Shown piece by piece: positions 1 to 64,000 of a DNA stretch of 64,000 bases (position 1 is the first letter of the stretch; each line of letters starts with the position of its first letter). Made by a program: the position numbers and the translations under genes. The DNA is taken from sequence record SRR20825010_2222. One strand, 5' to 3'. Below the pieces are notes generated by a model. It saw nothing but the letters and a program-made list of their open reading frames with translations. It was not told the origin of the DNA and ran no database searches.

Positions 1-60
1 AAATAAAATACATATCGAACTCACGTTAAATAGGAATTGCAAATAGCATTCACAAAAATG

Positions 61-88
61 GAAAAAGCCACTTAACAGTGGCTTTTTC
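61..88. terminator. Bidirectional intrinsic terminator
   Basis: GAAAAAGCCAC-ttaaca-GTGGCTTTTTC hairpin, downstream of osmC. Confidence 0.8.
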
Positions 89-143
89 TTATTATTATAG
101 GCCCTAAGGGTTTAACCTATAGGGGCCATAACTACGTATATCC

Positions 144-563
144 TTAGCCTTGTAGGCTCACCTCCAAAACTATATTTGTTTTCAACAATTTGGAAATGGG
201 ACAAATTTCTTTGGCTTTTTGGGCTATTTCCTTAAACTGTTCCAATTTGATCCCCGGTACCGTACCGCTCAGACTTAAAGTAATCTGCGTTATACTCCCA
301 TCCTCAAAGTTTACCTTGGCAGCTGTATCCAAATTGGTAGGAGTAAAACCTGCCTCCCCCAATAAAAAGCTGAGCTGCATGGTAAAGCATCCTGCATGGG
401 CCGCTCCCACCAATTCTTCAGGATTGGTACCCTTACCATCTTCGAACCGTGACTTAAAGGAATATTGGGTATCCTTTAAGATGGTACTTTCCGTACTCAA
501 GGTACCCTTGCCATCCTTTCCGCTACCTTTCCAGTTTGCACTTGCTTTTCTAGTGAATTTCAT
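144..563 (-). CDS. osmC: OsmC family peroxiredoxin
   Basis: GTNPEEL..AAHAGCF and C-terminal CPIS motifs (two Cys). Confidence 0.92.
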   Translation of the reverse strand: MKFTRKASANWKGSGKDGKGTLSTESTILKDTQYSFKSRFEDGKGTNPEELVGAAHAGCFTMQLSFLLGEAGFTPTNLDTAAKVNFEDGSITQITLSLSGTVPGIKLEQFKEIAQKAKEICPISKLLKTNIVLEVSLQG

Positions 564-904
564 ACCTATTAATTTTAAGTTATTACAATCTATTATTTAA
601 CGCTTCGATCCATGTTGACCTAGCTTATCCATCACAATTCCTTTTTGTAAGGGAATTTGGAAATCCTATTTAATATATATGTGATGAATAATTAAGCACA
701 CCAACCTCTAAGATATTAAATAGGTAATAATAATCCATTAAAATTCACACAATTCCTGCAAATCCACATTCATTTCACACAATCTGAAGTTTTATTAAAA
801 AAAGTATATAAAATTAAAATTAATATAACCAACTGATTGTCAATTAAATACATTCTAAATCCTTGTGAAATTCAAAGCAACAATGTTAAATATTGCTTAA
901 AACG

Positions 905-951
905 GTACTATTTTATACATAGTACTGTAACAATTCTATCCATCTGTCGTC
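905..951 (+). promoter_or_regulatory. Putative ECF-sigma promoter with adjacent inverted-repeat operator
   Basis: GTACTAT-N7-ATAGTAC (905-925) abuts TGTAAC (926-931)-N16-CGTC (948-951), 41 nt upstream of ATG 993. Confidence 0.55.
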
Positions 952-992
952 TTCTAGTAGTAAATCAATTAATCACTATTAAACTAAATATC

Positions 993-1079
993 ATGGAAAC
1001 TCTAAACAAACATCTGGTAAAACAAACAATTGAATCTTCAAAAAGTAGAATTTGGAATAGTAAGAGAAGATACAATTAG
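993..1079 (+). CDS. 28-aa basic micropeptide 1 (METLNKHLVKQTIESSKSRIWNSKRRYN)
   Basis: A-rich leader before the ATG; paralog at 1142-1228 with 21/28 identity and synonymous divergence. Confidence 0.75.
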   Translation: METLNKHLVKQTIESSKSRIWNSKRRYN

Positions 1080-1141
1080 CAGTCCAAAATCAATCAAAAA
1101 AAACAAAAACTGAATTTAAACATTAATTAAAAATCAACATC

Positions 1142-1228
1142 ATGGAAACAGTTAACAAACATTTCGTAAAGCAAACAATTGAAAACTCTAAAAGCAACAT
1201 TTGGAACACCAAGAGGCGTTTCAGGTAA
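1142..1228 (+). CDS. 28-aa basic micropeptide 2 (METVNKHFVKQTIENSKSNIWNTKRRFR)
   Basis: Translated by hand, absent from the ORF track; same length and motif as peptide 1. Confidence 0.75.
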   Translation: METVNKHFVKQTIENSKSNIWNTKRRFR

Positions 1229-1251
1229 TAAAAAAACTTAAAACAGTAAAC

Positions 1252-1383
1252 ATGAAATCATTCATTCACAAATCACAATCAGAATCAACAAATTTTCAGT
1301 TGACCGGGGAAAGTATTCTAATGGTAAATTTTAAAAGTATCAAGAAAAACCGTTGGGCCGAGCGCAGAATCTATTTAAATTAA
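1252..1383 (+). CDS. 43-aa basic micropeptide 3 (MKSFIHKSQ...KKNRWAERRIYLN)
   Basis: A-rich leader; C-terminal K-x3-W-x2-R-R-x-Y resembles peptides 1 and 2; followed by a terminator. Confidence 0.6.
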   Translation: MKSFIHKSQSESTNFQLTGESILMVNFKSIKKNRWAERRIYLN

Positions 1384-1417
1384 TTCCCGTTATTTATTCG
1401 GAAAAGGTTCTATAATT

Positions 1418-1452
1418 AAAAGCAGTTGAAGTGGTATCACCTGCTTTTTTTT
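1418..1452 (+). terminator. Intrinsic terminator after the micropeptide cluster
   Basis: AAAAGCAG..CTGCTTTTTTTT stem with U-tract. Confidence 0.7.
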
Positions 1453-1516
1453 ATGTTGTGGCATTCTTACCTATCCCCTATTCCACAGAAAAGGATTATA
1501 AAATTTTAATGGTCCC

Positions 1517-2455
1517 CTAATCCTCTTTTGGGGAATACCGACTTGAAAATCTAGAAAACAAAACCAATTTTTTTCTGGTATTGATGAAATAGACACCAGT
1601 TAGAAGCACAATAGCCGCAATTGTGGACTGAGTGGTTATCTGTTCATCCAAGAAAAACCAGCCCAGCAAAAGCGCTATAATAGGGTTTACATAGGTGGAA
1701 GTAGCTACCTTTTCCGGAGAAACCACTTTTAATAAATAGTTAAATGCCGTAAAAGCAACAATACTGCCAAGAACGATTAGGAACAGCATAGCGTATTGAA
1801 CCGGACTGCTCCAAGTAGTTGGAAGGGTCCAGGTTTCCCCAATAAGCAGACTTCCTACCATTAGTATGATTCCCGCTGTAAACATTTGAAATCCTGTATT
1901 GACAAAATAATTCTTGGGCAGGTCCGCCTTGGCAACAAACAAACTGCCATATGCCCAACTAACCATACAGAAAAATATCATGACCATCCCTAAGACGGAG
2001 TTCTCCTGACTTATAACTTGATTTTGACTTACCAATAAATAGATTCCCAATATGCCGATAATAACCCCAACAACGGACATGGTCTGAATCTTTTTCCCTT
2101 CTAGAATTCGCATTAACAATAAAATTACCAAGGGTTGTGCCGCTATTTCCAAAGCAGCAAAACCACTGTCTACGTATTTAAGTGCCCATACAACAAATCC
2201 GTTTCCAAAAGCTAGGAATAGAAATCCAGCAACAATGGAATTCAGTAGTTGTTTTTTAGTTATGGTCAGGGGAATGCCCATGATCTTACACAGTATAAAA
2301 ATTAAAATTCCAGCGACCGAAAAGCGTACAGAAGCCAACATAAATGGAGGTAGTTCATGTACAGCAATCTTGTTCATCAGATAAGTAGATCCCCAAATGA
2401 CGTATATGGCAAAAAAAGCGAGTACTATTAGAAGTGCATTCTGGGATTTGGACAT
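1517..2455 (-). CDS. EamA/DMT family transporter
   Basis: About 10 hydrophobic helices, IWGSTY and YVNPIIA motifs; ATG 2455 preferred over 2482. Confidence 0.88.
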   Translation of the reverse strand: MSKSQNALLIVLAFFAIYVIWGSTYLMNKIAVHELPPFMLASVRFSVAGILIFILCKIMGIPLTITKKQLLNSIVAGFLFLAFGNGFVVWALKYVDSGFAALEIAAQPLVILLLMRILEGKKIQTMSVVGVIIGILGIYLLVSQNQVISQENSVLGMVMIFFCMVSWAYGSLFVAKADLPKNYFVNTGFQMFTAGIILMVGSLLIGETWTLPTTWSSPVQYAMLFLIVLGSIVAFTAFNYLLKVVSPEKVATSTYVNPIIALLLGWFFLDEQITTQSTIAAIVLLTGVYFINTRKKLVLFSRFSSRYSPKED

Positions 2456-2664
2456 AAAAATAACTTTTCCAATGAACCACAAAAGTAAGTATAACTTTTA
2501 TTAAATATGCCCATCCTAGAAGCCATGTTATTTTTAATAATCAACGAAGCATTTTACCTTATTCCCAGATTACGAGCTTCATAGATAAACCCTTATATAC
2601 TTAGCTCAACATACGGCAACGGCAAAGCATTCCTCTAAAAATTTCCATACAATTTATCCAGAGC

Positions 2665-4359
2665 TTACCAGCTACCGCCTCCGCCACCACCAAATCCCCC
2701 ACCAGAGGAACCTCCACCAGAACTTCCGCTACTGGAAGGGGAACTCACCATATTGGATTTGGTACTGGCCATGGCGTTGGAAAAAGATTTGGAAAACTGA
2801 TTCATGGTAAGGCTGCTACTGGAAGTAGACGTGTACCAGTCCGGGGGCGGTATATTTAGGTCTCGAAACTTTTTGGCCCATTGATCAAACAAACCAAAGG
2901 CAAGTGCATATCCCAGGGTATTTTCAAAATAATGAGGGTCATCCTTTAAAAGCATTTTTAATCTGTTTTCTTCAGCTACCTTGATAAATCTTTTAAATCC
3001 CATTAATTCTGACAGCAACTCATTGCCCTTCTCATTCTTTTTGACCATAAATCGATTGACAAAAATCAGTATGACACAAAAACCTACTATTGCCACTGCC
3101 GCCAAAGGGCCCCAAATGAACAAGCCCACCATGGTAAGTCCAATGGCCAAAGCAATCAAGGCTACATACATAATACCCTGCATTTTTTTCGACTCCGCTT
3201 CGTAATAGGGTTGCGCACTTTCCTTTAACTGGCTACGTGCCTTGATCATTTTGGTATAAAAGGTATCCTTTAAACTACTCACCAGCACTTCGGTACCAAC
3301 AACATTGTTGTTGTCACCGAACAGCCCCCTGAATATTTCCAATTCATAGGAGGGAGAATCCGGTGGCAAAGACTGAAGTCGTATGATTCTAGTGTCCTTT
3401 GATCCAAAAAGACCTTTTTTGGGAATTTCTTCAAGTCTTATCAATCCTTTTGAGCCCCAATAAGGTATTAAGGCTATTAAGTCGGAATTGTCATCCTTAT
3501 CGTTGATCAAAAAACCCACCATGGCCGGATCTAAACTGTCCGGCGGATAATAACTGGTGGCGGCAATGACACGTTTGTCCTTGCCAAATTTCCACCATAC
3601 CCTGAAAAATGCAAAAAGCATTATCCCAATGAGGAATACCCAACCATAGCTATCCCAAAAAGGCCAGAAAGGTTTCTCTTCCTTAACCGATCCCAAGGGA
3701 AGATTGATCAATACTGTAACACTTTGTCCGGGATGGGATACAAAGCCAGCCTTGCTTGTTCCCGAGAATTCATTATCTGTATAATATAATTGCATGGCAG
3801 AAGTTATAGAGGAAGTGCCCCTATCCCCAGTGTAAACAAAGCTATTTTCCTTGCTGGGATATACATTGTCCGGAAGTCTAATGGTAAAACTGACCTGATG
3901 AAAATCGGCCAACCAATCCTCCGGTTTAATGTTCCAATAAAACCTGATTTGCGAATCCTCAAAAAGAAAGGCATTATGAACCCTGTATTTTATTTCGTAA
4001 TTCTGGGGACCCACCAGGGTAATATCCTTATCCCCAATTTTGATTTCCAATTGGTCCTGCATCTTTTGTACAAAATCGAACGGAGCTTCAAATTTGTAAT
4101 CTGGAACCTTTATCTTACTAATCCTGATCTTTCGTGTAGATTCGTTACCCTTGGAATCGATTAGGTCATATTTTGTTTGAATAGTCCTATAAATACCGTG
4201 TTTGGGGATTTCAAAGTTAAGATCGTAGTTTTCCACTACGTCAAAATAACCTTCTTCATGAACCGTAATGTCGACAGTGTAATTTTTAACCGTAAAATCC
4301 TGGGCCAATCCCGTATTTATGGCCAAAAGAACCAAAAGTAAGTAATAGGTATTTTTCAT
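2665..4359 (-). CDS. DUF2207 family membrane protein
   Basis: Signal peptide, HGIYRTI motif, TM helices, GGGFGGGGGGSW tail; coupled to lemA. Confidence 0.85.
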   Translation of the reverse strand: MKNTYYLLLVLLAINTGLAQDFTVKNYTVDITVHEEGYFDVVENYDLNFEIPKHGIYRTIQTKYDLIDSKGNESTRKIRISKIKVPDYKFEAPFDFVQKMQDQLEIKIGDKDITLVGPQNYEIKYRVHNAFLFEDSQIRFYWNIKPEDWLADFHQVSFTIRLPDNVYPSKENSFVYTGDRGTSSITSAMQLYYTDNEFSGTSKAGFVSHPGQSVTVLINLPLGSVKEEKPFWPFWDSYGWVFLIGIMLFAFFRVWWKFGKDKRVIAATSYYPPDSLDPAMVGFLINDKDDNSDLIALIPYWGSKGLIRLEEIPKKGLFGSKDTRIIRLQSLPPDSPSYELEIFRGLFGDNNNVVGTEVLVSSLKDTFYTKMIKARSQLKESAQPYYEAESKKMQGIMYVALIALAIGLTMVGLFIWGPLAAVAIVGFCVILIFVNRFMVKKNEKGNELLSELMGFKRFIKVAEENRLKMLLKDDPHYFENTLGYALAFGLFDQWAKKFRDLNIPPPDWYTSTSSSSLTMNQFSKSFSNAMASTKSNMVSSPSSSGSSGGGSSGGGFGGGGGGSW

Positions 4360-4919
4360 TAAGAGAAATCTACTTTTACATTCGCCCTACTTGCCTCCTC
4401 TGCTTCAAAATAATCGAAATGTTGATATTTAAATAAACTGGCTACAAGCACCCCTGGTACGCTTTCCCCATAAGTGTTGTTTTCTCTCACAGAACCATTA
4501 TAGTACCTTCTGGCACGTTCAAGATTTTCTTCAATTTCATTTAACTTTTGTTGCAGATCCAAATAATTGGTGTTGGCCTTAAGATCTGGATAGGCTTCCC
4601 CCAAAGCAAAGATACTTCTCAAACTTTGTTGAAGCTGGTTTTCTGCCTTTATCTGGGCATTGATATCACCAGAAGGGACCGCCATAGCCGCATTACGGGC
4701 GTTTATCACAGCCTCTAAGGTAGATTTTTCATGTTTGGCATATCCTTTTACGGTCTCTACTAAATTCGGTATAAGATCGTACCTTCTTTTTAGGGCCACA
4801 TCTATATTGCTCCAAGCATCCTTGACAAGATTTCTAAGTGTGGCAAAGCGATTGAAAACATTTACTAAGAACAAGGCAATCAAAGCAAGGATTCCCAAAA
4901 AAATAATTAGCGTAATCAT
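4359..4919 (-). CDS. lemA: LemA family protein
   Basis: N-terminal TM, AWSNIDVALKRRYDLIPNLV and EAYPDLKAN motifs. Confidence 0.93.
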   Translation of the reverse strand: MITLIIFLGILALIALFLVNVFNRFATLRNLVKDAWSNIDVALKRRYDLIPNLVETVKGYAKHEKSTLEAVINARNAAMAVPSGDINAQIKAENQLQQSLRSIFALGEAYPDLKANTNYLDLQQKLNEIEENLERARRYYNGSVRENNTYGESVPGVLVASLFKYQHFDYFEAEEASRANVKVDFS

Positions 4920-5152
4920 GGTTCTGTGTTTTAGTTGTTCTAATTATGGCTTTACTAAGTTACTTTATTTTTTTGTTGAAACAGCAGGCCTTTTATCAAA
5001 TTAAGGTTCAGCTTAAAAAATTTAATTGGAAACCTTAACTGTTTATAAAAGGCGTTTCACCCGAAATAATATCAAGACAAATGAATTACTTAACATAGAT
5101 CAATGTGCATATGCCAAATGAGTCCTAATTTTGGGCAAACAAAAAAGATATC

Positions 5153-5869
5153 ATGAAAACTATACTACATACAGCAGAGAGCAGAGGACATGCCGATCAC
5201 GGTTGGCTAAATTCCTACCACAGCTTTAGTTTTGCCAATTATCACAACCCGGAACGAATGAATTTTGGAGTTCTGAGGGTGCTAAACGACGATACCGTCT
5301 CTGGAGGGCAGGGCTTCGGTCAACATCCGCACAAGAACATGGAAATCATTTCCATTCCCTTGAAAGGAGATTTGGAACACAAGGACAGTATGGGAAATAC
5401 CACCGTTATCAAAGAAGGTGATGTACAGGTGATGAGTGCTGGAACCGGTGTTTTTCACAGCGAGTATAACAAAAACAAAAATGAAGAGGTTAAATTTCTG
5501 CAGATTTGGGTATTTCCAAAAACACAAAATGTAACTCCTAGATATGACCAAATTTCTACCCGTAATCTGGCTACTAAAAATTCCCTCTACCAAATCCTTT
5601 CTCCCGAAAAAACGGAGCAGGGAGTTTGGATACATCAGGATGCTTGGTTTTCCTTGGGTGATTTTGAAACAGAAAATACTTCAACTTATACTTTAAATAA
5701 GGCCGGTAATGGTCTATATATATTTGTTCTGGAAGGCGAGGTTGCCATTGGAGATCAAGCCTTAAAAAGACGAGACGGAATGGGGATATGGGATACCGAC
5801 CAAATTGAGCTTACTGCAACAGCACCCAGCAAAGTACTATTAATGGAAGTTCCAATGGCACAAATTTAA
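5153..5869 (+). CDS. Pirin family protein (YhhW-like)
   Basis: HPH..MEI and HKDSMGN cupin metal motifs; TAATTTTG -7 element upstream. Confidence 0.92.
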   Translation: MKTILHTAESRGHADHGWLNSYHSFSFANYHNPERMNFGVLRVLNDDTVSGGQGFGQHPHKNMEIISIPLKGDLEHKDSMGNTTVIKEGDVQVMSAGTGVFHSEYNKNKNEEVKFLQIWVFPKTQNVTPRYDQISTRNLATKNSLYQILSPEKTEQGVWIHQDAWFSLGDFETENTSTYTLNKAGNGLYIFVLEGEVAIGDQALKRRDGMGIWDTDQIELTATAPSKVLLMEVPMAQI

Positions 5870-6004
5870 AAAACCATTAACCAAACCATTGTATTCTCCT
5901 TTTGCCGAGGTGGTAGGTGGTTTATCGAGTTTAGTATGCACACAGGACTATATATCCCATATTTTCCCTAAATTAATGGTGCTTTTTTGCATAAAATATG
6001 TGTT

Positions 6005-7477
6005 TTGAAAAAAATTGAACTCCTGTTCACCGCAATCATTTTATTTCCCCTTACCTTTTCATGCTCCAAAGAAAGCAAGGAGGATCTTATAGACATTGTG
6101 GTCAATGAAAAACCTACCGATCAACCGGGCGAAGAGCCTGAAGTGGAAGAACCCTTGGTAGAAAGCAGTCCAATCCCTGACAATCCTCAAAGAACAGGAA
6201 ACGCCTCGGTAGGATACGAATATTTAATTTCCGGCAACTATATGAGTTCCGGGGTTCCCTATGATGCTTTTTTACTGGGGACCAGCTCAAATCCAGACAA
6301 CCGCCTCAACAGAACTGGGGACAACGCAAACCTGCCGTACGATTATACCGCTATAACCGCCACCAATGGAGCAAAAGTAGTGGCACCCAATTGCATGGCA
6401 TGCCATGCCTCCACCATAAACAATGAATTTATTATTGGCCTGGGGAGCCATGATGCCGATTTTACAATTAACCGGGCAAGTAATATAGCCTTACTGAACT
6501 CCGGTATCAGAGCCTTGTATGGCGGGGAGGAGAGCGCGGAATGGCAGGCATACGACCAATTTAGAAAGAGCATAGTTGCCATTGGCCCTAGGACAATGAC
6601 AGAAACCAGGGGTTCCAATCCTGCAGATAAAATTACACAGGTGTTGATAGCGCATCGGGATAAAAGTACTTTGGTATGGCAGGACACGCCATTGGTGGAC
6701 ATCCCAGAAGAGGTAATCCCGTCCGATGTTCCCGCATGGTGGCTATTAAAGAAAAAGAATGCCATGTTTTACCACGCCATTGGTCGCCTTGATTTTTGCA
6801 AGTCTTTTATCGGCTCCAGCCTGCTGACCTTGGGTGACGCAACAAAGGCTGCTGAAATAGACGCTAAAATGGTAGATGTACTGGCCTATATTCAGAGTTT
6901 GGAAGCTCCGGAATATCCATTTTCCGTAGATCAAGATTTAGCACAACAAGGCAAACAATTATTTGAAAATACCTGCGCAACCTGTCACGGCACCTATGGA
7001 AACAGCCCAACCTACCCTAATTTACTTGTGACTTTAAAGTCCGTTGGGACCGACCCGGAATTATCCGATCATTACACCAAATCCTCCCCCATGAACAATT
7101 ATTTTATGGATTGGTTCAATTCAGGATGGTTCGGTACGCATGGGAATAATTTACAGATAAAGGCAGAAGGCGGATATATTGCCCCGCCCATGGATGGTAT
7201 ATGGGCAACGGCCCCCTACTTCCACAATGGATCCGTGCCTACCTTGGAGGATGTCCTGAACAGCCAGAACAGACCCACAAGATGGAGCAGGTCTTTTGAC
7301 AATACTGATTACGACCAAACTAAAGTAGGCTGGATCTATTCTATCGAACAGACCAAAGTTGATAAAAACACTTACGACACTACTTTAAAGGGATATGGAA
7401 ATTCAGGTCACACCTTTGGCGACCATTTGACAGATTCTGAGAGATCCGCTTTAATAGAATATCTAAAAACACTGTAA
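6005..7477 (+). CDS. Diheme c-type cytochrome lipoprotein, rubber oxygenase (RoxA)-like
   Basis: Lipobox TFSC; CMACH and CATCH heme motifs; PAWW, GIWATAPYFHNGSVP and GNSGH motifs; TTG start at 6005 preferred. Confidence 0.75.
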   Translation: MKKIELLFTAIILFPLTFSCSKESKEDLIDIVVNEKPTDQPGEEPEVEEPLVESSPIPDNPQRTGNASVGYEYLISGNYMSSGVPYDAFLLGTSSNPDNRLNRTGDNANLPYDYTAITATNGAKVVAPNCMACHASTINNEFIIGLGSHDADFTINRASNIALLNSGIRALYGGEESAEWQAYDQFRKSIVAIGPRTMTETRGSNPADKITQVLIAHRDKSTLVWQDTPLVDIPEEVIPSDVPAWWLLKKKNAMFYHAIGRLDFCKSFIGSSLLTLGDATKAAEIDAKMVDVLAYIQSLEAPEYPFSVDQDLAQQGKQLFENTCATCHGTYGNSPTYPNLLVTLKSVGTDPELSDHYTKSSPMNNYFMDWFNSGWFGTHGNNLQIKAEGGYIAPPMDGIWATAPYFHNGSVPTLEDVLNSQNRPTRWSRSFDNTDYDQTKVGWIYSIEQTKVDKNTYDTTLKGYGNSGHTFGDHLTDSERSALIEYLKTL

Positions 7478-7596
7478 TTCAACACTTTACAAGTATTGAA
7501 TTAATTTAAAAAAACAAGCTAATATATACCCCGTAAAGAAAATTTTCTTGGCACTTGCAGTGGTATTTACCACAATCAAATAGACTTAAGGAATTT

Positions 7597-9156
7597 TTAT
7601 TCCTCGGGTGGCCTACCGTGAATATCTTCGTAAATAGTATCGAAGTTTTGACGCAAATGTGTACTTAATTTTTTATGATAGTCATCCGTTAACCACTTCA
7701 GGAAGTTATAGGTACTTTTGCTAATGCATTTGGCATAACGCTGAATTCTGTCATCAATATCCGGACCCAACATTTTTGAGAGTGCCAGGGCATCATATAC
7801 ATCCTCACTGTTTTCCACACATATTCTGGCATGTTGGGCTATAGAACGCTCCAATACCACCTTGGATGTTTCCCCATTTTTAATGGAATCCACATAAGTT
7901 TCCTTGATGTCGAAATACACCTCCTCGGAATTGGCAAATTCTGCCCGCAATTCTTCTGGCATCTCCCATTTAAAATTGCTCTCCAGCTCTTCATCACTCA
8001 AAAGCCTATCAGCATAAAAATTTGGTGATTTAAAAATGGTCTGCCAGTCCAAATCTGCCCCCCAGGGACCAAAGCGATGGAAATTGTTCCCTAGGTCAAT
8101 TACTGAAAAGGTAGATTTATTGTTCAAAATCCTGGAACCACGACCTATCATCTGATAATACAAGGTCAAGGATTTAGTTGCACGGTTCAATATTATCGTG
8201 TCTATGGTAGGTTCATCAAATCCGGTGGTCAAAATACTTACGGACGTCAAAATAGCATTAGGCGTCATGTTAAACCATTTTAAGATGGTCTTACGCTGCT
8301 TCTTGGTAGCAGTATTGTCCAAATGGGCTATTGGATAGCCTGCAGCCCTAAAAGTCTCATAAACGTGTAGGGAAGTATTAATACCATTATTAAAAATCAA
8401 GGTCTTCTTACCTTTGGAGTGTTTTTCATAAGCCTCCAAAAGCTTACTGAGCATCTGGCTATTATTATAAAGATCCTCAGACGATTTTACAGTATAATCC
8501 CCATTGGACCCTACTTCCAAAGAAGTTAGTCCCATATTGTAGGAATAGAATTCCGCCCGTGCCAAAAACTCATTCTCAATAAGGGATTCTATTGTTTCCC
8601 CTACAATCAATTCATCATAATTGTCTTTCATGGGCAAGTCCTTGTTGGAACTCAAGGGGGTAGCCGTAACTCCCAAAACAAATGATTTCTCAAAAAACTT
8701 GAACAGTTTGGTAAAGGAATTATAATGTGCCTCATCAATAATTACCAAGCCAACATCGGAAATATCCAATTTATCGTCCTGTAGCCTGTTGTTCAATGTC
8801 TCCACCATGGCCACAAAACAACTGTATTCCTCCTGATCGTCCAGATTGGCCTTACTATCCACAACTTTATTGGTTACCCCAAAACTGGTGAGCATGGTAG
8901 AAGTTTGTTTGCAAAGCTCTATACGGTGGGTCATGATCAGCACCTTCTTATTGTGGTGCTTGAGATATTGCCTTACGATTTCGGAAAAAATAACGGTTTT
9001 ACCACCACCTGTAGGCAATTGATACAAAAGATGATAATCATCAGGCGCTGTTTCAAATTTATCAAAAATCTGGTCTATAGCTCCTTTTTGATAGCTGTAT
9101 AGCTCCTTATCCGTTTTTCTTTCTACAATGGCATTGGCAATCAAAGTCTCCGACAT
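7597..9156 (-). CDS. SF2 DEAH-box helicase (ResIII/IRC3-like)
   Basis: PTGGGKT, DEAH, TAT and QMIGRG motifs. Confidence 0.88.
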   Translation of the reverse strand: MSETLIANAIVERKTDKELYSYQKGAIDQIFDKFETAPDDYHLLYQLPTGGGKTVIFSEIVRQYLKHHNKKVLIMTHRIELCKQTSTMLTSFGVTNKVVDSKANLDDQEEYSCFVAMVETLNNRLQDDKLDISDVGLVIIDEAHYNSFTKLFKFFEKSFVLGVTATPLSSNKDLPMKDNYDELIVGETIESLIENEFLARAEFYSYNMGLTSLEVGSNGDYTVKSSEDLYNNSQMLSKLLEAYEKHSKGKKTLIFNNGINTSLHVYETFRAAGYPIAHLDNTATKKQRKTILKWFNMTPNAILTSVSILTTGFDEPTIDTIILNRATKSLTLYYQMIGRGSRILNNKSTFSVIDLGNNFHRFGPWGADLDWQTIFKSPNFYADRLLSDEELESNFKWEMPEELRAEFANSEEVYFDIKETYVDSIKNGETSKVVLERSIAQHARICVENSEDVYDALALSKMLGPDIDDRIQRYAKCISKSTYNFLKWLTDDYHKKLSTHLRQNFDTIYEDIHGRPPEE

Positions 9157-9340
9157 AATCTCTTTTTTGGATTGCAAAACTAAGCCCTTTGTTGGGTGTT
9201 TGACGAATATTTACAGAAAATTTATGGATTATTTTTTTTTGAATATCGATGTCAGGCCAATTAGAGCCCATATTGGGACACAATAAACGGTAGCTTAAAT
9301 ATAAAATCGGGCCGCAACATAACTTGATGACCCAATCCTT

Positions 9341-10333
9341 TTAGTTCTTGGCCAGGTTTCTTAGCGCCACCCATTGTTTAAGCATTTCCCTGGAATCCGT
9401 AGCCGGATAACCCAGTACGGTTTTTCCGGGAAGCACGTCATTCATCACCCCGGAACCTGCCCCTACAACAGCACCAGAATTAATGGTAGTATGGTCTTTA
9501 ATGGAAGCACTCCCTCCTATTATTACACCATCGCCCAGGGTTACGGAACCGGCCAAACCACTGTGCCCTGCCATAATACAGGATCGTCCCAATACACAAT
9601 TATGTGCTATTTGGACCAAATTGTCGATCTTACACCCATCACCTACGATTGTGGAGCTGAATTTTCCACGGTCAACACAGGAATTGGCCCCAATTTCAAC
9701 ATAATTGCCGATTACAACATTCCCTATTTGGGGTATTTTCACCAAACCTCTACCGTCCTCACTTGGTCTATAGCCAAACCCATCCGCCCCAATACTAACA
9801 TTGGTATGGAAAATACAATTATTCCCAATAATGCTACGCTCCCTAATAACGGTGCCCGACCAAACTACGGTATGATGACCAACAGTACTCTCATCAAAAA
9901 TGGTCACGTTGGGATAAAGGATTACCCCATCTCCCAAAACTACATTTTTACCCACATAACTGCCTGCTCCAATCTTACAACCTTTACCCAAAACTGCAGT
10001 TTCGTGAACAGTAGCCTTAGGGTGTATTTCTTCCAATAATTCAGGTGGCTCCGGCTGAAAAGCCTCTAGCAATTTGGCCATGGCCAAGTCGGCATTTGCC
10101 ACCTTGACAAAAGCCCTATCCGCACCAGGAAGCATTTTCACGGCATTGGACACTATAGCGGCACTGGCGCCGCTAGAATCCCATTGTCGCGCATATTTAT
10201 TACTGGAAATAAATGTAATTTGCTGATCTTTGGCCCTGTCTATTTGTTCGGCACCAATAATTGGCTTATTATATTCCCCAATGAGCTCCCCATTCAAAAG
10301 CTCACTTATTTCTGTAACTGTAAATGATTTCAT
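9341..10333 (-). CDS. lpxD: UDP-3-O-acylglucosamine N-acyltransferase (LpxD family)
   Basis: Hexapeptide repeats, IGADGFG and KIDNLVQIAHN motifs. Confidence 0.88.
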   Translation of the reverse strand: MKSFTVTEISELLNGELIGEYNKPIIGAEQIDRAKDQQITFISSNKYARQWDSSGASAAIVSNAVKMLPGADRAFVKVANADLAMAKLLEAFQPEPPELLEEIHPKATVHETAVLGKGCKIGAGSYVGKNVVLGDGVILYPNVTIFDESTVGHHTVVWSGTVIRERSIIGNNCIFHTNVSIGADGFGYRPSEDGRGLVKIPQIGNVVIGNYVEIGANSCVDRGKFSSTIVGDGCKIDNLVQIAHNCVLGRSCIMAGHSGLAGSVTLGDGVIIGGSASIKDHTTINSGAVVGAGSGVMNDVLPGKTVLGYPATDSREMLKQWVALRNLAKN

Positions 10334-10520
10334 TTAATGTTTTTGTTATTGTTTTATTGCTATAACATTGATTAATTTCCTGCCAAATATTTAAATATAG
10401 CGTTAAATATCAAACTATATTGTTAATTTTCTGCTTCGCAGGCTTACAAAATAAATTTTATTGATAGGTGGTATTGATTTTTTTGTCCCCTGAAAATTAC
10501 TCTGCTTCCATTCTTCCCAA

Positions 10521-10736
10521 CTATTTCCTTAGCGATTTTATGTACAATTGTTCCACCTTTTCACGTGCCCAAGGAGTCCGTCTTAAAAATTTTAAACTGG
10601 ATTTAACGGAGGGGTCATGAGTAAAGCATCGAATATTGATTCTTGCACCCATTTCCTCCCACCCATATTGGGCCACCAACGAGTCTAATATAGCGGCCAA
10701 GGTAATGCCATGCAAAGGATCCTTACTGGTATTCAT
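10521..10736 (-). CDS. VF530/DUF2132 family small protein
   Basis: DPLHGITL and SSLKFLRRTPWAREKVE motifs. Confidence 0.85.
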   Translation of the reverse strand: MNTSKDPLHGITLAAILDSLVAQYGWEEMGARINIRCFTHDPSVKSSLKFLRRTPWAREKVEQLYIKSLRK

Positions 10737-10789
10737 ATTAAGTAAATTGTTAAGTAGAATGTACTATAGTTTTCATTAACAACTAAATA

Positions 10790-12148
10790 CTATTTTCTTT
10801 TTTTATTTTTCTTGGCGAAATTTTTATCTCCTCTTGTAATTGGCTTTTTATATTTTTTTGCAATTTCCCTTTTATAGGATCCACCTTGGTTTATCTTTTT
10901 ATTCTTTTCCGCTTTCTCATGAAATGCGGCCCCACGGGCCTCCAGTTCGGCCGCACTCACAGGATTGTTGTGTTCCAAGTTTTTGGGTCGCTCCTCTGGT
11001 GCCAATTCCTCGGATATCTTTACCTCCTGCGGAAACTCCAACAACGGAATTTGATAATCCATTAATTTCTCTATTGCGTTTTTAAACTCCTCCTCTTTCT
11101 CTGTGTACAACAACAAGGAGTTTCCTTTTTTCTCCGCTCTTCCCGTCCTACCTATACGGTGCATATAGTTCTCAGGATATGTAGGGGTGTCAAAATTGAT
11201 AACATGTGTAATTTGTTCCAAGTCCAAACCTCTGGACATTACATCGGTAGAAACCAATATCCTATTTTTTCCTTCATCGAATTGCTTGATGGACCTAATT
11301 CTATAATTCTGTGTTTTATTGGAATGGATTATCGCTGCCTCATCGCCAAAATCTCCCTTAAGGGCCTCAAACAACCTATCGGCACTTCTCTTATTGGAAA
11401 CAAAAATCAACACCTTTTTATAAATGGTCTTATCTTTCAAAAGAAAGGCCAAAAGGTTTACCTTGGTGTAATAGTTTTGAACGGCATAGGCAACTTGCTC
11501 AATATTTTCCAATGGGGTCCCACTAACGGCAATCGATATTTTTACCGGCCCAATAAAAAAGTCCTCTATCAATTTGGAAACCTCCTCTGTCATAGTAGCA
11601 GAAAACATGATGTTCTGTCTTCTCTGTGGCATTAGTTCAAAAATATTGGTAATCTGAAAACGAAAACCTAGATCCAACATAACATCGACCTCATCGATCA
11701 CCAATTTCTTGACATCCCTAAGCTTAACGGTCCTATCCAATGTAAGATCATACAATCTACCTGGGGTAGCCACCAGGATATCACATCCTTGGGCTACTGC
11801 CTGCCGCTGGGTATTTATATTTGCCCCGCCATAAATACCGCAAACTCTAACGGTCATATATTTGGAATATGCTTCAATATTGGCAACCACCTGCAACACC
11901 AGTTCCCTTGTAGGCACCAATATCAGTATTCTGGGGTTAATTTGTTTCGAAAATTTCAACTCCTGTAAAAGCGGCAACATATAGGCAAAAGTTTTCCCCG
12001 TGCCTGTTTGTGCAATCCCTACTATATCTTTACCTGACATGATTACGGAAAAGGCCTCTTGCTGAATGGGAGTCGGGACTGAAAAGCCCAAATCCTCTAT
12101 TGCATAATGTAATTGTTTAGATATATTAAAATCCGAAAAAGTACTCAT
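10790..12148 (-). CDS. DEAD-box RNA helicase
   Basis: Q motif, AQTGTGKT, DEVD, SAT, HRIGRTGR; basic C-terminal tail. Confidence 0.93.
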   Translation of the reverse strand: MSTFSDFNISKQLHYAIEDLGFSVPTPIQQEAFSVIMSGKDIVGIAQTGTGKTFAYMLPLLQELKFSKQINPRILILVPTRELVLQVVANIEAYSKYMTVRVCGIYGGANINTQRQAVAQGCDILVATPGRLYDLTLDRTVKLRDVKKLVIDEVDVMLDLGFRFQITNIFELMPQRRQNIMFSATMTEEVSKLIEDFFIGPVKISIAVSGTPLENIEQVAYAVQNYYTKVNLLAFLLKDKTIYKKVLIFVSNKRSADRLFEALKGDFGDEAAIIHSNKTQNYRIRSIKQFDEGKNRILVSTDVMSRGLDLEQITHVINFDTPTYPENYMHRIGRTGRAEKKGNSLLLYTEKEEEFKNAIEKLMDYQIPLLEFPQEVKISEELAPEERPKNLEHNNPVSAAELEARGAAFHEKAEKNKKINQGGSYKREIAKKYKKPITRGDKNFAKKNKKRK

Positions 12149-12318
12149 TCCCAATATTTTTGGACAAAGGTAGAGTTTATAATCTTCATATTTGCCGTTC
12201 CCACCTTAGTTGACCATAATCATTGGATAAAATGGATTCTTAATTAAAACCTAATTCTCGAGTTTAACTTTGGGATAATTATTATTTTGAACCCCAAGAA
12301 CAATCCAAAATCTTAAAT

Positions 12319-13869
12319 ATGAAAAAGGCGTACTTACTATTGGCCCTACATTTATTTTGTTTTACCCATGCCAGCTTTACCCAAACTACAGATAAAATTG
12401 TATCCCAAATAGTGTCCGAAGTCTATGGAAATTCGCAACTGGAAACCTTGGGGCATGAATTACTGGATGTCATTGGCCCTAGACTGGTAGGCACACCACA
12501 GATGCAACAGGCCCATGATTGGGCACTTACCAAATACACCAACTGGGGAATTGCCGCCAAAAACGAACAATGGGGCCAATGGAGGGGCTGGGAACGGGGA
12601 ATAACACATATAGACATGGTCTCACCAAGAATACAAACCTTAAAGGGAACGCAATTGGCATGGAGCCCAAGCACTGGGCGCAAAGGTATTAGTGCAGAAC
12701 TAATGGTTTTGCCCACAGTTGCGGATTCGGCGGAATTCAATAAATGGCTACCAAGCGTTAAAGGCAAGATGGTAATGATCTCCATGAAGGAGCCTACCGG
12801 GAGACCGGATTATAACTGGGAAGAATTTGCAACTCCGGAGTTCTATGATAAAATGAAAAAAAATAGGGAGGTCCAAGAAAATGAATGGTCAAAAAATATG
12901 CAACGCATAGGATATAACAGGTTGTCACTACCACTTGCCCTGGAAAAAGCTGGAGCTGTGGGAATAGTTAGTTCTTATTGGTCCAAAGGTTTTGGGGCGA
13001 ACAAAATTTTTGGTGCGAATACGGACAAAATACCCATTATAGATTTGGAATTGGAAGACTACACCATGCTATACAGATTGGTAGAGCATGGCAATCATCC
13101 CAAAATAAAAATTTTGGCGGAGTCCAAGGAGCTCGGTGCCGTCCCTACCTTTAACACCATAGCAGAGATAAAAGGTTCGGAAAAACCCGATGAATATGTT
13201 ATTCTATCGGCACATTTTGATTCTTGGGATGGCGGGACGGGGGCCACGGACAACGGAACCGGCACCTTGGTCATGATGGAAACCATGCGGATACTTAAAA
13301 AATTATACCCCAATCCCAAAAGAACCATTTTGGTTGGCCATTGGGGAAGCGAAGAGCAGGGACTGAACGGTTCTAGGGCCTATGTAGAGGATCATCCTGA
13401 AATAGTGGGCCAAGTGCAAGCTGTTTTTAATCAGGATAATGGAACCGGGAGAGTGGTGCAAATATCCGGAGGCGGGTTCGCCAAATCCTATGATTACATT
13501 CCAAGATGGCTGTCCGCCGTACCGGATGAAATAACCCAACATATAGAGACCACATTTCCTGGAATGCCGGCAGGCGGAGGATCGGATAACGCCTCGTTTA
13601 TCGCCGCGGGAGCCCCAGCCTTTTTTCTTAGTTCCTTAAACTGGTCTTATTGGAACTATACCTGGCACACCAATAGGGATACCTATGACAAGATTGTTTT
13701 TGACGATCTAAAGAACAATGTAATCCTTACAGCAATATTAACTTATATGGCTAGTGAAGACCCGGAAACGGCTTCTAGGGAAAAAAGAATATTACCGGTT
13801 GATCCTAAAACGGGGGAAGAATCCATTTGGCCCACTCCGCGTTCCCCAGAAAGGAAAGGAGGATTGTAA
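12319..13869 (+). CDS. Secreted M28 family metallopeptidase (carboxypeptidase Q-like)
   Basis: Signal peptide; AHFDSWD, GATDNGTG, EEQGL and WHT zinc-ligand motifs. Confidence 0.88.
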   Translation: MKKAYLLLALHLFCFTHASFTQTTDKIVSQIVSEVYGNSQLETLGHELLDVIGPRLVGTPQMQQAHDWALTKYTNWGIAAKNEQWGQWRGWERGITHIDMVSPRIQTLKGTQLAWSPSTGRKGISAELMVLPTVADSAEFNKWLPSVKGKMVMISMKEPTGRPDYNWEEFATPEFYDKMKKNREVQENEWSKNMQRIGYNRLSLPLALEKAGAVGIVSSYWSKGFGANKIFGANTDKIPIIDLELEDYTMLYRLVEHGNHPKIKILAESKELGAVPTFNTIAEIKGSEKPDEYVILSAHFDSWDGGTGATDNGTGTLVMMETMRILKKLYPNPKRTILVGHWGSEEQGLNGSRAYVEDHPEIVGQVQAVFNQDNGTGRVVQISGGGFAKSYDYIPRWLSAVPDEITQHIETTFPGMPAGGGSDNASFIAAGAPAFFLSSLNWSYWNYTWHTNRDTYDKIVFDDLKNNVILTAILTYMASEDPETASREKRILPVDPKTGEESIWPTPRSPERKGGL

Positions 13870-13976
13870 GAATTTACCATAAATTTCCCTTGGGTTTAAT
13901 AAAAATAAAGACTAACTTAAATTCCAGAATTTATACCAGATCTTACTTAGGTCTGTTAACTTAAAAACAATTAAAT

Positions 13977-14279
13977 ATGACTATCAATTTTGTATATGAT
14001 GATGTAAAAGCCAGTGCCCGTTTAGAAGAATTGGCCACCAAAAAGTTGGAAAAACTTGAAGACAAATATGATTTTATAGTGCGTGCCGATGTTTTCTTTA
14101 AAAAAGAGAATACTTCCTCACCAAATACCGGGTTGATATGCAATATAAGGCTTAGTGCCCCAGGCCCTAGATTATTTGCGGAGTCCACCAACTCCAAATT
14201 TGAAGTTTCCATCGCCGCTTCTGTAGATGAACTTGAACGACAATTGGAGAAAAGAAAAGGAAAAATGAAAACCCACTAA
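13977..14279 (+). CDS. hpf: Ribosome hibernation factor HPF/RaiA
   Basis: 100 aa; KKLEKL..Y, PGPRLFAE and LERQL.K.K pattern. Confidence 0.85.
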   Translation: MTINFVYDDVKASARLEELATKKLEKLEDKYDFIVRADVFFKKENTSSPNTGLICNIRLSAPGPRLFAESTNSKFEVSIAASVDELERQLEKRKGKMKTH

Positions 14280-14304
14280 CCTAAAGTTCAGAAATCGGAA
14301 TACT

Positions 14305-14342
14305 AAAAATGCCCCAGAAGTGAATCCTACTGGGGCATTTTT
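14305..14342. terminator. Bidirectional terminator
   Basis: AAAAATGCCCCAG..CTGGGGCATTTTT between convergent genes. Confidence 0.85.
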
Positions 14343-14382
14343 ATTGGCCAATATTGGAAATATAAACAAAGGTTCCCATTTC

Positions 14383-14730
14383 TCAATCGTCTTCTTCCTC
14401 AAATTTAGTGTCGGCCAAGGTTTTCATCAATCGGTCGGAGAACGGATTTTTGTACAAATCCCTCATTAATTTTTTTCTTTTGCGATCCGAAATGTCCAAA
14501 GTATCCAAAATATCTTTTCTTCTTCTGGCCTCAACAATCCTCTTTTTCTTCAAAGCCATCCGATCATCGGCAGACAATATCATGTCTGGCTCATACTTTT
14601 CCAGTACCGTCCATTTTTCCACTTTCAGCTTTTTGCCCAATGTGTCACTCCCTTTGGATTGTGCATAGCCGTCCATCAAAAAAAAACCCATAACAAGCAC
14701 AATGACAGCGCTGTATATATCTTTAATCAT
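14383..14730 (-). CDS. Hypothetical secreted basic protein
   Basis: Signal-peptide-like N-terminus ending GYAQ; charged helical body. Confidence 0.7.
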   Translation of the reverse strand: MIKDIYSAVIVLVMGFFLMDGYAQSKGSDTLGKKLKVEKWTVLEKYEPDMILSADDRMALKKKRIVEARRRKDILDTLDISDRKRKKLMRDLYKNPFSDRLMKTLADTKFEEEDD

Positions 14731-14976
14731 GTTTCATAAAAAGTGTCTGCTTAAAGTTATAACATTTTATTCATCCTTCCACGCCTTAAATCCAGCCCAG
14801 ACATACAGTATATCGTGTTTTATAACCTTCTATCGATTATCTATATGTGTTCAATGTTCCAACAGCCTCAAAATCCAACAAAATACACTACTCCATACCC
14901 GAAAAAAGAATGTTACCGGTTCCCACTTGTGATTTAAAAATGATACTTACATTTGTGCCTTTAAATACGATAGTTT

Positions 14977-15930
14977 ATGTTAGTTTGGGGCTCTTTTATT
15001 GGTCTGATAATCATTTTTTTGGCACTGGATCTAGGTGTTTTTCACAAACATGAACATGTAATAAAATCCAAGGAAGCAGGAATATGGACCGCCATATGGG
15101 TTACCGTGGCCCTTAGCTTTAGTGGGGTTATATATTGGTTGTTCTCCAATAATATCCTTGACAATCCTACTGGATTGGCCCCTAACGAAGCTGTTTTAAA
15201 GTACATCACCGGTTATCTTATTGAACTGTCGCTAAGCGTAGACAATGTCTTTGTAATTGCCGTAATATTTAGCGCTTTTAAGATTCCTGCCATTTATCAG
15301 CACAGGGTATTGTTCTGGGGCATATTGGGAGCAATTGTTTTCAGGGCCTTAATGATCATTTTTGGAGTGGCCCTAATTAATAAATTTGATTGGATCATTT
15401 ATGTCTTTGGTGTATTCTTGCTATACACCGCCTTTAAAATGCTGAAATCGGACAATAGTGAATTTGATCCCAAAAAATCCTTCGTGTTTAAAAGGTTAAA
15501 AAAGATTTACCCCATAACGGCAACCATAAAGGGCCACGACTTTTTTGTAAAGCGCATGGGAGTGACGGCCGCTACACCACTTTTTGTTGCGCTGGTAGTA
15601 ATTGAACTTACGGACATTCTTTTCGCACTGGACAGCATCCCTGCTATTTTGGCCATTACTGCCGACCCCTTTATAGTTTTTAGTTCCAATATTTTAGCCA
15701 TATTGGGCCTGAGATCCATGTATTTCCTCATTTCCAGAATGCTGGAAAAATTCAGGTATATTAACTATAGCCTGGTAGTGATTTTAGCTTTTGTAGGTTT
15801 AAAAATGTTGTTCTCCCATCATATCGAAATCCCAGAGTGGGTTTCCCTTACGGTGATATCAGTATCCTTGGTGGGGGGAATAATTTCCTCACTGCTCATC
15901 TCTGAAGAAAAAGATAAGGAAAAAAGCTAA
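14977..15930 (+). CDS. TerC/Alx family metal homeostasis membrane protein
   Basis: ELSLSVDNVFV and DILFALDSIPA motifs; TACATTTG -7 element at 14948-14955. Confidence 0.92.
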   Translation: MLVWGSFIGLIIIFLALDLGVFHKHEHVIKSKEAGIWTAIWVTVALSFSGVIYWLFSNNILDNPTGLAPNEAVLKYITGYLIELSLSVDNVFVIAVIFSAFKIPAIYQHRVLFWGILGAIVFRALMIIFGVALINKFDWIIYVFGVFLLYTAFKMLKSDNSEFDPKKSFVFKRLKKIYPITATIKGHDFFVKRMGVTAATPLFVALVVIELTDILFALDSIPAILAITADPFIVFSSNILAILGLRSMYFLISRMLEKFRYINYSLVVILAFVGLKMLFSHHIEIPEWVSLTVISVSLVGGIISSLLISEEKDKEKS

Positions 15931-16188
15931 TTATTTCTTATCCTGTAATTTTTGAGTAATAATATTCAGGGCGTCCCTTACGGTATGCATTTTGTCCATA
16001 TCCTCATTTTCCAAACGTATCCCAAATGCATCCTCTACATCCAGGACAATATCAACCAAATTGGCCGAATTGATGTTGAGTTCTTTGACAAAATTACTGT
16101 CTTCCCCAATGGCGCCTATAGGAACATCTTCAGGAAGATAAGTCTTAACGATATCCTTCAGTTGCACAAAATGTTGATCATTCCCCAT
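15931..16188 (-). CDS. Acyl carrier protein (PKS-cluster associated)
   Basis: 85 aa acidic; ELNINSANLVDIVLDVEDAFGI; last gene of the KS operon. Confidence 0.88.
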   Translation of the reverse strand: MGNDQHFVQLKDIVKTYLPEDVPIGAIGEDSNFVKELNINSANLVDIVLDVEDAFGIRLENEDMDKMHTVRDALNIITQKLQDKK

Positions 16189-16190
16189 TG

Positions 16191-17468
16191 TTACATTTCT
16201 TTATAGTCATTAAAGATAACACAGGCATTTACATCTCCAAATCCAAAACTTGCTTTTGCCACTATTTTAGGTTTATGGGAAGTTGTTTTCATGGGTATTC
16301 TCGAAGCATCAACCAATTCTAGGATCTCGGGATGAAGGTCTTGACAGTTTCTATTCCCAAATACCAATCCCTCTCGGTATTGTAGCAGGGAAGCTATACA
16401 TTCCACACTGCCCGAAGCGGCCAGACAATGTCCTACCAGCCCCTTTGTAGCGTTTATATAGGGAAAATCCTTGCCCGCGCGCCCCAAGGCCTTGCTCCAA
16501 TTTCTAATTTCTTCGGCATCTTTTGATGTTGCCGTTAAATGCCCATTAATAACATCAACTTCAGATTTTTCTACCCCTGCATCCTTCAATGCCTCCAGTA
16601 TACATCTCTGTACTGCCTGACTATTAGGAGCCGTCATACTGCCTACACCTCGCTGCCCACCACTATTGATTGCTCCTCCCAAGACCTCCGCATATATCCG
16701 GGCCCCTCTCTTTAATGCGCTGTCCAATGACTCCAACACCATGGCTCCTGCCCCACTTCCCGGAACAAAACCAGAGGCACTGGCACTCATTGGCCTACTG
16801 GCCTCATCCGGATTGTCGTTGTAACTGGAGGGAAGTATACGCATAGCATCAAATCCACCCCAAATATACGGTCCGCTGTCGTTACAACTCCCTACCAACA
16901 TCCTTTCTGCCTTTCCCGCCCTTATCCGCTCCATTCCCATAATTACTCCTTCAGTGCCCGTTGCACATGCCGAAGAATTTGTAGTAACCTGATTCCCACA
17001 TCCCAAAATTCCACCGAGATAAGCACTTATGCCACTGGCCATAGTCTGCATTACGGAATTACTGCCCAAACGGCGGGTATTATTATCATCTATTAATTGG
17101 ATGGATTCCCTTAGCTTGTCTATTCCCAAAATTCCAGTTCCAAAAATAATTCCGCTGTCCCAATCAGGTTGATCCTTATTTGCCTTGTCCAGACCTGCAT
17201 CCATCCAGGCATCCGTTCCGGCCATGACACCGTAAACAATACCGCTTGAGTTTAGACCCTTTAATTGTAATGGGGTAAAATAAGATTCCTTTAAACTTTC
17301 CGATATTTCTGGTTTTCCTGCTATTTGACATCCAAAACCCAAGTCGGCCAATTCCTGATGAAAAGTAATTCCGCTTCTGCCAGTTAGCATTGCATCACAA
17401 AAATTGCCCAGGCCTACCCCGTTAGGAGCACATATACCAAGTCCGGTTACAACTACCCGCCTACTCAT
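16191..17468 (-). CDS. Beta-ketoacyl-ACP synthase (FabF-like)
   Basis: SSACATG, NGHLTAT and KGLVGH give a Cys-His-His triad; ATG 17468 overlaps the upstream stop (ATGA). Confidence 0.9.
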   Translation of the reverse strand: MSRRVVVTGLGICAPNGVGLGNFCDAMLTGRSGITFHQELADLGFGCQIAGKPEISESLKESYFTPLQLKGLNSSGIVYGVMAGTDAWMDAGLDKANKDQPDWDSGIIFGTGILGIDKLRESIQLIDDNNTRRLGSNSVMQTMASGISAYLGGILGCGNQVTTNSSACATGTEGVIMGMERIRAGKAERMLVGSCNDSGPYIWGGFDAMRILPSSYNDNPDEASRPMSASASGFVPGSGAGAMVLESLDSALKRGARIYAEVLGGAINSGGQRGVGSMTAPNSQAVQRCILEALKDAGVEKSEVDVINGHLTATSKDAEEIRNWSKALGRAGKDFPYINATKGLVGHCLAASGSVECIASLLQYREGLVFGNRNCQDLHPEILELVDASRIPMKTTSHKPKIVAKASFGFGDVNACVIFNDYKEM

Positions 17469-17914
17469 ATATTGCTGTTTTTTATCATCCCGGACAAAAC
17501 ACCCTTGCAAACCAACTGGCCTTCCTGGTTGTACATTTTAACCTCACATTTTAATTTATTAAAGCGAAAGAAAAGCTTGTTCGCTTTTACGGTTACGGTC
17601 TCTAAAGGAAAGACCGGCAACAAAAATTGCATCTCGGTACTGCTCAAAGCCACCTGGAAATCTCTTGCTTCCAATTCTTCCGCATGTAGCAAGTGAATGC
17701 CCAAGCACACCAATCCGATCTGTGCACAACATTCTGTAAGGATTACCCCAGGTGTAACGGGCCGCTCCTTGAAATGCCCTTTATAAAAGAATTCATCCTT
17801 TTTAAAAGTGTAGCAACCTTCAATGGCATTGGCACTCACCATATTAATCCTATCAACGAATAAAAAGGGATAGGTATAAGGTAATTTATTTATTATATCA
17901 TTTATAATAAGCAT
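17465..17914 (-). CDS. FabZ-like 3-hydroxyacyl-ACP dehydratase
   Basis: LPY..PFLFVD and GHF..PVTPGVILTE hotdog motifs. Confidence 0.88.
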   Translation of the reverse strand: MLIINDIINKLPYTYPFLFVDRINMVSANAIEGCYTFKKDEFFYKGHFKERPVTPGVILTECCAQIGLVCLGIHLLHAEELEARDFQVALSSTEMQFLLPVFPLETVTVKANKLFFRFNKLKCEVKMYNQEGQLVCKGVLSGMIKNSNI

Positions 17915-17994
17915 TTAACAATCCTTTATTTCAATTAATACTTTAAACATATAAGTTGAAGCAATACCCAATACTTTTAAAATTTTTGGCTCTA

Positions 17995-19050
17995 TTACCA
18001 TTGCAGTAAAATACGTTGGGCAGAGAATCCGGGGCCAAAACTCAACAATAGACCCTGATCCCCTTTAGGGATATCCTTTTCCATAAATCGCTCTAAAACA
18101 TAAAGCACCGTGGCGCTGCTCATATTACCATATAAACGCAGTGTTTCCCGGGTATCCTCCAAATTCTTGCCCAATGCACCAAACAAATCCTCCACTGTCT
18201 CTACAATTTTCTTTCCTCCCGGATGAAAAATTAAATGATCCACTTTTTCAATACTACTACCATACCTCCTTAAAAATGGATGGATGATTTCTGGGAAATG
18301 TTCAAAAATCGTCTGGGGCACCAAGGGATCCAGAATCATTTTTAAACCCGAATTGGTTAAATCGAAACCCATCATTTGTGTAGCATTGGGAAAGTGATAC
18401 ATTTCCTCCCCAACAATTCTTGGCCCTTTGGCGCCCTTTTCAGAAGACACCAAAACACAGGCAGCGCCATCACCAAAAATAGCGGCGCTTACCATATTTG
18501 CCATGGAATAGTCATTGAGCTGAAAAGTTGCAGTTGGACTTTCAACAGCCACAATGGCCGCCCTCTTTCCTGGGTTGGATCTCAAAAAATTACTGGCATA
18601 TATTAAACCTGAAACACCTGCTGCGCAGCCCATCTCCGTAACGGGTAATCGCACAATATCTTTCCTGAGGTCCAAATCATTAATAAGATAAGCATCCAAG
18701 GACGGAATCATAATTCCTGTGCAGCTAACAGTAATTATATAATCCAGGCTGTCTGCCGACCACCCACTTTTAACAAGTGCCTGTTGTAGAACAGTTCGTC
18801 CCAACTTCTTGACCTCACGGATATAGACATTGTTTTTATCTTCAAAAGAAGTAGCTTCAAAAACCTCTTCAGGGCTCATTATACTGTAGCGTTTGTCTAC
18901 AGCCGCCCCTTCAAAAATTTTAAGCACTTTACGCTGTAACCGATCATCCTGTCCGTACAGCCATTTCTTCACAAAAGGTAAAATATCCTTGGTGTTTCTA
19001 CTGTATTGTGGCAATGATTTGGTTACTGCAACTATCCTAGTCCCTTCCAT
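17995..19050 (-). CDS. Type III polyketide synthase
   Basis: MGCAAG, FHPGG and GNMSSA give a Cys-His-Asn triad; SFGPGF motif. Confidence 0.94.
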   Translation of the reverse strand: MEGTRIVAVTKSLPQYSRNTKDILPFVKKWLYGQDDRLQRKVLKIFEGAAVDKRYSIMSPEEVFEATSFEDKNNVYIREVKKLGRTVLQQALVKSGWSADSLDYIITVSCTGIMIPSLDAYLINDLDLRKDIVRLPVTEMGCAAGVSGLIYASNFLRSNPGKRAAIVAVESPTATFQLNDYSMANMVSAAIFGDGAACVLVSSEKGAKGPRIVGEEMYHFPNATQMMGFDLTNSGLKMILDPLVPQTIFEHFPEIIHPFLRRYGSSIEKVDHLIFHPGGKKIVETVEDLFGALGKNLEDTRETLRLYGNMSSATVLYVLERFMEKDIPKGDQGLLLSFGPGFSAQRILLQW

Positions 19051-19768
19051 ACGGCAACTGTTTTCCCTTTATTCTCATTATCCATAGGTATCTAAATGCC
19101 CATCTCCAACAAATATCATGTTCCACATGGGGCAGATTAATGGAAAGATCTTCCAAATCCAATTTGGTAAACGCGCTTTTTATGGAAACCAAACCATCAT
19201 GTTTCGCAATCTTTGTTTTTATAAAAATAAGGCTAAACAGCTTAAAAAGATAATAGGAAACTTTACTTCTTTGCAAATCATTTATAACAATGCCCAATCT
19301 GCTCAGTTTTACAAATTGATCCAGAAAAAGAGGTATATCCTTAGAATCAAAATGATGCATGGTTAGCGTGCAAAGTAAAATATCACATTGTAGTTTTTTT
19401 GCTTCCGGCCCCAAAATATCCAATTCCAGGAACCTTATATTGGAATAGTCTTTAGAGTTTTCTTTGGCCAGCGCAATAGATTTCGAATTTAAATCTACCC
19501 CTATTAGATTTAGTTTTATAGGTTTGTTCCTGTAAAATGCGGCAACTTTAGCCAACATGGCCCCATCCCCACAACCCATATCCATAATTGTATAGGAATT
19601 TTGGGGATTTTCTTGAATTATTTTTTCAATAGCCCGTATGGAAAGGGAAAAACCTTGTAAAACGGTATTGACCCTATTTATGTCCGCATAAACTTTCTGC
19701 AACAAAAGGGTATCCAATAAAGGATCGTCCATAAGCTCTCTGCCGCAACTACGTCTTTTAAAATTCAT
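19037..19768 (-). CDS. Class I SAM-dependent methyltransferase
   Basis: DMGCGDG, ELMDD and INDLQR motifs; overlaps the PKS start. Confidence 0.88.
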   Translation of the reverse strand: MNFKRRSCGRELMDDPLLDTLLLQKVYADINRVNTVLQGFSLSIRAIEKIIQENPQNSYTIMDMGCGDGAMLAKVAAFYRNKPIKLNLIGVDLNSKSIALAKENSKDYSNIRFLELDILGPEAKKLQCDILLCTLTMHHFDSKDIPLFLDQFVKLSRLGIVINDLQRSKVSYYLFKLFSLIFIKTKIAKHDGLVSIKSAFTKLDLEDLSINLPHVEHDICWRWAFRYLWIMRIKGKQLPYGRD

Positions 19769-20889
19769 TAACTCTGGATAATTTGTCCATGGGTATTTTT
19801 GATAAGCTTATTTACAATATAGGGAGAATTAGTCAATATCCCCATTGCTAAATTGGATAGCCTTGGATTCAGCAATACCGCTTGCAACTGCCTGCCCATC
19901 CACAACCTCTTGGCAAATATATGCTTCCATTCGGTTTCATAATCCATCTCCAACCTGGACCGATTCTGCATTCCGTTTTTAAAATAAGCATGTATAGCTT
20001 CCGAGGCAATTTTAGCACTATGGATTGCCATGGCCATACCATTGCCGCACAAAGGATGTATAAGACCCGCAGTATCCCCACACATAAAAATATGATTCTC
20101 CACTGGCTTTTTTTTATGAAATGAAATCTGTCCTATGGTCAGTGGTTGCTCAAATAAGATCTCGGCATCATTTAGAAATTTGCCAAGATATGGGTTCCTA
20201 GCAATAGTATTCTGATTAAAACCGGTAATATCCTTCTCTTTTTTAAAACTATCGTAAGAAACCAGATAACAGAAATTTACGGCCCCGTTCTCAGTTTTGG
20301 AAAGTCCCCCGTAACCACCCCTGAAATTATGGATAGCCACTAAGTTATCAGGAAAGGAGTCTAACTTATAATGCGCCTTTACAGCCAACCATGGGGATTT
20401 TTTCTGAATAAAGTAGCGCTTTAGATCCTTGTCCAAAACCCCTCTTTTTCCATAGGCTCCAATAACAAATTTGCTGATGTATTCCTGACCCGATTCCACA
20501 CCGACCCTAAAATTGTCATTTTCATAGCTAATGGAGGTTACACTTTTAGTGAAAACAATTACTCCCAAATCCATTGCCCTTTTGTACAAAAGATGGTCAA
20601 AAGTATATCTACTAAGACCAAAGCCTCCCATAGGCAGTTTAGCCTTCAAGGCCTTCCCCTTTTCTAGACTCAGGAGCATTTCATTAAATTGAAAGGTTTG
20701 TGGCAGTGAAATTCCCAAAAACTCCAAATAAGGAATCACTTCGTTGGAAACATACTCTCCGCAAACTTTATGATGGGGGTATGGTTTACTTTCAAAAACA
20801 GCCACATTGTAGTTTTCCCTTCGCAAGTGTATGGCTGCGGTTAAACCTGCAAGGCCTCCCCCCACAATAATGACATCAAAATTATCCAT
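19768..20889 (-). CDS. FAD-dependent oxidoreductase (geranylgeranyl reductase/monooxygenase-like)
   Basis: GGGLAG, KVCGEY and GDTAG..HPLCGNGM motifs; likely start ATG 20889 because the longer ORF crosses a terminator. Confidence 0.88.
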   Translation of the reverse strand: MDNFDVIIVGGGLAGLTAAIHLRRENYNVAVFESKPYPHHKVCGEYVSNEVIPYLEFLGISLPQTFQFNEMLLSLEKGKALKAKLPMGGFGLSRYTFDHLLYKRAMDLGVIVFTKSVTSISYENDNFRVGVESGQEYISKFVIGAYGKRGVLDKDLKRYFIQKKSPWLAVKAHYKLDSFPDNLVAIHNFRGGYGGLSKTENGAVNFCYLVSYDSFKKEKDITGFNQNTIARNPYLGKFLNDAEILFEQPLTIGQISFHKKKPVENHIFMCGDTAGLIHPLCGNGMAMAIHSAKIASEAIHAYFKNGMQNRSRLEMDYETEWKHIFAKRLWMGRQLQAVLLNPRLSNLAMGILTNSPYIVNKLIKNTHGQIIQS

Positions 20890-20913
20890 CAACAAAAGGT
20901 ACAGAAAATAAAC

Positions 20914-20943
20914 AAAAAAACCCGACGATAGACGTCGGGTTTT
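20914..20943 (-). terminator. Terminator after ompA
   Basis: AAAACCCGACG-ataga-CGTCGGGTTTT; T7 tract on the minus strand. Confidence 0.85.
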
Positions 20944-20959
20944 ATATAAGAAAGTTTTT

Positions 20960-21655
20960 TTACTGTTTCGCTTTTTGGAGGGCTTCCTGTTGTAGAGCTT
21001 CATTGGCCACAATAACCAATTCTACCCTACGGTTTTTAGCTTTACCGGCAGCTGTACTGTTATCGGCCTTGGGTTGCGTCTCACCATACCAGGTTGTAGT
21101 TAACCTACTCCCTGAAATACCATTGGTAATTAAGTAATTGGTTACAGACTGTGCCCGTTGTTTGGATAAGTTTAAATTGTAATCATCGGGTCCGGCACTA
21201 TCGGTATGGCCTTCCACCAATATATTGGTGTCCGGGTATTCTTTTAAGATCCCTACCAATCTATCCAATGTTGTTGCCGAAGTACCCTTAACATCAGATT
21301 TATTGGTGTCAAAATAAACACCGGCATCCTCATTAAAGGTTACATTTATTCCTTCGCCAACCCTGGTAACCTCTGCTCCTGGAATCTCTTCTTCAATTCG
21401 TTCTGCCTGACGGTCCATTCTGTCTCCAATATAACCACCGGCAACACCACCTACCACTGCTCCAATGATGGCTCCCAAGGCTGTATTGTTTCCTTTTCCG
21501 ACATTATTGCCGAGAACACCTCCAATTACCGCTCCGCCGGCAGCACCTGTTGCTGCCCCCCTTTGCTTATGACTTGTATTCTTTACTGCTTGACAGCTAC
21601 TGAACGTAGCTAGAATCATCATTATGGATAAACTACTTACTATTATTTTTTTCAT
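20960..21655 (-). CDS. OmpA family lipoprotein with glycine zipper
   Basis: Lipobox FSSC, Gly zipper, EGHTD, LSKQRA and KNRRVE motifs. Confidence 0.93.
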   Translation of the reverse strand: MKKIIVSSLSIMMILATFSSCQAVKNTSHKQRGAATGAAGGAVIGGVLGNNVGKGNNTALGAIIGAVVGGVAGGYIGDRMDRQAERIEEEIPGAEVTRVGEGINVTFNEDAGVYFDTNKSDVKGTSATTLDRLVGILKEYPDTNILVEGHTDSAGPDDYNLNLSKQRAQSVTNYLITNGISGSRLTTTWYGETQPKADNSTAAGKAKNRRVELVIVANEALQQEALQKAKQ

Positions 21656-21778
21656 TTGATTTCTTGTTTAAAATTAATCCCAAAGTTCTTAGGACGAACG
21701 CATCCATCAGAACAGAAATCATGCCAATTCCGGCTTATCCGTATAGCGGCATGAATATATCTTAATGTTTATTATTAA

Positions 21779-22282
21779 TTACGGTAGATCGTTTTTAGTA
21801 AATTCATAAACCACGGTCAACGGTTGTCCCTCTACAGCTACTTTTGAGGTCAATCTCAGCTGTTGATCGGTGAGTTGTTCAATGTCCAATCTATATCCCA
21901 AACCTCCGGAAATATCCTTATACTTCTCGTCTATAAACTTAAACTGTAACTGACTTGTCATTCCTGGTCTATCCACAACCGACCAACGGATAAAGCGCTC
22001 CGCTCCATCGCAATTACTACCGCCACCCAACATATAACTGCCGGTACTGTTATTGTTTCTAAAAAACCAGGTGCTACCTTCAAAACAAGTAGCATCGGAA
22101 TCATTAAAAAGTACCGATTTAAATTTTCCCTCCCCCCCTTGATAGGAAACATTGTTTAAAATCCAGTTACCGGTCAAAACACTTCTATCTTGCCTTGCCG
22201 CCTTGGATACGGAACAGGAGGTAACGAGACCGGCCATAATCAACATTAAAAATACAAGCTTTCTTAATTGCATAATTTTCAT
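21779..22282 (-). CDS. Lipocalin-like lipoprotein
   Basis: Lipobox VTSC, LTGNW motif, beta-rich sequence; upstream of ompA. Confidence 0.7.
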   Translation of the reverse strand: MKIMQLRKLVFLMLIMAGLVTSCSVSKAARQDRSVLTGNWILNNVSYQGGEGKFKSVLFNDSDATCFEGSTWFFRNNNSTGSYMLGGGSNCDGAERFIRWSVVDRPGMTSQLQFKFIDEKYKDISGGLGYRLDIEQLTDQQLRLTSKVAVEGQPLTVVYEFTKNDLP

Positions 22283-22521
22283 ATTTATAATTTGAACATA
22301 TATACGTTGGAAGTTTGAAAAAAGTATGATGCTCCAGTATTAATTTCAAAGATTTAAACTAATAGCTTCAGGCACAGAATATTCCCAACAATTTATTTTT
22401 TCAAAGTTATTGCAAACGGCGACAATCAGTTTGCTCTTATAAAAAAATAATTGACTTTACCCCAATTGGGAATCAGTGGCAATTACAGGGTACCAGCCTA
22501 ACTATAGCAGATGATATTCCT

Positions 22522-22554
22522 AAAAAAACAAGGGAAAGCATTGCTTTCCCTTGT
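22522..22554 (-). terminator. Terminator of the sigma54/gdh operon
   Basis: ACAAGGGAAAGC-att-GCTTTCCCTTGT; poly-T on the minus strand. Confidence 0.8.
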
Positions 22555-22613
22555 GCATTAACAGCCAAAACTCTAATATTAAAACCAACAAACAGACTGC
22601 TAACAAAACATCT

Positions 22614-22991
22614 TCATAATTTTCCCAAAATCTGGGTATATAGTTTTTCCTTTAATTTGTGTGACGCCTGTAAAATACCCGCATATAGGTTACGATATTC
22701 TTCGTGCTTGTTCACATAGTATATATCGCACTCCATATCTTCGCATTCATGTAAATTGACCATAGAACTCTTATATCTGTAGAATACACCCAGATGCAAT
22801 TTGTTTTCCAAGGTCAATTCTTTCAGGTTACCAATCATATCATCATCATTCGACAATTTCTTGGCGATGTTGATCAAGATTTCCAACTCCCTACCATTGT
22901 TCACCAAATGTTCTATCCAATTGCTCAGCTCCAGGGCATCTTTTTTGGCAATTAACTTATCGTCCGAATCATGCTCATAAAACACTTCCAT
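22614..22991 (-). CDS. Hypothetical helical protein with HECEDMECD motif
   Basis: 125-aa ORF 2 bp downstream of the rnk-like gene. Confidence 0.75.
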   Translation of the reverse strand: MEVFYEHDSDDKLIAKKDALELSNWIEHLVNNGRELEILINIAKKLSNDDDMIGNLKELTLENKLHLGVFYRYKSSMVNLHECEDMECDIYYVNKHEEYRNLYAGILQASHKLKEKLYTQILGKL

Positions 22992-22993
22992 AA

Positions 22994-23413
22994 TTACAAT
23001 AAAATATCAGAGTTAATAGTGTTGTGTTCTTGCTTTACATCTGCCACTTTAAGGGTTTGTTCCCCATTCCTAAACTCCCAAACAATATCATCCCCTTTGG
23101 CATAGCCAATAACGGCCGCCCCCATTGGTGTTAGAATTGAGATTTTACTATTCTTGAAGTCGCCCTGTGATGGAATCACCAATTGGAATTGTTTTGACCA
23201 TCCATTAACCGCTTGGATGGTAACAATGGAATTGAACCTAATGACATCTTTGGGCATTTCCCCCTCATTATAAACAACCGCAGATTTCAACTCTTCAGTC
23301 AACTTTTCAATGGAACTCTTATAAGTATTATCCGTGTAAAACCCGGATACATTTACCAAGCGTTTTAAAAGGACAAATTCCTTCTCCTCCAACACTAAAT
23401 TTCCGTACTTCAT
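22994..23413 (-). CDS. Rnk-like GreA/GreB family protein
   Basis: Short N-terminal helices, MPKDVIRFNS and KISILTPMGAAVIGY motifs. Confidence 0.85.
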   Translation of the reverse strand: MKYGNLVLEEKEFVLLKRLVNVSGFYTDNTYKSSIEKLTEELKSAVVYNEGEMPKDVIRFNSIVTIQAVNGWSKQFQLVIPSQGDFKNSKISILTPMGAAVIGYAKGDDIVWEFRNGEQTLKVADVKQEHNTINSDILL

Positions 23414-23436
23414 AATTCTGTGTTTTTTAATTTTAT

Positions 23437-24720
23437 TTATGGAAAGATCCCTCTTTGAACATAGGCCTTTTCTATTCTCTCAATAGCTATGATATAGGCC
23501 GCAGTCCTCATATCCCCATCCCTATTTTCGGCCGTTTCATAAACCTTTTCAAAGACTTCCTTCATTTTTTTTTCCAGCTTCGCCAATACTTCCTCCAATT
23601 GCCATAATTCTCCGTTTCTATTCTGGAGCCACTCAAAATAACTGCCAATTACACCTCCGGAATTACATAGGATGTCCGGTATAATACCCACTCCATTTTT
23701 CAACAATATCTCCTCACCTTCCACATCGGTAGGTCCGTTTGCCCCTTCCGCTATTAAAAATGCCTTGATCTTAGTTGCGTTCTCAGCTGTAATTTGATTT
23801 CCTAAGGCCGCAGGAATACATATATCGCAGTCCAATTCAAAAAAATGGTCTTTTTCTACAACTTGGGCGTTGTCATAGCCTACAATACTGCCTTTGTTAC
23901 CTTGCATATACTGGTACAACTTGGATACTTCAATACCATCGCTGTTCGTAATACTACCATAAGCATCCTGCACTCCTACCAATTTAGCACCTTCGTTTTC
24001 CAAAAAATAGGCAGTCCAATAACCCACATTCCCAAATCCCTGTACAATAAACCTCTTATTCTTGAGGTCGACCTTTTTCTTGTCGGCCCAATATTTTATG
24101 TTCAGAAAAACACCATAGCCTGTAGCCCTATCCCTGCCTTCAGAACCCCCGGAACCCAAGGGTTTTCCGGTAACCACATGCTGATTTTTAGACCTTTCGG
24201 CCGGCGATTTTGTAGACATATACGTATCCACAATCCAGGCCATGGTTTGTGAATTTGTATTTACGTCCGGGGCAGGTATATCGTGCTCGGGACCAATGTT
24301 ATCACCTAATGCATATGTAAACCTTCTGGTAATCCTTTCCAATTCGGCAGTAGAATATTTGGAGGGATCAATCTGTATTCCTCCCTTTGCTCCACCATAG
24401 GGCAGACCTGCCAAAGAAGTTTTCCAGGTCATCCACATGGCAAGGGCTTTTGCCGCATCAATATCTACGGTCGGGTGATAACGAAGTCCTCCTTTATAAG
24501 GTCCCAAAGCGTTATTGTGCTGTACCCGATATCCGGTAAAAACTTCAACATCCCCATTATCCATTTTAACTGGGAAATGTATCAGCAATTCATTATTGGT
24601 GATGCTAAGTATTTTTCTAATATTACTATTTAGGTTAATAATATCGGCAGCATGATTGAATTGACGCATCACGTTCTCCAACATGCCCTGTTTCGATGCT
24701 GTTTTTGACTTTGTAATCAT
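23437..24720 (-). CDS. gdhA: Glutamate dehydrogenase (Glu/Leu/Phe/Val dehydrogenase family)
   Basis: GPYKGGLRY, GGAKGG, DIPAPD, GFGNVG and EGANGP motifs. Confidence 0.9.
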   Translation of the reverse strand: MITKSKTASKQGMLENVMRQFNHAADIINLNSNIRKILSITNNELLIHFPVKMDNGDVEVFTGYRVQHNNALGPYKGGLRYHPTVDIDAAKALAMWMTWKTSLAGLPYGGAKGGIQIDPSKYSTAELERITRRFTYALGDNIGPEHDIPAPDVNTNSQTMAWIVDTYMSTKSPAERSKNQHVVTGKPLGSGGSEGRDRATGYGVFLNIKYWADKKKVDLKNKRFIVQGFGNVGYWTAYFLENEGAKLVGVQDAYGSITNSDGIEVSKLYQYMQGNKGSIVGYDNAQVVEKDHFFELDCDICIPAALGNQITAENATKIKAFLIAEGANGPTDVEGEEILLKNGVGIIPDILCNSGGVIGSYFEWLQNRNGELWQLEEVLAKLEKKMKEVFEKVYETAENRDGDMRTAAYIIAIERIEKAYVQRGIFP

Positions 24721-24730
24721 AAATTTCTTT

Positions 24731-24898
24731 TTAGAATAATGTCACTTCACTTTTAAAAACCAAATTATTTCTACCAAATACTGCCCTTGAATCCGCTGAT
24801 TCAAATTCATTGCAGTTCCAAATATGTTTTTTGTTTTTTGTAAGTACACATGTTTTGAAATACTCACAACTTGGACATAAACTAGTGCTGTTTCCCAT
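24731..24898 (-). CDS. 55-aa four-cysteine microprotein
   Basis: LCPSCEYFKTC-x11-CNEF; first ORF after the sigma54 promoter, 10 bp before gdh. Confidence 0.65.
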   Translation of the reverse strand: MGNSTSLCPSCEYFKTCVLTKNKKHIWNCNEFESADSRAVFGRNNLVFKSEVTLF

Positions 24899-24926
24899 AA
24901 CCGTGTATTTTAGTAACACGGTAAAG

Positions 24927-24941
24927 GCAACTAGGGTGCCA
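24927..24941 (-). promoter_or_regulatory. sigma54 -24/-12 promoter
   Basis: Minus strand reads TGGCAC-CCTAG-TTGC, a perfect consensus, directly downstream of an NtrC-type gene. Confidence 0.88.
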
Positions 24942-24982
24942 CAAAACCAGAGAGAGAATTATTATGCCCTCAAACAACTGTA

Positions 24983-24995
24983 AATCAATACGTTA
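24983..24995 (+). promoter_or_regulatory. IHF-type binding site
   Basis: AATCAATACGTTA matches WATCAANNNNTTR and lies between the enhancer-like sites and the promoter. Confidence 0.55.
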
Positions 24996-25030
24996 ATTTT
25001 AATTGAACACTGTTCTATTGAATACGAAGA

Positions 25031-25065
25031 TGGGATATTTTCCTCAGTCGGGTAAATACTACCCA
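25031..25065. promoter_or_regulatory. Putative tandem enhancer (UAS) sites for the NtrC-type activator
   Basis: Imperfect palindromes TGGGATATTTTCCTCA and CGGGTAAATACTACCCA, 90-125 bp upstream of -24/-12. Confidence 0.5.
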
Positions 25066-25080
25066 TTTAAAAGAAGGAAT

Positions 25081-26415
25081 TTACTGGATTTTTTGACGCA
25101 ATGTTTTGCGATCTATCTGAAGAATTTCTGCTGCTTTGGATTTATTATTGTCGGTAGCCTCCAACACTTTTAAGATATATTTTTTTTCAACTTCTTTTAA
25201 TGGCAATAGGTTGTCTTCGGGAAAATCTATCTTATATTTCAAATTGTCTGGCAAATTGTCGATTTCGATTCTCTTATCGCACATTATTACAGCCCTTTGA
25301 ATTACGTTTTCCAATTCCCTAATATTCCCAGGCCATGGATACCGCAATAAAAGCTCCAAAGCCTCGGGTGCAATAGTTACCAGTCTATCCTTATACTCCA
25401 CTCCGTATTTTAAAAGAAACTTGTTCACCAACAAGGGAATATCTTCTTTGCGCTCCCGGAGGGAAGGCACATTGATTTCCACAACGGTCAACCTATAATA
25501 AAGGTCTTCCCTAAACAATTTTTTTTGTACTTGGGAATATAAATTGCTATTGGTGGCCGCAATAACCCGGATGTCTATTTTTTCTATTTTTTGAGACCCT
25601 ACCTTCACCACTTCTTTTTCCTGCAAGGCCCGTAACAATTTGGATTGAACGGACAGGGATGCATTGCCTATTTCATCCAAAAATAAGGTACCCTTGTCCG
25701 CTGCCTGAAAAAAACCATTGCGATTTTCATTGGCCCCCGTAAAAGCCCCCTTGGCATAACCAAAAAGCTCGGCTTCCAATAGACTTTCAGGAATGGCCCC
25801 ACAGTTTACCGCAACAAACGGCGCCCTGGAGAATTTTCCCATATAATGTACAGAACGGGCAACCAATTCCTTCCCGGTGCCACTTTCCCCATTAATCAGG
25901 ACCGTTGCCTTGTTGTCTTTCACCCTATCGATAATATCGGTCACTTTTTTTATGGCCTCGGATCTACCAATAAGTTCCCCATAAGCATCAACATTATTAT
26001 TTTTAGAGGCTGAATGACCGTTTGACACTGCCTTGCTAGGGGAATTGCCCTTGAACGATTTTAATACCGCCTGCTTTAATTCCTCTTTGGTAAAAGGTTT
26101 GACCAAATAATCCAAGGCCCCTGATTTTAGAACACTCATTGCGTCATCTACCGACGGATAACCGGTAACCACTAATTTTGGCAACTTGGGATAATGTTCG
26201 GAAACGTATTTAACCAGCTGCAGCCCATCCACATCCGGCATTTTAAGGTCCGTAATCAAAAGGTCTATTTTGGAATCTTTTAATATCACCAAGGCCTCTT
26301 TAACAGAAACAGCCTTATAGGTATGGTAATTAAAAGATTGAAGGTGTCTATGGATCAATTCCAATATATTTACATCATCATCTACGATCAATACATTCTC
26401 TTTATTAAAACCCAT
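25081..26415 (-). CDS. sigma54-dependent response regulator (NtrC family; REC-AAA+-HTH)
   Basis: DDD/DLKMP receiver, GESGTGKE, GAFTGA, WPGNIREL and Fis-type HTH. Confidence 0.95.
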   Translation of the reverse strand: MGFNKENVLIVDDDVNILELIHRHLQSFNYHTYKAVSVKEALVILKDSKIDLLITDLKMPDVDGLQLVKYVSEHYPKLPKLVVTGYPSVDDAMSVLKSGALDYLVKPFTKEELKQAVLKSFKGNSPSKAVSNGHSASKNNNVDAYGELIGRSEAIKKVTDIIDRVKDNKATVLINGESGTGKELVARSVHYMGKFSRAPFVAVNCGAIPESLLEAELFGYAKGAFTGANENRNGFFQAADKGTLFLDEIGNASLSVQSKLLRALQEKEVVKVGSQKIEKIDIRVIAATNSNLYSQVQKKLFREDLYYRLTVVEINVPSLRERKEDIPLLVNKFLLKYGVEYKDRLVTIAPEALELLLRYPWPGNIRELENVIQRAVIMCDKRIEIDNLPDNLKYKIDFPEDNLLPLKEVEKKYILKVLEATDNNKSKAAEILQIDRKTLRQKIQ

Positions 26416-26419
26416 AATC

Positions 26420-27517
26420 TTATATTTTCGGAAAATTAACGGTAAATATAGCCCCTTTAGGTTTGTTGGATCTATACTTTATGGTCCCTTTATGACTTTT
26501 TACTATACCATGAACTACACTTAACCCCAATCCGGAACCTTCACCAACCGGTTTGGTGCTAAAAAACGGTTCAAAGATCTTATCACTAATTTTGGAATCT
26601 ATACCTGGCCCTTCATCCGTGATGCATATTTCAATATTTTTATCGGTTTCCTTTACCTCTATTTTAATCTTGCCTTTAACAGGGGAAAAATAAATGGCAT
26701 TGAGCACCAAATTAAAAACTACCTGGGTCAACTGAATGGTATCTACCCGTAGAAAAATAGGTTGGTCACTCAAATTGAGATGGTGAACAATTTTCTTTTT
26801 CTTAAAACTAGGCTCCATTAAATTAACAGCATTCGTTATTATGGGGCCTATATTGACCAAGGACATCTGCTGGGGCATTTCACAGGCAAAGAACATGAGC
26901 TTTTTAACCACTTCCCTGGAAAATATAGCACTATTTATTATTTTATCGACATCCTTAGCGGCTTGGGTGTCCTGAGTTATCCTAGTTTTTAATAATTCGG
27001 CAAATCCAAGTATATTCGCCAATGGGGTATTTAGTTCATGGGCGATCCCAGCAGTAATTTCACCTAAAATACCAAGGCGATCGGCCCTTTCCATTTTACG
27101 TTTTATAATTATCTCATTGTCCTTGATCTGTTTTCTTTCCAAAAGATTGCCCACCTCCAAACACACATTTTGAAGCAATTTTTCTTCTTCCTGCAAAAAG
27201 TCATCCTTGGTATATTTTGGCCCGGGATAGGCCACGTGTATTTCACCTACTTTCTTATTAAAAACCATAACATTGGACTCCAACGACACAGGATCATCCG
27301 GAAAATCTGGCGTGACTATATTATACTGGTCAGAAATGAGTTTCACTTGGGCAACGTCACTAAAAAGCCAAGCCTTCTGCAAACAATGTAGAATTCCCTT
27401 CAGGGCATCTTCAACCTGTTCATAGTCGCAATTCACGATTATAGAGGTTACCTCATATAAACAAGTAAGCTCCTTTATACGCTCCTTGAGTTTTTCTTCT
27501 GCTGTAATCATCTGCAT
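26420..27517 (-). CDS. Cytoplasmic sensor histidine kinase
   Basis: AHELNTPL H-box, N box, DEGPG and GSGLGL; no TM segment; N-terminal LKERIKELTCLY coil; start uncertain (27511-27526). Confidence 0.9.
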   Translation of the reverse strand: MQMITAEEKLKERIKELTCLYEVTSIIVNCDYEQVEDALKGILHCLQKAWLFSDVAQVKLISDQYNIVTPDFPDDPVSLESNVMVFNKKVGEIHVAYPGPKYTKDDFLQEEEKLLQNVCLEVGNLLERKQIKDNEIIIKRKMERADRLGILGEITAGIAHELNTPLANILGFAELLKTRITQDTQAAKDVDKIINSAIFSREVVKKLMFFACEMPQQMSLVNIGPIITNAVNLMEPSFKKKKIVHHLNLSDQPIFLRVDTIQLTQVVFNLVLNAIYFSPVKGKIKIEVKETDKNIEICITDEGPGIDSKISDKIFEPFFSTKPVGEGSGLGLSVVHGIVKSHKGTIKYRSNKPKGAIFTVNFPKI

Positions 27518-27546
27518 ATTGATCAATTTTAATTTTCGGGAGATAT

Positions 27547-29523
27547 CTAATAGGATAACAAATTTAAAAGCTCCTGTCCAAATCTTTCTTTGGGCAAATA
27601 ATTATTTTCCAAATTTTTGGAAAAAGGAATGGGCGTCTCCAAACTGGCAACCCGTTTTACAGGTGCATCCAAGAACTCAAAACAGTTTTCCACCACCAAA
27701 GCGCAAATGTCACTGGCCACACCCCCAAACAAACTATCCTCTTGTAAAATAATAAGTTTGCCTGTTTTTTTAACGGAGGTATAAATTGCATCCATATCCA
27801 TGGGCTGCAAGGTCCTTAAATCAATCAGATCGGCTTTTATATCGGGATTGTCATTTAGTGACTCCAGTGCCCAATGCACACCCAAGCCATAGGAAACTAC
27901 AGTAATATCCGCACCTTCCCTCAATAGGGATGCCTTACCAAAAGGCAGCGTATAATAATCCTCGGGCACGTCTTGGTAAATATTCCTATAAAGTCCTTTA
28001 TGTTCAAAAAACAATACCGGATTGGGATCATTGATGGAAGTGGCCAAAAGGCCCTTTGCATCATATGGAAAGGCCGGATAGACCACTTTTAATCCCGGAG
28101 TCTTTGTAAACCAAGCTTCATTGGTCTGTGAATGAAAAGGTCCAGCCCCCATCCCTGCCCCACAGGGCATCCGTATAACAACATCTGCATGTTCACCCCA
28201 ACGGTAATGTACTTTGGCCAAATAGTTTACCACAGGATTAAATCCTGTACTTACAAAGTCGGCAAACTGCATTTCCACTACCGATTTCACTCCGTTTATG
28301 GAAAGGCCCATTGCGGCAGAAACCACTGCCGATTCACATATTGGGGTATTCCGGACACGGTCCTTTCCAAAAGCCTCCACAAAACCCTCGGTAATCTTAA
28401 ACACTCCGCCATAATCTGCAATATCCTGCCCCATAATCACGAGGTTTTCGTGCCTTTCCATAGACTGTTTCAATCCTTGGGAAACCGCATCGATCAACCT
28501 AATATTTTTAGTTGTGGAATTATGATTAATCTGCTGATAATCAAACTCTTTATAAACATCCTTTAATTCCTTTGTTTCATCTACTTCAATCTCATTCTCC
28601 GCAAAGGCTTTTTTTAGATCGTAGTCTATTTCTGCATATATTTCATTTTTAAATGTTTCTATCAAATGGGCCGAAAGAATCTTTTCCTCCAAAAGAAAGT
28701 TTTCAAAATTAACAATGGGATCCTTTTCTTCCCAGGCATCCAACAATTGCTGTGGGACATATTTGGTTCCACTGGCTTCCTCATGGCCACGCATTCTAAA
28801 TGTTCTAAATTCCAACAAAACGGGCCTAGGGTTTTTCCGCACACTATTACAAATAAAATCGACCTGGGAATATACTTCCAAAATATTGTTGCCCTCTACG
28901 ATATGCGATTCCATTCCGTAACCTATCCCTTTGTCCGCCAAATTTTCACATCTGTATTGCTCGTTTGTCGGGGTAGACAATCCATAACCGTTGTTCTCTA
29001 TACAAAATAGAACAGGCAAATCCCATACTGCAGCAAGATTTAAGGCCTCATGGAAATCGCCCTCGCTTGTCCCCCCCTCTCCCGTAAAGACAGCGGTAAC
29101 CTTATTATTCTGTTTCAGAAGATCTGCAAGGGCTATCCCGTCGGCTACCCCCAACTGTGGACCCAAATGGGATATCATCCCTACAATTTTATATTCTTGG
29201 GTACCAAAGTGAAAACTTCTGTCCCTACCATTGGTAAAGCCATTGCCTTTACCCTGCCATTGGGAGAAAAGTCGGTGTAAAGGTATATTTCTTGTGGTAA
29301 AAACACCAAGATTGCGGTGCATGGGCAAGATGTATTCATCAGGCCTTAAGGCACTGGTAACCCCTACCGCTATTGCTTCCTGTCCTATGCCACTAAACCA
29401 TTTGCTTATTTTTCCCTGGCGTAGAAGAATCAACATTTTCTCCTCTATCAAACGTGGTTTAAGCATCCGTTGATAAAGTTTCAGTTGCATGGCCTTATCA
29501 ACACTATCACCTTTATATTGCAT
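27547..29523 (-). CDS. Fused 2-oxoacid dehydrogenase E1 alpha/beta (probably branched-chain)
   Basis: GEGGTSEG..ENN TPP motif, RMRGH, TPICE, EMQFADF and GPFHSQ motifs. Confidence 0.9.
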   Translation of the reverse strand: MQYKGDSVDKAMQLKLYQRMLKPRLIEEKMLILLRQGKISKWFSGIGQEAIAVGVTSALRPDEYILPMHRNLGVFTTRNIPLHRLFSQWQGKGNGFTNGRDRSFHFGTQEYKIVGMISHLGPQLGVADGIALADLLKQNNKVTAVFTGEGGTSEGDFHEALNLAAVWDLPVLFCIENNGYGLSTPTNEQYRCENLADKGIGYGMESHIVEGNNILEVYSQVDFICNSVRKNPRPVLLEFRTFRMRGHEEASGTKYVPQQLLDAWEEKDPIVNFENFLLEEKILSAHLIETFKNEIYAEIDYDLKKAFAENEIEVDETKELKDVYKEFDYQQINHNSTTKNIRLIDAVSQGLKQSMERHENLVIMGQDIADYGGVFKITEGFVEAFGKDRVRNTPICESAVVSAAMGLSINGVKSVVEMQFADFVSTGFNPVVNYLAKVHYRWGEHADVVIRMPCGAGMGAGPFHSQTNEAWFTKTPGLKVVYPAFPYDAKGLLATSINDPNPVLFFEHKGLYRNIYQDVPEDYYTLPFGKASLLREGADITVVSYGLGVHWALESLNDNPDIKADLIDLRTLQPMDMDAIYTSVKKTGKLIILQEDSLFGGVASDICALVVENCFEFLDAPVKRVASLETPIPFSKNLENNYLPKERFGQELLNLLSY

Positions 29524-29649
29524 GTTATGTTTTTATACTTTTTGGCTTAAATAATTTATAAATGTAACAAAACAGAAAAACAAAGTCGAATAATATTTCA
29601 AGAAGATTGGCCATATTTATTAACTTTGATTTTATTAAAAATAATGATG

Positions 29650-30600
29650 ATGAGTGCAATACCAAGTGTAAATCTTGAAGATTTTTTATCCAACGATAAA
29701 AATAGAAAAGAAAAATTCATAAAAGAGATAGGAAGTGCCTTCGAGAATATTGGATTCGTAGCATTAAGTGGTCATTTTTTGTCCGAAAAATTGGTAGACG
29801 ACCTGTATTCCGAAATCAAGAAATTTTTCCACCTACCACAAGAAGTCAAGGATAAATATGAAATTCCCGGGATTGGGGGACAAAGGGGATATACTTCTTT
29901 TGGTAAAGAACATGCCAAAGGAAAAAAAGAAGGGGATTTAAAGGAATTTTGGCATTTTGGCCAGTATGTAGAAAATAACCCAAAATTGGAAAAGGAATAT
30001 CCTGCCAATGTAGAGGTCCAAGAGTTGGCAGATTTTAATGTTACCGGTAAGGAAACCTATAAAATGTTGGAAAAAACGGCAAAGTATGTTTTGCGTGCAC
30101 TTGCCCTTCATTTAGACTTGGAGGAAACCTATTTTGACGATTATATTAAAAATGGAAATTCCATTTTAAGACCAATACATTACCCCCCCATAAAGGATGA
30201 ACCAAAAAATGCCGTTAGAGCTGCTGCCCATGGGGATATTAATTTAATTACCCTTTTAATGGGAGCCCATGGAAAGGGACTACAGGTAAAAAACCACGAC
30301 GGGGAATGGGTAGATGCAATTGCCCGGCCAGATCAATTGATGATCAACGTGGGGGATATGCTTTCCCGTTTAACCAATAATAAATTAAAATCTACCATAC
30401 ACCAGGTGGTAAATCCCCCCAGGGAACTATGGGGTACTTCCAGGTATTCCGTACCGTTTTTTATGCATCCCATTAGCGAAATGCCTTTAAATTGTTTAGA
30501 GAATTGTGTGGATAGGGACCATCCAAAACAATTTGAGGACATTACAGCTGGCGAGTTTTTGCATGAAAGACTGATCGACTTAGGCTTAATTACGAAGTAG
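29650..30600 (+). CDS. Isopenicillin N synthase-like 2OG-Fe(II) oxygenase
   Basis: HGD..H facial triad and RYS motif. Confidence 0.9.
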   Translation: MSAIPSVNLEDFLSNDKNRKEKFIKEIGSAFENIGFVALSGHFLSEKLVDDLYSEIKKFFHLPQEVKDKYEIPGIGGQRGYTSFGKEHAKGKKEGDLKEFWHFGQYVENNPKLEKEYPANVEVQELADFNVTGKETYKMLEKTAKYVLRALALHLDLEETYFDDYIKNGNSILRPIHYPPIKDEPKNAVRAAAHGDINLITLLMGAHGKGLQVKNHDGEWVDAIARPDQLMINVGDMLSRLTNNKLKSTIHQVVNPPRELWGTSRYSVPFFMHPISEMPLNCLENCVDRDHPKQFEDITAGEFLHERLIDLGLITK

Positions 30601-30676
30601 ATTAGAAGTAATCAAAACTTAATAATAGCCTAGAACGTGAACTATTTTTAGTATTAACAATTTAACCTTGGACACT

Positions 30677-31282
30677 ATGAAAAAAGTAATTTTACCAGTC
30701 GTATTATTGGCGGTTATGGCATTTGGAGTAGTTAAATCTACGCTGACAGACGCCGAACGGGAATTTGCCGTAAAAGAATTGACAAAATCCCATGATCATT
30801 TTTTAAATACTTTGGAGGGTTTAAATGAAGCGCAACTCAATTACAAGATAACGGATGATTCCTGGTCCATTGCCGAGTGTGCGGAGCATATTGCAATTTC
30901 AGAAAATATGATCTTTGGTATGCTTCAGGGTACTTTGGCCAATGAGCCAGACCCTTCCAAACGTGGAGAAGTAAAAGTTTCTGATGAGGGATTAATTGCC
31001 ATGATAGAAGACCGTAGCAACAAAGTAAAAACTAGCGAGCCTTTTGAACCCTCTGGGAAATATGGCAGTTTTGAAGAAACAGTGGAGGAATTTAAAACCA
31101 GAAGGAATGAACATATAGAATATGTTAAAAGTACTCAGGACGACCTTCGAAACCGATACCAACAACTTCCTTTTGGGACCGTTGATGCCTATCAAATACT
31201 TTTGTTTATGTCCGGTCATACGGAAAGACATATTAAGCAGATGGAGGAAGTAATGGACGACGAGGACTTTCCAATGGATTAA
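30677..31282 (+). CDS. DinB family protein with N-terminal signal/anchor
   Basis: WSIAECAEHI and HTERH His triad. Confidence 0.85.
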   Translation: MKKVILPVVLLAVMAFGVVKSTLTDAEREFAVKELTKSHDHFLNTLEGLNEAQLNYKITDDSWSIAECAEHIAISENMIFGMLQGTLANEPDPSKRGEVKVSDEGLIAMIEDRSNKVKTSEPFEPSGKYGSFEETVEEFKTRRNEHIEYVKSTQDDLRNRYQQLPFGTVDAYQILLFMSGHTERHIKQMEEVMDDEDFPMD

Positions 31283-31391
31283 ATAACATCTAAATCAAAA
31301 TGACCCATTCCGACCAAAATCCCAATTTGTGAAGGATGGGTTTTGATTTTGGCGTTGAAATACTATTTTAGCATAATTTTTAAAATTTACA

Positions 31392-31721
31392 ATGGACTTA
31401 AAGGATCAATTGAAGAATCTATTTCCGGATCATGAGCCAACGGAGGATGAGCAGAAAAAAGATGTTGAAAATGAAATTTGGTTGCAGGAAGAACCTATTA
31501 TTTGCAAGTATGAAAAAAGAAAGGGAAAACCAATAACCATATTGGAGGGGTACACCGGAGCAGACGAAGATTTTAAAAAATTGGCCAAGGAACTTAAAAC
31601 CAAACTTAGTGTAGGCGGAAGTTTTAAGGATGATTCTATAATCATTCAAGGAGATTATAGAGATAAAATAATGAAAATTTTACAGGAAAAAGGATTTAAA
31701 GTAAAACGCGTTGGAGGTTAG
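31392..31721 (+). CDS. SUI1/YciH translation initiation factor family protein
   Basis: KRKGKPIT, VGGSFKD and IIIQGDYRD motifs. Confidence 0.92.
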   Translation: MDLKDQLKNLFPDHEPTEDEQKKDVENEIWLQEEPIICKYEKRKGKPITILEGYTGADEDFKKLAKELKTKLSVGGSFKDDSIIIQGDYRDKIMKILQEKGFKVKRVGG

Positions 31722-31794
31722 ATTTTTGTTAATTATTTTCTGATATTAAGATAAAACACTACTTTTATTAGCCACAACCTAAACCACCATTACA

Positions 31795-32727
31795 ATGAGT
31801 TCCCAATTACACATAACAAACGGTGATATACTCACCAATAAATTGAACACCCTTAAATTGGAAGGGGATATTATTACCTGGCGCGAAATGTTATGTGAAG
31901 GTAAGACCGAAACCAATGTTGGCAGCGAATCATTTTGGAAAACCAGGTTCGAGTTTTTAAATAAGAACTATAAAATTTCCAAAACGTGGTTTATTGATAA
32001 GACTTTAAAAGAATACCGCACCCTCTGTAACCACAAACAGGAAGACCGTATTGTACTTTGGTTCGATTTCGATCTTTTTGATCAAATAAATATGTTGGCG
32101 GTAATTAGCTGGTTAAAGACCCATAGGCCTTATGCCGAAATATCTTTGGTATCCAGTGAAGGAGAAGAAGATTCCTTGGATATATTGGGACTAGGAGAAT
32201 TAACCGATGAGCAATTACGAAAATTATACACCAATCGCACTCTTTTAACTCAGGACGATATAGAATACGCCGATTATGTTTGGCAGTTGTACTGTAGCGA
32301 CAACCCTATAAGATTGGAAAACCTTAAGGATTTTGACAGTTTTCAGTTCTCCCACCTTTCCGGTGCTATAGAAGCCCACCTGATGCGTTTCCCAACCATT
32401 AGAAACGGTCTCAATGAAGTAGAAAACAATATATTGCGCTTGGCACGCAGTGCCAAACCAAAGACTAAACTGGAATTATTGAACACGGTCTTGAGAAACC
32501 AAGGGCGTTATGGTTTTGGCGATACCCAATACGAGCGTGTAATAACCAAGTTAAAACCTCTTTTTACCAATTTAAGTCCTGTTAAACTTTCAAAAAAAGG
32601 TATGGAAATCCTGGAAGGAAAAACCAGCTACTATTCATGTATCCAAGAAAATGACGCCTATTTGGGCGGAGCCTTAAAATATAATTTCCTCTACAACTCT
32701 GAAACGAACCGCATACTAAAATTGTAA
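31795..32727 (+). CDS. DUF1835-like protein
   Basis: LHITNGD, WREMLCEG and LWFDFDLFDQ motifs. Confidence 0.7.
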   Translation: MSSQLHITNGDILTNKLNTLKLEGDIITWREMLCEGKTETNVGSESFWKTRFEFLNKNYKISKTWFIDKTLKEYRTLCNHKQEDRIVLWFDFDLFDQINMLAVISWLKTHRPYAEISLVSSEGEEDSLDILGLGELTDEQLRKLYTNRTLLTQDDIEYADYVWQLYCSDNPIRLENLKDFDSFQFSHLSGAIEAHLMRFPTIRNGLNEVENNILRLARSAKPKTKLELLNTVLRNQGRYGFGDTQYERVITKLKPLFTNLSPVKLSKKGMEILEGKTSYYSCIQENDAYLGGALKYNFLYNSETNRILKL

Positions 32728-32728
32728 A

Positions 32729-33595
32729 ATGAAAATTGGTTCTTCAGAGCTAATCCTAAACGCAGACCAAAGCGTATACCATCTTAATTTATTACCCCAA
32801 GACCTAGCAGACACCATAATTACCGTTGGAGATCCCGATAGGGTAAAGCGTGTTTCCCAGTTTTTTGATAAAATCGACTTAAAAAAAGGAAAACGGGAAT
32901 TCCTGACCCATACGGGATGGCTGAACAACAAGCGTATATCCGTAATTTCAACCGGTATCGGCACGGACAATATAGACATTGTCCTAAATGAACTGGATGC
33001 CCTGGTCAACATTGATTTTGAAACCAGGACCGTAAAAAAAGATAAAACCCGATTGGATATTATTAGGATAGGGACTTCAGGAGCAATTCAGCAAGATATT
33101 CCCGTAGATTCCTTTTTGATAAGCGAATACGCCATTGGCCTGGACAGTCTTTTGCATTTTTACGACAGTTTACATATTCAACACCCAGAAATTCAGGAAG
33201 CATTTTTAAAACACACCAAATGGCTGAAAGAAAAGTCTAGCCCCTATGTGGTAGCATATGACAAAGACTTGGGAGCCCAGTTCGTCTCGGACAAAATGCA
33301 ACTTGGATTTACCGCTACAAATGTTGGGTTCTACGGGCCTCAGGGCAGAAGTTTACGATTAAAATTGGAAGATGACAACATGAATGCCAAACTGGCCAGT
33401 TTTAACTACAAAAATAAACGTATTACCAATTTGGAAATGGAGACCTCCGGCATTTATGGCTTGGCAAAGTTATTGGGTCACAGGGCCGTTTCCTTAAACT
33501 GTATTTTGGCAAATAGGCCAAACGGACAGTTTTCATCAAGACCGGATTTGGCGATAGACGAACTGATAAAATATGCCCTGAACAAGATAGCCTAA
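32729..33595 (+). CDS. Nucleoside (uridine) phosphorylase family protein
   Basis: VYHL, GDPDRV, STGIG, RIGTSG, FYGPQGR and EME motifs. Confidence 0.9.
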   Translation: MKIGSSELILNADQSVYHLNLLPQDLADTIITVGDPDRVKRVSQFFDKIDLKKGKREFLTHTGWLNNKRISVISTGIGTDNIDIVLNELDALVNIDFETRTVKKDKTRLDIIRIGTSGAIQQDIPVDSFLISEYAIGLDSLLHFYDSLHIQHPEIQEAFLKHTKWLKEKSSPYVVAYDKDLGAQFVSDKMQLGFTATNVGFYGPQGRSLRLKLEDDNMNAKLASFNYKNKRITNLEMETSGIYGLAKLLGHRAVSLNCILANRPNGQFSSRPDLAIDELIKYALNKIA

Positions 33596-33725
33596 AGTTA
33601 CAATAGTTAAAAAGACAATTAATTGAATGTAAGTGCTTTAATATGTGCTATATATACCAAAAATTAAAAACATCATTATAGCCGGCACTCCTAATTAATT
33701 GACAAACCAGATAAAAATAATTGAT

Positions 33726-34580
33726 TTGAAAAATGTAAATATCATAGGTGTTCCCGAACACTTTAATTTTCCCTGGCAATTAGCCATAGAAGAAGGCGCC
33801 TTCGGAGCCCGTGGAATAAACCTAAATTGGACAGATATCCCGGAAGGAACCGGTAAAATGGCTCAATTATTAAAAGATAACGAAACCGATCTGGCCATTA
33901 TTTTGACCGAAGGGATCGTAAAAAGTATAAGCGAAGGGAATCCCTCGAAAATAGTTCAGGAATATATAGCTACTCCCCTTTTATGGGGCATCCACGTAGC
34001 TGCCAAAAGTAATTATAAGACCTTGGCTGATCTAAAAAACAAAACCGCGGCTATAAGCAGATATGGGAGTGGCAGCCATCTAATGGCATACGTAAACGCA
34101 CAAAACCAAGGTTGGAACACCCAAGATTTAAAATTTGAGGTAATCGACAATTTAAATGGTGCGGTGGCCAGTTTAACAGAGGGCAAGGCCGATTATTTTA
34201 TGTGGGAGCGTTTTACTACAAAACCCTTGGTTGATCAAGGAGTATTTAGAAGAATTACAGACTGCCCAACCCCATGGCCTTGCTTCGTTATTGCCGCAAC
34301 GGATAAGTTTATCACCGAAAATCCCGGAACCTTGAAACATATATTGGACATCATCAATATATATACCTCCGATTTTAAACGGATTCCCAGCATAGACCGG
34401 ACCTTGGCCAACACTTATAACCAGCAACTGGAAGATATTGAACATTGGCTATCCCTAACGGAATGGGGACAAAATAATATCAGTAAAAAGAATTTGGAAT
34501 TGGTACAAAACACCTTAAAAGACTTGAAGCTTATTGAAAAGATAACCCCAAGCAAGGAGATATTGTACAAGGGAACTTAG
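33726..34580 (+). CDS. Periplasmic-binding-protein-fold (SsuA/THI5-like) protein without signal peptide
   Basis: GVPEHFN, GTGKM, SRYGSGSH and WERFTT motifs; TTG start uncertain. Confidence 0.75.
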   Translation: MKNVNIIGVPEHFNFPWQLAIEEGAFGARGINLNWTDIPEGTGKMAQLLKDNETDLAIILTEGIVKSISEGNPSKIVQEYIATPLLWGIHVAAKSNYKTLADLKNKTAAISRYGSGSHLMAYVNAQNQGWNTQDLKFEVIDNLNGAVASLTEGKADYFMWERFTTKPLVDQGVFRRITDCPTPWPCFVIAATDKFITENPGTLKHILDIINIYTSDFKRIPSIDRTLANTYNQQLEDIEHWLSLTEWGQNNISKKNLELVQNTLKDLKLIEKITPSKEILYKGT

Positions 34581-34615
34581 AAAGGGACAAACAGATTTTT
34601 TTGATTTCTGGTCGC

Positions 34616-35032
34616 CTACTCGTAAAAATAGGTTTGGATTATACTTCTAAAATTGATATCCGACAAAGGTTTCTGAAGACATTCCTTAACACGTGGATTG
34701 GCCAAGGCCCTGTAGGTTAATTCCTCAGTACCATTGGCGGTCAATACTGCTATTACAATTTTTTCTTTTTCCTCTTTTCTAAAAAGTATATCAAAAGCCT
34801 CCAAAAATTGCCATCCGTTCATTATCGGCATTTCAATATCCAAAATCAAAAGAAAACTTCCTTGGTCTATATCATTTATGTTCGCCTCAATAAAATCCAA
34901 CGCCCTATGACCATCCGTAACAGTATCAATATCCAGGTCAGGAATAAGTTTTTTTAAAAATAGTTTATTGAGCATATTGGTTGTTCCGTCGTCATCAACC
35001 AACAATACCCATTTTAATTTAGTAGAATTCAT
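34616..35032 (-). CDS. Single-domain response regulator
   Basis: VDDD, LDIEMP, VLTA and KP motifs. Confidence 0.85.
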   Translation of the reverse strand: MNSTKLKWVLLVDDDGTTNMLNKLFLKKLIPDLDIDTVTDGHRALDFIEANINDIDQGSFLLILDIEMPIMNGWQFLEAFDILFRKEEKEKIVIAVLTANGTEELTYRALANPRVKECLQKPLSDINFRSIIQTYFYE

Positions 35033-35254
35033 TAACCTATTAATATTTAATATCACAAATGCTAGTGTAAGTTTTACAATACAAATTCAAAAAAAGTACA
35101 AATATAGATTTAGTTAATACTACATTTTCGCTTTTGGACAAAAAAGTAATATAAATGTTCTTTCTAAAACTGAAATTTTGAAAAAAATGGAACCTTTCTA
35201 TACTTTATAGCCATATGACAGTTTTGTATAAATCCTAATCCAACAAAATACGGA

Positions 35255-35920
35255 TTACCAATTAATTGCTTGTCTTCCATTTTCCAATAATATTTTGTTG
35301 GTTTTACTAAAATGCCTGTTCCCAAACCAATACCCTCTATTGGCACTTAAGGGAGAAGGATGTCCGGAAGTCAAAATGTAATGTTTTTCCGTATTGATCA
35401 ACTTGGCCTTCTTCTTGGCAAAACCTCCCCATAATAAAAACACCAACCCTTCCTTTTCATTGGATAATTTTTGGATAACGGTATCCGTAAAATACTCCCA
35501 TCCCTTTTTTTGGTGACTGCCTGCTTCTTGCGCCCTTACCGTTAAGGTGGCGTTCAGTAAAAGAACGCCTTGATCTGCCCAATGTTCCAAATTTCCATTC
35601 TCAGGATAAGCTTTGCCCAAATCCGATTCAATTTCCCTAAATATATTGACCAACGAGGGTGGGTGCGCCACGCCCCCGTTTACGGAAAAACAAAGACCAT
35701 TGGCCTGATTAGGTCCGTGGTATGGATCTTGACCTATAATAACTACCTTGGTTTCTTCTAAGTGACAGTGATTAAAAGCGGCAAAAATATTACTCTCCTT
35801 TGGGTAGCATGTGTGTTTGGCATATTCCTCTTTAACAAAGGTCATAAGGGATTCAAAATAAGGTTTTTTAAACTCGGCAAGCAAAAGCTTGTACCAACTA
35901 TCATGCACACTAAAAGTCAC
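35255..35920 (-). CDS. ung: Uracil-DNA glycosylase family 1
   Basis: GQDPYH, GVLLLN and HPSPLS motifs; GTG start. Confidence 0.96.
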   Translation of the reverse strand: MTFSVHDSWYKLLLAEFKKPYFESLMTFVKEEYAKHTCYPKESNIFAAFNHCHLEETKVVIIGQDPYHGPNQANGLCFSVNGGVAHPPSLVNIFREIESDLGKAYPENGNLEHWADQGVLLLNATLTVRAQEAGSHQKKGWEYFTDTVIQKLSNEKEGLVFLLWGGFAKKKAKLINTEKHYILTSGHPSPLSANRGYWFGNRHFSKTNKILLENGRQAINW

Positions 35921-36099
35921 TTATGATTTCATTTTATAATTGTTAAACAAAGAATTGATACCTTTCTGCAAGGAATAACATCAAAAATAGTTAAAAAATA
36001 AAAATAATTTTCTTTAAAAGGTGATAACCTGATAAAAAATTGCTGTAGTTAAACTTGCTTACCTTTGCTTTTAGTGATAAAAAATAATAAAGCCATAAA

Positions 36100-36124
36100 T
36101 AAACCTTTTTCAATTTCTATAGTC
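36100..36124 (+). promoter_or_regulatory. Putative autoregulatory ECF promoter
   Basis: TAAACC-N16-GTC, repeated with identical spacing at 36691-36715. Confidence 0.6.
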
Positions 36125-36129
36125 CTATA

Positions 36130-36693
36130 ATGGAACTTAAGTCCAAAATGTTGATTGCGGAAGAAACTTTAGTAATACAATTAAAGCAAAAGGACCATCA
36201 GGCCAAGGCTTTTGAGGTGTTGGTGAACACTTACAAGGAACGTCTGTATTGGCATATAAGAAGAATTGTATTAAACCATGATGACACTGATGATGTATTG
36301 CAGAATACCTTTATAAAGGTTTTCAGAAATATCGATAGCTTTAAGGGTGACAGTAAATTATACTCCTGGATGTATAGAATAGCCACCAATGAGGCATTGT
36401 CATTTTTAAAATCCAAATCACAAAAATTTAAGATAAATAACGAGAAGTTGATGACCAAGGCAGTTGAAGATTTGAGGGCCGATGTCTATTTTGAAGGCGA
36501 TGAAATTCAACTAAAATTACAAATGGCCATTGCAACACTTCCTGAAAAGCAAAAATTAATATTTAATATGAAATATTTTCAGGAGATGAAGTATGAAGAA
36601 ATTTCTGAAATTTTAGAGACCTCCGTAGGTGGATTAAAAGCCTCCTATCATTTGGCATCAAAAAAGATCGAAGCTTTTTTGAAAGAAAATTAA
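36130..36693 (+). CDS. ECF RNA polymerase sigma factor
   Basis: Region 2 DDVLQNTFIK..SWMYRIATN and region 4 YEEISEIL; start could be 36148 or 36151. Confidence 0.93.
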   Translation: MELKSKMLIAEETLVIQLKQKDHQAKAFEVLVNTYKERLYWHIRRIVLNHDDTDDVLQNTFIKVFRNIDSFKGDSKLYSWMYRIATNEALSFLKSKSQKFKINNEKLMTKAVEDLRADVYFEGDEIQLKLQMAIATLPEKQKLIFNMKYFQEMKYEEISEILETSVGGLKASYHLASKKIEAFLKEN

Positions 36694-36715
36694 ACCTTTT
36701 ATATTGTTCAAGGTC
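36691..36715 (+). promoter_or_regulatory. Second putative ECF promoter, upstream of the anti-sigma gene
   Basis: TAAACC (overlapping the sigma stop codon)-N16-GTC. Confidence 0.55.
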
Positions 36716-36726
36716 AAACTATTGAA

Positions 36727-37245
36727 ATGGATAAATTAAATAAAAATAACAGTTTTGGGGTTCCAGATGGGTATTTCGATACCTTTTCCAGCGATATCAT
36801 GAAAAAGATAGCAAAGGAAGATGCTTCTATGCCTCCGAATGAAGGATTCAAAGTTCCGGAGGGTTATTTTGAAACTTTTAACACAAAGCTTCTGGAACAA
36901 CTGGAAAGTAATCCGGCCGAGACCAAGGTAATCCCATTAAAATCTTATAAGAAACACTATTACACGGCCGCTTCCGTTGCCGCAGTTGTACTATTGTTCC
37001 TTGTGGTTCAATTTAATAGCGATAAAACACCATCTTATTCGGACTTGGCCAATTCTGACATAGAAAATTATTTTGAATTTAACGACTTGGAACTTACCTC
37101 CTATGATTTGGCGGAAATACTTCCAATCGATGATTTGGACCTAAACGATATTCTGGAAATTAGGCTGGATAATGACAATATCATAGATTATCTGGACTCC
37201 CATATTGAAGATTTTGAAGAATTAAATATGCACAATGATGATTAG
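36727..37245 (+). CDS. Putative anti-sigma factor
   Basis: Two F.VP.GYF repeats, one TM (AASVAAVVLL), acidic C-terminus; follows the ECF sigma gene. Confidence 0.75.
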   Translation: MDKLNKNNSFGVPDGYFDTFSSDIMKKIAKEDASMPPNEGFKVPEGYFETFNTKLLEQLESNPAETKVIPLKSYKKHYYTAASVAAVVLLFLVVQFNSDKTPSYSDLANSDIENYFEFNDLELTSYDLAEILPIDDLDLNDILEIRLDNDNIIDYLDSHIEDFEELNMHNDD

Positions 37246-37687
37246 AAAAATAAAAATACTTGCCCCTATCCTTTTCCTTGCAGTTACGCTATCCTTAAGC
37301 TCACAGGAAAGACAGGATTGGGATAAAATAAAATCACTAAAAGTAGCTTTCATTACAGAAAGATTGGACCTTACTCCAAAGGAAGCCCAAAGTTTTTGGC
37401 CTCTTTACAATGAACATCAATCCAAAAGGGAAGGTTTGTTCATGGAGGAGCGCTTCGAAATAGGTTCCGAGATAAAAAATCTGGATGCCCTATCGGACGC
37501 ACAAGCCAGCGAACTTCTTGTACGTATGCAAAAATTGGAGGAAGAAAAATATAAGTTGGAAAAATCCTATATCGAAAATATATCCAAGACAATTTCGGCC
37601 AAGAAGACCATTTTGTTGATGCGTTCGGAAGAGGATTTTAAACGTCAGCTTCTCAAACAATATAGACAGAAAAAGGGTGGAAGGTAA
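37235..37687 (+). CDS. Periplasmic Spy/CpxP-like helical protein (ECF-associated)
   Basis: Signal peptide; KVAFITERLDLTPKEAQSFWPLYNE motif. Confidence 0.75.
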   Translation: MMIRKIKILAPILFLAVTLSLSSQERQDWDKIKSLKVAFITERLDLTPKEAQSFWPLYNEHQSKREGLFMEERFEIGSEIKNLDALSDAQASELLVRMQKLEEEKYKLEKSYIENISKTISAKKTILLMRSEEDFKRQLLKQYRQKKGGR

Positions 37688-37753
37688 TTATTTTTCAAGC
37701 TCCAAGTCAAAGGCCGTCTATTAAAACATCGTCTTTTTCAATACCATAACATA

Positions 37754-38785
37754 TCAGCGAAAAATTAGCTTCGCAATCCTGTCCTTTCCTGCGGCATATG
37801 CAATAGTGTCGTTCATAAACCTAAGGGTATAAAAAGACTCATCTGAAAGTTGCTTCCAGGTTTCACCAGTGTCATAAGAATAAGCAATACCCTCAAAACC
37901 AACGGCAACTAGTGACTTGCCGTAAGAATTTGGCACAAATTGAACGCAGCTTCTATAATTTGGCAATTGGCCATCGGCAATCAATTTCCAGGTTTTACCA
38001 CCGTCTGTGGTTACTGCCTTGTTCCCAGTATTTATTTCCGGTTCAGCATAATCCCCGCCAATAACAGCGCCCAGGTTTTCATCATAAAAATCAATGGAAA
38101 AGATACCTTGGGTAGTTTCTGCACTTGTTATGGGCGTTTTTATAACTTCCCAGGTAAGTCCCTTGTCCTTGGTGTGATAAACATTTCCATGTGTAGTTCC
38201 TATCCACGCCATGGTACCCAAAACCTTTATGTTGGAATTACTGGCGGCAAAGGCCCCCTCCCCGGTTTCCGACTTTGGCAAAGAAGAACATGATATTTTT
38301 TTCCAGGTACTACCGCCATCCCTAGTAATGATTATAGACAGGCACCCATTCATGCTGTCCCCAACGGCAATACCCTCCTGGTCGTTCCAAAAGGTCATGG
38401 CATCATAAAATACCTTCTCATCCTCTTCCTTATATACCAATTCCATATTGCCCTTGTCTCCGGTTTTGTACAACAAGGCCGGGTTTCCAATGGAAAGCAT
38501 GAAAAAATCGGTAGAATTTTGTGCTACTGCCCTAAATTCAGGAAGAATACTGTCATATTTTTGGGTATTGACCCTCACTTTATTGGACCTAAGATCCACT
38601 AAACCAAAAGCTCCCTTGTTGGCTGCAAATGCCATATTGCCGCCATCCATAATTTCTATGGCCCTAAAGCTCAATGAATCGGTATAAATGGTCTCTATTT
38701 TTACATCACTAAACACTCTCTGTTCTTCCATTTCTGAACAGGAACCAAAAATGCATAGAATGAGAATCACCAAATAATTGCGCAT
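37754..38785 (-). CDS. YCF48/BNR-repeat beta-propeller lipoprotein
   Basis: Lipobox FGSC; Asp-box repeats TRDGGSTW, TKDKGLTW, TTDGGKTW, SYDTGETW. Confidence 0.85.
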   Translation of the reverse strand: MRNYLVILILCIFGSCSEMEEQRVFSDVKIETIYTDSLSFRAIEIMDGGNMAFAANKGAFGLVDLRSNKVRVNTQKYDSILPEFRAVAQNSTDFFMLSIGNPALLYKTGDKGNMELVYKEEDEKVFYDAMTFWNDQEGIAVGDSMNGCLSIIITRDGGSTWKKISCSSLPKSETGEGAFAASNSNIKVLGTMAWIGTTHGNVYHTKDKGLTWEVIKTPITSAETTQGIFSIDFYDENLGAVIGGDYAEPEINTGNKAVTTDGGKTWKLIADGQLPNYRSCVQFVPNSYGKSLVAVGFEGIAYSYDTGETWKQLSDESFYTLRFMNDTIAYAAGKDRIAKLIFR

Positions 38786-38856
38786 GCTTATAATTTTCCC
38801 CAAAAATAATAGGAATAGGTTCTAATACAATACCTTTGCAATCTTAATTTTTTAAA

Positions 38857-40080
38857 ATGCGATTACATAGAAATCTAGTGTTTGCGGTTGTTGATGCGTT
38901 AAATTATATATTTAATGAAGGTGAATATGCAGATAAGGTAGTGGAAAAAGTATTAAAATATGACAAACGATGGGGTGCCCGGGACAGAGGTTTTATTGCT
39001 GAGACCACCTACGAAATGGTGCGATGGAGGAGATTGTACGCCGAAATAGCCGAAGTTAAGGCCCCATATAGCAGGCCCAATCTATTTAGAATGTTTGCTG
39101 TTTGGGCCGTTCTTAAAGGCATTAAACTACCGGACTGGAAGCAAATTGAACCTACCCCGGAAAGAAGGATCAAAGGAAAATTTGATGAACTCTCCAAAAT
39201 AAGAAAATATAGGGAATCCGTCCCCGATTGGATGGACGAGCTCTGTGCCAAATCCTTGGGCGAGGCCCTGTGGACCAAAGAAATACATGCCCTAAATGAA
39301 CAGGCCGAAGTAATTTTAAGGGTAAATACCTTAAAAACAACCAAGGATAATTTAAGTAGTGTTCTCCACGAAGCAGGCGTTGAAACAGAATCCATAAAAG
39401 GGTATCCAGATGCTTTAAGGCTAAAGGAACGTTCAAATGTATTTATTACCGAAGCCTTTAAAAATGGCTGGTTCGAAGTACAGGATGCCTCCTCCCAATT
39501 GGTAGCTCCATTTTTGGACGTTAAACCTGGTCAGCGTGTAGTAGATACCTGTGCAGGGGCAGGTGGTAAAACGCTTCATTTGGCAGCACTGATGGAAAAT
39601 AAGGGTCAGCTTATCGCACTTGATATTTATGGCAACAAACTAAAAGAATTAAAAAGAAGGGCCAAACGCGATGGTGCGCATAATGTGGAAACCAGGGCCA
39701 TAGATTCTACCAAGGTAATTAAAAAGCTATACGACACAGCAGATAGGGTACTAATAGATGCGCCCTGTACAGGATTGGGGGTTTTAAAGAGAAACCCCGA
39801 TGCCAAGTGGAAACTGCAACCCGATTTCTTGGAAAAAATTATGGTTACCCAACAACAAATCCTACAGGATTACAGTAGAATAGTTAAGCCTGGAGGGAAA
39901 TTGGTCTACGCCACCTGTTCCATATTGCCACAAGAAAATATTCAGCAAGTAAAGAAATTCCTCGGCTCAGAGGCTGGCAAAGACTTTAGCCTTATCAAGG
40001 ATAGCAACATATATGCCTGCAAAACTGGATTTGACGGATTCTACATGGCCCTTTTGGAAAAGAAACCCGCTTCAAAATAA
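38857..40080 (+). CDS. RsmB/NOP family RNA m5C methyltransferase
   Basis: QDASSQ, DTCAGAGGK, DAPCTG and YATCS motifs; TACCTTTG upstream. Confidence 0.92.
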   Translation: MRLHRNLVFAVVDALNYIFNEGEYADKVVEKVLKYDKRWGARDRGFIAETTYEMVRWRRLYAEIAEVKAPYSRPNLFRMFAVWAVLKGIKLPDWKQIEPTPERRIKGKFDELSKIRKYRESVPDWMDELCAKSLGEALWTKEIHALNEQAEVILRVNTLKTTKDNLSSVLHEAGVETESIKGYPDALRLKERSNVFITEAFKNGWFEVQDASSQLVAPFLDVKPGQRVVDTCAGAGGKTLHLAALMENKGQLIALDIYGNKLKELKRRAKRDGAHNVETRAIDSTKVIKKLYDTADRVLIDAPCTGLGVLKRNPDAKWKLQPDFLEKIMVTQQQILQDYSRIVKPGGKLVYATCSILPQENIQQVKKFLGSEAGKDFSLIKDSNIYACKTGFDGFYMALLEKKPASK

Positions 40081-40091
40081 AAAATGAACAA

Positions 40092-40131
40092 AAAAAAGAG
40101 GCTGTCCATGCTTATGGACAGCCTCTTTTTT
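40092..40131. terminator. Bidirectional terminator
   Basis: AAAAAAGAGGCTGTCCAT-gctt-ATGGACAGCCTCTTTTTT perfect stem. Confidence 0.9.
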
Positions 40132-40142
40132 GGTTCTGGTTC

Positions 40143-40583
40143 CTAAAGTCCTATTCTAACACTAGGAGCACTAATCCCTACTCCCGTGCGAACCGTTGTT
40201 CTTCTGGGATAGCTCCTATAACTGTAATGGTCGTTATGGTAATAATAAAAGCTGGCATGGGTATGGTAATGCTGACTATGATGACAATGGGAGTCACAAT
40301 GCTCACGATGTTCCGCATAGGCGTCCCTTTTACCTTTCATATAAGCCTTATGGGCCTTTCTATCCCTTTTCTTTAATTCACGCTCATATTCCTTTTGCGA
40401 TTCCCAAAATTCCTCTTCCTCCGATTCAGCCAATTCCTGTGATTGCTCAAATTGTGCATCCTCCTTGGCTCTTTGTTCATAATAAGTAAGTTTTTCCTTT
40501 TCGGTGGATTCTACTTCCTGGGCTATTGATCCGATAAAAGAAAAAAGTAGGATCGCTAAACTTAAAAATTGTAATCTCTTCAT
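40143..40583 (-). CDS. Secreted hypothetical protein with His/Cys-rich segment
   Basis: Signal peptide, acidic coil, HREHCDSHCHHSQHYHTH. Confidence 0.75.
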   Translation of the reverse strand: MKRLQFLSLAILLFSFIGSIAQEVESTEKEKLTYYEQRAKEDAQFEQSQELAESEEEEFWESQKEYERELKKRDRKAHKAYMKGKRDAYAEHREHCDSHCHHSQHYHTHASFYYYHNDHYSYRSYPRRTTVRTGVGISAPSVRIGL

Positions 40584-40686
40584 AACTTAAATGTTTTATT
40601 TAAACTGTGATTTATTTAATAGCACTGTTTGTATATAAAACAACCAATAGGAAAATTACCCTACCTAGTTTAGAAAAAAATAATTT

Positions 40687-42498
40687 TCAAAAAACCTCCT
40701 TCTTGGAATTTGTAGTGAGTACATCGGGATGCATCAACGATTCTGCCAAACTACCAGTCTTGGGCAACTCGTACTTGAAATAGAATTTCATGGTATGGAT
40801 TTTACTTTCGTAGAAAGTTTTGGAATAAGTCTGGTCCCCCTCCAGTATATTTCGCTGTGCATTTACAGCAATATCCAACCACAACCACCCTATTACTACG
40901 TGACTTAAAAATTCCATAAACAAATTGGCATCGGACAGAAAGCGCTCATAATTTCCTTTTTTGGCAAAGGGAACCAAAAAATCCAAAACGCTCCTTGTCA
41001 ACTTAATCTTATCGCCCAATATTTTGGCCGAAGAACGCAATTCATCAAACTCCATTGCCTCGGTTATGGTATGCAATATTTCAGTCAGCAATAATTCCAG
41101 AGCTTTTCCATTCTCCATGGGGACCTTACGTCCCAATAAATCCTGGGATTGGATACCCGTAGTACCTTCATAGATACTAAATATCCTAATATCGCGGTAG
41201 TATTGCTGAAGTATAAAATCCGAACAGAATCCGTATCCACCCAATACCTGCACCCCATTGCTCACTGATAAAGTTCCTGCCTCCGTAGGATAAGTTTTTA
41301 CTATAGGAATTACCATTTCCAATAAAAGACCGTACTTTTTCTTGGTTTCTGGGTCCTTGGTGGATTGTATAATATCGTAATACTTGGCAGCCAATAAAAC
41401 CAAACTTAAAGAACCTTCGGCAATTGCTTTTTGCAATAACAGCATACGCCTAACATCTGGATGTTCAATTATTAAACAAGGTTTTTCATCAGGATCTTTT
41501 TTTCCGTCACTGGAAAGCTTTCGCCCCTGGGGTCGTTCATTCGCATACTCCAAAGAGGCCTGATAAGCTGCCATGCTTATGGCTGCACCCCCACGTCCTA
41601 CACTTATCCTGGCACTGTTCATCATTAAAAACATATATTTAAGCCCCTTGTGTGCCTGCCCTACCAGCCAGCCATGGCAATCGTCCTTGTCACCAAATCC
41701 TAGATGGGTCGTAGCATAACCCCTTTGACCCATTTTCTGAAAATCGGCCACGGTCATCACATCGTTATTGGTTAAACTTCCATCCTTCCCCATCCTAAGT
41801 TTAGGCACCACAAATAAGGATATGCCTTTGGTTCCGGACGGAGCACCTTCTATTCTGGCCAACAATAGGTGAACTACATTTTCTGCATATTGATGATCCC
41901 CGCCTGAAATGAATATTTTTTGTCCGGATATCTTATAATAACCTTCTTGGGTGGGAGTTGCTTTGGTAGTGATATCGGATAAGGAACTACCTGCCTGGGG
42001 CTCTGTAAGGCACATGGTACCTCCCCAAGCCCCGGATAACATTTTGGGAACATAGGTTTTCTTGAGGTCTTCATTGGCGAAATGAACAATCAGTTCTGCA
42101 GCGCCTTGGGTCAAACCGGCATATCCCGGCAGATGATTGTTGGCTGCCTCCTGGATATAGGCCGAAGCCGTATGAATTATAAATGGTAACTGCAGGCCAC
42201 CATCCCCATAATCAAAAGGACCGGAAATAATTCCCATTTCCCCACCCTTCTTCATCATTACATCAACCTGATTATGCACCATTATGGTTCCATTTTTATA
42301 AATGGCCGGTGTTTCATCCATCTCTTTGAAATAGGGAAATAATTCACGGTCGGAAAATTCTTTGATAGCATTTATAAACAAATCCAAAGAATCCTTGTCA
42401 TAATCTTGAAACCGTTCTGCTGTTAGCAAATTCTCCACCCCATGTACATGGTATAACAAATATTTTAATGTTGCGATATCTATATATTCCTTAGCCAT
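40687..42498 (-). CDS. Acyl-CoA dehydrogenase (long, about 600-aa type)
   Basis: MCLTEPQAGS, GQKIFISGG, QVLGGYG and IYEGTTGIQ motifs. Confidence 0.93.
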   Translation of the reverse strand: MAKEYIDIATLKYLLYHVHGVENLLTAERFQDYDKDSLDLFINAIKEFSDRELFPYFKEMDETPAIYKNGTIMVHNQVDVMMKKGGEMGIISGPFDYGDGGLQLPFIIHTASAYIQEAANNHLPGYAGLTQGAAELIVHFANEDLKKTYVPKMLSGAWGGTMCLTEPQAGSSLSDITTKATPTQEGYYKISGQKIFISGGDHQYAENVVHLLLARIEGAPSGTKGISLFVVPKLRMGKDGSLTNNDVMTVADFQKMGQRGYATTHLGFGDKDDCHGWLVGQAHKGLKYMFLMMNSARISVGRGGAAISMAAYQASLEYANERPQGRKLSSDGKKDPDEKPCLIIEHPDVRRMLLLQKAIAEGSLSLVLLAAKYYDIIQSTKDPETKKKYGLLLEMVIPIVKTYPTEAGTLSVSNGVQVLGGYGFCSDFILQQYYRDIRIFSIYEGTTGIQSQDLLGRKVPMENGKALELLLTEILHTITEAMEFDELRSSAKILGDKIKLTRSVLDFLVPFAKKGNYERFLSDANLFMEFLSHVVIGWLWLDIAVNAQRNILEGDQTYSKTFYESKIHTMKFYFKYELPKTGSLAESLMHPDVLTTNSKKEVF

Positions 42499-42696
42499 GG
42501 TATTTATATTTAGTATTTATTGGTATTATATTCCTAAGATACAATTTACTCTTCTAATTGAGGCCCCTAGTAAAAAAATGAAGTTATTTGGGCCGTATGG
42601 TCGGTAAAAAAACTTGAATCTACTATTCTGCTCTCCCACGCCAAAAAGCAAACATAAGTTTCTTACCTTTATTTTTTTATCCAAGTTAGCAAAAGA

Positions 42697-43563
42697 ATGA
42701 ACAATGAGCAGTCGGCCATAAGGACCACTTATTTCAGCATAGCTGGAAATATTATTTTGGCCGCAATTAAGGGTTTTGCAGGATTTTTTGGCAATTCCTA
42801 TGCTTTAATAGCCGATGCCATTGAATCCACTACCGATATTTTTTCCTCCCTCTTGGTATTGTTTGGACTTAAATATGCAAAAAGGCCGGCAGACGAAAAT
42901 CACCCCTACGGTCATGGTAAGATTGAACCCTTGATTACTTTTCTGGTAGTAGGATTTTTAATTACCTCAGCAACGATTATAGCCTATGAAAGTATTATGA
43001 ATATTTTAACCCCGCACAAAACGCCCAAATCCTGGACCCTATTGGTCCTAGGGGTCATTATTTTGTGGAAAGAGATTTCGTATAGGGTGGTCTTAAAAAA
43101 AAGCATCCAGACCAACAGCTCTTCCTTAAAGGCAGATGCCTGGCATCATAGAAGCGATGCCATCACCTCCATTATGGCATTCATAGGTATATCCATTGCC
43201 CTGATCTTTGGTAAAGGATATGAAACGGCCGATGATTGGGCTGCCTTGGCGGCCTCATTTTTTATTTTTTACAATGGATATCTGATCTTTAGACCTGCCT
43301 TGGGCGAAATAATGGACGAACATCTATATGATGACCTTATAGAGGAAATTCGAGAAGTTTCATTAACTGTTGATGGTATATTGGGAACTGAAAAATGTTT
43401 CATCCGTAAGGCCGGTACAAAATATCATATTGACCTTCATGCCCAGGTAAACGGCAGTATTAGTGTAAAAGAAGGGCATGACCTGTCCCACAAACTTAAG
43501 GACAGGCTCCGTAGGGATATACCCAATATTGGACATGTTTTGATTCATATAGAACCAAAATAA
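42697..43563 (+). CDS. Cation diffusion facilitator (FieF-like)
   Basis: HPYGHGK, ADAWHHRSD and LIHIEP motifs. Confidence 0.92.
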   Translation: MNNEQSAIRTTYFSIAGNIILAAIKGFAGFFGNSYALIADAIESTTDIFSSLLVLFGLKYAKRPADENHPYGHGKIEPLITFLVVGFLITSATIIAYESIMNILTPHKTPKSWTLLVLGVIILWKEISYRVVLKKSIQTNSSSLKADAWHHRSDAITSIMAFIGISIALIFGKGYETADDWAALAASFFIFYNGYLIFRPALGEIMDEHLYDDLIEEIREVSLTVDGILGTEKCFIRKAGTKYHIDLHAQVNGSISVKEGHDLSHKLKDRLRRDIPNIGHVLIHIEPK

Positions 43564-43706
43564 AAATTATAGCACAAGGTATTTCAAATTAGACCACATA
43601 CAGAAATTAACAATTGTTGTCCAAAACTGTTAACTATTCTAATGAAAAATTACACATTAAAACCGTAAATTTGCACCTTTCTCAACCTTACAATTTACAT
43701 AATTAG

Positions 43707-46700
43707 ATGATTCATTTCTTCGGAGACCTTAGCACTAACATATTTGCGGTACAGACCAAAAACGACCTGACCCAAGAAGATAGCGTAAAACTTACGTGGT
43801 TGTTTGGCAACCAACCTAAATTAAACGCGGCGTCATTGGACGCCTTTTTTGTTGGTCCCAGGGCAGCCATGATTACCCCGTGGAGCACCAATGCTACAGA
43901 GATAACCCAAAATATGGGAATTTCCGGTATAATTAGAATTGAGGAGTTTACTGCAGTAGACGAGGATGAAAAAGGGTACGACCCCATGCTTTCACAAAAA
44001 TATAGTGGCCTTTCACAGGATATTTTTAAGGTTGATGTAATGCCAGCACCTATTCTGGAAATAGTGGATATTGCCCAATATAATGAACAGGAGGGATTGG
44101 CCCTAAGTGATGAGGAAGTGGCCTATTTACAGCAAGTCTCCGAAAAAATTGGCCGCAAACTTACAGATTCCGAGGTGTTTGGCTTTAGTCAGGTGAATTC
44201 TGAACACTGTAGGCATAAAATTTTTAATGGGACTTTTGTTATCGACGGAGTAGAAAAATCGTCATCACTATTTAAGCTTATTAAAAAAACATCCCAGGAA
44301 CATCCAGGGGATATAGTATCGGCATATAAGGACAATGTGGCTTTTCTTAAAGGGCCCAAAGTGGTGCAGTTTGCCCCCAAAAGTGCTGACAAGCCAGATT
44401 TCTACCAAGAAAAACCATTCGAATCTGTTATCTCCCTAAAGGCCGAAACCCATAATTTCCCAACCACTGTAGAGCCTTTTAATGGGGCGGCCACAGGGGC
44501 GGGCGGAGAAATTAGGGACCGTTTGGCCGGTGGAAAAGGTTCCTTGCCCTTGGCAGGAACTGCTGTGTATATGACCGCATATTCCCGCCTGGAAGAAAAC
44601 AGGCCTTGGGAAAAGGGAATGCCAGAAAGAAATTGGTTGTACCAAACCCCAATGGATATACTAATAAAGGCGTCCAACGGAGCCTCCGATTTTGGAAACA
44701 AATTTGGACAACCCCTTATTGCGGGATCCGTACTAACATTTGAACATGATGAAGCCAATGAAAACCATGGAACTGGCCAGGGTAGAAAATTAGGATACGA
44801 CAAGGTAATTATGCAGGCCGGGGGTATTGGCTATGGAAAGGCTGAACAGGCAATAAAAGATATTCCCAAAACTGGTGATAAAATTGTAATCCTTGGAGGC
44901 GACAACTACCGTATTGGGATGGGCGGTGCTGCCGTATCCAGTGCCGATACTGGAGAATTTGGAGCAACTATAGAACTTAACGCCATTCAGCGTTCCAACC
45001 CGGAAATGCAAAAAAGGGCTGCAAACGCCATACGGGGAATGGTAGAGAGCGAGCATAACCCTATCGTTTCCATACACGATCATGGTGCAGGTGGACATCT
45101 AAATTGTCTATCCGAATTGGTCGAGGATACGGGAGGATTAATAGATATGGATAAACTGCCCATTGGAGACCCTACGCTATCCGCAAAAGAAACCATTGGC
45201 AACGAATCCCAAGAACGTATGGGATTGGTCATAGGAAAAAAGGATGTTGATATGCTGCACCGAATTGCAGATAGAGAAAGATCGCCCATGTATGAGGTTG
45301 GCGATGTTACGGGAGACAACCGCTTTACATTTAAATCTACCACAACTGGAGAAAGTCCAATGGACTTGGAACTATCCGATATGTTCGGGAGTTCTCCTAA
45401 AACTGTAATGAACGATTCCACAATAAAAAGAAAATATAAGGCCCCATCCTATTCCCTGGAACACTTTCATGATTATTTGGACCAGGTTCTGCAATTGGAA
45501 GCAGTAGCCGCCAAGGATTGGCTTACAAATAAGGTAGACCGCTGTGTAGGCGGCAAGGTGGCCAAACAGCAATGTGCCGGTCCACTGCAGTTACCCTTGA
45601 ACAATTGCGGTGTTATGGCGTTGGATTACAAAGGAAAGGAAGGAATTGCCACTTCTATTGGCCACTCCCCTATTTCAGGATTGATAGACCCCTCTGCTGG
45701 AAGTAAAAATAGTATCGCTGAAGCCTTGAGCAATATTGTTTGGGCACCTTTAAAAGACGGTTTGGACTCGGTTTCACTTTCCGCCAATTGGATGTGGCCC
45801 TGTAAAAATCCTGGAGAGGACGCAAGACTGTATGAGGCGGTTCAGGCCATTTCGGATTTTGCCATCGAGCTGGGAATAAACGTCCCAACCGGAAAAGACT
45901 CCCTGTCCATGAAACAACGCTACAAGGACGCAGAAGTTATAGCTCCTGGAACCGTTATCATTTCCGCCGCCGGAAACTGTACCGACATTGGCAAAGTGGT
46001 AGAACCTGTCTTACAAAAAAATGGCGGGGACATATATTACATCAATTTATCCCAAGATTCCTATAAATTGGGAGGATCATCCTTTGCACAAATATTGAAT
46101 ACCATTGGTGATGCTGCCCCCACTATAAATAATGCCAAAAATTTTAAGACCGTATTCAATACTTTCCAAGAGTTAATTCTCAACGGAAAAATCCTGGCCG
46201 GTCACGACGTAGCATCGGGCGGATTGATTACCACGCTTTTGGAACTGTGCTTTGCCGACCTTGATTTGGGTGCCGCACTGGATTTGACAAGTATAGGTGA
46301 AGCCGATACAATCAAATTATTGTTTTCAGAAAATGCGGGGATCGTTTTTCAAGCTAAGGACAGCTCCGTAGAAAAAGTATTGGCCGATGAAGGTATTGAG
46401 TATTTCAAAATTGGATCGGTGAGCACAACACCTACCCTGACCATAAAGAATCAGGGGATGGAAATGGGACTGAACATCAATTCCCTACGTGACACCTGGT
46501 TTAAAACATCCTATCTATTGGACCGAAGGCAAACCGCCAACAACTTGGCCAAAGAGCGCTACAACAATTACAAAAATCAGCCCCTAACCTACTCTTTTCC
46601 AACCCATTTTGATGGAAAATTGCCAGCTAAGGCAAATACGCGACCAAAAGCGGCCATCCTACGTGAAAAAGGCAGTAACTCGGAACGCGAAATGGCCAAT

Positions 46701-47393
46701 GCCATGTACCTGGCCGGTTTTGATGTTAAGGATGTCCATATGACCGACCTAATATCCGGAAGGGAGACCTTGGAAGATATTCAATTTATAGGTGCAGTCG
46801 GTGGATTCTCTAACTCTGATGTATTGGGAAGTGCCAAAGGCTGGGCAGGAGCTTTTAAATACAACGAAAAGGCCAATACGGCACTAAAGAATTTCTTTGC
46901 CAGACCCGATACCCTTTCCATAGGCATTTGTAACGGTTGTCAGCTATTCATGGAATTGGAATTGATCAATCCCGAGCACGCCGAACATGGAAAAATGACC
47001 TTTAATGATTCCCATAAACACGAAAGCGGATTTACTTCCGTAATTGTTCAAAAGAACAATTCCATTATGCTTTCAAGTTTGGAAGGTGCCAATTTGGGGG
47101 TTTGGATTTCCCACGGGGAAGGAAAATTTAAATTGCCCATGACCAAAGAAAATTACAATATAGTAGCCAATTACGGTTATGAAGGTTATCCGGCAAACCC
47201 TAATGGCAGTGATTTCAATACAGCCATGCTATGTGACGTCTCTGGCCGACATCTGGTGACCATGCCCCATATAGAGCGTTCCATTTTCCAGTGGAATTGG
47301 GCACATTACCCTGCTGACAGACTGGATGAGGTTTCTCCATGGCTAGAGGCATTTGTCAACGCCAGAAAATGGCTGGAAACCCATAAGGATTAA
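43707..47393 (+). CDS. purL: Phosphoribosylformylglycinamidine synthase (large type)
   Basis: NSEHCRHK, KAETHN, HDHGAGG, GICNGCQ and MPHIER motifs. Confidence 0.97.
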   Translation: MIHFFGDLSTNIFAVQTKNDLTQEDSVKLTWLFGNQPKLNAASLDAFFVGPRAAMITPWSTNATEITQNMGISGIIRIEEFTAVDEDEKGYDPMLSQKYSGLSQDIFKVDVMPAPILEIVDIAQYNEQEGLALSDEEVAYLQQVSEKIGRKLTDSEVFGFSQVNSEHCRHKIFNGTFVIDGVEKSSSLFKLIKKTSQEHPGDIVSAYKDNVAFLKGPKVVQFAPKSADKPDFYQEKPFESVISLKAETHNFPTTVEPFNGAATGAGGEIRDRLAGGKGSLPLAGTAVYMTAYSRLEENRPWEKGMPERNWLYQTPMDILIKASNGASDFGNKFGQPLIAGSVLTFEHDEANENHGTGQGRKLGYDKVIMQAGGIGYGKAEQAIKDIPKTGDKIVILGGDNYRIGMGGAAVSSADTGEFGATIELNAIQRSNPEMQKRAANAIRGMVESEHNPIVSIHDHGAGGHLNCLSELVEDTGGLIDMDKLPIGDPTLSAKETIGNESQERMGLVIGKKDVDMLHRIADRERSPMYEVGDVTGDNRFTFKSTTTGESPMDLELSDMFGSSPKTVMNDSTIKRKYKAPSYSLEHFHDYLDQVLQLEAVAAKDWLTNKVDRCVGGKVAKQQCAGPLQLPLNNCGVMALDYKGKEGIATSIGHSPISGLIDPSAGSKNSIAEALSNIVWAPLKDGLDSVSLSANWMWPCKNPGEDARLYEAVQAISDFAIELGINVPTGKDSLSMKQRYKDAEVIAPGTVIISAAGNCTDIGKVVEPVLQKNGGDIYYINLSQDSYKLGGSSFAQILNTIGDAAPTINNAKNFKTVFNTFQELILNGKILAGHDVASGGLITTLLELCFADLDLGAALDLTSIGEADTIKLLFSENAGIVFQAKDSSVEKVLADEGIEYFKIGSVSTTPTLTIKNQGMEMGLNINSLRDTWFKTSYLLDRRQTANNLAKERYNNYKNQPLTYSFPTHFDGKLPAKANTRPKAAILREKGSNSEREMANAMYLAGFDVKDVHMTDLISGRETLEDIQFIGAVGGFSNSDVLGSAKGWAGAFKYNEKANTALKNFFARPDTLSIGICNGCQLFMELELINPEHAEHGKMTFNDSHKHESGFTSVIVQKNNSIMLSSLEGANLGVWISHGEGKFKLPMTKENYNIVANYGYEGYPANPNGSDFNTAMLCDVSGRHLVTMPHIERSIFQWNWAHYPADRLDEVSPWLEAFVNARKWLETHKD

Positions 47394-47395
47394 TT

Positions 47396-47848
47396 ATGAC
47401 CTTTAGACAAGCTACCAAGGAAGACCTTCCGTCAATAATAGAAATGATAGCCAATGATACCTTGGGCCATTTACGGGAGAGGTTTGAAGACCCTCTGCCC
47501 AAAGAGTACTATAATGCTTTTGAAAGCATTGACGGGGACAGGAATCAGGAACTGATGGTTATAGAGAATTCTAAGGGCGAAGTGGTAGCCTCCTTTCAAT
47601 TGAGTTTTCTCCAATACTTAACCTATGTAGGAGGCATCCGCTGTCTTGTAGAAAATGTACATGTAAGGGAAGATCAAACGGGCAAGGGAATAGGCAAACA
47701 AATGTTTAATTGGATTATTGAAAGAGCAAAGGAAAAAGGCGTTCATTTAGTACAGTTAACCTCCAACAAACTGCGGCCCAATGCTATTCGATTTTATGAA
47801 GGCATCGGATTCAAAGCTACCCACGAAGGATTTAAGCTACATCTCTAA
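47396..47848 (+). CDS. GNAT family N-acetyltransferase
   Basis: QTGKGIG acetyl-CoA motif, AIRFYE..GF. Confidence 0.9.
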   Translation: MTFRQATKEDLPSIIEMIANDTLGHLRERFEDPLPKEYYNAFESIDGDRNQELMVIENSKGEVVASFQLSFLQYLTYVGGIRCLVENVHVREDQTGKGIGKQMFNWIIERAKEKGVHLVQLTSNKLRPNAIRFYEGIGFKATHEGFKLHL

Positions 47849-47859
47849 TTCCACAAATT

Positions 47860-47902
47860 AAAATCCCCTGAATAGAAGTTGACTTTTATTCAGGGGATTT
47901 TT
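47860..47902. terminator. Bidirectional terminator
   Basis: AAAATCCCCTGAATA..TATTCAGGGGATTTT. Confidence 0.85.
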
Positions 47903-47945
47903 ATATAAATAATTATACTTCCATAGAGGAAATCAAATTTACTTT

Positions 47946-49055
47946 CTACTTCTTGGAATAATCAGCATGGATAGCCTTATCAAAGGCCTCCCAATGCTCC
48001 GGCTTCATTCTTTCGGGGGTAAAAAGGCAAATTCCCGCGGCTCCGTTCTCCATGGAAGTTCTAATGGCCGTTTCTATTTCTGAAGGCAATAATCCGTGAT
48101 TTTCAGGGTCATTTTCCTTTGTTTTGTTCTCCGGGTTTGGACATATGAAAAGTCCACTAAAAATAGGCTTTTTACCCTTAACGGATTCCACTTCCTCCTT
48201 GGTTATTTCTCCCACCCATTCAGGACCTTTTAGATAAAAATCGTTATAGTTCATAGGATAAAAGGCATCCAAGTCCCATTTGTTCCATTCCTGTCTAACC
48301 ATTTTCATTGCATTGCTAGGCCCGGGAAAAACCGCCGCATTTATCTTTTTACCTTTGTCATGTACTACCTTGGACAAACGATTTACAATGTTGGTAATTA
48401 AATCATATCTAAACTGCTTCCATTCCTGTACTTTGGACGGATCTTCAACCTCTTTTATGTCGATTCCTGATTGCTCTTTAAAATCACCTACACATTTATC
48501 ACAATAGCAATAATCGGCCACCGGATATTCCTCGTTCATCACCAGTCCATATTTGTCCCAAAGGCCCTCGGCCAATATAACATCCGGGAAACGGATATAA
48601 TCCAAATGTATCCCATCTACTTCTTCCACGGCTGCAATATTTCCGTATAGTTCGGACAGGAAGGCAAAAGAACCCTCCTTATTGGGGCAAAGAAATTTGT
48701 AATACGAAACATATGCGGGTTTATCAAAAGCTGATTCCCCATTGCGGTTTATCGCATAAAGATCTTGTGGCAATTTAGGATTGTCTCCCTGCACCATTGT
48801 AGGTACCCATGTATGGAATTCCATTCCCGCATCCTTTACCAATTTACCTACCCGCTTATACGTTTCTGGATTATGTCCGCCGTTGTACATCAGGCCATCT
48901 ATCCCTTTTTCCTTATAATTCTTAAAAGTTGCCATCAATTCTTGATCTGTAGCCTCCCCAGGACCACCAGTCCATGCATATACAGGGATTTTGGTTTTTT
49001 CGGCACAGGAAATCATAGTAAAAATAACTACTGCCGTTACAAAAAGCTTTTTCAT
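47946..49055 (-). CDS. Glycoside hydrolase-like lipoprotein (GHL10/DUF187-like TIM barrel)
   Basis: Lipobox ISC; DGIHLDYIRFP, AAVFP and FYPMNY motifs. Confidence 0.75.
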   Translation of the reverse strand: MKKLFVTAVVIFTMISCAEKTKIPVYAWTGGPGEATDQELMATFKNYKEKGIDGLMYNGGHNPETYKRVGKLVKDAGMEFHTWVPTMVQGDNPKLPQDLYAINRNGESAFDKPAYVSYYKFLCPNKEGSFAFLSELYGNIAAVEEVDGIHLDYIRFPDVILAEGLWDKYGLVMNEEYPVADYCYCDKCVGDFKEQSGIDIKEVEDPSKVQEWKQFRYDLITNIVNRLSKVVHDKGKKINAAVFPGPSNAMKMVRQEWNKWDLDAFYPMNYNDFYLKGPEWVGEITKEEVESVKGKKPIFSGLFICPNPENKTKENDPENHGLLPSEIETAIRTSMENGAAGICLFTPERMKPEHWEAFDKAIHADYSKK

Positions 49056-49539
49056 TGGTTTAGTTTAATTGTTAATAATAATTAGATATGCGCACACCCA
49101 AACGCTCCAGATGTCCTAAAAAAAGGCAGAAACGTTTATATTGGAATTTGGTGCATTAAAGTTTGAACTTAATCATTTTGTAGCTTCCTAGCCATAAATC
49201 TTAGCTAAGTAACCTCGGAATTAATACAAACAACATTATTCTGCCTTAGAATTAATTCTACTTAAGGAAACATTAATAAGGGTAAATCTTTACTAAAAAC
49301 AATAGGATCCTATTCAAAAATGGGCGAAAATCAGGAATAAATCAAGGCTCTTCAAGATCAAATCACTAATTAAAAATATCTCGGTTACAACTCCCCAGTC
49401 CAATTAAACAAAGCCAAAAAGGAACAATTTTTAGCAGATAAAATGAAGACTCCTTAATTTTTTTACATTTTTTATACGAATGTGATTTTAAAATACCGTT
49501 CCCTTTTCTTAATTTGCGATTACGAACAGCAAATTAAAT

Positions 49540-51312
49540 ATGCAAGAAATCACCCGCCTTTTTGATTTTCCTTATTATCAATTAGAGAAATTCAATTTAA
49601 AAAAATCACTGGTCACAAAGTACAATGGAGAATGGGTTGCAACATCTACCCAGGAATATATAGACAAGGCAAATGCTATTAGTAGGGCCTTGTTGCGACT
49701 GGGCGTAAAACCTAACGACAAAATTGCGCTTATTTCCATGGCCAACAGAACGGAATGGAATATAATGGACATTGGAATACTTCAAATTGGGGCACAAAAT
49801 GTTCCTATATACCCTACCATTTCGGAAGAAGATTACGCTTATGTTCTAAATCATTCCGAAGCCAAATATGTTTTTGTGTCCTGCACAGAAGTTTTTGACA
49901 AGGTCAATGCCGTAAAAGCGACTACACCACATTTAAAGGATGTATACTCCTTTGACGTACTGGAGAACTGCAAGAATTGGAGCGAAATCTTGGAATTGGG
50001 TACGGATACCTCCAACCAAAATGAGGTAGAAAAACTTAAGGATAAGGTGAAGCCGGATGATTTGGCCACCTTGATTTATACGTCCGGGACCACTGGTAGA
50101 CCTAAAGGGGTAATGCTCACCCACAACAATGTGGTATGCAATGCCATTGAAAGTTCCAAGCGTCTGCCCATAGATTATGGCAATACTACATGTTTAAGCT
50201 TTTTGCCCGTCTGCCATATCTATGAACGAATGATGATGTATCTCTATCAATACGCTGGGGTCACTATCTATTTTGCAGAGTCCATGGATAAAATAAGCGA
50301 CAATCTAAAAGAGTGCGCCCCCCATGTAATGACCGCTGTACCCCGATTATTGGAAAAAGTGTACGATAAAATCATTGCCAAGGGAACCGAACTTACAGGA
50401 ATAAAAAAGAAATTGTTTTTCTGGGCTGTAGAAGTGGGACTGAAATATGAACCATATGGGCAGAACGGTTGGTGGTACGAACAGCAATTGGCAATGGCCA
50501 GAAAATTAATTTTTAACAAGTGGAAAGACGGCCTAGGAGGCAATCTTTCTCTGATAGCCTCCGGTAGTGCTGCCTTACAGCCTAGATTGGCACGTATTTT
50601 CAATGCCGCTGGCTTTGGGGTTATGGAAGGATACGGACTTACGGAAACTTCACCAGTGGTTTCTGTGAACGATATGAGGGATGGCGGATTTAAAATAGGG
50701 ACCGTTGGAAAATTATTGGCTAATACAGAAGTAAAAATTGCGGAAGACGGTGAAATATGTGTTAAAGGGCCACAAGTAATGTTGGGTTATTACAAGGATG
50801 CTGAAAAAACAGCCGAGGTTATAAAGGATGGATATTTTCATACTGGGGATATTGGAGAGATAGATACCGATGGATTTCTCAAGATCACGGACAGAAAGAA
50901 AGAAATGTTCAAAACATCAGGAGGTAAATATGTTGCGCCCCAACTATTGGAAAACAGGTTTAAGCAATCCAGGTTTATAGAACAAATAATGGTTGTAGGC
51001 GAAGGGGAAAAAATGCCGGCAGCCTTGATACAACCAGATTTTGAATTTTTACGCAATTGGGCCAAAATGCACGACATAGAGGTTGGCGACAATAAAAAAA
51101 TGGTCCAAAATGAAAAAGTAAATGCCAGATTCCAAGAGGAAGTGGATGCTGCCAATGAAAGTTTTGCCAAATGGGAAAAGGTGAAACAATTTAGACTTAC
51201 GCCAGATGTATGGAGCATAGACGACGGGCACCTTACGCCTACCATGAAATTAAAGCGAAAAATAGTAAAAGAAAAGTATATGGATCTTTACAATGACATT
51301 TACCGGCATTAG
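49540..51312 (+). CDS. fadD: Long-chain fatty acid-CoA ligase
   Basis: YTSGTTGRPKG, EGYGLTE, TGDIG and TPTMKLKR motifs. Confidence 0.92.
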   Translation: MQEITRLFDFPYYQLEKFNLKKSLVTKYNGEWVATSTQEYIDKANAISRALLRLGVKPNDKIALISMANRTEWNIMDIGILQIGAQNVPIYPTISEEDYAYVLNHSEAKYVFVSCTEVFDKVNAVKATTPHLKDVYSFDVLENCKNWSEILELGTDTSNQNEVEKLKDKVKPDDLATLIYTSGTTGRPKGVMLTHNNVVCNAIESSKRLPIDYGNTTCLSFLPVCHIYERMMMYLYQYAGVTIYFAESMDKISDNLKECAPHVMTAVPRLLEKVYDKIIAKGTELTGIKKKLFFWAVEVGLKYEPYGQNGWWYEQQLAMARKLIFNKWKDGLGGNLSLIASGSAALQPRLARIFNAAGFGVMEGYGLTETSPVVSVNDMRDGGFKIGTVGKLLANTEVKIAEDGEICVKGPQVMLGYYKDAEKTAEVIKDGYFHTGDIGEIDTDGFLKITDRKKEMFKTSGGKYVAPQLLENRFKQSRFIEQIMVVGEGEKMPAALIQPDFEFLRNWAKMHDIEVGDNKKMVQNEKVNARFQEEVDAANESFAKWEKVKQFRLTPDVWSIDDGHLTPTMKLKRKIVKEKYMDLYNDIYRH

Positions 51313-51334
51313 TGACTTGTCCCAAACCAAATTA

Positions 51335-51364
51335 AAAACAGCTTCTGTAACCAGAAGCTGTTTT
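51335..51364 (+). terminator. Terminator after fadD
   Basis: AAAACAGCTTCTG-taac-CAGAAGCTGTTTT. Confidence 0.85.
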
Positions 51365-51390
51365 ATTTTATAGAGACCATATTTTTTTTG

Positions 51391-51429
51391 AAATATATTA
51401 TGCATGCATAATATATTTTTATATCTTTG
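51391..51429 (+). promoter_or_regulatory. Putative MarR operator adjoining the -7 promoter element
   Basis: Perfect 28-bp palindrome 51391-51418, then TATCTTTG at 51422-51429. Confidence 0.75.
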
Positions 51430-51448
51430 AAAGAACCAACAAAACAGC

Positions 51449-51880
51449 ATGCAAGACATAACAATAGATTACGCGCTCCGAGCAACTTGGCAAGCGGTCA
51501 CAAAGATGTATAACGAGGAGGCGAGGAAATTCAACAGTACTATGGCCGTAGGCTTTACATTATTGAGTATAGACCCCAAAACCGGTACCCCCTCCACCGC
51601 CCTTGGCCCAAAAATGGGTATGGAGGCCACGAGTCTCTCGCGGATATTGAAAAGTATGGAGGAAAAGGGACTTATTGAACGCAGGCCCAACCCCAATGAT
51701 GGTAGGGGTGTTCTGATACACCTCACGGCTTTTGGCCTGGAAAAGAGGAAGGATTCAAAAGATGTTGTACTTCGTTTCAACGATGTGGTGAAGACACATG
51801 TACCCAAAGAAAAATTGGAAACTTTTTTTGAGGTAACGGAGATCATCAACAAACTAATTGCGGAAAAGAAAATTTATTAA
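51449..51880 (+). CDS. MarR family transcriptional regulator
   Basis: wHTH SLSRILKSMEEKGLIER..DGR..LT..G. Confidence 0.92.
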   Translation: MQDITIDYALRATWQAVTKMYNEEARKFNSTMAVGFTLLSIDPKTGTPSTALGPKMGMEATSLSRILKSMEEKGLIERRPNPNDGRGVLIHLTAFGLEKRKDSKDVVLRFNDVVKTHVPKEKLETFFEVTEIINKLIAEKKIY

Positions 51881-51913
51881 TAGAGTAAAAAACTAGTTAA
51901 CACCTTTTTATTG

Positions 51914-54304
51914 ATGAACAAACACATTAAAAAAGTAGCAGTTATTGGTTCTGGTATAATGGGAAGCGGCATAGCCTGCCATTTCGCCAACATAGGAGTG
52001 GAGGTATTGCTCTTGGATATTATACCACGGGAACTCAATGATAAAGAAAAAGCAAATGGCCTTACCCTAGAGGATAAGGTAGTTAGAAATAGATTGGTAA
52101 ACGATTCCTTGGCCGCTGCATTAAAATCCAAACCCTCCCCTATTTATCATCAAAATTTTGCCCAAAGAATCTCGACCGGGAATCTTGAGGACGACATTTC
52201 CAAAGTTGACCAGGTAGATTGGATCATTGAAGTGGTAGTAGAACGTCTGGATATCAAAAAAATAGTTTTTGAAAAACTGGACAAGCACAGAAAGCCGGGC
52301 ACTTTAATTACTTCCAACACCTCGGGCATACCCATAAAATTTATGAGTGAGGGAAGAAGTGAAGATTTCCAAAAACATTTCTGCGGAACACACTTTTTTA
52401 ATCCGGCCCGATACTTAAAGCTTTTTGAAATAATTCCTGGACCCAAAACTTCTCCCGAAGTATTGGATTTCTTAAATGGCTATGGGGAACAGTTTTTAGG
52501 CAAGACCTCGGTGATAGCCAAAGATACTCCGGCGTTTATTGGTAATAGAATAGGTACCTTTAGCATAATGAGTTTGTTCCATGCCGTAAAGGAGATGGAC
52601 CTTACCGTTGAGGAAATAGATAAACTTTCAGGACCGGTAATAGGTAGACCAAAATCGGCCACCTTCCGCACCGTAGACGTTGTTGGCTTGGACACTTTGG
52701 TACATGTCGCCAATGGTATTGCAGAAAATTGTAAGGATGATGAAAGACGGGAACAATTTACACTTCCGGATTTCATCGGAAAAATGATGGAAAATAAATG
52801 GTTCGGAAGTAAAACAGGGCAAGGCTTCTATAAAAAGGAAGGTCGGGAAATCTTGGCCTTGGACCTGAACACAATGGAATACCGGGCTAGTAAAAAGGCT
52901 AGTTTTGCCACCCTTGAACTCACCAAATCCATAGAAAATGTAATCGACCGATTTAAGGTGTTGGTTACCGGAAAGGACAAGGCAGGTGCCTTTTACAGAA
53001 AAAGTTTTTCCTCCTTATTTGAATATGCCTCCAATAGAATCCCTGAAATAACCGAAGAATTATATAAAATAGATGACGCCATGAAAGCAGGTTTTGCCTG
53101 GGGACATGGCCCCTTTCAAATTTGGGATGCCATAGGTGTTGAAAAAGGGATTGAAATGATGAAAGCCGAAGGTTTTCAACCGGCGGCCTGGGTTACCGAA
53201 ATGATATCCTCAGGAAATAAATCGTTCTACACCATTAAAGACGGGGCAACCTATTTCTACGACATTCCCAAAAAGGCGATGGCGAAAATACCAGGTCAGG
53301 ATTCCTTTATCATTTTGGACAATATTAGAAAATCCAATGAGGTTTGGAAAAACTCGGGAGTTGTTATTGAGGATTTGGGCGATGGTATATTGAATGTGGA
53401 ATTCCAGTCCAAAATGAACACCATTGGTGGCGATGTATTGGCCGGACTCAACAAGGCCATTGATTTGGCAGAAAAAGACTTTCAAGGTCTGGTGGTGGGC
53501 AACCAGGCACCCAACTTTTCTGTTGGCGCTAATATTGGAATGATATTTATGATGGCCGTAGAACAGGAATACGATGAGCTTAACATGGCCATAAAGATGT
53601 TTCAGGATACAATGATGCGTATGCGTTATTCATCCATACCTACTGTTTCTGCCCCACACGGAATGACTTTGGGTGGTGGTTGTGAGTTGTCTTTACATGC
53701 CGATAAGGTTGTTGCCGCAGCTGAAACCTACATGGGGCTGGTAGAATTCGGAGTTGGGGTCATACCAGGAGGTGGTGGTTCCAAGGAAATGGCATTAAGG
53801 GCATCGGATACCTTTAGGAAAAATGATGTTGAGCTTAATGTACTTCAAGAATATTTCCTCACCATTGGAATGGCAAAAGTTTCAACATCCGCTTATGAGG
53901 CCTATGATATGGGAGTTCTTGAAAAAGGGAAAGATATAGTGGTCGTAAATAAGGACCGACAAATTGCAACAGCCAAAGCTTATGCCAAACTAATGGCAGA
54001 ACAGGGCTATACCCAACCTCCAAAGAGAAAAGACGTAAAGGTTCTTGGAAAACAGGCCCTAGGTATGTTTTTGGTAGGAACGGATGCCATGGAGGACAGT
54101 AATTATATAAGTGAGCACGACCATAAGATTGCCAACAAATTAGCCTATGTAATGGCCGGTGGTGACTTGTCGGAACCAACCTTGGTCACTGAACAATATC
54201 TATTGGATCTGGAACGGGAAGCATTCCTATCCCTCTGTACGGAAAGAAAAACCTTGGAACGAATACAACATATGTTGAAGACAGGGAAGCCGTTAAGAAA
54301 TTAA
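51914..54304 (+). CDS. 3-hydroxyacyl-CoA dehydrogenase/enoyl-CoA hydratase (FadN-type)
   Basis: GSGIMG, SNTS, HFFNP and C-terminal crotonase GGGCE motifs. Confidence 0.94.
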   Translation: MNKHIKKVAVIGSGIMGSGIACHFANIGVEVLLLDIIPRELNDKEKANGLTLEDKVVRNRLVNDSLAAALKSKPSPIYHQNFAQRISTGNLEDDISKVDQVDWIIEVVVERLDIKKIVFEKLDKHRKPGTLITSNTSGIPIKFMSEGRSEDFQKHFCGTHFFNPARYLKLFEIIPGPKTSPEVLDFLNGYGEQFLGKTSVIAKDTPAFIGNRIGTFSIMSLFHAVKEMDLTVEEIDKLSGPVIGRPKSATFRTVDVVGLDTLVHVANGIAENCKDDERREQFTLPDFIGKMMENKWFGSKTGQGFYKKEGREILALDLNTMEYRASKKASFATLELTKSIENVIDRFKVLVTGKDKAGAFYRKSFSSLFEYASNRIPEITEELYKIDDAMKAGFAWGHGPFQIWDAIGVEKGIEMMKAEGFQPAAWVTEMISSGNKSFYTIKDGATYFYDIPKKAMAKIPGQDSFIILDNIRKSNEVWKNSGVVIEDLGDGILNVEFQSKMNTIGGDVLAGLNKAIDLAEKDFQGLVVGNQAPNFSVGANIGMIFMMAVEQEYDELNMAIKMFQDTMMRMRYSSIPTVSAPHGMTLGGGCELSLHADKVVAAAETYMGLVEFGVGVIPGGGGSKEMALRASDTFRKNDVELNVLQEYFLTIGMAKVSTSAYEAYDMGVLEKGKDIVVVNKDRQIATAKAYAKLMAEQGYTQPPKRKDVKVLGKQALGMFLVGTDAMEDSNYISEHDHKIANKLAYVMAGGDLSEPTLVTEQYLLDLEREAFLSLCTERKTLERIQHMLKTGKPLRN

Positions 54305-54310
54305 TACATC

Positions 54311-54343
54311 TAGTATTGAGATTTGAGTATCTAGTTATTAGAC
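54311..54343. repeat. Left heptamer repeat array
   Basis: TAGTATT GAGATTT GAGTATC TAGTTAT TAGAC; complementary to the right array. Confidence 0.75.
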
Positions 54344-54347
54344 ACCT

Positions 54348-54695
54348 ATGCATAAGGTTGAGGAATTAATAATATGGAAGAAGTCTATGGAATTAACGAA
54401 ATCTGTCTATCAACTTGTCTCGGAATTGCCGAAAGATGAAAAATTTGGACTTATCTCTCAAATTAAAAGAAGCTCAATCTCTATTCCTTCAAACATTGCC
54501 GAAGGAGCTGGAAGAAATTCAAATAAAGAATTTAAACATTTTTTGAGCATTGCAAATGGTTCGATATATGAACTGCAAACTCAATTAATTTTGTTGATAG
54601 ACTTAAATATAGTTACAAAAGAAAAAGTACAACCAGTAATTGAAACATGTATTGAAATTCAAAAAATGAATTATTCATTTCAACGAAAATTATGA
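54348..54695 (+). CDS. Four helix bundle protein (23S rRNA IVS protein/Avd-like family)
   Basis: L.IWKKS, P.DEKFGLISQIKR, SIPSNIAEG.GR and FLSIANGS..ELQTQL motifs. Confidence 0.92.
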   Translation: MHKVEELIIWKKSMELTKSVYQLVSELPKDEKFGLISQIKRSSISIPSNIAEGAGRNSNKEFKHFLSIANGSIYELQTQLILLIDLNIVTKEKVQPVIETCIEIQKMNYSFQRKL

Positions 54696-54700
54696 CACTC

Positions 54701-54742
54701 ATTACTAAAATCTCAATACTCAATACTAAAATCTCAATACTA
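54701..54742. repeat. Right heptamer repeat array
   Basis: ATTACTA AAATCTC AATACTC AATACTA AAATCTC AATACTA. Confidence 0.8.
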
Positions 54743-54749
54743 AAATAAA

Positions 54750-55940
54750 ATGAAACAAGCATTTATAGTAAAAGCATATAGGACCGCAGTAGGAAAAGCT
54801 CCAAAAGGTGTTTTCCGTTTTAAGAGAACGGATGAGCTGGCTGCCGAAACCATAGCGTATATGATGAATGAATTGCCACAATTGGACAAAAAACGCATTG
54901 ATGACGTTATTGTTGGAAACGCTATGCCAGAGGGTTCCCAAGGTCTCAACATGGCCAGATTAATCTCTTTAATGGGACTTAATATTGTTGATGTACCGGG
55001 GGTTACGGTAAATAGATTTTGTTCTTCTGGAATAGAAACTATTGGTATAGCCACCGCCAAAATACAAGCTGGCATGGCCGACTGTATCATTGCTGGTGGG
55101 GCAGAAAGTATGAGTGCCGTTCCTATGACCGGTTATAAAACGGAGCTCAACTATGACCTTGCAAAGGCCGGTCACGAAGATTATTACTGGGGCATGGGAA
55201 ATACTGCGGAAGCGGTAGCCAAACAATTTAATGTGTCCCGTGAGGACCAGGACGAGTTTGCCTACAACTCGCATATGAAAGCGCTTAGGGCTCAGGCCGA
55301 GGACCGTTTTCAAAGTCAGATTGTTCCTATTGAGGTAGAACAGACCTACGTTGATGATAACGGAAAGAGGGCAACAAAAAAATACACAGTGACCAAAGAT
55401 GAGGGACCACGTAAAGGAACCAGCAAGGAAGCTCTGGCAGGACTGCGTCCGGTTTTCGCCGCAGGGGGAAGTGTCACTGCCGGTAATTCCTCACAGATGA
55501 GCGATGGCGCAGCTTTTGTACTGGTAATGAGTGAAGATATGGTAAAGGAGCTAAAATTGGAACCAATTGCAAGATTGGTCAACTATGCCGCAGCCGGAGT
55601 TGAACCCAGAATCATGGGAATTGGCCCTGTAAAAGCAATTCCAAAAGCCCTAAAACAAGCCGGTCTTAAACAGAACGATATTGAATTGATAGAGCTGAAC
55701 GAAGCCTTCGCTTCACAGTCATTGGCTGTAATTCGAGAGCTAGACCTAAACAATGATATAGTCAATGTAAATGGGGGGGCCATAGCTCTTGGCCACCCTT
55801 TGGGCTGTACAGGAGCCAAGTTGTCCGTTCAACTTTTTGATGAGATGAGAAAGAGGGATATGAAAGGGAAATACGGCATGGTGACCATGTGCGTAGGTAC
55901 TGGACAGGGAGCAGCGGGTATTTTTGAATTTTTAAATTAA
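54750..55940 (+). CDS. fadA: Acetyl-CoA C-acyltransferase (thiolase)
   Basis: NRFCSSG, NEAF, GHPLG and CVGTG motifs. Confidence 0.94.
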
Positions 55941-56020
55941 AATTACAAGACATATTTATTGAGGCGCTTGCTATTTCAATATACCCTTCAATACATATTA
56001 AAAACTTAATAACAAGAACA

Positions 56021-57829
56021 ATGAGTACAGAAACAACAACTAAAGAAATATTAAGGGGTGGACAATTCCTAGTTAAGGAAACCAATTGTGAGGATATTTT
56101 TACGCCTGAGGATTTTTCCGAAGAGCAAAAAATGATGCGCGACTCCGTTATTGAGTTCAACGATCGGGAGATTGTAGCCAATCGGGATCGTTTCGAAGCC
56201 AAGGATTATGCCCTGACACAGGAGGTAATGACCAAGGCCGGAGAAATGGGCTTTTTGGGTGTTGCCGTTCCTGAAGCCTATGGTGGATTGGGAATGGGCT
56301 TTATTTCCACTATGATCGTTTGTGAATATATTTCTAGTGGTAGTGGTTCCTTTAGTACAGCCTTTGGTGCACATACCGGTATAGGCACCATGCCCATAAC
56401 TTTATACGGTACCGAAGCCCAAAAGCAAAAATATGTTCCAAAATTGGCCACAGGTGAATGGTTCGGTGCTTACTGTTTAACAGAACCAGGGGCCGGTAGT
56501 GATGCCAATTCGGGCAAAACCACAGCCACCCTTTCCGCTGATGGTAAGAGCTACAAGATAAATGGCCAGAAAATGTGGATTTCCAATGCCGGGTTCTGCA
56601 AATTATTTATTGTTTTTGCACGAATTGAAAATGACAAAAATATAACCGGTTTTATAGTAGAAAATGATCCTAGTAATGGTATTACTTTGGGGGAGGAAGA
56701 ACATAAATTGGGAATCCGTGCCTCTTCTACCAGACAGGTTTTCTTTAACGATACGGTAGTTCCAGTTGAAAACATGCTTTCCGAAAGGGGAAATGGTTTT
56801 AAAATTGCAATGAACGCCTTAAACATTGGACGAATTAAATTGGCGGCCGCCTGTTTGGACTCGCAAAGACGAATTACTACCAACGCCTTAAGATATGCTA
56901 CGGAACGTAAGCAGTTTAAAACGGCCATAGTAGATTTCGGGGCAATAAAATCGAAGTTGGCGGAAATGGCGACCAGTTTGTATGCTGGGGAAGCTGCCTC
57001 ATACAGAGCTGCCAAAAATATTGAGGACCGTATTGCCATGCGCTTGGCGGCCGGTAATAGCCACCAGGAAGCAGAACTTAAAGGTGTGGAGGAATATGCC
57101 ATTGAATGTTCTATATTAAAAGTTGCCGTATCCGAAGACGTTCAGAACTGCTCGGATGAGGGTATCCAAATTTTTGGCGGTATGGGCTTTTCCGAAGAAA
57201 CCCCAATGGAAGCAGCCTGGAGAGATGCCCGTATAGCCAGAATATATGAAGGTACCAATGAGATCAACAGAATGTTATCCGTTGGCCTCTTGGTCAAAAA
57301 AGCCATGAAAGGGCATGTAGATCTTTTGGGTCCGGCTACAGCCGTAGGGAATGAACTAATGGGCATTCCTTCTTTTGACACCCCGGACTATTCCGAATTG
57401 TTGTCTGAAGAAAAAGAAATGGTTGCAAAGCTTAAGAAAGTTTTCTTACTGGTGGCCGGTTCTGCGGTCCAGAAATATGGACCTGCCCTAGATGAACATC
57501 AAATGTTACTGTTGGCTGCATCCAATATTTTGATAGAGATATATTTGGCGGAATCTGCCATCTTAAGAACTGAAAAAAATGCAAAACGATTTGGGGAAGC
57601 GGCCCAAAAAGAACAAATAGCCATGTCCAAATTGTACCTGTACAATGCAGTGGACACAGTTATAAAAAATGGCAAGGAAGCTATAGTATCAATGGCTGAG
57701 GGCGATGAGCAACATATGATGCTTATGGGCCTAAAACGGTTTACCAAATATATAAACCAACCCAACGTAGTTGAACTGCGAAATACAATTGCCGATAAAC
57801 TCAAGGCTGAAAACAAGTATTGTTTTTAG
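56021..57829 (+). CDS. Acyl-CoA dehydrogenase (FadE-like)
   Basis: YCLTEP.AGSD, GQKMWISN, QIFGGMG and IYEGTNEI motifs. Confidence 0.93.
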   Translation: MSTETTTKEILRGGQFLVKETNCEDIFTPEDFSEEQKMMRDSVIEFNDREIVANRDRFEAKDYALTQEVMTKAGEMGFLGVAVPEAYGGLGMGFISTMIVCEYISSGSGSFSTAFGAHTGIGTMPITLYGTEAQKQKYVPKLATGEWFGAYCLTEPGAGSDANSGKTTATLSADGKSYKINGQKMWISNAGFCKLFIVFARIENDKNITGFIVENDPSNGITLGEEEHKLGIRASSTRQVFFNDTVVPVENMLSERGNGFKIAMNALNIGRIKLAAACLDSQRRITTNALRYATERKQFKTAIVDFGAIKSKLAEMATSLYAGEAASYRAAKNIEDRIAMRLAAGNSHQEAELKGVEEYAIECSILKVAVSEDVQNCSDEGIQIFGGMGFSEETPMEAAWRDARIARIYEGTNEINRMLSVGLLVKKAMKGHVDLLGPATAVGNELMGIPSFDTPDYSELLSEEKEMVAKLKKVFLLVAGSAVQKYGPALDEHQMLLLAASNILIEIYLAESAILRTEKNAKRFGEAAQKEQIAMSKLYLYNAVDTVIKNGKEAIVSMAEGDEQHMMLMGLKRFTKYINQPNVVELRNTIADKLKAENKYCF

Positions 57830-57876
57830 TGAAGATTGACTAACTCAAGCTCATGCTTCGTAATGAAGCGAAACCG

Positions 57877-57910
57877 AAGAACCGCTCTAAAAAGAGCGGT
57901 TCTTTATTTT
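57877..57910 (+). terminator. Terminator of the fad operon
   Basis: AAGAACCGCTCT-aaaa-AGAGCGGTTCTTTATTTT. Confidence 0.88.
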
Positions 57911-58329
57911 ATACTATTATCCAGAGAATTAAGAAAAGGTGTAAGCATTATCTAGGAAACTTGATCCATTTTGAAATATAAAAGTGAATACTGAATCTAT
58001 AAGAGCGAATGGTACCGGCCAGGCATAGGCCTATTTTACGGATACTTTTTATTTCTGCTGATTGACCAAAAGATTTTTCGAGTTAATATTCTATTCATTT
58101 GACGCATCCTTTATTTAAAACTTCCCCTAAATTTATGATTATGTGGAGCTAAAACAGTTTGCAGGAAATTTTAAAACCTTCCGAAAACTGCAAACAGAAA
58201 AAACTGAAAATTAGTCATCCAAGTTGGAATGGTGACATACCTATATTGTGATAAACAGGATTTAAGTGCATAAATCAATGTAAATATAATATTCCTCAGC
58301 CGGCAGATAATCAATTAAAATATACAGTT

Positions 58330-58767
58330 ATGAATCCTATTAACATTTTTCTAGCGGACGATGATGAAGATGATCGGGAACTTTTTATGGACGCCTTGTC
58401 CGAATTGCCAATTGAAACCTCGGTAAAACAATTTGAAAATGGGGTCGACCTAATGGCGGAATTATATTCTGGCAACCCCAAGCCAGACACCATTTTTTTA
58501 GACCTACGTATGCCCCTTATGGACGGATTTGAATGCCTAACGGATATCCGTAGCATCCCCGAATTGTCGGAAATCCAAATAATCATTTATTCCACATCGT
58601 TTAATCAAAATGAAGTAGACCAACTGAAAGAGGCCGGAGCAAATCTTTACATAAAGAAACCCAACTCATACAATCAATTGAAAACCGTATTATATAAATC
58701 TTTGAAGCCTTTTCAAAATACAACCTCAAAGACCAGTGATGATTTGAGTTTTACGGTCATTGTCTAG
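58330..58767 (+). CDS. Single-domain response regulator
   Basis: LADDD, LDLRMP, YSTS and KP motifs. Confidence 0.9.
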   Translation: MNPINIFLADDDEDDRELFMDALSELPIETSVKQFENGVDLMAELYSGNPKPDTIFLDLRMPLMDGFECLTDIRSIPELSEIQIIIYSTSFNQNEVDQLKEAGANLYIKKPNSYNQLKTVLYKSLKPFQNTTSKTSDDLSFTVIV

Positions 58768-58918
58768 AACTTTAACAATTGTACACATGGTACATACTAT
58801 CTAAACTTATCCATTGGTTAAATTTAGTGGACTGGTGCTCAACCCCAAACATGAGAAGATATATTCTAATCTCAGCTGCTCCATAGCTTCAGGGTGTAAA
58901 AGATAAAATTAGCGTCTT

Positions 58919-61405
58919 TTAGTCCTCCAACGGAAGATATATATTAAAAGTGGCACCCTTGCCCAGTTCTCCTTGTGCCGTAATAACGCCACGGTGATTC
59001 TCTACAATACGTTTAATAATAGCTAATCCAATGCCAGTTCCAGGATATTCTGTTCTCCCATAAAGGCGCTGGAATAATTCAAAGATCTTTTCACTGTATT
59101 TTTGTTCAAAGCCTATCCCATTGTCCGAAAAAGTGATATGGCAATATTTAGTGTCGTCATCAAAGTTTTGCCCTTCCAATACATTACCACTAACACACTC
59201 GTTTTTTATAGTTATGTGGACCGGTTCTTCTGGTTTTGAAAACTTTAAGGAATTACTTATCAGATTATAAAAGAGCTGTTTAAATTGAAATGGAATTATA
59301 CTGACCATGCAAGCTTTATCCGTTTCGATAATGGCATTTTTCTGAAGAAGTTCCTCGCTTAAGTCTTGTTTAACTTGCTCAATGATTAGATTAAGATTGG
59401 TTTTTTCAAAATCGCCTTCCAAATTGTGTGTGCGGGAATAGGCCAACAAATCATCTATGAGAGACTGCATCCGTTCTGCGGAAAGTTGCATCCTTTTAAA
59501 TAGATATTTTCCATTTTCGGAAAGGGTATCTTGATCCTTTTCGATTATCCTGGAAGCAAACGTTTGAATTTTTCTTAAAGGCTCCTGCAAATCATGACTT
59601 GATATGTAAGCAAAGGATTGTAGTTCCTTGTTCATTTTCTGCAGTTCAATGTTCTTTTGTTCCAGCTCGGCCTTCTTTATCTTAAGCGCATCATCCGATT
59701 CTTTCTTCTCCGTAAGGTCATGGGTTACTTTTGAATACCCTATTACCTCCTTTTTTTCATTATGTACTGCAGTGATTACCACGCTTGCCCAAAACAATGT
59801 ATTATCCTTTCTTACACGCCACCCTTCCTGTACTGCTTTCCCCTTTCTGGCAGCCAGGCCCAATAACCTATTGGGAAGTCCACTCTTTCTATCCTCCTCT
59901 GTATAAAAGTTGGAAAAATTCTTACCGATTATCTCCTCGGCTTTATAACCTTTAATTTTTTCTGCCCCCGTATTCCAGTTCTCCACAATTCCATCCGGGT
60001 TCAAATAAAGAATGGCGTAGTCCTGCACTTCCTCTACCATTAGGTGGTAGCGCTGTTCGCTTTTTTTAAGCGACTCGTTCAATTCCAACAGCTCGGCAGT
60101 ACGTTCCTGAACTTGTCTCTCCAATTCATCAAGGAAAATTTTCTGTTCCTGTATATCGGTGCTACTACCTACCCACATTTGTATAATTCCGTCATCATTG
60201 CGTTGCGGCTTGGCACGGCTCAACTGCCATCGGTATTCACCATCATGTCTCCTAAAACGATGCTCCAGTATAAAGTCCTTGCCTGTATCAATCGAGTTCT
60301 CCCATGTTTTAAAATTTCTTTTCCTGTCGTCCGGATGCACCATCTGTAACCATCCTTTCTTCTTTAATTGATCTTGCGACAATCCAGAAAATTCAAAAAC
60401 CGATTGGTTAAAATAATTCAGATTACCTTCTGGATCTGCGGTCCATACAAATTGAGGAAGCGAATCGGCCAGTAGTCTGAATTTTTTTTCACTTTCCTCT
60501 ATTTTCTTTCGGGCAATTACTTGATCTGTAACTTCAATGCCCAAAGCCATTATTCCTTCAATTTTCCCAGTATTATCTAATAGTGGTTCGAAGCTGAAGT
60601 TGAGATAAGCCATATTCAATTCTCCCTTCCTCATGATTTGCACGGGAAATTCTGAAGTAGAAAAAGTTTTGGTAGTGTTGTAAACCTCGTCCAGTAACTC
60701 TTTAATACCTTGCGACTCAAGTTCTGGCATGGCTTCCAGAATTGGTCTTCCCAATACTTCATCCTCCATTCTATCCCACATTTCCAGCGCAAGGGAATTT
60801 GCCAATTCGGTTACATGGTCCTTGCCCTGAAATATAGCTATGGCTACAGGTGCTTGTGCAATCATTGTGCGAAGCCTGCGTTCACTTTCCTGTAATTCTT
60901 GCTTCGTAATTACGGTTTCGGTAGTTTCTGTGCAAGTAACAACTACGCCATTAACCTTGCCATAATCATCAAAAGCGGCACTGTAGCAGAAGGTCCAATA
61001 TACGTCCTCCATGCTCCCATTGCGGTAAAATGGCACCAATTGGTCATTATATGAAACCGGTTTAGCGGTACTTACTACTTCATTGATCAAGGGACCTATA
61101 AAATCCCATATCTCCGGCCACACTTCTTTGCCCTTTTTTCCAATAGCCGGATGTTTACCTTCTATCCCTAGACTTGGTCTGTAAGCATCATTATAAAAAC
61201 AGATAAGCTCATCACCCCAAAAAAGAAACATAGGATAGGATGAGTGCAAAACTATGGCCAGGGTAGTACGTAAACTTATAGGCCAATCACTTATTTGCCC
61301 CAGGGTTGTTTTATCCCAGTCCATCTCCCTAATAATCTCGCCCATTTGGCCACTATTCTCAAGGAACGAGAGATTATTTGCTTTATGGGTTGGGTTCAGT
61401 TTCAT
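58919..61405 (-). CDS. Multi-PAS cytoplasmic sensor histidine kinase
   Basis: Several PAS/PAC repeats, SHDLQEPLRKI H-box, DNGIG and GTGIGL motifs. Confidence 0.93.
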   Translation of the reverse strand: MKLNPTHKANNLSFLENSGQMGEIIREMDWDKTTLGQISDWPISLRTTLAIVLHSSYPMFLFWGDELICFYNDAYRPSLGIEGKHPAIGKKGKEVWPEIWDFIGPLINEVVSTAKPVSYNDQLVPFYRNGSMEDVYWTFCYSAAFDDYGKVNGVVVTCTETTETVITKQELQESERRLRTMIAQAPVAIAIFQGKDHVTELANSLALEMWDRMEDEVLGRPILEAMPELESQGIKELLDEVYNTTKTFSTSEFPVQIMRKGELNMAYLNFSFEPLLDNTGKIEGIMALGIEVTDQVIARKKIEESEKKFRLLADSLPQFVWTADPEGNLNYFNQSVFEFSGLSQDQLKKKGWLQMVHPDDRKRNFKTWENSIDTGKDFILEHRFRRHDGEYRWQLSRAKPQRNDDGIIQMWVGSSTDIQEQKIFLDELERQVQERTAELLELNESLKKSEQRYHLMVEEVQDYAILYLNPDGIVENWNTGAEKIKGYKAEEIIGKNFSNFYTEEDRKSGLPNRLLGLAARKGKAVQEGWRVRKDNTLFWASVVITAVHNEKKEVIGYSKVTHDLTEKKESDDALKIKKAELEQKNIELQKMNKELQSFAYISSHDLQEPLRKIQTFASRIIEKDQDTLSENGKYLFKRMQLSAERMQSLIDDLLAYSRTHNLEGDFEKTNLNLIIEQVKQDLSEELLQKNAIIETDKACMVSIIPFQFKQLFYNLISNSLKFSKPEEPVHITIKNECVSGNVLEGQNFDDDTKYCHITFSDNGIGFEQKYSEKIFELFQRLYGRTEYPGTGIGLAIIKRIVENHRGVITAQGELGKGATFNIYLPLED

Positions 61406-61409
61406 TTAC

Positions 61410-61856
61410 TTAAGGTTGTATTACAAATTCTTCTCTAGAGGATTGTAGTACTCTTTTTTGTTTTATCAGTTCGATCGTCCTACTTATTACTCTTTTAAGA
61501 TTTGAAAAATCGGCTGGTTTCCGAATATAGTATTGTGCGCCTTGGCGGTATAGTTGGTCCATGACATCAATATTGGAAGAAGTGGAATATATTATTACAG
61601 GCAGATGCCTAAACTTTTCATATTGCTTTATTTCCAATAAACACTCCGTTCCCGATTTTCGGGGCATATTCAAATCCAGAAAGAGCACTTGTGGTAGGTT
61701 GGGTAAATTATTTTCAAGAAAATCCATTAGTTCTACCCCATTGTTAACCGTTTTCAATGTTGCGCACAAAGCAAGCTCGTCCAAAGCTTCCTTAAAAAAC
61801 ATGCAATCGTCTTCATCATCGTCGGCAAGAAGTATTTGAAAATCGCTATTGGCCAT
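61410..61856 (-). CDS. Single-domain response regulator
   Basis: LADDD, LDLNMP, YSTS and KP motifs; 4 bp upstream of the kinase. Confidence 0.9.
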   Translation of the reverse strand: MANSDFQILLADDDEDDCMFFKEALDELALCATLKTVNNGVELMDFLENNLPNLPQVLFLDLNMPRKSGTECLLEIKQYEKFRHLPVIIYSTSSNIDVMDQLYRQGAQYYIRKPADFSNLKRVISRTIELIKQKRVLQSSREEFVIQP

Positions 61857-62144
61857 GTATAATTGATTTAGATAATGAAATTAACCTTAACCCCTTAATT
61901 GCATTTAGGTAAAAATAAACAAAAATAATGGCCAATTAAATTTAAGCTGAAATTGTTTATAAAGGGCATATTCATTGGTCTCTTGAATACAAAATATATT
62001 GGATCTTTTGGACCTTCGATTATTTTTGGCTCAACTTCCTTGCATTTATACGGAAAGGCTTATACCTTTAAAAACAAATGTGTTGTTAATACAAATTTCA
62101 TTAGTTATGGCATTGCCAAGCACCACTGTACTTTAGAATGCCAT

Positions 62145-62645
62145 ATGAACAATTCCAAAACAAAAACCCTAACTCCCAAGGCATATCTTAACACTCTTAT
62201 ATTCATACATGCTGCATTGCTTATTGGAGTTTTGTTGTTTACCATTTTCATCTATGCAACCGGGCAAGGTTTTTTGATAGATTTTACCAAAGACAATAAT
62301 GTATTTGTATATCTTGTCCCAACCATTGCCATGTTGAGCTATTTTATAAGCAACTACGTTTTTGGCAAACAATTAAAGGACTTAACAAAACTTAACTCTT
62401 TAAAAAGCAAATTGATGCTCTATCTACAGGCATGCGTGGTAAGATATGCTTTTATAGAGGGTGCAGCAATATTGAGTACTATTGCATTTAGGTTGAATAA
62501 CCACATTTTTTATCTGGTTATTTCCTTATTTTTAATTCTTTATCTTTTTAAGCTTAGGCCCACCAAGGACAAGGTTATAAACGAGTTGCAATTAAAATTA
62601 AAGGACCAACAGTTTTTCCATCAAGAAAACGGGGAAATTAAATAA
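62145..62645 (+). CDS. Four-TM hypothetical membrane protein
   Basis: Four hydrophobic segments, RYAFIEG and PTKDK; ATG 62145 preferred. Confidence 0.7.
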   Translation: MNNSKTKTLTPKAYLNTLIFIHAALLIGVLLFTIFIYATGQGFLIDFTKDNNVFVYLVPTIAMLSYFISNYVFGKQLKDLTKLNSLKSKLMLYLQACVVRYAFIEGAAILSTIAFRLNNHIFYLVISLFLILYLFKLRPTKDKVINELQLKLKDQQFFHQENGEIK

Positions 62646-62693
62646 ACTAAAATTGGATATTACCAATAGCTTGGCATATGTAACACCTATACA

Positions 62694-64000
62694 ATGGGCA
62701 TCAAAAATAAAATATACAACGATATAGATACGATTATTATAGGATCTGGTGCCGGCGGATTATCTGCAGCCATTTGTCTATCCAAAGCAGGTCAGCGGGT
62801 ATTGGTATTGGAACAGCACGATGTTCCTGGTGGCTGGTGCCATAGCTTCTATTTAAACGGCCACCGTTTTTCTCCAGGAGTACATTATGTTGGACTGCTC
62901 GGCGAAGGAGAGTCTACAAGAACCCTGTATGAGGGATTGGGCGTGGCCAATGATCTGGTTTTTTTTAGAATGAATCCCAAGGGATATGAGCACTGTTTTA
63001 TTGGAGAAGAAAGAATTGACCTGCCGGGAAATTTCAATGATCTGAACACTTCCCTTGGGTATAGGTTCCCTAAGGAAAAAAAGCGTATCGATCATTATTT
63101 GAAGCTGGTCAGGAACGTTTCCCGACAAATACAACTGATACCCAAGATAAACGGTTTTTGGGACCATATCACCATCCCTTTTAGAACCAAGCATATGGGC
63201 AAGTTTGCGCTGTTCAGCTTAAAGCGGGTTATTAACTGGCACATAAAAGACCCCCTACTGCAAAAAGTACTCAATATACAATGGGGAGATCACGGATTGG
63301 CTCCATCTCAGGCGAGTTTCCCTTTGCACTGTGCTGTTATGGACCATTATTTTAGCGGTGGCTACTACCCTATGGGTGGCGGAGCTGCGATTGTAAAAGC
63401 CATGACCAAGGCGTTACAAAAAAATGGTGGAACTATACGTACGGGTACAGCCGTGAAAAGCATTCTTTTGAAAGGGGATAAAAAGAAAAAAGCCATTGGG
63501 GTGGAATTGAAAAATGGGGAGAAAATATATGCGACCAGAATCATTTCCAATGCTGACCCAGGGATTACCTATTTGAACTTGGTAAAAGAACAAAACCTAA
63601 GTGCAAAGCTTCTTAAAAAACTAAAAAAAACAAAGTATTCCTGTAGTTCCTTAATGCTTTTTCTAACCGTTGACATGGATGTTCGAAAATTAGGAATGGA
63701 CTCGGGCAATATATGGTTGATGGATAATAGGGATATGGATGACATTTACGAAGAGATGACCGCGGTTGATATCACCAAAAGTAAAGTGTTCCCTGGATTG
63801 TTCATTAGCTGTACCACGCTAAAAGATCCAACAAGTTTCGATGGAAAACACCACTCCCTTGAAGTCATTACCTATATTAATCCCGATTCATTCTCCAAAT
63901 TTAACAAAGAGGATAAACAGCGATCACAGGAATATTTGGAATTCAAGGAAATATTGACCTGTAAAATGATAAATACCTTGGAACGTGCCCTACCAGGTAT
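62694..64000 (+). CDS. Phytoene desaturase/retinol saturase family FAD oxidoreductase (truncated by window end)
   Basis: Hand translation: MGIKNK..IIIGSGAGGL..LEQHDVPGGWCHSF..FSPGVHYVG; later GGYYPMGG; absent from the ORF track. Confidence 0.85.
   Translation, partial: MGIKNKIYNDIDTIIIGSGAGGLSAAICLSKAGQRVLVLEQHDVPGGWCHSFYLNGHRFSPGVHYVGLLGEGESTRTLYEGLGVANDLVFFRMNPKGYEHCFIGEERIDLPGNFNDLNTSLGYRFPKEKKRIDHYLKLVRNVSRQIQLIPKINGFWDHITIPFRTKHMGKFALFSLKRVINWHIKDPLLQKVLNIQWGDHGLAPSQASFPLHCAVMDHYFSGGYYPMGGGAAIVKAMTKALQKNGGTIRTGTAVKSILLKGDKKKKAIGVELKNGEKIYATRIISNADPGITYLNLVKEQNLSAKLLKKLKKTKYSCSSLMLFLTVDMDVRKLGMDSGNIWLMDNRDMDDIYEEMTAVDITKSKVFPGLFISCTTLKDPTSFDGKHHSLEVITYINPDSFSKFNKEDKQRSQEYLEFKEILTCKMINTLERALPG

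Follow-up and report, generated by a model that had tools for sequence, protein, structure and literature searches.

Two mini-protein families in one flavobacterial operon behind a putative ECF sigma promoter

Several described systems resemble, each in part, the locus considered here. The closest in gene layout is found in Porphyromonas gingivalis, where PG0214-0216 and PG0985-0987 comprise an ECF sigma factor, a hypothetical protein and a DUF4252 protein, the same layout as that of the sigma operon discussed below. According to the passages concerned, anaerobic conditions and H2O2 stress raise the expression of both groups of genes in a mutant strain of P. gingivalis from an oxidative-stress study (PMC10101095); PG0985-87 are also entered in a table of the iron-dependent stimulon (PMC10434189). 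Unlike the present analysis, these passages do not name a regulon, a promoter motif or any mini-protein that would be a target. A literature search on DUF4252 together with sigma factors led, in the excerpts returned, to these P. gingivalis expression tables only, and a search on flavobacterial ECF sigma regulons and small proteins brought up no title or abstract of relevance. No paper was found when three motif strings were searched in full text.

Other comparisons concern the proteins themselves. RMF and SRA of Escherichia coli are ribosome-associated, small, basic and hydrophilic, and are made under an alternative sigma factor or stress programme. The mini-proteins described here are like them in size, charge and hydrophilicity, and probably also in being under the control of such a programme; they have no sequence relationship with either protein, and their own association with the ribosome is putative. 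The ribosomal proteins bTHX and, from Flavobacterium johnsoniae, bL38 are similar in size class, basic charge and lineage restriction, and a study of bL38 illustrates that unrecognised mini ribosomal proteins do exist in Bacteroidia (PMC11851116). In contrast to genes for such proteins, the mini-genes lie outside ribosomal operons, behind a stress-type promoter, and were found in only part of the family Flavobacteriaceae. Identity with bTHX was considered and rejected: neither the three peptides of the locus nor the 21 sequences of a mixed alignment described below match TIGR04560 at E values up to 10, and a genuine bTHX gene lies elsewhere.

Finally, RiPPs of the streptide KxxxW type (TIGR04080) have in common with the mini-proteins short, precursor-sized peptides and an invariant K-x3-W. 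They differ in that no maturase was found beside the genes or in the genomes tested here, and in that the mini-proteins are conserved over their full length. What the present analysis adds is the 28-aa family and its distribution, the presence of two families side by side in a single operon, the result that homology of the families to each other could not be demonstrated, and the gene content of a putative regulon.

Layout and coding nature of the locus

The window is the whole stretch of DNA analysed, 64,000 nucleotides from sequence record SRR20825010_2222. Near its beginning, three short ORFs lie on the plus strand between two minus-strand genes: an OsmC-family gene (144-563), which borders the mini-gene region, and an EamA-family gene (1517-2482), which is convergent with it. 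Mini-gene A1 (ORF1, 993..1079, +) encodes a 28-aa basic protein (P0001) and ends in TAG; mini-gene A2 (ORF2, 1142..1228, +), its tandem paralogue, encodes another 28-aa basic protein (P0002) and ends in TAA. Both are members of what is here called family A. The third gene (ORF3, 1252..1383, +) encodes a 43-aa basic protein (P0003) that is assigned to the 37-aa family C.

An earlier sequence-only reading had described these ORFs as an operon of three related basic micropeptides. Re-derivation gave positions and translations identical to those it had listed. An alignment bears out 21 identical residues of 28 (75%) between ORF1 and ORF2, and codon reading bears out the seven synonymous differences (act/aca, aaa/aag, tca/tct, agt/agc, aat/aac, aga/agg and aga/cgt) as well as the two different stops. 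At the DNA level, 981-1066 and 1130-1215 form a direct repeat with 78% identity over 86 nt, while the spacer between ORF1 and ORF2 has no counterpart elsewhere and ranges in length from 44 to 63 nt within the genus. The translations are cationic, as had been stated, and free of hydrophobic stretches; inspection found no transmembrane helix in any of the three, the feature that would mark a type I toxin or a membrane mini-protein.

Do these ORFs encode proteins, or are they incidental to a non-coding RNA or DNA repeat? The two units of the direct repeat could, taken by themselves, suggest the latter. The pattern of variation among related genomes does not. Comparison of the window with its nearest genome (G001) and relatives, using the NG86 method on the window and 16 loci of the same genus, gave dN/dS values of 0.042 (ORF1), 0.048 (ORF2) and 0.087 (ORF3) at dS of 0.68-1.0. 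Within the genus, variable sites are distributed over the three codon positions as 5/8/20 in ORF1, 4/5/21 in ORF2 and 14/12/33 in ORF3, so that third positions dominate. For family A across genera, dN/dS is 0.20, and amino-acid identity between genera is 43-50% at the full 28-codon length. The proposed frame is open in all 70 unique family-A genes collected from 44 loci, and the remaining five frames are open in 1, 9, 14, 12 and 19 of them; the invariant R26 is encoded by six Arg codons, with both Arg codon boxes in use. An Rfam scan of 560-1560 gave five matches with E values of 0.86-9.3, none of which reached its gathering threshold (the best had 18.6 bits against a threshold of 55).

Third-position variation, low dN/dS and a single open frame are the signature of protein-coding genes and not of an RNA or DNA repeat. 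The codon-level pattern effectively refutes the non-coding reading, whose remaining probability is negligible. Thus, all three ORFs are protein-coding genes under strong purifying selection, in line with the selection at the protein level that the sequence-only reading had proposed. Homologues that keep the frame, whose absence would have counted against that reading, were found in 114 of the 301 genomes sampled from the family, with dN/dS far below 1; conservation of this extent goes well beyond chance.

In alignments of 12 and 41 sequences, M1, K17, W21, N22, R25 and R26 of family A are invariant and T3 and K24 nearly so; the C-terminal module can be written K-x3-W-N-x-K-R-R-[YF]. When the first peptide served as query in a tblastn-type search, 16 of 25 congeneric genomes proved to have the tandem pair, and other genera gave weaker full-length matches. 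With the profile of the family, the range widens to 113 of the 300 genera sampled within the taxonomic family (the 301-genome sample), and the matches listed almost always span residues 1-27 or 1-28. Each genome has 1-11 copies, often 120-150 bp apart, and up to five near-identical copies stand in tandem in one array. At the level of the order, the same profile matched four of the 33 genomes sampled from this family and none of the 218 from 17 other families. Families A and C are spread through many genera of marine Flavobacteriaceae, an ecologically important group.

The family had been predicted to be one that standard gene callers miss, and the database searches agree. A collection of 15 billion proteins, with which the 28-mers were compared by exact look-up only, contains none of five 28-aa sequences; two of the five come from the window and three from other genera. 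The three window peptides are likewise without a match among Pfam and NCBIfam models, even at E values up to 10; a match to a characterised family, which would have removed the novelty, was looked for in these two collections and none was found. Genes of 28 codons are below the size limit of gene callers, yet these are strongly selected in roughly one-third of the genera sampled.

The third gene and the other mini-protein families

Are the three peptides of the operon related to one another? The sequence-only reading had treated them as one family, on the basis of a shared C-terminal pattern, and K-x3-W-x2-R-R-x-Y is indeed present in ORF3. Its claim holds for ORF1 and ORF2, which are clear paralogues, and is not supported for ORF3. 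When family A (A3) was compared with ORF3-type sequences (A5), hhalign gave a probability of 4% and an E value of 0.0096 over 15 columns, with only the Trp-centred motif in register. By contrast, ORF3-type sequences and family C align with a probability of 96.4% (E 1.4e-9) over 36 columns and their full length, with one 6-residue insertion in ORF3. On these profile comparisons, ORF3 is not demonstrably paralogous to family A and is a member of the separate 37-aa family. A higher probability of 69% had come from a mixed alignment of 21 sequences (A2, comprising ORF3-type and B rows) and was lost once that alignment was split.

Family B consists of 43-45-aa ORFs that lie 3' of the A gene or genes in many genera. 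Its comparisons gave probabilities of 2% (E 0.022) with A and 0.9% (E 0.063) with C, and A against C gave 9% (E 0.0036). The best alignments between families always register the Trp near the C-terminus. The K-x3-W...R..[YF] motif is thus a common theme among the families, judged from their profiles, and common ancestry is not demonstrated.

The 43-aa ORF3 protein is present, unnamed, in the 15-billion-protein collection, and RefSeq lists a 43-aa neighbour from another genus as a 'hypothetical protein'. The profile of the mixed alignment matches 60 proteins; apart from two apparent misannotations, those that carry a functional name are 'hypothetical protein' of Flavobacteriaceae, and none of the 60 has a Pfam domain. 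Pfam and NCBIfam assign no family to the 21 sequences, and a search of the ESM Atlas with a 44-aa B protein gave no usable match. An AlphaFold2 model of ORF3 from the 21 sequences is of low confidence (pLDDT 56.7).

Profile searches detected family C in 41 of the 301 genomes, mostly those in which A is lacking. Separate matches to the C profile in the nearest relatives of the window (G001:C1:1793415-1793528, minus strand, E 5.9e-7; G018:C8:63684-63797, plus strand, E 2.5e-7) point to another C-like mini-gene elsewhere in the genomes of this genus.

A fourth type, D, was seen as the first mini-ORF of some arrays behind the same promoter core (L142, L161, L187, L199 and L214); it has 28-40 aa and a G-[FN]-G-W-[NH] core.

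How the families combine was surveyed by means of the promoter core described in the next section, of which at least 120 stretches were found; 80 of these were classified by regular expressions. A genes only lie downstream of the motif at 30 of the 80 loci, A plus B at 10, arrays of 37-aa C genes at 21, C plus D at four, A plus D at three, B only at one and D only at one. Three stretches leave no room downstream, and seven match no pattern, with divergent mini-ORFs in three of them and none in four.

One locus does not follow this arrangement. In genome G030 (L027, G030:C1, ~4178427-4178561), a 44-aa ORF ends in K-x3-W-N-N-K-R-R-F, as in A, but GTAAC-N16-CGTC is lacking in front of it. This ORF may link families A and B as an intermediate, with another promoter in control.

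The putative promoter, transcript and ECF regulon

The sequence-only reading had given the unit its own candidate promoter and terminator, and candidates for both were found. The predicted promoter (927..952, +) is of the ECF sigma type, with a -35-like element GTAAC(A) at 927-932, a variable 16-nt spacer (932-947) and a -10-like element CGTC(T) at 948-952. It is the single GTAAC-N16-CGTC site in the 64-kb window (927-951), and transcription would be expected to start roughly at 957-962. The same motif precedes the first start codon in 44 of 44 A-gene loci; the spacing of 16 nt is invariant and the spacer sequence variable. From the end of the motif to the start codon there are 30-58 nt in most A loci and more in two, where an upstream copy has apparently been lost. 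Paired elements of the ..AAC / CGT.. type, conserved and spaced at a constant 16-17 nt, are a hallmark of ECF sigma promoters.

Downstream of ORF3, between the operon and the EamA-family gene, a hairpin followed by a T-run resembles an intrinsic terminator (1418..1452, +; arms at ~1418-1429 and 1437-1448). Its fold energy is -16.2 kcal/mol with a z-score of only -1.46, and a consensus terminator scan did not flag it. Hairpin, T-run and single promoter site would fit one transcript of three genes. Could the short ORFs be leader peptides, or part of an attenuator? This was rejected, as no structural gene follows on the same strand: the candidate terminator at 1418-1452 comes first and then the convergent gene. 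The 30 of 80 promoter-core loci with A genes alone were likewise counted against it.

Parts of the stretch are present in six RNA-library runs, four of which were aligned. A metatranscriptome contig covers 980-1393 at a depth of 29; it comes from a relative, and beyond 1393 its sequence is unlike that of the window. A polyA-library contig identical to the window covers 1186-1371 at a depth of 32, and low-depth pieces (2-3) also lie upstream of the predicted transcription start. Other parts of the stretch have no cover, which carries no weight in either direction. Assembled RNA contigs do not give strand, ends or level, and DNA is possible in such libraries, so that they amount to a weak hint of operon expression.

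Bacteroidota are a phylum without Shine-Dalgarno-led translation. All three genes have an A at -3 (positions 990, 1139 and 1249), as had been noted, and a study of Bacteroidetes describes this as a positive determinant of initiation (PMC6847099). About 25 nt before each A start (965-992 and 1117-1141 in the window; ...ATCAATTAAAAA..CA.CATC-ATG) are conserved within and between genera, and the rest of the spacers is not. This segment is a candidate translation-initiation region for mRNAs that lack a Shine-Dalgarno sequence.

Which sigma factor might act at the promoter? A genome-wide pattern search in G001 found a second site of the motif, in front of a gene for a 169-aa protein with Sigma70_r2 and r4_2 domains. 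The sigma gene is followed by that of a 140-aa protein without a Pfam match, a putative anti-sigma factor, and then by two DUF4252 genes (L058/L069, G001:C3:1062200-1066700). The sigma gene was located in 29 of the best 30 loci, and in 28 of these 29 GTAAC-N16-CGT[CT] lies 24-52 nt 5' of its start, so that the system is apparently autoregulated. In many genera the sigma promoter has a further conserved CTAAAATACTTACA-like element about 24 nt upstream of the -35-like block. ECF21 (Das1/EcfO) was considered as the group of this sigma factor and rejected, since the accounts of ECF21 consulted in part describe a different type of anti-sigma factor. The main text of the ECF reclassification paper does not contain 'DUF4252'.

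The pattern was then counted in five genomes, where TGTAACA-N15-CGTC has 41 sites against seven for a reversed-pattern control. With 33 further sites fetched for a survey of the downstream genes, the ECF sigma operon, a mini-gene array, a 112-aa DUF4870 membrane protein and an ABC ATPase with a TTG start were each found downstream of the motif in all five genomes. A 52-aa Pmp3/YqaE protein follows it in four, and a DUF456 protein, an 82-85-aa tail-anchored protein without a Pfam match and a secreted ankyrin-repeat protein in three each, the last also in G029. Eight other sites are confined to one genome or lie within long open frames. At L104-L136, from the five genomes, an extended -10 region recurs: CGTC, then 5-6 nt, then AGTAT.

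The motif is thus common to the mini-gene loci, the operon of ECF sigma, anti-sigma and DUF4252 genes, and genes for small membrane proteins, and the mini-gene operon therefore most probably belongs to an ECF stress regulon. Two points speak against the link, which is drawn from motif similarity: promoters of the AAC/CGT type are common to many ECF groups, and orthologues of the sigma factor have a much wider distribution (109 of 121 genomes sampled) than family A does (114 of 301).

Another question is whether a different regulator acts here. Immediately 5' of the -35-like element lies a conserved block (884..926, +) with two TGTTAA-like repeats about 10 nt apart, which ends in ...CATAGTAC. 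At 28 loci outside the genus of the window, a block of this type is conserved between genera, and it may be an activator site, an UP-like element or a second promoter. A 13-nt core together with N16-CGTC was found in at least 120 stretches in a scan of the genomes of 185,579 species; among the matches listed, nearly all are from Flavobacteriaceae, including Maribacter, Arenibacter, Aquimarina, Algibacter, Winogradskyella, Eudoraea, Aequorivita, Jejuia, Gramella, Cellulophaga, Lutibacter and others. The 43-nt block is present at mini-gene promoters and in part at ankyrin promoters, and the sigma promoters lack it. The dominant control may therefore come from a second regulator or promoter. On a further reading, the upstream sequence would be no ECF promoter but a transcription-factor site or a housekeeping-type promoter, and the operon would lie outside the sigma/DUF4252 regulon. 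The conserved TGTTAA repeats upstream of the bipartite motif, the partial sharing of the block with ankyrin genes only, and the distant 44-aa homologue at L027, which lacks the motif, are consistent with this further reading. It is nevertheless a distinctly unlikely explanation: the 16-nt spacing is invariant around a variable spacer in 44 of 44 loci, the same two blocks stand before the sigma gene in 28 of 29, and the excess of 41 sites over seven in the control goes with recurring families of downstream genes.

The operon would accordingly be transcribed from the GTAAC-N16-CGTC promoter at 927-951, as one of the targets of a conserved ECF sigma / anti-sigma / DUF4252 system that apparently regulates itself. 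It has to be asked whether the peptides could act back on this system, by binding the ECF sigma factor or the cytoplasmic part of the anti-sigma factor. The only point in favour of such feedback is that they are apparently the most amplified targets of an autoregulated sigma factor. Since many genomes have the sigma system but yielded no member of A or C, feedback on signalling is regarded as extremely unlikely.

Neighbours and possible functions of the mini-proteins

At 28 loci outside the genus of the window, no neighbour is conserved over the whole range of family A. A secreted 220-aa protein recurs at 18 of the 28 loci, a 3D-domain-like protein at 13, ExbD at 12 and Hsp20 at four; in the window, the neighbours are instead OsmC and EamA.

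Among these neighbours there is also no radical-SAM or other modifying enzyme, and this bears on the idea that the peptides are RiPP precursors, modified and exported, for example with a streptide-like Lys-Trp cross-link, the tandem copies being multiple precursors. The invariant K17 and W21 of family A, the arrays of up to five near-identical copies and the ABC ATPase in the same putative regulon would all suit such a role. On the other hand, TIGR04080 is above its cut-off in none of five genomes, with no match whatever in G001; a leader-cleavage motif is lacking; and conservation extends over the whole peptide, with no division into a leader and a variable core. With no maturase found and no such division, a RiPP role is considered very unlikely.

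What, then, might the mini-proteins do? The proposal favoured here is that they are produced in bulk in an envelope or membrane stress response, which would fit the tandem amplification of the mini-genes. Given the absence of a signal peptide and of a hydrophobic helix, the products would be expected to remain in the cytoplasm, where they might dock stoichiometrically onto an abundant and conserved partner by means of the invariant Trp-plus-basic C-terminal module. Peptides that are polar, basic, free of a hydrophobic helix, conserved over their full length and amplified in tandem argue for a specific stoichiometric interaction with something abundant. As to the partner, a speculative ranking puts the ribosome or RNA ahead of the membrane, at its inner face, or of co-regulated membrane proteins. 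The content of basic residues, ~20%, speaks against the ribosome, since it is lower than that of typical mini ribosomal proteins. Taken jointly with this proposal and with membership of the ECF regulon, the reading of the region as a self-contained operon of three mini-protein genes, two for 28-aa paralogues of family A and one for a 43-aa protein of family C, is held to be probable, with modest confidence.

It is also conceivable that peptides of the same regulon act at the membrane, as peripheral binders of anionic lipids or as modulators of co-regulated membrane proteins, such as the DUF4870, DUF456, Pmp3 and tail-anchored proteins and the ABC transporter. Most of the recurring regulon members are small membrane proteins, a cluster of Trp, Lys/Arg and Tyr is typical of interfacial anchoring, and many known bacterial small proteins modulate membrane proteins. 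However, the 28-mers have no hydrophobic or clearly amphipathic segment, and no single neighbour accompanies the family over its whole range. A function at the membrane is considered unlikely.

More tentatively, A, B, C and the rarer D may form one unrecognised class of tandemly amplified mini-proteins that is the bulk output of an ECF envelope-stress response in marine Flavobacteriaceae and supplies stoichiometric effectors that act on an abundant machine, for example ribosome-silencing or ribosome-protecting factors. The members of this proposed class have in common an N-terminal M-[RK]-[TS] and the Trp-plus-basic C-terminal module. The idea is possible, though less likely than not; if true, the class would be a new kind of stress effector in Bacteroidota.

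Family A, along with the families of 37 and 44 aa that share its promoter core, would be among the prominent targets of a conserved ECF sigma system. Thus, the mini-genes offer a handle on the signals and functions of the sigma/DUF4252 systems of Bacteroidota, and on the contribution of very small proteins to stress physiology in this phylum. The bipartite motif and the list of genes are open to direct testing in genetically tractable marine flavobacteria.

Two metagenome-assembled genomes also carry genes of this kind. A contig of one labelled 'uncultured Alteromonas sp.' (L184) has the flavobacterial promoter core and a family-A gene, and may have been mis-binned. The same operon as in the window is found in a record named Arenibacter sp. 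(L188), in which the first peptide differs by one residue and the second and third are identical to those of the window.
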